DNA from: a virus | Strand: one strand, 5' to 3' | Virus record (IMG/VR): IMGVR_UViG_3300009653_000468 | Coordinates: 1-24,725 of that record | DNA: 24,725 bases | Part shown: piece after piece, positions 1 through 24,725 of the stretch | Position numbering within the stretch: position 1 is the stretch's first letter | How the letters are laid out: every line of letters starts with the position of its first letter | Position numbers and translations under genes: made by a program | The notes under the pieces: generated by a model | The model's input: the letters and a program-made list of their open reading frames with translations, nothing else | Told to the model about the DNA's origin: nothing | Database searches by the model: none

Positions 1-306
1 ATGGACAACTATACACCATGCAATGAAATCAAAGAACTACAAAAAGACATCCAAGAACTCAAAACAACCCTAAGAGAGAAAAACGTGAGAAACGGGTACA
101 CCAACACCAAAATCCAAAAACTTGAAGCAGCCGATGAAGACCTCACAGAAAAAATCACAGAAATGACCAAACAAATCATAAAACTCCAAAATGATGTCCA
201 ATCCACTAACAAACTTATACAAATCCTTTACAAGATTAACATCACTGTCATAATCTCTGTTTTCACAAGTTTAGCATTGTTAGCCTTGCGATTCTATTCA
301 ATATAG
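1..306 (+). CDS. Coiled-coil protein with a single C-terminal hydrophobic helix (possible holin-like membrane protein)
   Basis: Heptad-like charged N-terminus (IKELQKDIQELKTTL...IQKLEAADEDLTEKITEMTKQIIKLQNDV) followed by hydrophobic INITVIISVFTSLALLALRFY; starts at window base 1 so the upstream context is not visible. Confidence 0.5.
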   Translation: MDNYTPCNEIKELQKDIQELKTTLREKNVRNGYTNTKIQKLEAADEDLTEKITEMTKQIIKLQNDVQSTNKLIQILYKINITVIISVFTSLALLALRFYSI

Positions 307-313
307 ACCATCC

Positions 314-323
314 ATATATATAA
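314..323 (+). promoter_or_regulatory. Possible archaeal TATA box upstream of the packaging/late operon
   Basis: ATATATATAA in the short intergenic gap 307-368, about 45 nt before the likely TerS start. Confidence 0.35.
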
Positions 324-368
324 TGAACACAAAACCCCACCAAAAAAAGGGTAAAAACGGTGCATCCC

Positions 369-827
369 ATGAAAGAAGAAAGAAGACACATCGATGCATT
401 CGAATTATACTTCCAACTACGACAACAAGGAAAAGGAGTAAGGGATGCAGTTGCTATAGTGGCAAAAGAGCAAAATCGTAGTGAATCAACAATTTACACT
501 TGGAAAAGAGAATTTGACTGGGATAGTCGAGAGGCTGTTAGGGCCGCTGAGATCCGGAAAAAGGTGGAAGAAGAAATAGATGAAAGCATTACCGATGCAA
601 AGGTCAAATATCTCACCATTGTCAATTTAAGCCTTGATCAATACTTAGAGGATGTGAAAGAAGGCCGTAGGAAGCCTATTAAGATGACAAGCACGATGGA
701 CATTGAACGGTTTATCAAATTAGCGTTGCTTTTGATTGGGGAAAATACTGAAAGGGCTGAGGTAAACACTGGAGGACTGGATAGGCTTGCTGAAACCATC
801 CGAAGAAGTATCCAGAGAAAGGGGTGA
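369..827 (+). CDS. terS: Terminase small subunit (N-terminal HTH)
   Basis: HTH-like VRDAVAIVAKEQNRSESTIYTWKREFDW plus helical C-terminus, directly upstream of TerL. The ORF track starts at GTG 360, but GGTG at 359-362 fits an RBS for ATG 369. Confidence 0.8.
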   Translation: MKEERRHIDAFELYFQLRQQGKGVRDAVAIVAKEQNRSESTIYTWKREFDWDSREAVRAAEIRKKVEEEIDESITDAKVKYLTIVNLSLDQYLEDVKEGRRKPIKMTSTMDIERFIKLALLLIGENTERAEVNTGGLDRLAETIRRSIQRKG

Positions 828-2109
828 GTTCCAACTTGGAGAACTAAGCCCTAAGGCCCTTGATTTCCTCATTAACAGTGATGCACCAATCAATATAGCT
901 TATGGGGCTGTGAGATCATCTAAAACAACCACAGCCACGCTTAGATGGCTTCAATACATCGCTGAATCCCCACACAATGAATTTCTCCAAACCGGAAAAA
1001 CAAGAAGCACACTATACAGGAACGTGCTGAGAGATCAAATGAAGATGCTTAACGCCTTCAACATCGAGTATAACCATCTTAAATATGATGGGATCCTTGA
1101 AATCGAAGATAAAGTGATCTGGTTGGTTGGTTTCAGAGATGAACGTGTATCAGAGATTATTAGGGGGATGACTGTGGGTGGGTGGTACGGGGATGAAGTC
1201 ACCACATACCCCAAAACAGCCGTTGAACACGCCTTAGACCGTTGTAGCTTGAAGGACAGCAAGGTTTTCTGGACATTGAACCCATCCAGCCCTTACCATT
1301 ACATTTACACTGATTATATTTCGAATAAACGGTTACGGAAGAATGGTGATGTGAAGGTATGGCATTTCATGTTGGATGATAACCCACATCTTCCAAAATC
1401 GTACAAAGAACAAATAATAAGACGATACCCCCCAGGAACGGTTCAATACAAGCGAAAGGTGGAAGGATTATGGGTTGTTGCTGAAGGAATCATCTATGAC
1501 CACTTTGTTGAAGAACAACACACGTTCACAGACCCCCCATATGGGGGGTATGACTACTACGTGCTTTCTACAGACTATGGGATAAGCACAGTGACCGTAC
1601 ACGGCTTATTCGGGATAAAAAGCCGTGAAAGTGGAAATGAATACCACTTACTCCGTGAATACTACTATGATGCTGAGAGAATGGGAAAACAAAGAACTGA
1701 CGCAGAACACGTTGATGAAGCCCTAAAACTGTTAAATGGCTTGGATTTACACGCCTGGTTCATACCACACGATGCTGCCAGTTTAAGGGCAGAAGCACAA
1801 CGTAGAACCTACAAGAGCAGACCATTACCCGTTTACACCTACACCCCCAACACCATCGAAGATATCAGAGAAATTCAGAAGGTGATAGCTGAAAACCGTT
1901 TCATGATCCACACATCCTGTAAAAACAGTATACAGCAAGCACAGACCTATTCATGGGATAAGAAGGCCCAAGAAAAGGGAATAGACAAGCCCCTTAAGGA
2001 AAATGACCATTGCCCTGATATGTGGCGTGGTGCGATCATAGGAAGCCGTTACATCACCCAGAATCCTTATTCAACCACAAATAGAAGGTATAAGACTTAT
2101 AGAGGTTAA
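787..2109 (+). CDS. terL: Terminase large subunit (PBSX-like)
   Basis: Walker A YGAVRSSKT, Walker B GGWYGDEV, motif LNPSSPYH, RNase H-like nuclease VLSTDYG...NDHCPD. TTG start with GGAGG at 771-775; start position less certain than the call. Confidence 0.95.
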   Translation: MLKPSEEVSRERGEFQLGELSPKALDFLINSDAPINIAYGAVRSSKTTTATLRWLQYIAESPHNEFLQTGKTRSTLYRNVLRDQMKMLNAFNIEYNHLKYDGILEIEDKVIWLVGFRDERVSEIIRGMTVGGWYGDEVTTYPKTAVEHALDRCSLKDSKVFWTLNPSSPYHYIYTDYISNKRLRKNGDVKVWHFMLDDNPHLPKSYKEQIIRRYPPGTVQYKRKVEGLWVVAEGIIYDHFVEEQHTFTDPPYGGYDYYVLSTDYGISTVTVHGLFGIKSRESGNEYHLLREYYYDAERMGKQRTDAEHVDEALKLLNGLDLHAWFIPHDAASLRAEAQRRTYKSRPLPVYTYTPNTIEDIREIQKVIAENRFMIHTSCKNSIQQAQTYSWDKKAQEKGIDKPLKENDHCPDMWRGAIIGSRYITQNPYSTTNRRYKTYRG

Positions 2110-2113
2110 GAGT

Positions 2114-3463
2114 ATGGGGATCTTCGATAAAATAAAAGACATGTTGTTTTCGAAAGAAACAAAGCCCGTAACCCCCATCCCACGTGAATACCGCAAAGAA
2201 AGGGTTGAACGGGCTAAAAGCCTCACACTGGAACAAATTGAATACATAATGAGTGATACCCAAGTAGAAACAGCATACCACCTTTTCGAAAGCTTCCTAC
2301 TCTCAAGGAATATGATGCTACAAAAGACAAAAACAAGTGAAACAGATGATGAACTCCAAAGAACCGTTGAGGCCTTTGTAGAAGACATTTACAACCGTTT
2401 GAAGCTGATAGAGCACCGTTTAAGGCGTGATTTGTACACTGCGGTCTTGTATGGGTTTTCAGCACATGAAATCATATTCAAACAAACAGTCTTTGATGAT
2501 CGTGTTGTTATTACACTTGATGATCTTGTCCCTATTCATCCAAGCACGGTTTACTATGATGATTCTTTTGTGTATGATGATGATGGTGGGTTTGTAGGGT
2601 TAAAGCAGATTGTTAATCCGGTTTTTCCACGGTCTGGGGATGAAAAAGAGGTTTTGATCCCAGCTGATAAACTACTCTTATACTCCTTCAAATCCCATTT
2701 CGGGGATTTACGTGGTCGCAGCATCCTAACAGGGATCTATGATAATGTACAATTCAAAGAGGACACCATACGATGGCTTTTAATCTTTTTACAAAAACAT
2801 GAAAACCCAACCCTTGTTGGGAAGATATCCAACCCAGCACACAAAGAAGACCTCCTAAAAAGCCTTGAAATGATAGATGAAGGCCTCACCAAGATCACCG
2901 TAGGGAAAGAAGATGAAATACAACTTATTGAGTCAAATAAAGGTGGTGAGGCCTTCTTTGAATTCATCAAATACAATGACAACATCATACTCCGTCAATT
3001 CTTAATTGGAACCCTATTATTGGGTCAAAGTGATAAAAGCAGTGGTAGCTATGCACAATCACTTACACAAAGCAACATACTTCGGACAGCCCTTGAAGGG
3101 ATTCATAATGACATTGCCTTGAAAATTAACGAGATCATACGGCGGTTGGTTGAATACAATTTTGGTGAGGATGCTGTGAAATACACGCCAACAATCCGAT
3201 TTGAGTCATTCCAAGGCAGAGATACCATAGAATTGCTGAAAGTGCTTTCTCCATATGCTAATGCGATGTTGGTGGACACAGAATCAGAATGGTTCAAAAA
3301 GCTGATAGAATACAGCATACAAGACATAACAGGTGAGACAGTCCCCATTGGAGAAGATGAACATTTAGGGCCTTCCAATGAGTTAGAGAAGCTTCCAAGT
3401 TCTGAAATGGAAAATAGCATCCTTGATAAGATCAAAGAACACTTATATCATCGAAAAGATTGA
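2114..3463 (+). CDS. Portal protein (DUF935 / Mu gp29-like)
   Basis: 449 aa directly after TerL; LYGFSAHEII, GDLRGRSIL, and LLGQ...SGSYAQS resembling the DUF935 GSYA motif. Confidence 0.85.
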   Translation: MGIFDKIKDMLFSKETKPVTPIPREYRKERVERAKSLTLEQIEYIMSDTQVETAYHLFESFLLSRNMMLQKTKTSETDDELQRTVEAFVEDIYNRLKLIEHRLRRDLYTAVLYGFSAHEIIFKQTVFDDRVVITLDDLVPIHPSTVYYDDSFVYDDDGGFVGLKQIVNPVFPRSGDEKEVLIPADKLLLYSFKSHFGDLRGRSILTGIYDNVQFKEDTIRWLLIFLQKHENPTLVGKISNPAHKEDLLKSLEMIDEGLTKITVGKEDEIQLIESNKGGEAFFEFIKYNDNIILRQFLIGTLLLGQSDKSSGSYAQSLTQSNILRTALEGIHNDIALKINEIIRRLVEYNFGEDAVKYTPTIRFESFQGRDTIELLKVLSPYANAMLVDTESEWFKKLIEYSIQDITGETVPIGEDEHLGPSNELEKLPSSEMENSILDKIKEHLYHRKD

Positions 3464-3475
3464 GGATGAAGCAGC

Positions 3476-4192
3476 ATGGTGAAAAAAGAACTCCTACGTG
3501 TACGGGCTTCCACAAACCAGCTTGATCAACGCCTCAAAAAGCTGTTTAAGGAAGCTAAGGAGAAATGGGAAGATGAACTTTCACAAGCCACAAATGAAGA
3601 TGAATTCATCGAAAAAGTCTTCAACAAGGCAATGAACCCCATATACTCAGTTAAAGGCGTGGAAACAGTTATAGATGCAGCAGTAGCAGCATTTGAGCAA
3701 TATCACATGCCCCTTGGTATGAGGAAGGAATTATTCCAAGAAATACTGAAAAGCGACATCAGTGGGTACATGGCACGGGTGAATAGGGAAGTAGGTGACG
3801 ATATCTTGAAACAGATGACAAGGATGGTCTCTGAAAAGAAACCCTACACTGAAATGATCAAAGACCTGGGAAACCACTATGAATCTTTGGCATCATTCAG
3901 ATCAAGAACAATTGTGAGAACTGAGATGCTAAGGGCTGGGAACCTTGTAGAGTACCAACGTGGCTTGTTAAGTCCAATGAATCAATATTATCGTGTTATA
4001 AGCCATCCTAACTGTTGTGAGGAATGTGCTGAACGGTACGAGTATGGAAATGCTTTCTTTCCAGCTGATGACTATGACAGCATCCCACCACTTCACCCAA
4101 ATTGTCGATGTGTGATTGACTGGCCAAGCGTTACTGAATTGCCAGAAGACCTACAATCTAACGTTCTTGAGGTTATAGGGGCGATATTATGA
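3476..4192 (+). CDS. Head morphogenesis protein (SPP1 gp7 / Mu gpF-like)
   Basis: RSRTIVRTEMLRAGN, CCEEC and IPPLHPNCRC motifs typical of MuF proteins; follows the portal. Confidence 0.9.
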   Translation: MVKKELLRVRASTNQLDQRLKKLFKEAKEKWEDELSQATNEDEFIEKVFNKAMNPIYSVKGVETVIDAAVAAFEQYHMPLGMRKELFQEILKSDISGYMARVNREVGDDILKQMTRMVSEKKPYTEMIKDLGNHYESLASFRSRTIVRTEMLRAGNLVEYQRGLLSPMNQYYRVISHPNCCEECAERYEYGNAFFPADDYDSIPPLHPNCRCVIDWPSVTELPEDLQSNVLEVIGAIL

Positions 4193-5562
4193 TCCGGTTA
4201 AACCAAAAAGGGTATAAAAATGCGAGAAAACTGATAGAAGCAGAAGCCGGTAGGATAAACAAAGGGTCATGGGAAAAACCCAACCTGTCAGATTTCAAAA
4301 ACGTAGAAGAATACAGTTTGTATTGTCTTGGTGTTGACACAGAAGCAGATCCAGAAACGGCAGCAGCGTACTCCTACCCCTATGGGAAGAAAGGAGAAGT
4401 CTACATCGCAGCGTTACGTGCTATTAGATCGGCTGCTGCTGGTGGTAGGGGTGCACAGCCTAACAAGGAGATTTTTGAAGCTGCTGGAAGACTCCTTGAC
4501 CAAGCCAAATCAAAAGTTGAACAAAAAACCCAGAATACGATAAAAGTGGATGCTATTCTTTGGTCACCGGGTGTACTCCATCCAAGTGTTGATGGGGTCC
4601 CAACAAAGGTTTATGCTGATGCAGAATTGGCAGAGAACGTTTATGAATGTGTTAAATCGAAGATAGAGGAAGTTGGTGGTCTTCCCATCACTATAGATCA
4701 TCTGAATTTGAGTCAGTTGGAAATCTTGAAGGATATGGGTTATGGTGTGATTGGATGGATTACAAAGGTTGAATTGAGGAATAACCGTGTCTATGCTACT
4801 GAGATCGCATATGAAGGTGATGGGATCCCCAAATTGATTGAAAAAGGCCTATTGAAAGCTTTCAGTATAGAGGCCTTCACAAGCTTGAAACCCTTCGAGG
4901 ATGGTTTTAAGATTGTTAAATTTGAAGAAGTGACAGCCGCAAGCGTTGTTAGGACACCGGCTTGTCCATCATGCTTAGTTTATCGTATAGAGGCTTATAA
5001 TCGTTCCAAACATATGATGGATGTCTTTGTCAAGTTCATACCAACAATTAAAGGTGGTAATATGAAGGTAGATATGCAAAAAGAAGAACCAAAACCTTCC
5101 GAAGCAGCTGAAAAACCAGCTGGGGAAGGTGATGAAGCAAAAGCTGATGTTGAAACCACTGCTATGGTCATAGACCGTGTGAATGCCGTGGTTGAGGAGT
5201 TGACACAACTTATAAAGGACATACAAGAAAAACAACCAGAAGAAGTAAAATCAGAAGAAGGTGAAGAAAAACCAGAAAAAGGTGAAGACGGGGCTGTTAA
5301 AGCAGCAACAAGAGAACTAAAAGAGAAAGCAGCCGTAGCACAAGCAAAGAAGGTTGTTGAAGCCTATGTTGAACAAGGGAAAGTCAAACCAGCCGACATC
5401 GAAGCCCACGTAAAACTGGCAGCCAAAGACATAAAATCCTATCAGAAGGTCATGGAAGACTCTGAACCCTTAATCCAGATGGGTAGAATAAGTAAAAGCC
5501 ATGTAGAACAACCTAAAAAACCCTACACATATGAAGAATACCGTAGGAGGTTTTTCGAATAA
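4189..5562 (+). CDS. Prohead maturation protease fused to scaffold, with an extra N-terminal domain
   Basis: Central protease-like segment (PITIDH, GWI, AFSIE, AASVVRTPACPSC), acidic linker and charged helical C-terminus; located between MuF and the capsid genes; ATGA overlap with the upstream gene. Confidence 0.8.
   Translation: MIRLNQKGYKNARKLIEAEAGRINKGSWEKPNLSDFKNVEEYSLYCLGVDTEADPETAAAYSYPYGKKGEVYIAALRAIRSAAAGGRGAQPNKEIFEAAGRLLDQAKSKVEQKTQNTIKVDAILWSPGVLHPSVDGVPTKVYADAELAENVYECVKSKIEEVGGLPITIDHLNLSQLEILKDMGYGVIGWITKVELRNNRVYATEIAYEGDGIPKLIEKGLLKAFSIEAFTSLKPFEDGFKIVKFEEVTAASVVRTPACPSCLVYRIEAYNRSKHMMDVFVKFIPTIKGGNMKVDMQKEEPKPSEAAEKPAGEGDEAKADVETTAMVIDRVNAVVEELTQLIKDIQEKQPEEVKSEEGEEKPEKGEDGAVKAATRELKEKAAVAQAKKVVEAYVEQGKVKPADIEAHVKLAAKDIKSYQKVMEDSEPLIQMGRISKSHVEQPKKPYTYEEYRRRFFE
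5062..5562 (+). CDS. Putative nested scaffolding protein (internal in-frame start, 166 aa)
   Basis: AGGTGG at 5052-5057 followed by in-frame ATG at 5062, at the protease/acidic-scaffold boundary; parallels lambda C/Nu3 and Mu I/Z. Confidence 0.6.
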   Translation: MKVDMQKEEPKPSEAAEKPAGEGDEAKADVETTAMVIDRVNAVVEELTQLIKDIQEKQPEEVKSEEGEEKPEKGEDGAVKAATRELKEKAAVAQAKKVVEAYVEQGKVKPADIEAHVKLAAKDIKSYQKVMEDSEPLIQMGRISKSHVEQPKKPYTYEEYRRRFFE

Positions 5563-5590
5563 AAAAAAAAGCTGATAAAAAGGTGATAAT

Positions 5591-6085
5591 ATGGTAGAAG
5601 AACGCAACTATGGTGAATTAGGCCCTTCTGTGACCATGCAACTTAAAGAAGGTAATATGACCATTTCTGAGATTTCTACAGCGAGAGGCCTTGAAACGGG
5701 TGCTACTTTTACAAGTCAGATCAAAAAAGGAGATCTTGTTGCAATAGCCGGCGACATGCTCGTGGAAAAAGTCACAGCATCCACCACAGCCACAATCGTT
5801 GGTGTTGTGGAAGATGAACCACAATTCCAAGGACAAGAACCTACAGAATCAGCGACAGAGGGCGACTATGTACGTAGAATCGCAGCGGTACGATTATTTG
5901 GGGCTGCTGTGAGAACTGTTGAATTAGTATCCACTAATGCAGCAATAACACCCGGAGACCCCATAAAAAATACGGGTCAAAAATTTGATAAAGCTTCATC
6001 ATCAACTGATAAAATCGCACTTGAAAGTGCAAGCGCAAATTCTGGGGGTAAAATAGCAGTCCTATTTGGACATTACTATAAATGA
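5591..6085 (+). CDS. Head decoration / capsid cement protein
   Basis: 164 aa beta-rich, KKGDLVAIAG...IVGVV and ITPGDPI segments like DUF2190/gpD-type proteins; immediately before MCP; strong RBS AGGTGAT. Confidence 0.65.
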   Translation: MVEERNYGELGPSVTMQLKEGNMTISEISTARGLETGATFTSQIKKGDLVAIAGDMLVEKVTASTTATIVGVVEDEPQFQGQEPTESATEGDYVRRIAAVRLFGAAVRTVELVSTNAAITPGDPIKNTGQKFDKASSSTDKIALESASANSGGKIAVLFGHYYK

Positions 6086-6095
6086 GGTGATTTAG

Positions 6096-7013
6096 ATGGT
6101 AGATTTTACAACAACGGTACCAGCTGAGGCCCTTCTTCGAAAACACAACATGGAATACTATATAACTGAAAATGTGATACCACAAGTCCCATTCTTACAG
6201 ATATTGCCAACTGCTGAAAACCAGACTGGAGAGTTCACCAGTGTTGTTGAGTCCAACAATCCAGTACGTGACATACGAGAAGGGGATCAAGGAACCCCAG
6301 CTTTAGCATCTGAGGCTTCAGAACTCACCACAATACAATTGGTGGCTGGTAAAGTTGTATCTGGAAATACAGTGTCATATGGATACAGTCTTGCATACAC
6401 TGACAAAGATGCTGAAAGGAGTCAATTCACAGCCGATATAAAGCTTGCTACCCAAAAGATGATAGCAGGGTTTGCATATTTCCTAAACGATTACATTGCT
6501 GGGGAATTAGTGAGAACAGCACAGTTAGATGCCCCGGATGACATAAGTGATTGGGGTACATCTGAATACGATCCAAGGGCTGACTTTGTGAAGATCCGAA
6601 AAGCATACAAGGAAGAAACTGGCTTCTTCAGGGCAGATACTGTTATGCTGGCTTTAGATCCGTTCTACAAGCTACAAGAGTACCTTGTTTCCTTCGATAA
6701 GGAAGTGAATGAAGCAGAACTTTCAGTAGACGGAATGAGAATACAAAACGTTGGAGACGATATAGACGGTTCACATGACTTCATTGTCCTTGATTCCCAA
6801 GTTCCACCAGGCATCATCGAAAAATACGTTAATCCACGCTACTCAGCCCTATCCGGGCAACAAGCACCCGGCGTCCCACCAGCCCTAATCAACATCAATG
6901 AAGTGAAAGAAGACACATACCCACACCGAAACATCCTTGAACTCTGGGTAGATGTTGGGTATAATAGTAGAGAACCTTACAGTGTGATGACTGGTCAATT
7001 TGTCCAGTCCTAA
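6096..7013 (+). CDS. Major capsid protein (HK97 fold)
   Basis: 305 aa in the capsid position, RBS GAGGTGA; ...EASEL..., W....DP.ADF..I...Y segment typical of HK97-fold P domains. Confidence 0.85.
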   Translation: MVDFTTTVPAEALLRKHNMEYYITENVIPQVPFLQILPTAENQTGEFTSVVESNNPVRDIREGDQGTPALASEASELTTIQLVAGKVVSGNTVSYGYSLAYTDKDAERSQFTADIKLATQKMIAGFAYFLNDYIAGELVRTAQLDAPDDISDWGTSEYDPRADFVKIRKAYKEETGFFRADTVMLALDPFYKLQEYLVSFDKEVNEAELSVDGMRIQNVGDDIDGSHDFIVLDSQVPPGIIEKYVNPRYSALSGQQAPGVPPALININEVKEDTYPHRNILELWVDVGYNSREPYSVMTGQFVQS

Positions 7014-7029
7014 GCGGGTGTGATAAGCT

Positions 7030-7374
7030 ATGAGCTTCTTAGAAGACTTAAGAAAGAAAGGGGGGATCTCTAAACGCTTGTACCAGTATGTGAAGGGTAT
7101 AGAATCTTCCATTAGTGCTATCGAGTCAGATATTGATGCCATCGAAACAACCGTCGGAGAAAAAAGCACCGTTGCAATAATCGGCCCCCGTACCGGTACT
7201 GGTGGTTTAGAGACTGTTGAACATTCCCTTGGGGCCGTACCATCCAAAGTAGTACCAGTTTTTTCATCAGCACCAGATGGTGGGGTCACAGCAACATTAG
7301 GGGATATAAGTGATGAATCAATAGGGATAACGGTCACAGCATCAGCCGTTTACTATCTTATCCTTCTAAAATAA
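7030..7374 (+). CDS. Small virion protein, short coiled coil plus beta domain (possible head fibre)
   Basis: ISAIESDIDAIETTV coil followed by beta-rich C-terminus containing HSLGAVPS; located between MCP and the adaptor. Confidence 0.4.
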   Translation: MSFLEDLRKKGGISKRLYQYVKGIESSISAIESDIDAIETTVGEKSTVAIIGPRTGTGGLETVEHSLGAVPSKVVPVFSSAPDGGVTATLGDISDESIGITVTASAVYYLILLK

Positions 7375-7396
7375 GATGATGTGGTAGTGTAGAATC

Positions 7397-7792
7397 ATGA
7401 CTATTCAACCAGACCTTGAGAAAATCGAAGAAATCGTCAGCATCTACATCGAATCCCCATCCGAGACTTTGATTTCAAGCGTGGCTGAGAATGGGGTTCA
7501 AACAGCCCTTCAAAAGTTGAACACAGCCGGTTTTGGTGAGGATGACCTCACCCTAACAATGACAGCCTCCATAACAATCGCAGCTGAATACTACGCCATT
7601 TCTGAATTGATTCAAGCCCTATACAACGCTTCAGAAGGTGGGGACAAGCACGTTGAACATTACCTTGCAAGGGCTGACACGCTTGTATCAGCCGTTATAG
7701 AAGAACTGTCTAATCGGAAGGATGGGTATGGGAACCCTATTTCAGCAGTGAAGACTGTATATGAGTACAATACACGATACAGGACAAGATAA
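7397..7792 (+). CDS. Head-tail adaptor (connector) protein
   Basis: 131 aa, predominantly helical (AAEYYAISELIQALY...YLARADTLVSAVIEEL), first neck-gene position. Confidence 0.6.
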   Translation: MTIQPDLEKIEEIVSIYIESPSETLISSVAENGVQTALQKLNTAGFGEDDLTLTMTASITIAAEYYAISELIQALYNASEGGDKHVEHYLARADTLVSAVIEELSNRKDGYGNPISAVKTVYEYNTRYRTR

Positions 7793-7798
7793 TGGGGT

Positions 7799-8230
7799 GT
7801 GGTCACAATTCTGGAAATAGAAGCAGATACTTCAGTTCTTGCAGAACTTGCCGAGAAGGCTGTGAATATTAGACAAGCCCTTTCAATGGCTTTAGATGAC
7901 TTCATGCAAGCCTTAGAATCCACGGCTAAGGATTATGCACCCATAGTAACGGGGAATCTTCGAGCAAGTCACACAGTGTACCCCACGGGTGAATTGGAGA
8001 GAGTATTAACCGTTGACACCAACCAAGCCCCTTATGCCATTTTTGTCCATGAAGGAACTTCCCCGTATGTCATTGAACCAAAGAATGCCAGAGCATTGGC
8101 ATTTGATGGGATCTTCACCAAACGGGTGCACCATCCGGGTATAAGGCCTAATCCTTGGCTTAGGGATGCTATGGACTCAGTGAATGCAGTTGAACACATA
8201 GAAAGCTTCTTAGAAATGTTGCTGGGGTGA
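7799..8230 (+). CDS. HK97 gp10-like neck / tail completion protein
   Basis: AKDYAPIVTGNLRAS, YAIFVHEGT and HPGIRPNPWL motifs characteristic of this family. Confidence 0.85.
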   Translation: MVTILEIEADTSVLAELAEKAVNIRQALSMALDDFMQALESTAKDYAPIVTGNLRASHTVYPTGELERVLTVDTNQAPYAIFVHEGTSPYVIEPKNARALAFDGIFTKRVHHPGIRPNPWLRDAMDSVNAVEHIESFLEMLLG

Positions 8231-8664
8231 TTCAAGTGTCCTTTGACCATATAGGGCAAATCAGTTCCAAACTGCAAGAACTCCTTTCCAGTCTTTCCAT
8301 TTTTGATGAAGTGAGGATAGGGATCCCAGAATCCACAGTACAATTCAAAAACGCCGTTGCCACAGTTTACACAACTGGTGGCCGTTTTGATCAAACAATG
8401 GGACAATATAACATCCCCATAGAAGTGGAATCGGTGATATTTGCTGTGTATCGTGGAACCAAGCCCGCAACGTACTCAAAAGCGATAGAAGACCTTGTCA
8501 CAATCCTTAAAAAATTCAACACAGAAGAAGAATGGTATACTGTGAAGGGCACGACAAGGATGACAAAGGTTGATTCATTTCAACACATTCCAAGGGTGGT
8601 TGGGAAAGGATTCTACACCACAATCGTTTATAACTTAAAACATGATGTTAGAGAACCCTATTAA
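8227..8664 (+). CDS. Tail terminator protein
   Basis: 145 aa alpha/beta protein directly before the tail tube gene; GTGA overlap with the upstream gene. Assignment is mainly positional. Confidence 0.6.
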   Translation: MIQVSFDHIGQISSKLQELLSSLSIFDEVRIGIPESTVQFKNAVATVYTTGGRFDQTMGQYNIPIEVESVIFAVYRGTKPATYSKAIEDLVTILKKFNTEEEWYTVKGTTRMTKVDSFQHIPRVVGKGFYTTIVYNLKHDVREPY

Positions 8665-8692
8665 TGTAATAGGATTATGAGAGGTGAGTATT

Positions 8693-9676
8693 TTGCCACC
8701 AGTAAGATATTTTGGTTTTAAAAAAGAATCAAGCTTTGGAACTGAAGCCACTGAGTCAACATATGATATTACCATAGCTGAGTCTGTTAGCCTTGATGTG
8801 CCAGATGAGCCAGTCATTTCACTTCCAACGCTTTCACCGTTCCCAAGAGGACAAATAGCTGGGTACTATGCCAACAAAGGATCATTCGAGTACCCAGTAG
8901 ACATAAAAACAGTAGGATATCTTCTATACTTTAGCATTGGTGGATACACGTTCACATCTGGAACTCCAAACAATACACATGAATTCTATGCAACTACAGC
9001 AAAAACACTGCCTTCATTCACCGCACGAGTAGGAAAGGACACATTTGAACACGTTTTCCTTGGGACAGTTGTGGATAAAATGAGTCTTTCCGTTGAAGAT
9101 GAAGTTGCTGTGATGAAAACAGACCTTCTTGGAAAGAAAGACAAAAAAGCAACAATTAGAACAACCCTAAATGAACCATCGGATGTTTTCCCAATCGCAT
9201 TTTACCGAGTGAACGTAACTATAGATTCTACAGACGTTTCTTCGAAGGTGAAGTCATGGGAATGGGAATATGACAATGGGATTAAGGAGGATTTTGGACG
9301 TGGATTTGGTTCCAGATTCCCATACGGCTTCTATACGGGGGATAAAAACTGTACATTGACGCTTAAGATGAAAGACGAGGATACAAGCATTCTTGAAGCG
9401 TTTTGGGGTGATAGTAGCGGTGCAAGTGAAAGTTCACCATCCACATTTTCAGTTATTACAACCTTCGATGCTGGAGATGCTGGTACAATGACTGTCAATT
9501 TCCCAAAATGCTACTACAAGAAGATTGACACATCAATAAAGGCCGCTGAGCCCCGTGAACCTACTATAGAAATCGGATGTCTTGAAACAGAAGTAACATT
9601 GGAGGATGGTACTACTAAGAAGTCCACACCTGCTTATGTGAAGATAATTAACAGTGAATCAAAAATTGATAGTTAA
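8693..9676 (+). CDS. Major tail tube protein
   Basis: RYFGFKKESSFGTEA N-terminus, HEF...LPSFT, FLGTVVDKMSLS segments typical of siphovirus tail tubes. The ORF track starts at GTG 8684, but GAGGTGA (8681-8687) fits an RBS for TTG 8693. Confidence 0.85.
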   Translation: MPPVRYFGFKKESSFGTEATESTYDITIAESVSLDVPDEPVISLPTLSPFPRGQIAGYYANKGSFEYPVDIKTVGYLLYFSIGGYTFTSGTPNNTHEFYATTAKTLPSFTARVGKDTFEHVFLGTVVDKMSLSVEDEVAVMKTDLLGKKDKKATIRTTLNEPSDVFPIAFYRVNVTIDSTDVSSKVKSWEWEYDNGIKEDFGRGFGSRFPYGFYTGDKNCTLTLKMKDEDTSILEAFWGDSSGASESSPSTFSVITTFDAGDAGTMTVNFPKCYYKKIDTSIKAAEPREPTIEIGCLETEVTLEDGTTKKSTPAYVKIINSESKIDS

Positions 9677-9691
9677 AAAAAAAATAAACCC

Positions 9692-9706
9692 TTTTTTGAG
9701 TTTTTT
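9692..9706 (+). terminator. Oligo-T terminator/attenuator after the tail tube gene
   Basis: TTTTTT-GAG-TTTTTT shortly after the stop codon; oligo-T tracts are established archaeal termination signals. Confidence 0.45.
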
Positions 9707-9733
9707 GGAATAGTAAAAAAAGGAGGAATTGTT

Positions 9734-10177
9734 TTGGGGAAAAACAAGGATAATATACGTTTGTTTGAGGAATTACTACAAGGACAAAAGAAAAAAGTTG
9801 AATACAAAGTTGAAGGTTTGGAAAAGCCCATCCTATTAAGGCCTTTGACTTGTTCTGAGATCTTGGAACTTCAAAAGATTGAGAAAGAAGGGATGAAGGC
9901 TACGATTGACATAGAAGGCCTTATGAACATGTCACCGGGTGAACGGCGGGCTGCTATCAAGGATCAAACACAGAAGCTTAAACAAGAACTTGATTTTGCC
10001 AAGACTTATGAAGCACGTGCACGTGTGAAAGTGACGGCTGTTTCCCTTTCAGCTGAAACACCTATTGAGATCATTGAACAACTGCCACACAAGGTTCTAA
10101 ATGACCTATTCTTGAAAGTGATGGAGATTAGCAGTGTATCCGATGAAGAACTTGACACGCTTAACCAATTTCGTTAA
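9734..10177 (+). CDS. Tail assembly chaperone (gpG-like)
   Basis: 147 aa between tail tube and TMP; ILLRPLT motif, helical; RBS AGGAGG with TTG start. Confidence 0.8.
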   Translation: MGKNKDNIRLFEELLQGQKKKVEYKVEGLEKPILLRPLTCSEILELQKIEKEGMKATIDIEGLMNMSPGERRAAIKDQTQKLKQELDFAKTYEARARVKVTAVSLSAETPIEIIEQLPHKVLNDLFLKVMEISSVSDEELDTLNQFR

Positions 10178-10406
10178 AGAACCGGAAGGAAGGCTTCTTT
10201 GGGCTTTACACAACTCGGGAGCGAGAATATGTGAAAAAGCAGCTGATTTAACTGAGAAACAAAAACTCTTTCTCGCACAAGCATACTACCAAGAATTGCG
10301 AGAAGAACGAGAATTCATAGCTAAGGCCCTTGGTGCTGAAATAAAGGAGTCTGGGGTCTCAGAATCCATGAAGGAAAGAGCAAAGCGTTTAGCAAGGAGA
10401 GTATAA
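10134..10406 (+). CDS. Tail assembly chaperone extension (gpT-like), probably expressed by frameshift from the upstream ORF
   Basis: Overlaps the 3' end of the chaperone in the +1 frame and ends before the TMP, matching the G/T arrangement; DLTEKQKLFL segment. Confidence 0.7.
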   Translation: MYPMKNLTRLTNFVKEPEGRLLWALHNSGARICEKAADLTEKQKLFLAQAYYQELREEREFIAKALGAEIKESGVSESMKERAKRLARRV

Positions 10407-10461
10407 GAACCCCACACCCTTCCTTTTACCCCTTAAAATAAACTGGGATGTTGGTGCTTGT

Positions 10462-13400
10462 ATGGATGAAATAAGCGTAGTAGTACGGCTTGTAGATGAA
10501 GCTTCTTCACAAATGCAATCACTTGTCGCCAATATGGAAGGTGCAATGAGTTCCATTAGTTCCACGGCGACTGATGCATCTTCCAGTCTCACAGAAATCG
10601 GATCTTCTGCTTCTGATGCTGCTAACAGTATATCAGAGGTTGGTAATGCTGCTAATGAGACAAGTGATGCCGTATCCACAGCAGCAAACAGTGCTGAAGA
10701 ATTGGATAGTGCAACATCGAATATTACATCAACAAATATTGATGAAGTTGCAAATGCTGCCACAGAGGCATCAACATCCCTAAACTCCACTTCTACAAGT
10801 GCCGAGGAACTTGCAACAAGCTTAGCAAGTGTAAATGCTACCGATCTCTCCAGTGTTGCCGCAAGTGCTGATTCTTTGAAAGGAAGTCTGGATAAGACTG
10901 CTGAATCGGCACAAGAACTAACCAACAATTCAAAGGAGGCCACAACCACCCTTGCAAACACGGGTGGAAGCGTTGTGGGGCTTGCTGCCATTGCCGGGGC
11001 CCTTGGAGCTGTCACGGCGGGTATGGAGATGGCAGCACGGGACGCCACAAACCTAAATACAACCTTCCAAAAAATGGCAAGTGCAAAAATGCCAGAACCA
11101 GCCGTAAGGAGCTTTGTAGCAAGCCTTGTTAGTGCAAAACTGCCCTTAGAGGATGTTATAGGTTATATGAAGCTTTTAAAACAAGCTGGAGTCTCAAGTG
11201 CTGAAGGACTCAGGGCAGGTATAATTGGGCTAAACAACTTGGCGCTTGCAACTGGCACCACAAGGGATGAAATTTCCAGATTTGCCAATTCTCTGATTGT
11301 GATGGGTATACGGCTTGATGAAGTTCATAAAGCTTATAATGCTGTCGCTTATGCACAAGCAAACATCGTAGGTGGTTTTGCAACATATATTAAGTGGATG
11401 GAGAAATTTGATTCAGAGTTTAGAAAATTGGGGCTTAACATTGATCAGACAGCTGTGCTTATTGCTGCTGCAACTAAGAAGTTTGGTGGTGGTAGGGCTG
11501 CATACACCGGTTTAAGTCAAGCCTTGAAGGAATGTAACGGTGATCTAAGCGTTTTAGAGCAAAAGCTTGGCATGCAACCTGGTACGCTTGCAAGGGCAAG
11601 TGAAATGACTTCGAAATATGCTGGAACTATTGATAGGAAGTCAAAAATTGAAAAGAACAATGTTACAATAATGCAAATGCTCCAAACAGAACTGGACAAG
11701 CTTAAAATACGTTTCTCATGGCTTATAGGCCCTATTACAAATGTCGGAGGTCTCATAAGTGGTTTAGTAGGATTATATTCAGTATATCTTACATACCAAT
11801 CAGCTGTTTCGATGGCTGCAAGTGCACAAGCATTATCAGAAATGACAAAAGCGGGTGCTACGGAGGCCTCTACCGCAGCAACCAGTCAAAACATCGTTGT
11901 TACTACTTTGCAAGCGGCTGCGAACCGTGTAGTTGCTATAGGGACGGCATTGTACACGGCTGCATTAGAAGGAAATCTAATAGCCTTGATTGCACAGACA
12001 GTAGCTACAAAGGCTGCTACGGCGGCACAATGGTTATTTAATGCTGCTATGTCAGCTAATCCAATTATGTGGGTTGTTATAGCTATAGGGGCCCTTGTAG
12101 CAGCCCTAATTTACCTATACTACAATTACAAGCCCGTAACGGATGCTGTGAACTGGTTCATCAATGGGTTGAAGCAGGTTGGTGGGGTTATCTATGGGTA
12201 CTTGCTTGGGGCCTTTGAAGCGGTGAAAGGGGCCCTATCAGCCGTTGGTTCTGCCATTAGTGGGGCCTTAGGTGGTGTTATCAGTTGGATCATCAATGGA
12301 CTCATGGAAATAGGGAAAGCAGTATACTACGTTGTTTTCTCATTCCAATTTGTGGATGATATGACATCCAAATTTGGAGTTGTAGGACTTGCCATATCAT
12401 ACATCATTAACCCTATAAGGACTTTAATAGAGTTTATTAACCAGTTAAAGATCGCATGGGATGCTTGGAGTAAAACGGCTGAAGGACAAGAAGTATTTAA
12501 GGAATTAGGGGAGGCATTTGGAGAATTGAAGGCGGCGTTTGGAGAAGTCTGGAATGCATTACAACCAGCAATACAAGCAATACAAGCCGCTTTCAGAGAA
12601 CTTTGGGTTGCATTGTTCCCCGTGTCATCAGAAGCCAAGAAAGCCGGTGATGGACTAAAGGATACTGGTAGTGCTGCTAATGATGCGAAAACACCAATAC
12701 AGTTATTTGTTGATATTATAAAAATCTTTGCTGACTTTTTACAGTATGTGGTTGTCCCCGTAATAAAATTACTCGCAGAAGGTATTAGGCTGTTAGCACC
12801 GGGGATAGGGCTTCTTGCAAGCATATTAGCCACCTTAATCGGCTGGGTGATCCAAGGAGCAATATGGTTCATTAATCTTGCCAGAGCAGTCTGGGCTGTT
12901 GCTTCTGCATTTGGACAGTTTGTATGGTCAGTTCTCACAACCATTTGGCAGATTATCATGGGTTTCATACAATTACCTGGTCAAATTATTAGTATTTTGT
13001 GGGGTATCCTCACGGGGACGATGTCTTGGTCAGAAGCTTGGAAGATATTGGGTTCTAATGCTGCTGTGAAGTTTGTTATCTCTATTATCAATTTCTTGAT
13101 CTCCTTACCTGGAAGGGTGTTTAACATCTTAAAATTGGTTTTAAGCCGTGTTGTGGCGTGGATAAGCCAGCTTTGGGCTAAAGGAGTATCAGCTGGTAGG
13201 GGTTTTGTGGATAAAGTTGTAAGTTTTCTTAAAGACCTTCCATCCAAGGTAGGTCAAATCCTCATGGATGCAATAAATGTGATACTTGGGAAGGTAGGAG
13301 ACGCCTTTAATGCGGCAGTACGCTTTGCACAAGGGATATGGGACGGTATAAAAAGTGCATTGCACATAAAAAGCCCCAGCATCATCTACAAACAGCTAAA

Positions 13401-14937
13401 ATCTGATGTGGATGCCGTGAATGACATGTTTAAAAAGAGGGCTGCTGAAGGCCGTGCTGCCGCAGCACTCTACGCTTACGGCTTAAGGGAAGGATTGGAA
13501 CCAGCATTATCAGCAACAACCACAATAGCCACCACAATACCGGCTGGGACAACACCAACAACCACACAAGCCCCAGCAACACAAGAAACAAGGACTCAGA
13601 TGAATGAAGTCACAAAAACCGGCTTAGAGGCTGTGAATACAACAACACAGCAAGGAATGGCTGCCATCAATAACACAACAAATACGGGCTTACAAACGAT
13701 TATATCTACTTGGACAGGTATAAAAGAGACCACAACAAAAACACAAGCAGCTATGACCAATACACAGACAATCACAAAATCAGCAATGTCCACAATGGTA
13801 AACACAACCAAAAATGCGATGGATTCGATGAAGAACGGTTTTAATTCGATGAAAAATGAAGTGATATCAGCAGCCTCAAAAGCGAAAAGTGGGGTTGTTT
13901 CACACATCGACACCCTATCAGCAAATATTAAACAGTTCTATAGGCTTGTGACAAACCCCGGTGCTGGGGGGCCCGCTGGGGGGCCCGTTGGCAGTTCTAT
14001 ACGTAAAATAGCTGGTGCTGGGGCCCCGGTTTCAAGGAAGATCATGACCACCCCATCACTAAAGCTTGGTTTTGGGGCCCTTCCAGAGCCTTTAACACCT
14101 TCTGAACCGTTGAAATCACCAAGCATCCATGATATTAGCAGTTCAAGGAAAGCACAGAAAATAGCAGAAGAATTTTACAGAATGCTGTCATGTCCATCTT
14201 GCTTTGCATATGGGGCTGGCGGGGGATGGGATTACAGTGATGAATGGATTAGCTGGATTAAAAAGCAAATTGGCAGTTATAGAGTTAGTATTTTGCCTGG
14301 TTTAAACATAAAAGCTGGTGATTTTGTCACATACCCGCCTAAGGGGATTGCTGGGAACCTTGCAAGCTTTATAGCTGTTATGTCAGCAATTATAGGAAGG
14401 ACACGGTATGCTTTCTATTATGGAAGTAGTGGATTGTCTGTAGCACAATTATTAGCACGTGGATACTTCAATTGTTACGATGGGGCAAGGATAGTTGTTG
14501 CTTATGCAAATGCGTTTGGATTACCCGCTTATATGAGTTGTGGACTTTCATGGGCTGGTATTCCTCATTGTGCTGCAAATGTGGCGGGGATGTGGTTTGA
14601 CACAACCGCCTTCCAGCAAGGACATGGCTGGACTTCTCCAAAGGTGTCTGGTTATGGTGGGCCTTCTGGTTTAACCCTTGATTCTATTGTTTCTGAGGCT
14701 GTTAAGGGTGCTGTGTCCTTGAAAGGTGGGGAATCTAATGTGAATGTGAATATTGATATTAACTTGGAAAATGTTCCAGAGCACATAAGTGAAAGGGAGC
14801 TTACTGCTATGTTGAAACAGGCTTTACAGGATGATACAATCATTGATACAATTGCTAAGAATCCCCGTTTAACTGAAAATGTGAATAGGAGTCTTGGATT
14901 TGAACTTTTAAGACATAAAAGGAGTGCTGGAGTATGA
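10462..14937 (+). CDS. Tail tape measure protein with a C-terminal transglutaminase-like (PeiW/PeiP-like) peptidase domain
   Basis: 1491 aa, Ala/Ser/Thr-rich helical repeats, AQWLFNAAMSANPI and LHIKSPS TMP motifs, hydrophobic stretches; C-terminal RYAFYY...FNCYD...IPHC...WFD. Confidence 0.92.
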   Translation: MDEISVVVRLVDEASSQMQSLVANMEGAMSSISSTATDASSSLTEIGSSASDAANSISEVGNAANETSDAVSTAANSAEELDSATSNITSTNIDEVANAATEASTSLNSTSTSAEELATSLASVNATDLSSVAASADSLKGSLDKTAESAQELTNNSKEATTTLANTGGSVVGLAAIAGALGAVTAGMEMAARDATNLNTTFQKMASAKMPEPAVRSFVASLVSAKLPLEDVIGYMKLLKQAGVSSAEGLRAGIIGLNNLALATGTTRDEISRFANSLIVMGIRLDEVHKAYNAVAYAQANIVGGFATYIKWMEKFDSEFRKLGLNIDQTAVLIAAATKKFGGGRAAYTGLSQALKECNGDLSVLEQKLGMQPGTLARASEMTSKYAGTIDRKSKIEKNNVTIMQMLQTELDKLKIRFSWLIGPITNVGGLISGLVGLYSVYLTYQSAVSMAASAQALSEMTKAGATEASTAATSQNIVVTTLQAAANRVVAIGTALYTAALEGNLIALIAQTVATKAATAAQWLFNAAMSANPIMWVVIAIGALVAALIYLYYNYKPVTDAVNWFINGLKQVGGVIYGYLLGAFEAVKGALSAVGSAISGALGGVISWIINGLMEIGKAVYYVVFSFQFVDDMTSKFGVVGLAISYIINPIRTLIEFINQLKIAWDAWSKTAEGQEVFKELGEAFGELKAAFGEVWNALQPAIQAIQAAFRELWVALFPVSSEAKKAGDGLKDTGSAANDAKTPIQLFVDIIKIFADFLQYVVVPVIKLLAEGIRLLAPGIGLLASILATLIGWVIQGAIWFINLARAVWAVASAFGQFVWSVLTTIWQIIMGFIQLPGQIISILWGILTGTMSWSEAWKILGSNAAVKFVISIINFLISLPGRVFNILKLVLSRVVAWISQLWAKGVSAGRGFVDKVVSFLKDLPSKVGQILMDAINVILGKVGDAFNAAVRFAQGIWDGIKSALHIKSPSIIYKQLKSDVDAVNDMFKKRAAEGRAAAALYAYGLREGLEPALSATTTIATTIPAGTTPTTTQAPATQETRTQMNEVTKTGLEAVNTTTQQGMAAINNTTNTGLQTIISTWTGIKETTTKTQAAMTNTQTITKSAMSTMVNTTKNAMDSMKNGFNSMKNEVISAASKAKSGVVSHIDTLSANIKQFYRLVTNPGAGGPAGGPVGSSIRKIAGAGAPVSRKIMTTPSLKLGFGALPEPLTPSEPLKSPSIHDISSSRKAQKIAEEFYRMLSCPSCFAYGAGGGWDYSDEWISWIKKQIGSYRVSILPGLNIKAGDFVTYPPKGIAGNLASFIAVMSAIIGRTRYAFYYGSSGLSVAQLLARGYFNCYDGARIVVAYANAFGLPAYMSCGLSWAGIPHCAANVAGMWFDTTAFQQGHGWTSPKVSGYGGPSGLTLDSIVSEAVKGAVSLKGGESNVNVNIDINLENVPEHISERELTAMLKQALQDDTIIDTIAKNPRLTENVNRSLGFELLRHKRSAGV

Positions 14938-15140
14938 AGAAGGTTTCACTAACAATAGAAGAAATAGAACTGTATGGAAACTATCTCACTAAGGCGATAG
15001 TCTATTATGAGAACTTGAATTATTATTCTGAGGGATATGGTACTCTTACAATAGATGAAAACCTTGAAAAGGACAATAAAACCTTCAAAACCCTTAAATG
15101 TGAGGGTTCTACTGGTATAAACTTGTCTGGAGATTCATAA
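14934..15140 (+). CDS. Small hypothetical protein (68 aa)
   Basis: ATGA overlap with the TMP stop, fills the gap to the next gene; no motif recognised. Confidence 0.5.
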   Translation: MKKVSLTIEEIELYGNYLTKAIVYYENLNYYSEGYGTLTIDENLEKDNKTFKTLKCEGSTGINLSGDS

Positions 15141-15159
15141 AAAGGTGTAGGGGATAGAT

Positions 15160-17892
15160 ATGGCTACTGTGACAAAATATCCACAAAATATTCAATATGA
15201 ACAAGTTGAAAAAACAAGAGGATATTATACTGAAACCATTTGGAACTCATTAGACAGGCTAAAAAAGGATGATAACAACTATGCCTATACTAACACAGTA
15301 GCTTCACGTGCAGGCACTAAATCCAAGCCCGGTAGAATAAAAGCAACCACATTCAACTTTGATATACCTATTAATTCGAAAATAAACAGTGTAAAAGTGG
15401 AATGGAAGGAATATGCAAGGGCATCGAATGGATCAATATATGGGACAATAGCAATACCATCAGTATCCATTTACCTAATAAAGGCTAATGGTGGGTCTAA
15501 TAGCAGCACAAAGACTGATAATTATCGTGTTCCTACTTCCCCAACTTCAAGAAGCTTAACATGGACATCATCTGATATTCCGAATGTGAAAAGGGATAAT
15601 CTTGCAGATTCGGGCTTCGGAGTTTATTTCAACCCAGCAAGAAATACGAATTATAATGCGGGTATAATGTATTTGGACTACATTCGGGTGGTTGTTGATT
15701 ATACAACACCCACATATTCATTATATTCAAACAAAACAGGTACATTAGAGATATTTAAGGATATTACTGTCACAGCAACCTTAACAAACTCAAACAACAC
15801 CCCACACACCACACCAGTACCAGTAAATGTCTCCATACCCTCAGATGCAACAGTGAAAAGTGTAACATGCGATGGAACATATAACTTTGAGGAAAAAGTC
15901 TGGAATGCGAAAATAGGAAGCGGAGGCACAGCAACCATAACCATGGTCTTAACATTTAATCAACCTGGTTCTAAGACTGTTTCATTCACAGAAACTGTTA
16001 CTAATCAAAGCACAAGCCAAAATTTTAATGTAACAGACACTTATCTGAAATTTACACATGTTGATTACTCTGTGATAGGAACAAGTAACACAACGATAAC
16101 TTACACAGCAACAAAGGCTACAAGTGGAACTGCAACCGCAACAATCCCCTTACCATCATGGATTACTTATGTAAGCTACTCTGGTGATGGTACATACAAT
16201 CCAAGCACTGGAGAATGGTCTGTTTCATTCGCAAGCGGCGGAGAAACAAAAACTCTGAACCTAACAATAAGAGCAAATGCTACAAATAAAATTTACAAGC
16301 AAGTGGTGACTTCAAATAGTGAAACAGCAACTATAAGATACCTAATCAATGGAACACCATCTAACACAACTTGTCTTGGATATAGGATAAACCTAAATGC
16401 AGCAGGGATAACATTAACACAAAATAAAACATATCACTTGACTTTCTATATGTATGCAGAGAAAAAGGGGATACCATACAAACAAACAGGAGTATCAACA
16501 GAATATAAAGTGTTTATTGATTCAACAGAGATAGGAGACATACCACTGGATATTTATGAGGGTTGGCAGAAGGTTGATATTGAATTCACAGCCCCATCAT
16601 CCTCTCCCAACTACTTGTATATTAATGGGCCTTCAAGATACAGTGAAACTGAAAAATTCAAGCTTATGCTTGCTGGATTATGCATTGCGAAGGATTCTGA
16701 ATTCTATGAACCAAAAACCTTAATCTCCAATCCAGAAAGGATCGGAGTACAGGGGCAATATGCTACAATTTCATTATCAGCGTATGAGGAAACAAACATT
16801 TATAAGGTGAAATTTCAAGGAACAACACCCTCTGATGGTTATGTTGTTGGAATGGAGATACCAACAGAGTATGAAACAGATAATAACCTGTCTGGGGATC
16901 TTATATTACATTTTAGTGATTATGATATTGAGAAGACCAGCATATTCCCACCAGAGGCCACAAAAGTTGCATGGGGTTCGAAATGGGATAAGTGGGGTCT
17001 TGAGGAATTAGATGATTCTACTTCACCATTATTTTTACCATTATCAGAGAATCCTTATATGCTCTTTAAATTGAAGAATATTAGTTCAGAGACTGCTAAT
17101 GTGAAATTGAAGAATATTACATTTGATTTGTATTATGTTGATGATTCTCTGCTGAGTAGGCCGGGGTTTAAGTTGGATAATGTTCATAGCAAATCTTATC
17201 TTATTCATCTGTCCCCAGATACTGAATTCACAGCAGGAATAGACCCTGATATACAAATAACAGATTACAAACAAGCAGATGAAAATATACTCTATGGATA
17301 TTCAGTTAACCCTAAAAAATTATCATTGAAGTTTTATATTGGTGATGATGATTTTGAAGGGGCGACAGATCTTTTAGAGGAAGTTACAAAATTCTTTTCA
17401 AACAAAAAAGACAAATTTGGCTTACCAATACCAAAGAAGCTTAGATTTGACTGGGATGATGATACATACTATAATGTAATCTTGTCATCAGCAATAAAGA
17501 GCAAAGCACAACCAGCAGCCTATGAATGTCAAGCAGAATTTGTGATACCTGATGGTGTGGGTTGGCATAACCCTAAATATTACCCTCAAAAGGGGAAACA
17601 CAGAAGCATATTACCTGCCAAGCCCCTAATTTGTCTTAGAACTGTTGGGAAAGAAATTGTGACAATAACTGAATCAAAAACAGGGCAAAAGATGATAATA
17701 AACTCCAAATTCCCAAATGGAACAATATTATATGTTGATTGTAAGCTGAGGAAGGTCTATGATAGTAACAACACAGAATACACTGGTTCAGTAGCCCTAA
17801 ACAGCGACTGGTTCAGACTAAACCCAGAATTCGACTTTAGCGACTCTAATGGGTGTGAAATACTATTTGTCAAGGTGGTTGAAGCAGTATGA
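15160..17892 (+). CDS. Distal tail (Dit-like) protein with a long N-terminal adhesin-like extension
   Basis: C-terminal ~245 aa has Dit-like features (KKLSLKFYI, KKLRFDWDDDTYY, EFVIPD, SDWFRL); N-terminal ~660 aa is beta-rich with two DUF11-like GTYN..W repeats and jelly-roll segments. Confidence 0.75.
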   Translation: MATVTKYPQNIQYEQVEKTRGYYTETIWNSLDRLKKDDNNYAYTNTVASRAGTKSKPGRIKATTFNFDIPINSKINSVKVEWKEYARASNGSIYGTIAIPSVSIYLIKANGGSNSSTKTDNYRVPTSPTSRSLTWTSSDIPNVKRDNLADSGFGVYFNPARNTNYNAGIMYLDYIRVVVDYTTPTYSLYSNKTGTLEIFKDITVTATLTNSNNTPHTTPVPVNVSIPSDATVKSVTCDGTYNFEEKVWNAKIGSGGTATITMVLTFNQPGSKTVSFTETVTNQSTSQNFNVTDTYLKFTHVDYSVIGTSNTTITYTATKATSGTATATIPLPSWITYVSYSGDGTYNPSTGEWSVSFASGGETKTLNLTIRANATNKIYKQVVTSNSETATIRYLINGTPSNTTCLGYRINLNAAGITLTQNKTYHLTFYMYAEKKGIPYKQTGVSTEYKVFIDSTEIGDIPLDIYEGWQKVDIEFTAPSSSPNYLYINGPSRYSETEKFKLMLAGLCIAKDSEFYEPKTLISNPERIGVQGQYATISLSAYEETNIYKVKFQGTTPSDGYVVGMEIPTEYETDNNLSGDLILHFSDYDIEKTSIFPPEATKVAWGSKWDKWGLEELDDSTSPLFLPLSENPYMLFKLKNISSETANVKLKNITFDLYYVDDSLLSRPGFKLDNVHSKSYLIHLSPDTEFTAGIDPDIQITDYKQADENILYGYSVNPKKLSLKFYIGDDDFEGATDLLEEVTKFFSNKKDKFGLPIPKKLRFDWDDDTYYNVILSSAIKSKAQPAAYECQAEFVIPDGVGWHNPKYYPQKGKHRSILPAKPLICLRTVGKEIVTITESKTGQKMIINSKFPNGTILYVDCKLRKVYDSNNTEYTGSVALNSDWFRLNPEFDFSDSNGCEILFVKVVEAV

Positions 17893-20285
17893 AAACCAGA
17901 AACATTGCAGTTCTAACACCTGATGAAAAGCTCATAGGATACCTCAATGATGAATATCTTACAATTACAGAAACTTGCGAGATCGGAAAACTCAGACAAA
18001 TCAAAATAGAGCATCCAATATGGGACAATGATACAAAAGAATCATTAGACTACTACCTTAGCCTGTTAGAGCATGGAAACAAGATATGGTGGCAAAAAAC
18101 CCCAAATGGGGACAGTTGCCTATATGTTATTGTTGGAGAAAGGCTTATAGACCCAGTACTCAATAAAGTGACTGTTATAGCTGAAGAAGCAGCCATAGAA
18201 TTATCTTTCCTTGAACCAATACAATACGAAAATGTTGTCATTGACAGCTTCCCCGGTACAACCTTAAATTCAAGATATGTGAGATTAAACAGTGTTGGGA
18301 GTGTTTCAATAGAAAATGACAAACTAAAATTGTCTGTTTCAACTGGGACTGATGCAAGATGGGACATAGGCGCTTTCAAAGCATGTCATGTTGGAATACC
18401 CATATCAAACACCCCAAATTTCACTATCAGTGTAAAAATAGAATCTGATACGCAAGCAAACAACACATGGAAAGGAATAGGCCTAACCGATGGGACTGCT
18501 GGGAAATGGTGTAGGGTGGTAAGGAAAGTTGATTCATCAGAGACTAAAATAAAATTAGAAACCCCAAGAAATGACATAGCAGTAGATGTCAGCACACAAC
18601 CAGTCTATTTCGAGCTTAAATTGTCTGCTTGGCAGGTAACAGCAGACTATAAAACAGAGGATGGGGATTGGCAGAATATCGGTAGTGTATATATTGATTT
18701 TGATCCCACACATGTAATATTATTCGTATCAAACCAATACGGCAACTATAATGGTGTAGTTGGAAGATTCGATGATCTGCTTTTCATACCAGAATTGGGA
18801 ATCCCCATAACAGTAGATTCAAGCTGGATAAGCAGTGTAACTGGTGGTTTGTTCCAAGCAGGGACAGTGGAAAGCACAACAATGTATTACGGTGGTGTAG
18901 CAACCCCAATGGCACTATTGAGGGAATTAGAGAATCAAACAGGGAAAACAGTCAAATTTAGATATGAATATTCAGTTGAAGAAGGTATAAAGAGATATAT
19001 TGATATAGTATCAAATCCGGGGGTTGAGCACAGAAAACCAATAGAAATCGGCTATGATACTGAAAACATCACCTTAGAAGAATCTGAAGCAGATAGTAGC
19101 ATTGCAATAGCCCCAATTCATCGAACAAGCAGCCAAGAAGACATACAAAAGTATCATGAGATATATAATCAATGGGAACTTCTATCAGTGAATCCAGGGG
19201 ACATGATCCCCGGAATGGTTATCATAGACCAAGATAATAATGTGATAGAGGGCCCTAAACTTCCAGCACCATTCAAAAAGGATGCTGGGAGCAAATATAT
19301 CTATGATACGACAGGTGCAAGTGGAATAGAATATCAGAACATATTCAATCCATCAACTGGAAATAACATTATGAAGGTGTATCCTTTTGATGTGAATGAA
19401 TCCCACCCCTATAATATCTATTGGAAGCTTGTTGAGAAGTTATATGAGATTCGACAACCAACCGTCAAATTCACAACAAATGTCCATAACATTTCATTGC
19501 TTTCAGATACACTTGATGATACCTATTATAATGTACATGATACTGTTTATCTACATATCAACTGGAGAGAGGATAAAATCCCTGCAACAGTGATAAAAAC
19601 AGAGAAATCAAGCATAGACCCATCAAAAGACCGCATAGAGCTTGGAAACTACCAGATAAACTTCCTATCAGACTACTTGTCAACATTCTACCCACGATCT
19701 AAAAGAACCCCTATGGAAATCACATATCCAACAAAACCGACACTGGAATATGATTATTATAGTACAGCGATTAAAACCCCGGGTAAAGTGTTAAATATGG
19801 ATACTGGGGGGACTTGGCAGCCTTGGGTTAGTGGGACAACACTTGCACAAGCTGTTGCCTCCAAGGATGATGGAAACAGTGCTTATGTGAGTATGGGGCA
19901 AGGAGACACAAAAACACTTGTCGCTAACACATTTGGATTCAATATCCCATCCAATGCCGAAATAACAAACATAGCTGTCACACACCGCTATAAGCATGGT
20001 TCAATAACAATAGATGCTTATGTCACACTCTTAGCACTTGTCCCAGGGGTAACTTATAACATTTATTATAATGATCCAAAGAAACTTTATTCTACATATA
20101 CAGAGAGGACAGAGGAAGGAGATATACTTACATTTTGGAAATCAACAGATGGGATCGGCCCTGCAACAGTAAACAGCAGTGGATTTGGTGTGTTTTTGAG
20201 GATGCGTAATAATTCCACAACAACAGGGAATCTATTTTGTGATTATATTGGTGTGAAGGTGTATTATCGTATTCCAAGGGTCTAA
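17889..20285 (+). CDS. Baseplate hub / Tal-like minor tail protein with inserted and terminal beta-sandwich domains
   Basis: Tal-like N-terminus (IAVL..DEKLIGYL, CLYVI, VTVIAEEAAIEL) and end (YNVHDTVYL...ATVI...IELGNY); follows Dit with ATGA overlap. Confidence 0.75.
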   Translation: MKTRNIAVLTPDEKLIGYLNDEYLTITETCEIGKLRQIKIEHPIWDNDTKESLDYYLSLLEHGNKIWWQKTPNGDSCLYVIVGERLIDPVLNKVTVIAEEAAIELSFLEPIQYENVVIDSFPGTTLNSRYVRLNSVGSVSIENDKLKLSVSTGTDARWDIGAFKACHVGIPISNTPNFTISVKIESDTQANNTWKGIGLTDGTAGKWCRVVRKVDSSETKIKLETPRNDIAVDVSTQPVYFELKLSAWQVTADYKTEDGDWQNIGSVYIDFDPTHVILFVSNQYGNYNGVVGRFDDLLFIPELGIPITVDSSWISSVTGGLFQAGTVESTTMYYGGVATPMALLRELENQTGKTVKFRYEYSVEEGIKRYIDIVSNPGVEHRKPIEIGYDTENITLEESEADSSIAIAPIHRTSSQEDIQKYHEIYNQWELLSVNPGDMIPGMVIIDQDNNVIEGPKLPAPFKKDAGSKYIYDTTGASGIEYQNIFNPSTGNNIMKVYPFDVNESHPYNIYWKLVEKLYEIRQPTVKFTTNVHNISLLSDTLDDTYYNVHDTVYLHINWREDKIPATVIKTEKSSIDPSKDRIELGNYQINFLSDYLSTFYPRSKRTPMEITYPTKPTLEYDYYSTAIKTPGKVLNMDTGGTWQPWVSGTTLAQAVASKDDGNSAYVSMGQGDTKTLVANTFGFNIPSNAEITNIAVTHRYKHGSITIDAYVTLLALVPGVTYNIYYNDPKKLYSTYTERTEEGDILTFWKSTDGIGPATVNSSGFGVFLRMRNNSTTTGNLFCDYIGVKVYYRIPRV

Positions 20286-20340
20286 AATCGTGGTGGTTGG
20301 TGATGGATAGATATTATAGTCGTATTCGGCGGGGAAAAAC

Positions 20341-20670
20341 ATGGGGACATTGGAACCTGGAGAAACTATCTACTTATCAGCCTGGATAAAGAAGGACAAG
20401 TCTTCAACTGATATGCCTTTCACACCAAGAATACAACTTGTGAAAAGTGAAGTTTGGATGAACAAAAGAGATACTGATGTCATCGCAGAGGCCCTTATTG
20501 ACTCATCAAAGGTCAATGAATGGGATCAAGTGGTGTTGAAGTACAGAAATGTCTCAGATTACCCTATAAGGGTTTCTGGAAGGCTGAAAGCTATGGGGAC
20601 AACTGGGAATGTTTGGCACGTGCTGGAAAAAGATGTAAGTGGGAAAGGAAAGCTAATATTCCTCAAATAA
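20341..20670 (+). CDS. Small beta-rich protein, CBM-like fragment
   Basis: PGETIYLSAWIK...WDQVVLKY pattern resembles carbohydrate-binding jelly rolls; start uncertain. Confidence 0.45.
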   Translation: MGTLEPGETIYLSAWIKKDKSSTDMPFTPRIQLVKSEVWMNKRDTDVIAEALIDSSKVNEWDQVVLKYRNVSDYPIRVSGRLKAMGTTGNVWHVLEKDVSGKGKLIFLK

Positions 20671-20692
20671 CTGAAAAAAGGAGTGTGGTAAC

Positions 20693-21463
20693 TTGGCTGA
20701 CCCAAAATACGTAACATTGGAAGATTTCAAAGATATGATACGTAGATATGAAGCATTCAAAAAAGAGAAGGGTAGAGACCCAAATTTTGTACGGGTTAAG
20801 GGGTCTGAGTATGCGATCCCCAACCCAGTCTTCAAGGACATGATTGAAAGATATAATCAGTTCTTGAAGGAAAACGGGAGAGAACCAAAGGTGATATACT
20901 TGAACAAGGAAGAACGACCCAAGAATGAGAAAAAGGAAGCAGATGGATGGGTATTAACCGGATACTTCAAGCAAGATTTTCAAGACACGGGGTACACTTG
21001 CGGCCCCAGCAGCCTCCAAATGGCCCTTTCAGCCCTTGGATGCAATATCTCAGAAAAAGAACTTGCCAAAGCCGGATACACAAACATCCACGGCACTACT
21101 CATGATGGAATGATAAGTGCGGTGAAGTATGCAAGCAAAAAATGCAAAAAGAACATACAAGCACAGTTCAAACCATTCTACAGTCTTGGATGGGATAGTA
21201 TCGTCAAACACATCCAAAATGGCGGTGAAATCGTAATACACTTGATCACAAGGCCTGGTTTGGATGTGGATGTGAACGGTGTTGTGGTCTGGAGACAAGC
21301 ATGGGGACACTATGTCTACCTTGTGGGTGTGAATCAGAAGAAGGGCCTTGTAAGGATAGCCGATCCTACAAAGGGGATTCATGATTTTAGAAGTGGACAA
21401 GTTGTCCAAGCGATGAATAACGTGTCAGCACCGAGCATTTTAATGTTAAACGTCAAAAAATGA
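20693..21463 (+). CDS. Pseudomurein endolysin: two pseudomurein-binding repeats plus a C39-like cysteine peptidase
   Basis: Repeats FKDMIRRYEAFKKEKGRDPNFV and FKDMIERYNQFLKENGREPKVI resemble PeiP/PeiW PMBRs; C39 motifs Q97-x5-C103 (QDTGYTCGPSSL), H206 (GHY), D224 (IADP). Confidence 0.88.
   Translation: MADPKYVTLEDFKDMIRRYEAFKKEKGRDPNFVRVKGSEYAIPNPVFKDMIERYNQFLKENGREPKVIYLNKEERPKNEKKEADGWVLTGYFKQDFQDTGYTCGPSSLQMALSALGCNISEKELAKAGYTNIHGTTHDGMISAVKYASKKCKKNIQAQFKPFYSLGWDSIVKHIQNGGEIVIHLITRPGLDVDVNGVVVWRQAWGHYVYLVGVNQKKGLVRIADPTKGIHDFRSGQVVQAMNNVSAPSILMLNVKK
20708..20902 (+). repeat. Two tandem pseudomurein-binding repeats (aa 6-35 and 41-70 of the endolysin)
   Basis: Internal duplication FKDMI-RY--F-KE-GR-P--(V/I) visible directly in the translation. 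Confidence 0.85.
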
Positions 21464-21470
21464 TAGGATC

Positions 21471-22232
21471 GTGGATACATTGGACAGCTATTCCCTATCC
21501 CATAAAAGAAGGCTTCACATCGTTCCACTTGGGGATTTTCACGTTGGTGCGAGGAATTGCAATTATGACTATCTCGAATATGCTGTGAATACTGTGAAAA
21601 ACCTGAAGGGCCCCAAGCGGGTGTATCTCCTTGGGGATCTGATGGAAACGGCTGATAGACGGGTTGGACACAGTGTATTCGAACAAGATCTAAGCATAGA
21701 TGACCAAATACTCTATTTGAGAAGCCTGCTAAAACCGATAAAGGACGACATTGTTTTTTTGTGTAGGGGCAATCATGAGGATAGACTAATCCAAATGTAT
21801 GATCTTGACCTGACAAGAATCCTTGCAAATTCCTTTGATGCGAAATATGGGTATCAATGTCATGACGTTTTCAAAATAAACGACAAAGAATTCCAAGTGA
21901 TGGCATACCATGGCAAAGGTAGAAGTAGAAACCTCCAACTTGCATATGGTAAGGTTCTAAGGGAATTGGGGAATTTTCAAGCCGATTTGTACATCTATGG
22001 ACACCTACACATGACGGGTTCCTATAGGGAATTTGTATGGACAGGGAGAGATATAAAACAAAAGACTTACATCCTTACAGGCCATTTTATGAAGTACTGG
22101 GGTGGATATCCAGAATCGAAGGCTTTGTCACTGTCCCCAGAATCGTTCATGATCTGTGGGGTGAACAAATCGCTTTCTGTGGATTGTAATCCTTTTTTCA
22201 TCCATGAAAGAAGGAACGATCTACTTACATAG
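21471..22232 (+). CDS. Calcineurin-like metallophosphoesterase
   Basis: All five motifs present: GDFH, LLGDL, GNHE, YHG, GHLH. Confidence 0.9.
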   Translation: MDTLDSYSLSHKRRLHIVPLGDFHVGARNCNYDYLEYAVNTVKNLKGPKRVYLLGDLMETADRRVGHSVFEQDLSIDDQILYLRSLLKPIKDDIVFLCRGNHEDRLIQMYDLDLTRILANSFDAKYGYQCHDVFKINDKEFQVMAYHGKGRSRNLQLAYGKVLRELGNFQADLYIYGHLHMTGSYREFVWTGRDIKQKTYILTGHFMKYWGGYPESKALSLSPESFMICGVNKSLSVDCNPFFIHERRNDLLT

Positions 22233-22265
22233 TATCCCACCCTTTGTTTATCCACCATCCTCTCC

Positions 22266-22293
22266 TTTTTTTTGTGTTTTTTTGCATGTTTTT
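22266..22293 (+). terminator. Oligo-T terminator ending the late operon
   Basis: T8 (22266-22273), T7 (22277-22283) and T5 (22289-22293) tracts about 35 nt after the phosphoesterase stop. Confidence 0.7.
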
Positions 22294-22364
22294 AGGTTGT
22301 TTACCCTACCTAAACGGGGTAAAATAGGTGAAAAAGTGATGAAAAGTTGTAAGGGGTGAAATGT

Positions 22365-22682
22365 ATGATAAATAAGATCAATCAAGTCTTGAATACGTTA
22401 AATATTGATTTATTGAAGGAGTTTAGGATAGAAGTGAACAGAGATCGCTGCTTTTTCCCAACAGCGACCATATACCCAAAAATGAAGATTATTGTGATAA
22501 AAGGGAATCCAGCAAGCGTTGAACGATACGGGCTTGCAGAACTCCTTGCACATGAAATAGCAGAATATGATTACTACTTACGTTACGATGGGGAATCCAG
22601 CAACCACAATCACAAATTCCAAGCCATAGAACAAGCATATAGAAACATCATCACAAAAAAGATCGTGGAAGAACATGGATGA
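22365..22682 (+). CDS. Small zincin/SprT-like protein with variant HExxE motif
   Basis: ELLAHEIAEY...HNHKF resembles SprT-like HExxH...H..F. The ORF track's GTG 22356 lies inside an RBS (GGGGTGA), so ATG 22365 is preferred. Confidence 0.55.
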   Translation: MINKINQVLNTLNIDLLKEFRIEVNRDRCFFPTATIYPKMKIIVIKGNPASVERYGLAELLAHEIAEYDYYLRYDGESSNHNHKFQAIEQAYRNIITKKIVEEHG

Positions 22683-22713
22683 TCTGGGTCTAATATAAAG
22701 AAGGGGTTGGTGT

Positions 22714-22727
22714 GAAATGTTTATATA
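22714..22727 (+). promoter_or_regulatory. Archaeal BRE-TATA promoter upstream of the helicase gene
   Basis: GAAATG followed by TTTATATA (22720-22727), matching the TTTAWATA consensus, about 58 nt before the start codon. Confidence 0.65.
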
Positions 22728-22784
22728 TCCCTTATATCATAGTATTGAACAAAACAAGGAAAAAAAAGAAAGGGGGTATAACCG

Positions 22785-24725
22785 GTGACCTCCATACATA
22801 GTATATTAGAACAATATAATATATACTTTTCTTATGAAATTGATGTAGAAGACTTTGTAATGGCAGTAGCAGCACTTGCAAAAAACAGAATACCCCTTAC
22901 CCGGCTTGTTAAGGAACTTCAAGAACCCGCAGAAAGGTACAACAACCTAATAAGCAACAATAAGATCAGAAGCATCGTAAAAAACATTTACATGTCCTCT
23001 GATGACTATGAAAACCCCAAAGAGTACTTGAAAATCGCTTTGGGGGATGATGGGGCTGTCAAAGACATCATAGAATACATAGAATCCTACAAAGAACAAC
23101 CATTTGTAAACATACCATTCTATGAAAAGGACATGACCATCTATTTAGATCACCAAAACAAGCAAGTAAAACTAATAAAAACGGTAGTAGTCAAAGGTGT
23201 GACCTTTGAACAAGAAATGTCAGTAATAGATGCCATACCAACAAAAATAAACCTATATGAATCCCCACTACCTGGTGACATAAGACAAATCAAGATACAA
23301 TGGGACACGATCACAAACAAGTTTACAATAGGCCCCGGGCCTATACAAGCACAATATGATTTCCTTGAGGAAAGTGGGAGAGTCTTGTACAGCCGATACC
23401 TTAAAGATGTCCTCGCAGCTATCATATCAGAGTCTGTGAGGCGAGGATTCTCCAAAATCAAAGAACAAGTTGAATCACCCGGTATCTACTATGATGAAGT
23501 GAGGAACAAGATCGTCACGGTCAAATATGAAAAATCAAAAGTCACACCAGAATCCATACAAGATTGCATCAAATTGTTAGAAAATCTTGCAAAATATGTA
23601 GACCCAACAAAGCTTGCCACTGTAATAAAATGGAACATGCTGGCACCGTTTGCATATGCGATGAAGATAATGGGGGCCCCCATGTTCCCATACCTCTATT
23701 TATATGGTGTTGCTGGGACTGGGAAGACCACAATGGCATGCATTGGTCAATACGTGCACACATACCCCACAAGTGAAACAAACACTGGTGGATCTTCTTT
23801 TGACACGGTTGCAAGGATTGGAGAGAAGCTTAGACAGTCCACGTTCCCAATCATTGTGAATGAACCTAAATCCACTTTTGACAGACCCAGCACCGCTGAA
23901 ATGGTCAAAGTAGCTATAGAATCAACGATAGCACGTGGAAGATTTGAAGGAAGGGTTTTTAGAAACATTCCAAGCCTTTCACCGATTATGTTCACATCAA
24001 ACCATTATCTGCCGCCGGATGATGCATTACTCAGAAGATTGCACATAATTAACTTCACACACGCCGACAAACCTTCAAAAGAGGAAATGCAAGAATTTCA
24101 GAACGCTTTTAGGGTGAACAACCCACACACATCCCCGCTTCGACAATTGAACGTGTTGGGTTCTTTTGTTCTTGAAGAAGTTGAAAGCGACATAAAACTA
24201 CTCTACGATGATTATAAAAGCGTTGCTGACTCCCTAATCCTACGATTTTACTCAGATGCTGGAATGGAACCGCCAGAATGGATATTAGAATGGTCAGAGG
24301 CAGAAGGTGGCTATTCAGAGATGGAAGAAGATATCAGAGAAGAAATACGAGTATTCATATGTGACCTAATCAATGAAAAGATGGCTAAAACACGTTGGAC
24401 AAATGAATACGACACTGTAATAAGCAAAGATGCCCTTCCAGTGGAAGAGGAAGGCTATTTTGATGAAATGGTTTATAACGTGTTGAAATCTGGGAAAATA
24501 CCCTACATCCTACTCCATCATAATGGTCAGTATGATGAAGTGGTGTGTACAAGTGGGTTTAGAAGCGAGCTAAGGAAAAGAAGGGACATGTCAATGAGTT
24601 TGAAAGGTATCAGCGATCTCATGGGGGATGGTTGGGATTATAAAGCTGTTAGGTTTGGTAATGCTGTGAAGAAGTGTGTTGTAGTCCCATTTCATGACTT
24701 TGTGGAGTTCCTGAAACCTTTCTGA
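22785..24725 (+). CDS. Replication protein: SF3-like AAA+ helicase with helical N-terminal region
   Basis: Walker A GVAGTGKT (23706-23729), Walker B-position PIIVNE, motif C IMFTSN, arginine finger DALLRR; probable C-terminal winged helix. Confidence 0.8.
   Translation: MTSIHSILEQYNIYFSYEIDVEDFVMAVAALAKNRIPLTRLVKELQEPAERYNNLISNNKIRSIVKNIYMSSDDYENPKEYLKIALGDDGAVKDIIEYIESYKEQPFVNIPFYEKDMTIYLDHQNKQVKLIKTVVVKGVTFEQEMSVIDAIPTKINLYESPLPGDIRQIKIQWDTITNKFTIGPGPIQAQYDFLEESGRVLYSRYLKDVLAAIISESVRRGFSKIKEQVESPGIYYDEVRNKIVTVKYEKSKVTPESIQDCIKLLENLAKYVDPTKLATVIKWNMLAPFAYAMKIMGAPMFPYLYLYGVAGTGKTTMACIGQYVHTYPTSETNTGGSSFDTVARIGEKLRQSTFPIIVNEPKSTFDRPSTAEMVKVAIESTIARGRFEGRVFRNIPSLSPIMFTSNHYLPPDDALLRRLHIINFTHADKPSKEEMQEFQNAFRVNNPHTSPLRQLNVLGSFVLEEVESDIKLLYDDYKSVADSLILRFYSDAGMEPPEWILEWSEAEGGYSEMEEDIREEIRVFICDLINEKMAKTRWTNEYDTVISKDALPVEEEGYFDEMVYNVLKSGKIPYILLHHNGQYDEVVCTSGFRSELRKRRDMSMSLKGISDLMGDGWDYKAVRFGNAVKKCVVVPFHDFVEFLKPF

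Follow-up and report, generated by a model that had tools for sequence, protein, structure and literature searches.

The tape measure gene and its surroundings

The window, that is the whole 24.7-kb stretch of DNA analysed, is a provirus record with a siphovirus-like late operon. Megablast of the whole stretch against phage records gave no match. All features of the window described below are on the + strand. The open reading frame at 10462-14937 encodes a protein of 1491 residues, in the size range of tape measure proteins (TMPs). We assign it as the TMP because it matches PF10145 above the cut-off (34.1 bits for a cut-off of 33.2, residues 229-414), because more than a dozen PHROG TMP families match it and because its gene precedes those of Dit-like and Tal-like proteins. 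Small ORFs located 5' of the TMP gene occupy the position of the tail chaperones, an identity taken from position only.

The TMP body contains hydrophobic, membrane-span-like segments (12043-13131; residues 528-556 and 748-890), with Kyte-Doolittle peaks of 1.6-2.5 in a 19-residue window. Such stretches appear to be characteristic of those TMPs that are considered to enter the host membrane. Next come a Thr-rich region and a Gly/Pro/Ser-rich linker (13957-14136; residues ~1166-1225), which precede the catalytic domain. The Gly/Pro linker noted in a preliminary description of this DNA is evident from the composition, since glycine and proline account for 24% of residues ~1166-1245 as compared to 5-11% in the body up to residue 1165.

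Downstream of the TMP gene, 15160-17892 encodes a Dit-like distal tail protein that also carries a DUF11 domain (SPP1_Dit, 37 bits; DUF11, 32 bits). The following gene (17889-20285) is assigned to a Tal-like tail hub from its position after Dit and from a weak Prophage_tail match (22.6 bits, below cut-off). A lysin candidate with two PMBR repeats and a Peptidase_C39_2 domain is encoded at 20693-21463 (PF13529, 44.5 bits; PF09373, 42.3 bits). It is homologous to ORF27 of PhiF3, whose annotation reads putative pseudomurein endoisopeptidase.

A transglutaminase-like domain near the TMP C-terminus

The C-terminal module of the TMP contains a transglutaminase-like cysteine peptidase core (14329-14673; residues 1290-1404). 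The predicted nucleophile, Cys1338 (codon tgt, 14473-14475), belongs to an invariant N-C-x-D motif. His1369 (cat, 14566-14568) is the predicted general base and Asp1380 (gac, 14599-14601), which opens the family signature D-T-T-A-x-Q, would be the third residue of the triad. The preliminary description had placed the triad at exactly these codons, and the RYAFYYGS, FNCYDGA, PHCAANV and MWFDTT motifs that it quoted are all found in the translation. The core is preceded by an N-terminal sub-domain (14188-14328; residues 1243-1289), delineated from an alignment of 27 TMP C-termini. This sub-domain bears a C-x-x-C motif and a conserved W-D-x-S; its pLDDT in the structural model is only 56-64. A cysteine pair (C-P-S-C, 14182-14199; residues 1241-1246) is located just 5' of the domain, where the model is uncertain, and is a possible metal or disulfide site. 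In the same alignment, more distant relatives show two cysteines similarly placed (C...C-Y).

According to the model, the domain belongs to the transglutaminase-like fold class. All top structural matches are members of this group, in keeping with the transglutaminase/papain-like structure anticipated earlier, and the nearest solved structures are the methanogen wall-cutting enzymes PeiW and PeiP (PDB 8jx4, 8z4f), whose catalytic-domain fold the TMP domain shares. Cys1338 is at the N-terminus of helix 92-105 of the model, His1369 in strand 121-128 and Asp1380 after strand 131-133. This arrangement, with the cysteine starting a helix and the two other residues on neighbouring strands, is that of transglutaminase-like enzymes; the grouping of the triad was judged from this secondary-structure placement and from the superposition on PeiW and PeiP. 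LapG, a bacterial transglutaminase-like cysteine proteinase (PDB 4fgo), shows 12% identity to the TMP domain. LapG is a periplasmic regulator of adhesin release and is neither a wall enzyme nor viral. A search of the domain sequence against PDB sequences returned chance-level matches only. Neither PMBR nor any other binding repeat was detected in the TMP at E<=1, as previously proposed for this domain.

A word-indexed search retrieved 27 TMP-sized relatives. An exhaustive HMMER search of 1.84 billion representatives gave 223 family members (50% identity clusters) at E<=0.001, of which 91 at E<=1e-10. Residue conservation was counted in the ~150 listed representatives of these 223, whose mutual identity is at most 50%. 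The cysteine (150/150), the histidine (151/151) and the aspartate (151/151) are invariant among the aligned listed representatives, as had been expected for a catalytic triad, and so are the asparagine preceding the cysteine (150/150), two tyrosines of the upstream Y-x-x-Y-Y motif, and a Thr and a Gln of D-T-T-A-x-Q. Such conservation goes far beyond chance. The aspartate two residues after the cysteine is nearly always kept in the same set. The W-D context cited for PeiW and PeiP calls for a small correction, because the family does not conserve the tryptophan located two positions ahead of Asp1380. Only the Cys, His and Asp, together with N-C-x-D and Y..Y, are real family signatures. From this pattern, the enzyme is predicted to be catalytically competent, with Cys1338-His1369-Asp1380 as its triad.

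The domain ends 0-15 residues from the protein C-terminus in 145 of 150 listed representatives. The listed proteins are mostly 900-4289 residues long, and shorter ones are probably fragments. Residues 1297-1400 are 72-79% identical to their counterparts in the diverged TMPs of PhiF3, P0007 and P0010, as compared to 15-59%, mostly 15-35%, for the other regions of the same proteins. No other part of the TMP is as well conserved as the domain, and these identities, together with the invariant triad, show that it is under strong purifying selection.

The core is followed in the studied TMP by a variable helical tail (14674-14934; residues 1405-1491; helices at model residues 198-242), which is only 15-23% identical to that of relatives. 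The TMP of P0003 is 98-100% identical to the present one in most regions, 46% in residues 421-1000 and 20% in the last ~90 residues. Such a low tail identity between otherwise near-identical proteins indicates a module swap. Since helical tails are exchanged in this way, the last ~90 residues probably form a docking element for variable tail-tip proteins. At least two tail types recur among relatives, independently of the similarity of their catalytic domains. Besides, one TMP of 1215 residues (L015:5085-8729), from a contig binned as Saccharibacteria, has two catalytic cores in tandem, at residues 973-1066 and 1063-1162.

Relatives and distribution of the domain

PeiW and PeiP use a Cys-His-Asp triad to cleave pseudomurein at its Ala-epsilon-Lys bond (PMC4592898, PMC2989375). 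This C71 activity depends on a thiol and on Ca/Mg, and an assay for it has been described (PMC4592898). In these enzymes, from psiM100 and psiM2, respectively (MEROPS C71), the catalytic domain follows four PMBR repeats, whereas the present domain is fused near the end of a TMP. The TMP domain has Cys, His and Asp in the C71 order, with the cysteine in N-C-x-D. Nevertheless, the C71 profile PF12386 (cut-off 22 bits) matched neither the TMP nor its last 291 residues at E<=1, and recognized only two of 17 relatives (best E 0.017). An HMM of C71 proteins built in this analysis retrieved no TMP at E<=1e-3. The Transglut_core profile PF01841 gave 15.0-15.4 bits with the TMP domain (E 0.02-0.03), below its cut-off of 23 bits; it matched 11 of the 17 relatives at E<=0.1, the best at 7.5e-6. 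BLASTP of the last 291 residues against PeiP aligned only the stretch from Y-x-F-Y-Y to N-C-x-D (E 0.019 for one comparison). Profile-profile alignment with hhalign of 27 TMP domains and 16 C71 domains gave a probability of 82.5% (E 1e-5). It pairs Cys1338 with the cysteine of I-N-C-T-D in PeiP and His1369 with the histidine of G-H-Y, as well as the Y-x-F-Y-Y and N-C-x-D motifs, and stops before the aspartate. The preliminary description had called the domain PeiW/PeiP-like. The fold, the two motifs and the aligned Cys and His bear this out, but membership of C71 does not follow, as PF12386 gives no match. On the strength of these comparisons, we regard the TMP domain as a separate family of the transglutaminase-like branch and not as a member of the Pei family.

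Five Methanobacteriaceae/Methanobrevibacter genomes (L017-L041) were searched with a profile of the TMP domain. Provirus TMPs were retrieved with E values from 1e-45 to 1e-73, followed by 5-12 cellular transglutaminase-like genes per genome (E 1e-13 to 1e-4). Five of the cellular genes were read. They encode PMBR, Big_5 or DUF11 together with Transglut_core, except for one that corresponds to the core alone. The host proteins have the same triad as the TMP domain and are linked to pseudomurein through PMBR. They are free-standing (150-440 residues and longer), whereas the TMP domain is part of a larger protein, and they score 76-99 bits with PF01841 as compared to 15 bits. Four of the five also pass the cut-offs of both PF01841 and PF12386, thereby bridging two Pfam families. 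A role of host Transglut_core proteins in pseudomurein cross-linking or recycling was proposed but is unproven (PMC10117817).

An HMM of 151 TMP domains gave 41-60 bits with 25 host cores, as compared to 19-31 bits with C71 proteins. By these scores, the TMP domain is nearer to the PMBR/Transglut_core wall proteins of the host than to Pei. In an unrooted tree of TMP, C71 and host cores (97 columns), each of the three groups lies on one side of a branch, with SH-aLRT values of 98, 99 and 86, respectively. Mean path lengths are 2.60 between TMP and host, 2.50 between C71 and host and 3.51 between TMP and C71. Thus, the HMM scores and the tree argue for a TMP domain that forms its own family within a methanogen transglutaminase-like radiation, rather than a derivative of Pei. 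Because the tree is short and unrooted, we draw neither a donor nor an order of events from it. As a tentative idea, to which we give limited credence, the family may have arisen from wall transglutaminase-like enzymes of Methanobacteriales independently of Pei, and may act on another bond such as the gamma-Glu-epsilon-Lys cross-link, by cutting or reversing it. If so, it would add a second class to the pseudomurein-lytic enzymes, and would be the first known virion-borne entry enzyme of an archaeal tailed virus. DUF11 is found both in the viral Dit protein (15160-17892) and in a transglutaminase-like surface protein of a host (L021:63-1385), and the two may draw on a shared pool of surface modules.

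Searches of 50,697 phage records with two different queries identified the same seven records, corresponding to the five viruses PhiF3, Drs3, vir075, vir249 and MSTV1. All are viruses of Methanobacteriales, whose TMPs the preliminary description had suggested surveying, and all matches are at the TMP C-terminus. We take the phage collection to include viruses of haloarchaea and of other methanogens. The TMP of psiM2 does not carry the domain, and the only psiM2 relative of this fold is PeiP. As psiM2 infects a pseudomurein-containing host, the domain is not indispensable. Within the order of a Methanobacteriaceae MAG, 25 of 251 genomes match at E<=1e-20, nearly all in reading frames of 944-3495 residues, so that a TMP bearing the domain occurs in roughly a tenth of the Methanobacteriales genomes sampled.

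Among ten genome loci, there were contigs assigned to bins of Synergistaceae, Clostridia, Bacteroidales, Lachnospiraceae and Saccharibacteria; those in MAGs with bacterial labels are L006, L007, L009, L013 and L015. A bacterial origin of some family members was therefore considered. In a sample of 300 genomes from the class of the domain-carrying 'Clostridia' MAG, none of the 299 others match at E<=1e-8. Viral contigs are often mis-binned, and the 'Clostridia' contig has the same set of DUF11-Dit, Tal and C39 lysin genes as the window. Because of these shared tail and lysin genes, we read the bacterial labels as mis-binning: the contigs probably come from methanogen viruses. Among the collections searched, the domain was thus found only in Methanobacteriales proviruses and viruses. 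Part of this restriction to one host group could stem from the shared ancestry of the viruses and not from the substrate.

Proposed role at entry

Because the nearest solved relatives of this conserved TMP domain cut the methanogen wall, the virus probably brings along an enzyme of its own for opening the wall when it infects. Cleavage of pseudomurein at entry by a virion-delivered enzyme is the best reading of the data, and we consider it rather probable. We infer the substrate, hydrolysis rather than transfer, the presence of the domain in the virion and the timing of its action. In phages, the tail tip houses the C-terminus of the TMP, which is the first part to exit. The TMP C-terminus of the present virus would likewise sit at the tail tip, held there by the variable last ~90 residues. 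Upon adsorption, the tip would open and the TMP would be expelled C-terminus first. With this end in front, the domain would be the first element to reach the pseudomurein layer. It could then locally cut peptide or isopeptide cross-links, after which the hydrophobic body of the TMP would reach the membrane and form a conduit for the DNA. The domain would act from outside at entry, as opposed to Pei, which acts from inside at lysis. The absence of PMBR repeats fits an enzyme positioned by the tail itself, and a thiol enzyme suits an anoxic host. In favour of the entry role, the nearest cellular homologues bear pseudomurein-binding repeats. Against it, the cut-off of PF12386 is not reached, nor is that of PF01841 for this sequence, and the domain appears nearer in sequence to host Transglut_core proteins, which were proposed to cross-link pseudomurein and not to cut it (PMC10117817).

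A parallel is offered by bacteriophages, and by this analogy a wall-opening enzyme on the TMP would be expected. The TMPs Pb2 of T5 and Tmp of mycobacteriophage TM4 reportedly carry wall-degrading motifs, said to be of metallopeptidase type in Pb2 and Rpf-like in TM4 Tmp, both directed at murein. As in the present case, the enzyme forms part of the first protein to exit the tail and the TMP body is of the same kind (PF10145, hydrophobic segments). The catalytic domains are different, however, being murein-directed, and the hosts are bacterial.

Four other functions were weighed. Processing is known for phage TMPs, lambda gpH and T5 Pb2 among them, and the domain might be a maturation protease that cleaves the TMP or another tail protein during assembly or ejection, instead of the wall. 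Several features would agree with such a role. The domain always adjoins a short C-terminal tail swapped between near-identical TMPs, which could be a removable pro-piece as well as a docking piece; the TMP has no wall-binding repeat; and papain-like domains often act in cis. On the other hand, Pei and PMBR-bearing proteins, to which the domain is closest in structure and sequence, are wall-associated, no conserved cleavage motif was identified, and the tandem cores of L015 are easier to understand as a higher dose of an enzyme that acts outward than as a means of making one cut in cis. We consider a maturation protease unlikely.

The proximity to host Transglut_core proteins (41-60 bits) raises the case of a transamidase. 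The domain would then form an isopeptide bond, for instance between the ejected TMP or the tail tip and a Lys or Glu in the stem peptides of pseudomurein, or would cross-link TMP subunits. One triad serves both chemistries, cross-linking of pseudomurein is the activity proposed for those host proteins (PMC10117817), and dansylcadaverine, a transglutaminase inhibitor, also inhibits PeiW and PeiP (PMC4592898). Despite these points, a transferase function seems quite unlikely to us.

An enzyme that degrades another part of the envelope, such as the S-layer protein, a surface glycoprotein or an adhesin-like host protein, would agree with the lack of PMBR in the TMP. Many Methanobacteriales surface proteins have transglutaminase-like and DUF11 domains, and the viral Dit itself carries DUF11. 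Yet the main barrier that these hosts present is pseudomurein, which the structural neighbours of the domain cut, and, in the collections searched, the family is found only with pseudomurein hosts; we therefore view this target as very unlikely. Finally, a catalytically dead structural or binding module is hardly credible, given that Cys, His, Asp and Asn are invariant, and the second Asp nearly so, in ~150 listed representatives of at most 50% mutual identity.

The crossing of the cell envelope by archaeal viruses is largely unexplained, and the TMP domain provides a concrete, widespread and expressible candidate. In openly searchable full text, we found no description of a transglutaminase-like domain on a TMP, nor of any archaeal TMP wall enzyme. 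No such enzyme is listed for viruses of methanogens in a 2024 review on how archaeal viruses enter their hosts, which asks whether more archaeal virions carry envelope enzymes (PMC10791045). If pseudomurein cleavage at entry is correct, the placing of a wall enzyme on the TMP, a principle known from phages, would extend to archaea and to pseudomurein, and the pseudomurein-lytic enzymes, of which very few are known, would gain a further member. Enzymes of this kind are used for laboratory lysis of methanogens and have been explored against rumen methane.

The preliminary description further held that the virus uses unrelated peptidase folds for entry and for exit. A C39_2 lysin is indeed encoded downstream of the TMP gene, and two enzyme families are involved. 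Nevertheless, the C39 family and the transglutaminase-like family both belong to the papain-like superfamily (PMC10318531), so that 'unrelated' or 'different folds' is too strong. In another provirus whose TMP carries the domain, a downstream protein of 232 residues (L010:15362-16057) has a weak C71-like match (21 bits); transglutaminase-like enzymes may therefore serve at both entry and exit in some viruses. A homologous C39_2 lysin of a related virus (L007:14770-15642) has PG_binding_1 repeats at the place where the protein encoded by 20693-21463 has PMBR, as if different wall-binding modules had been exchanged next to the same catalytic domain.
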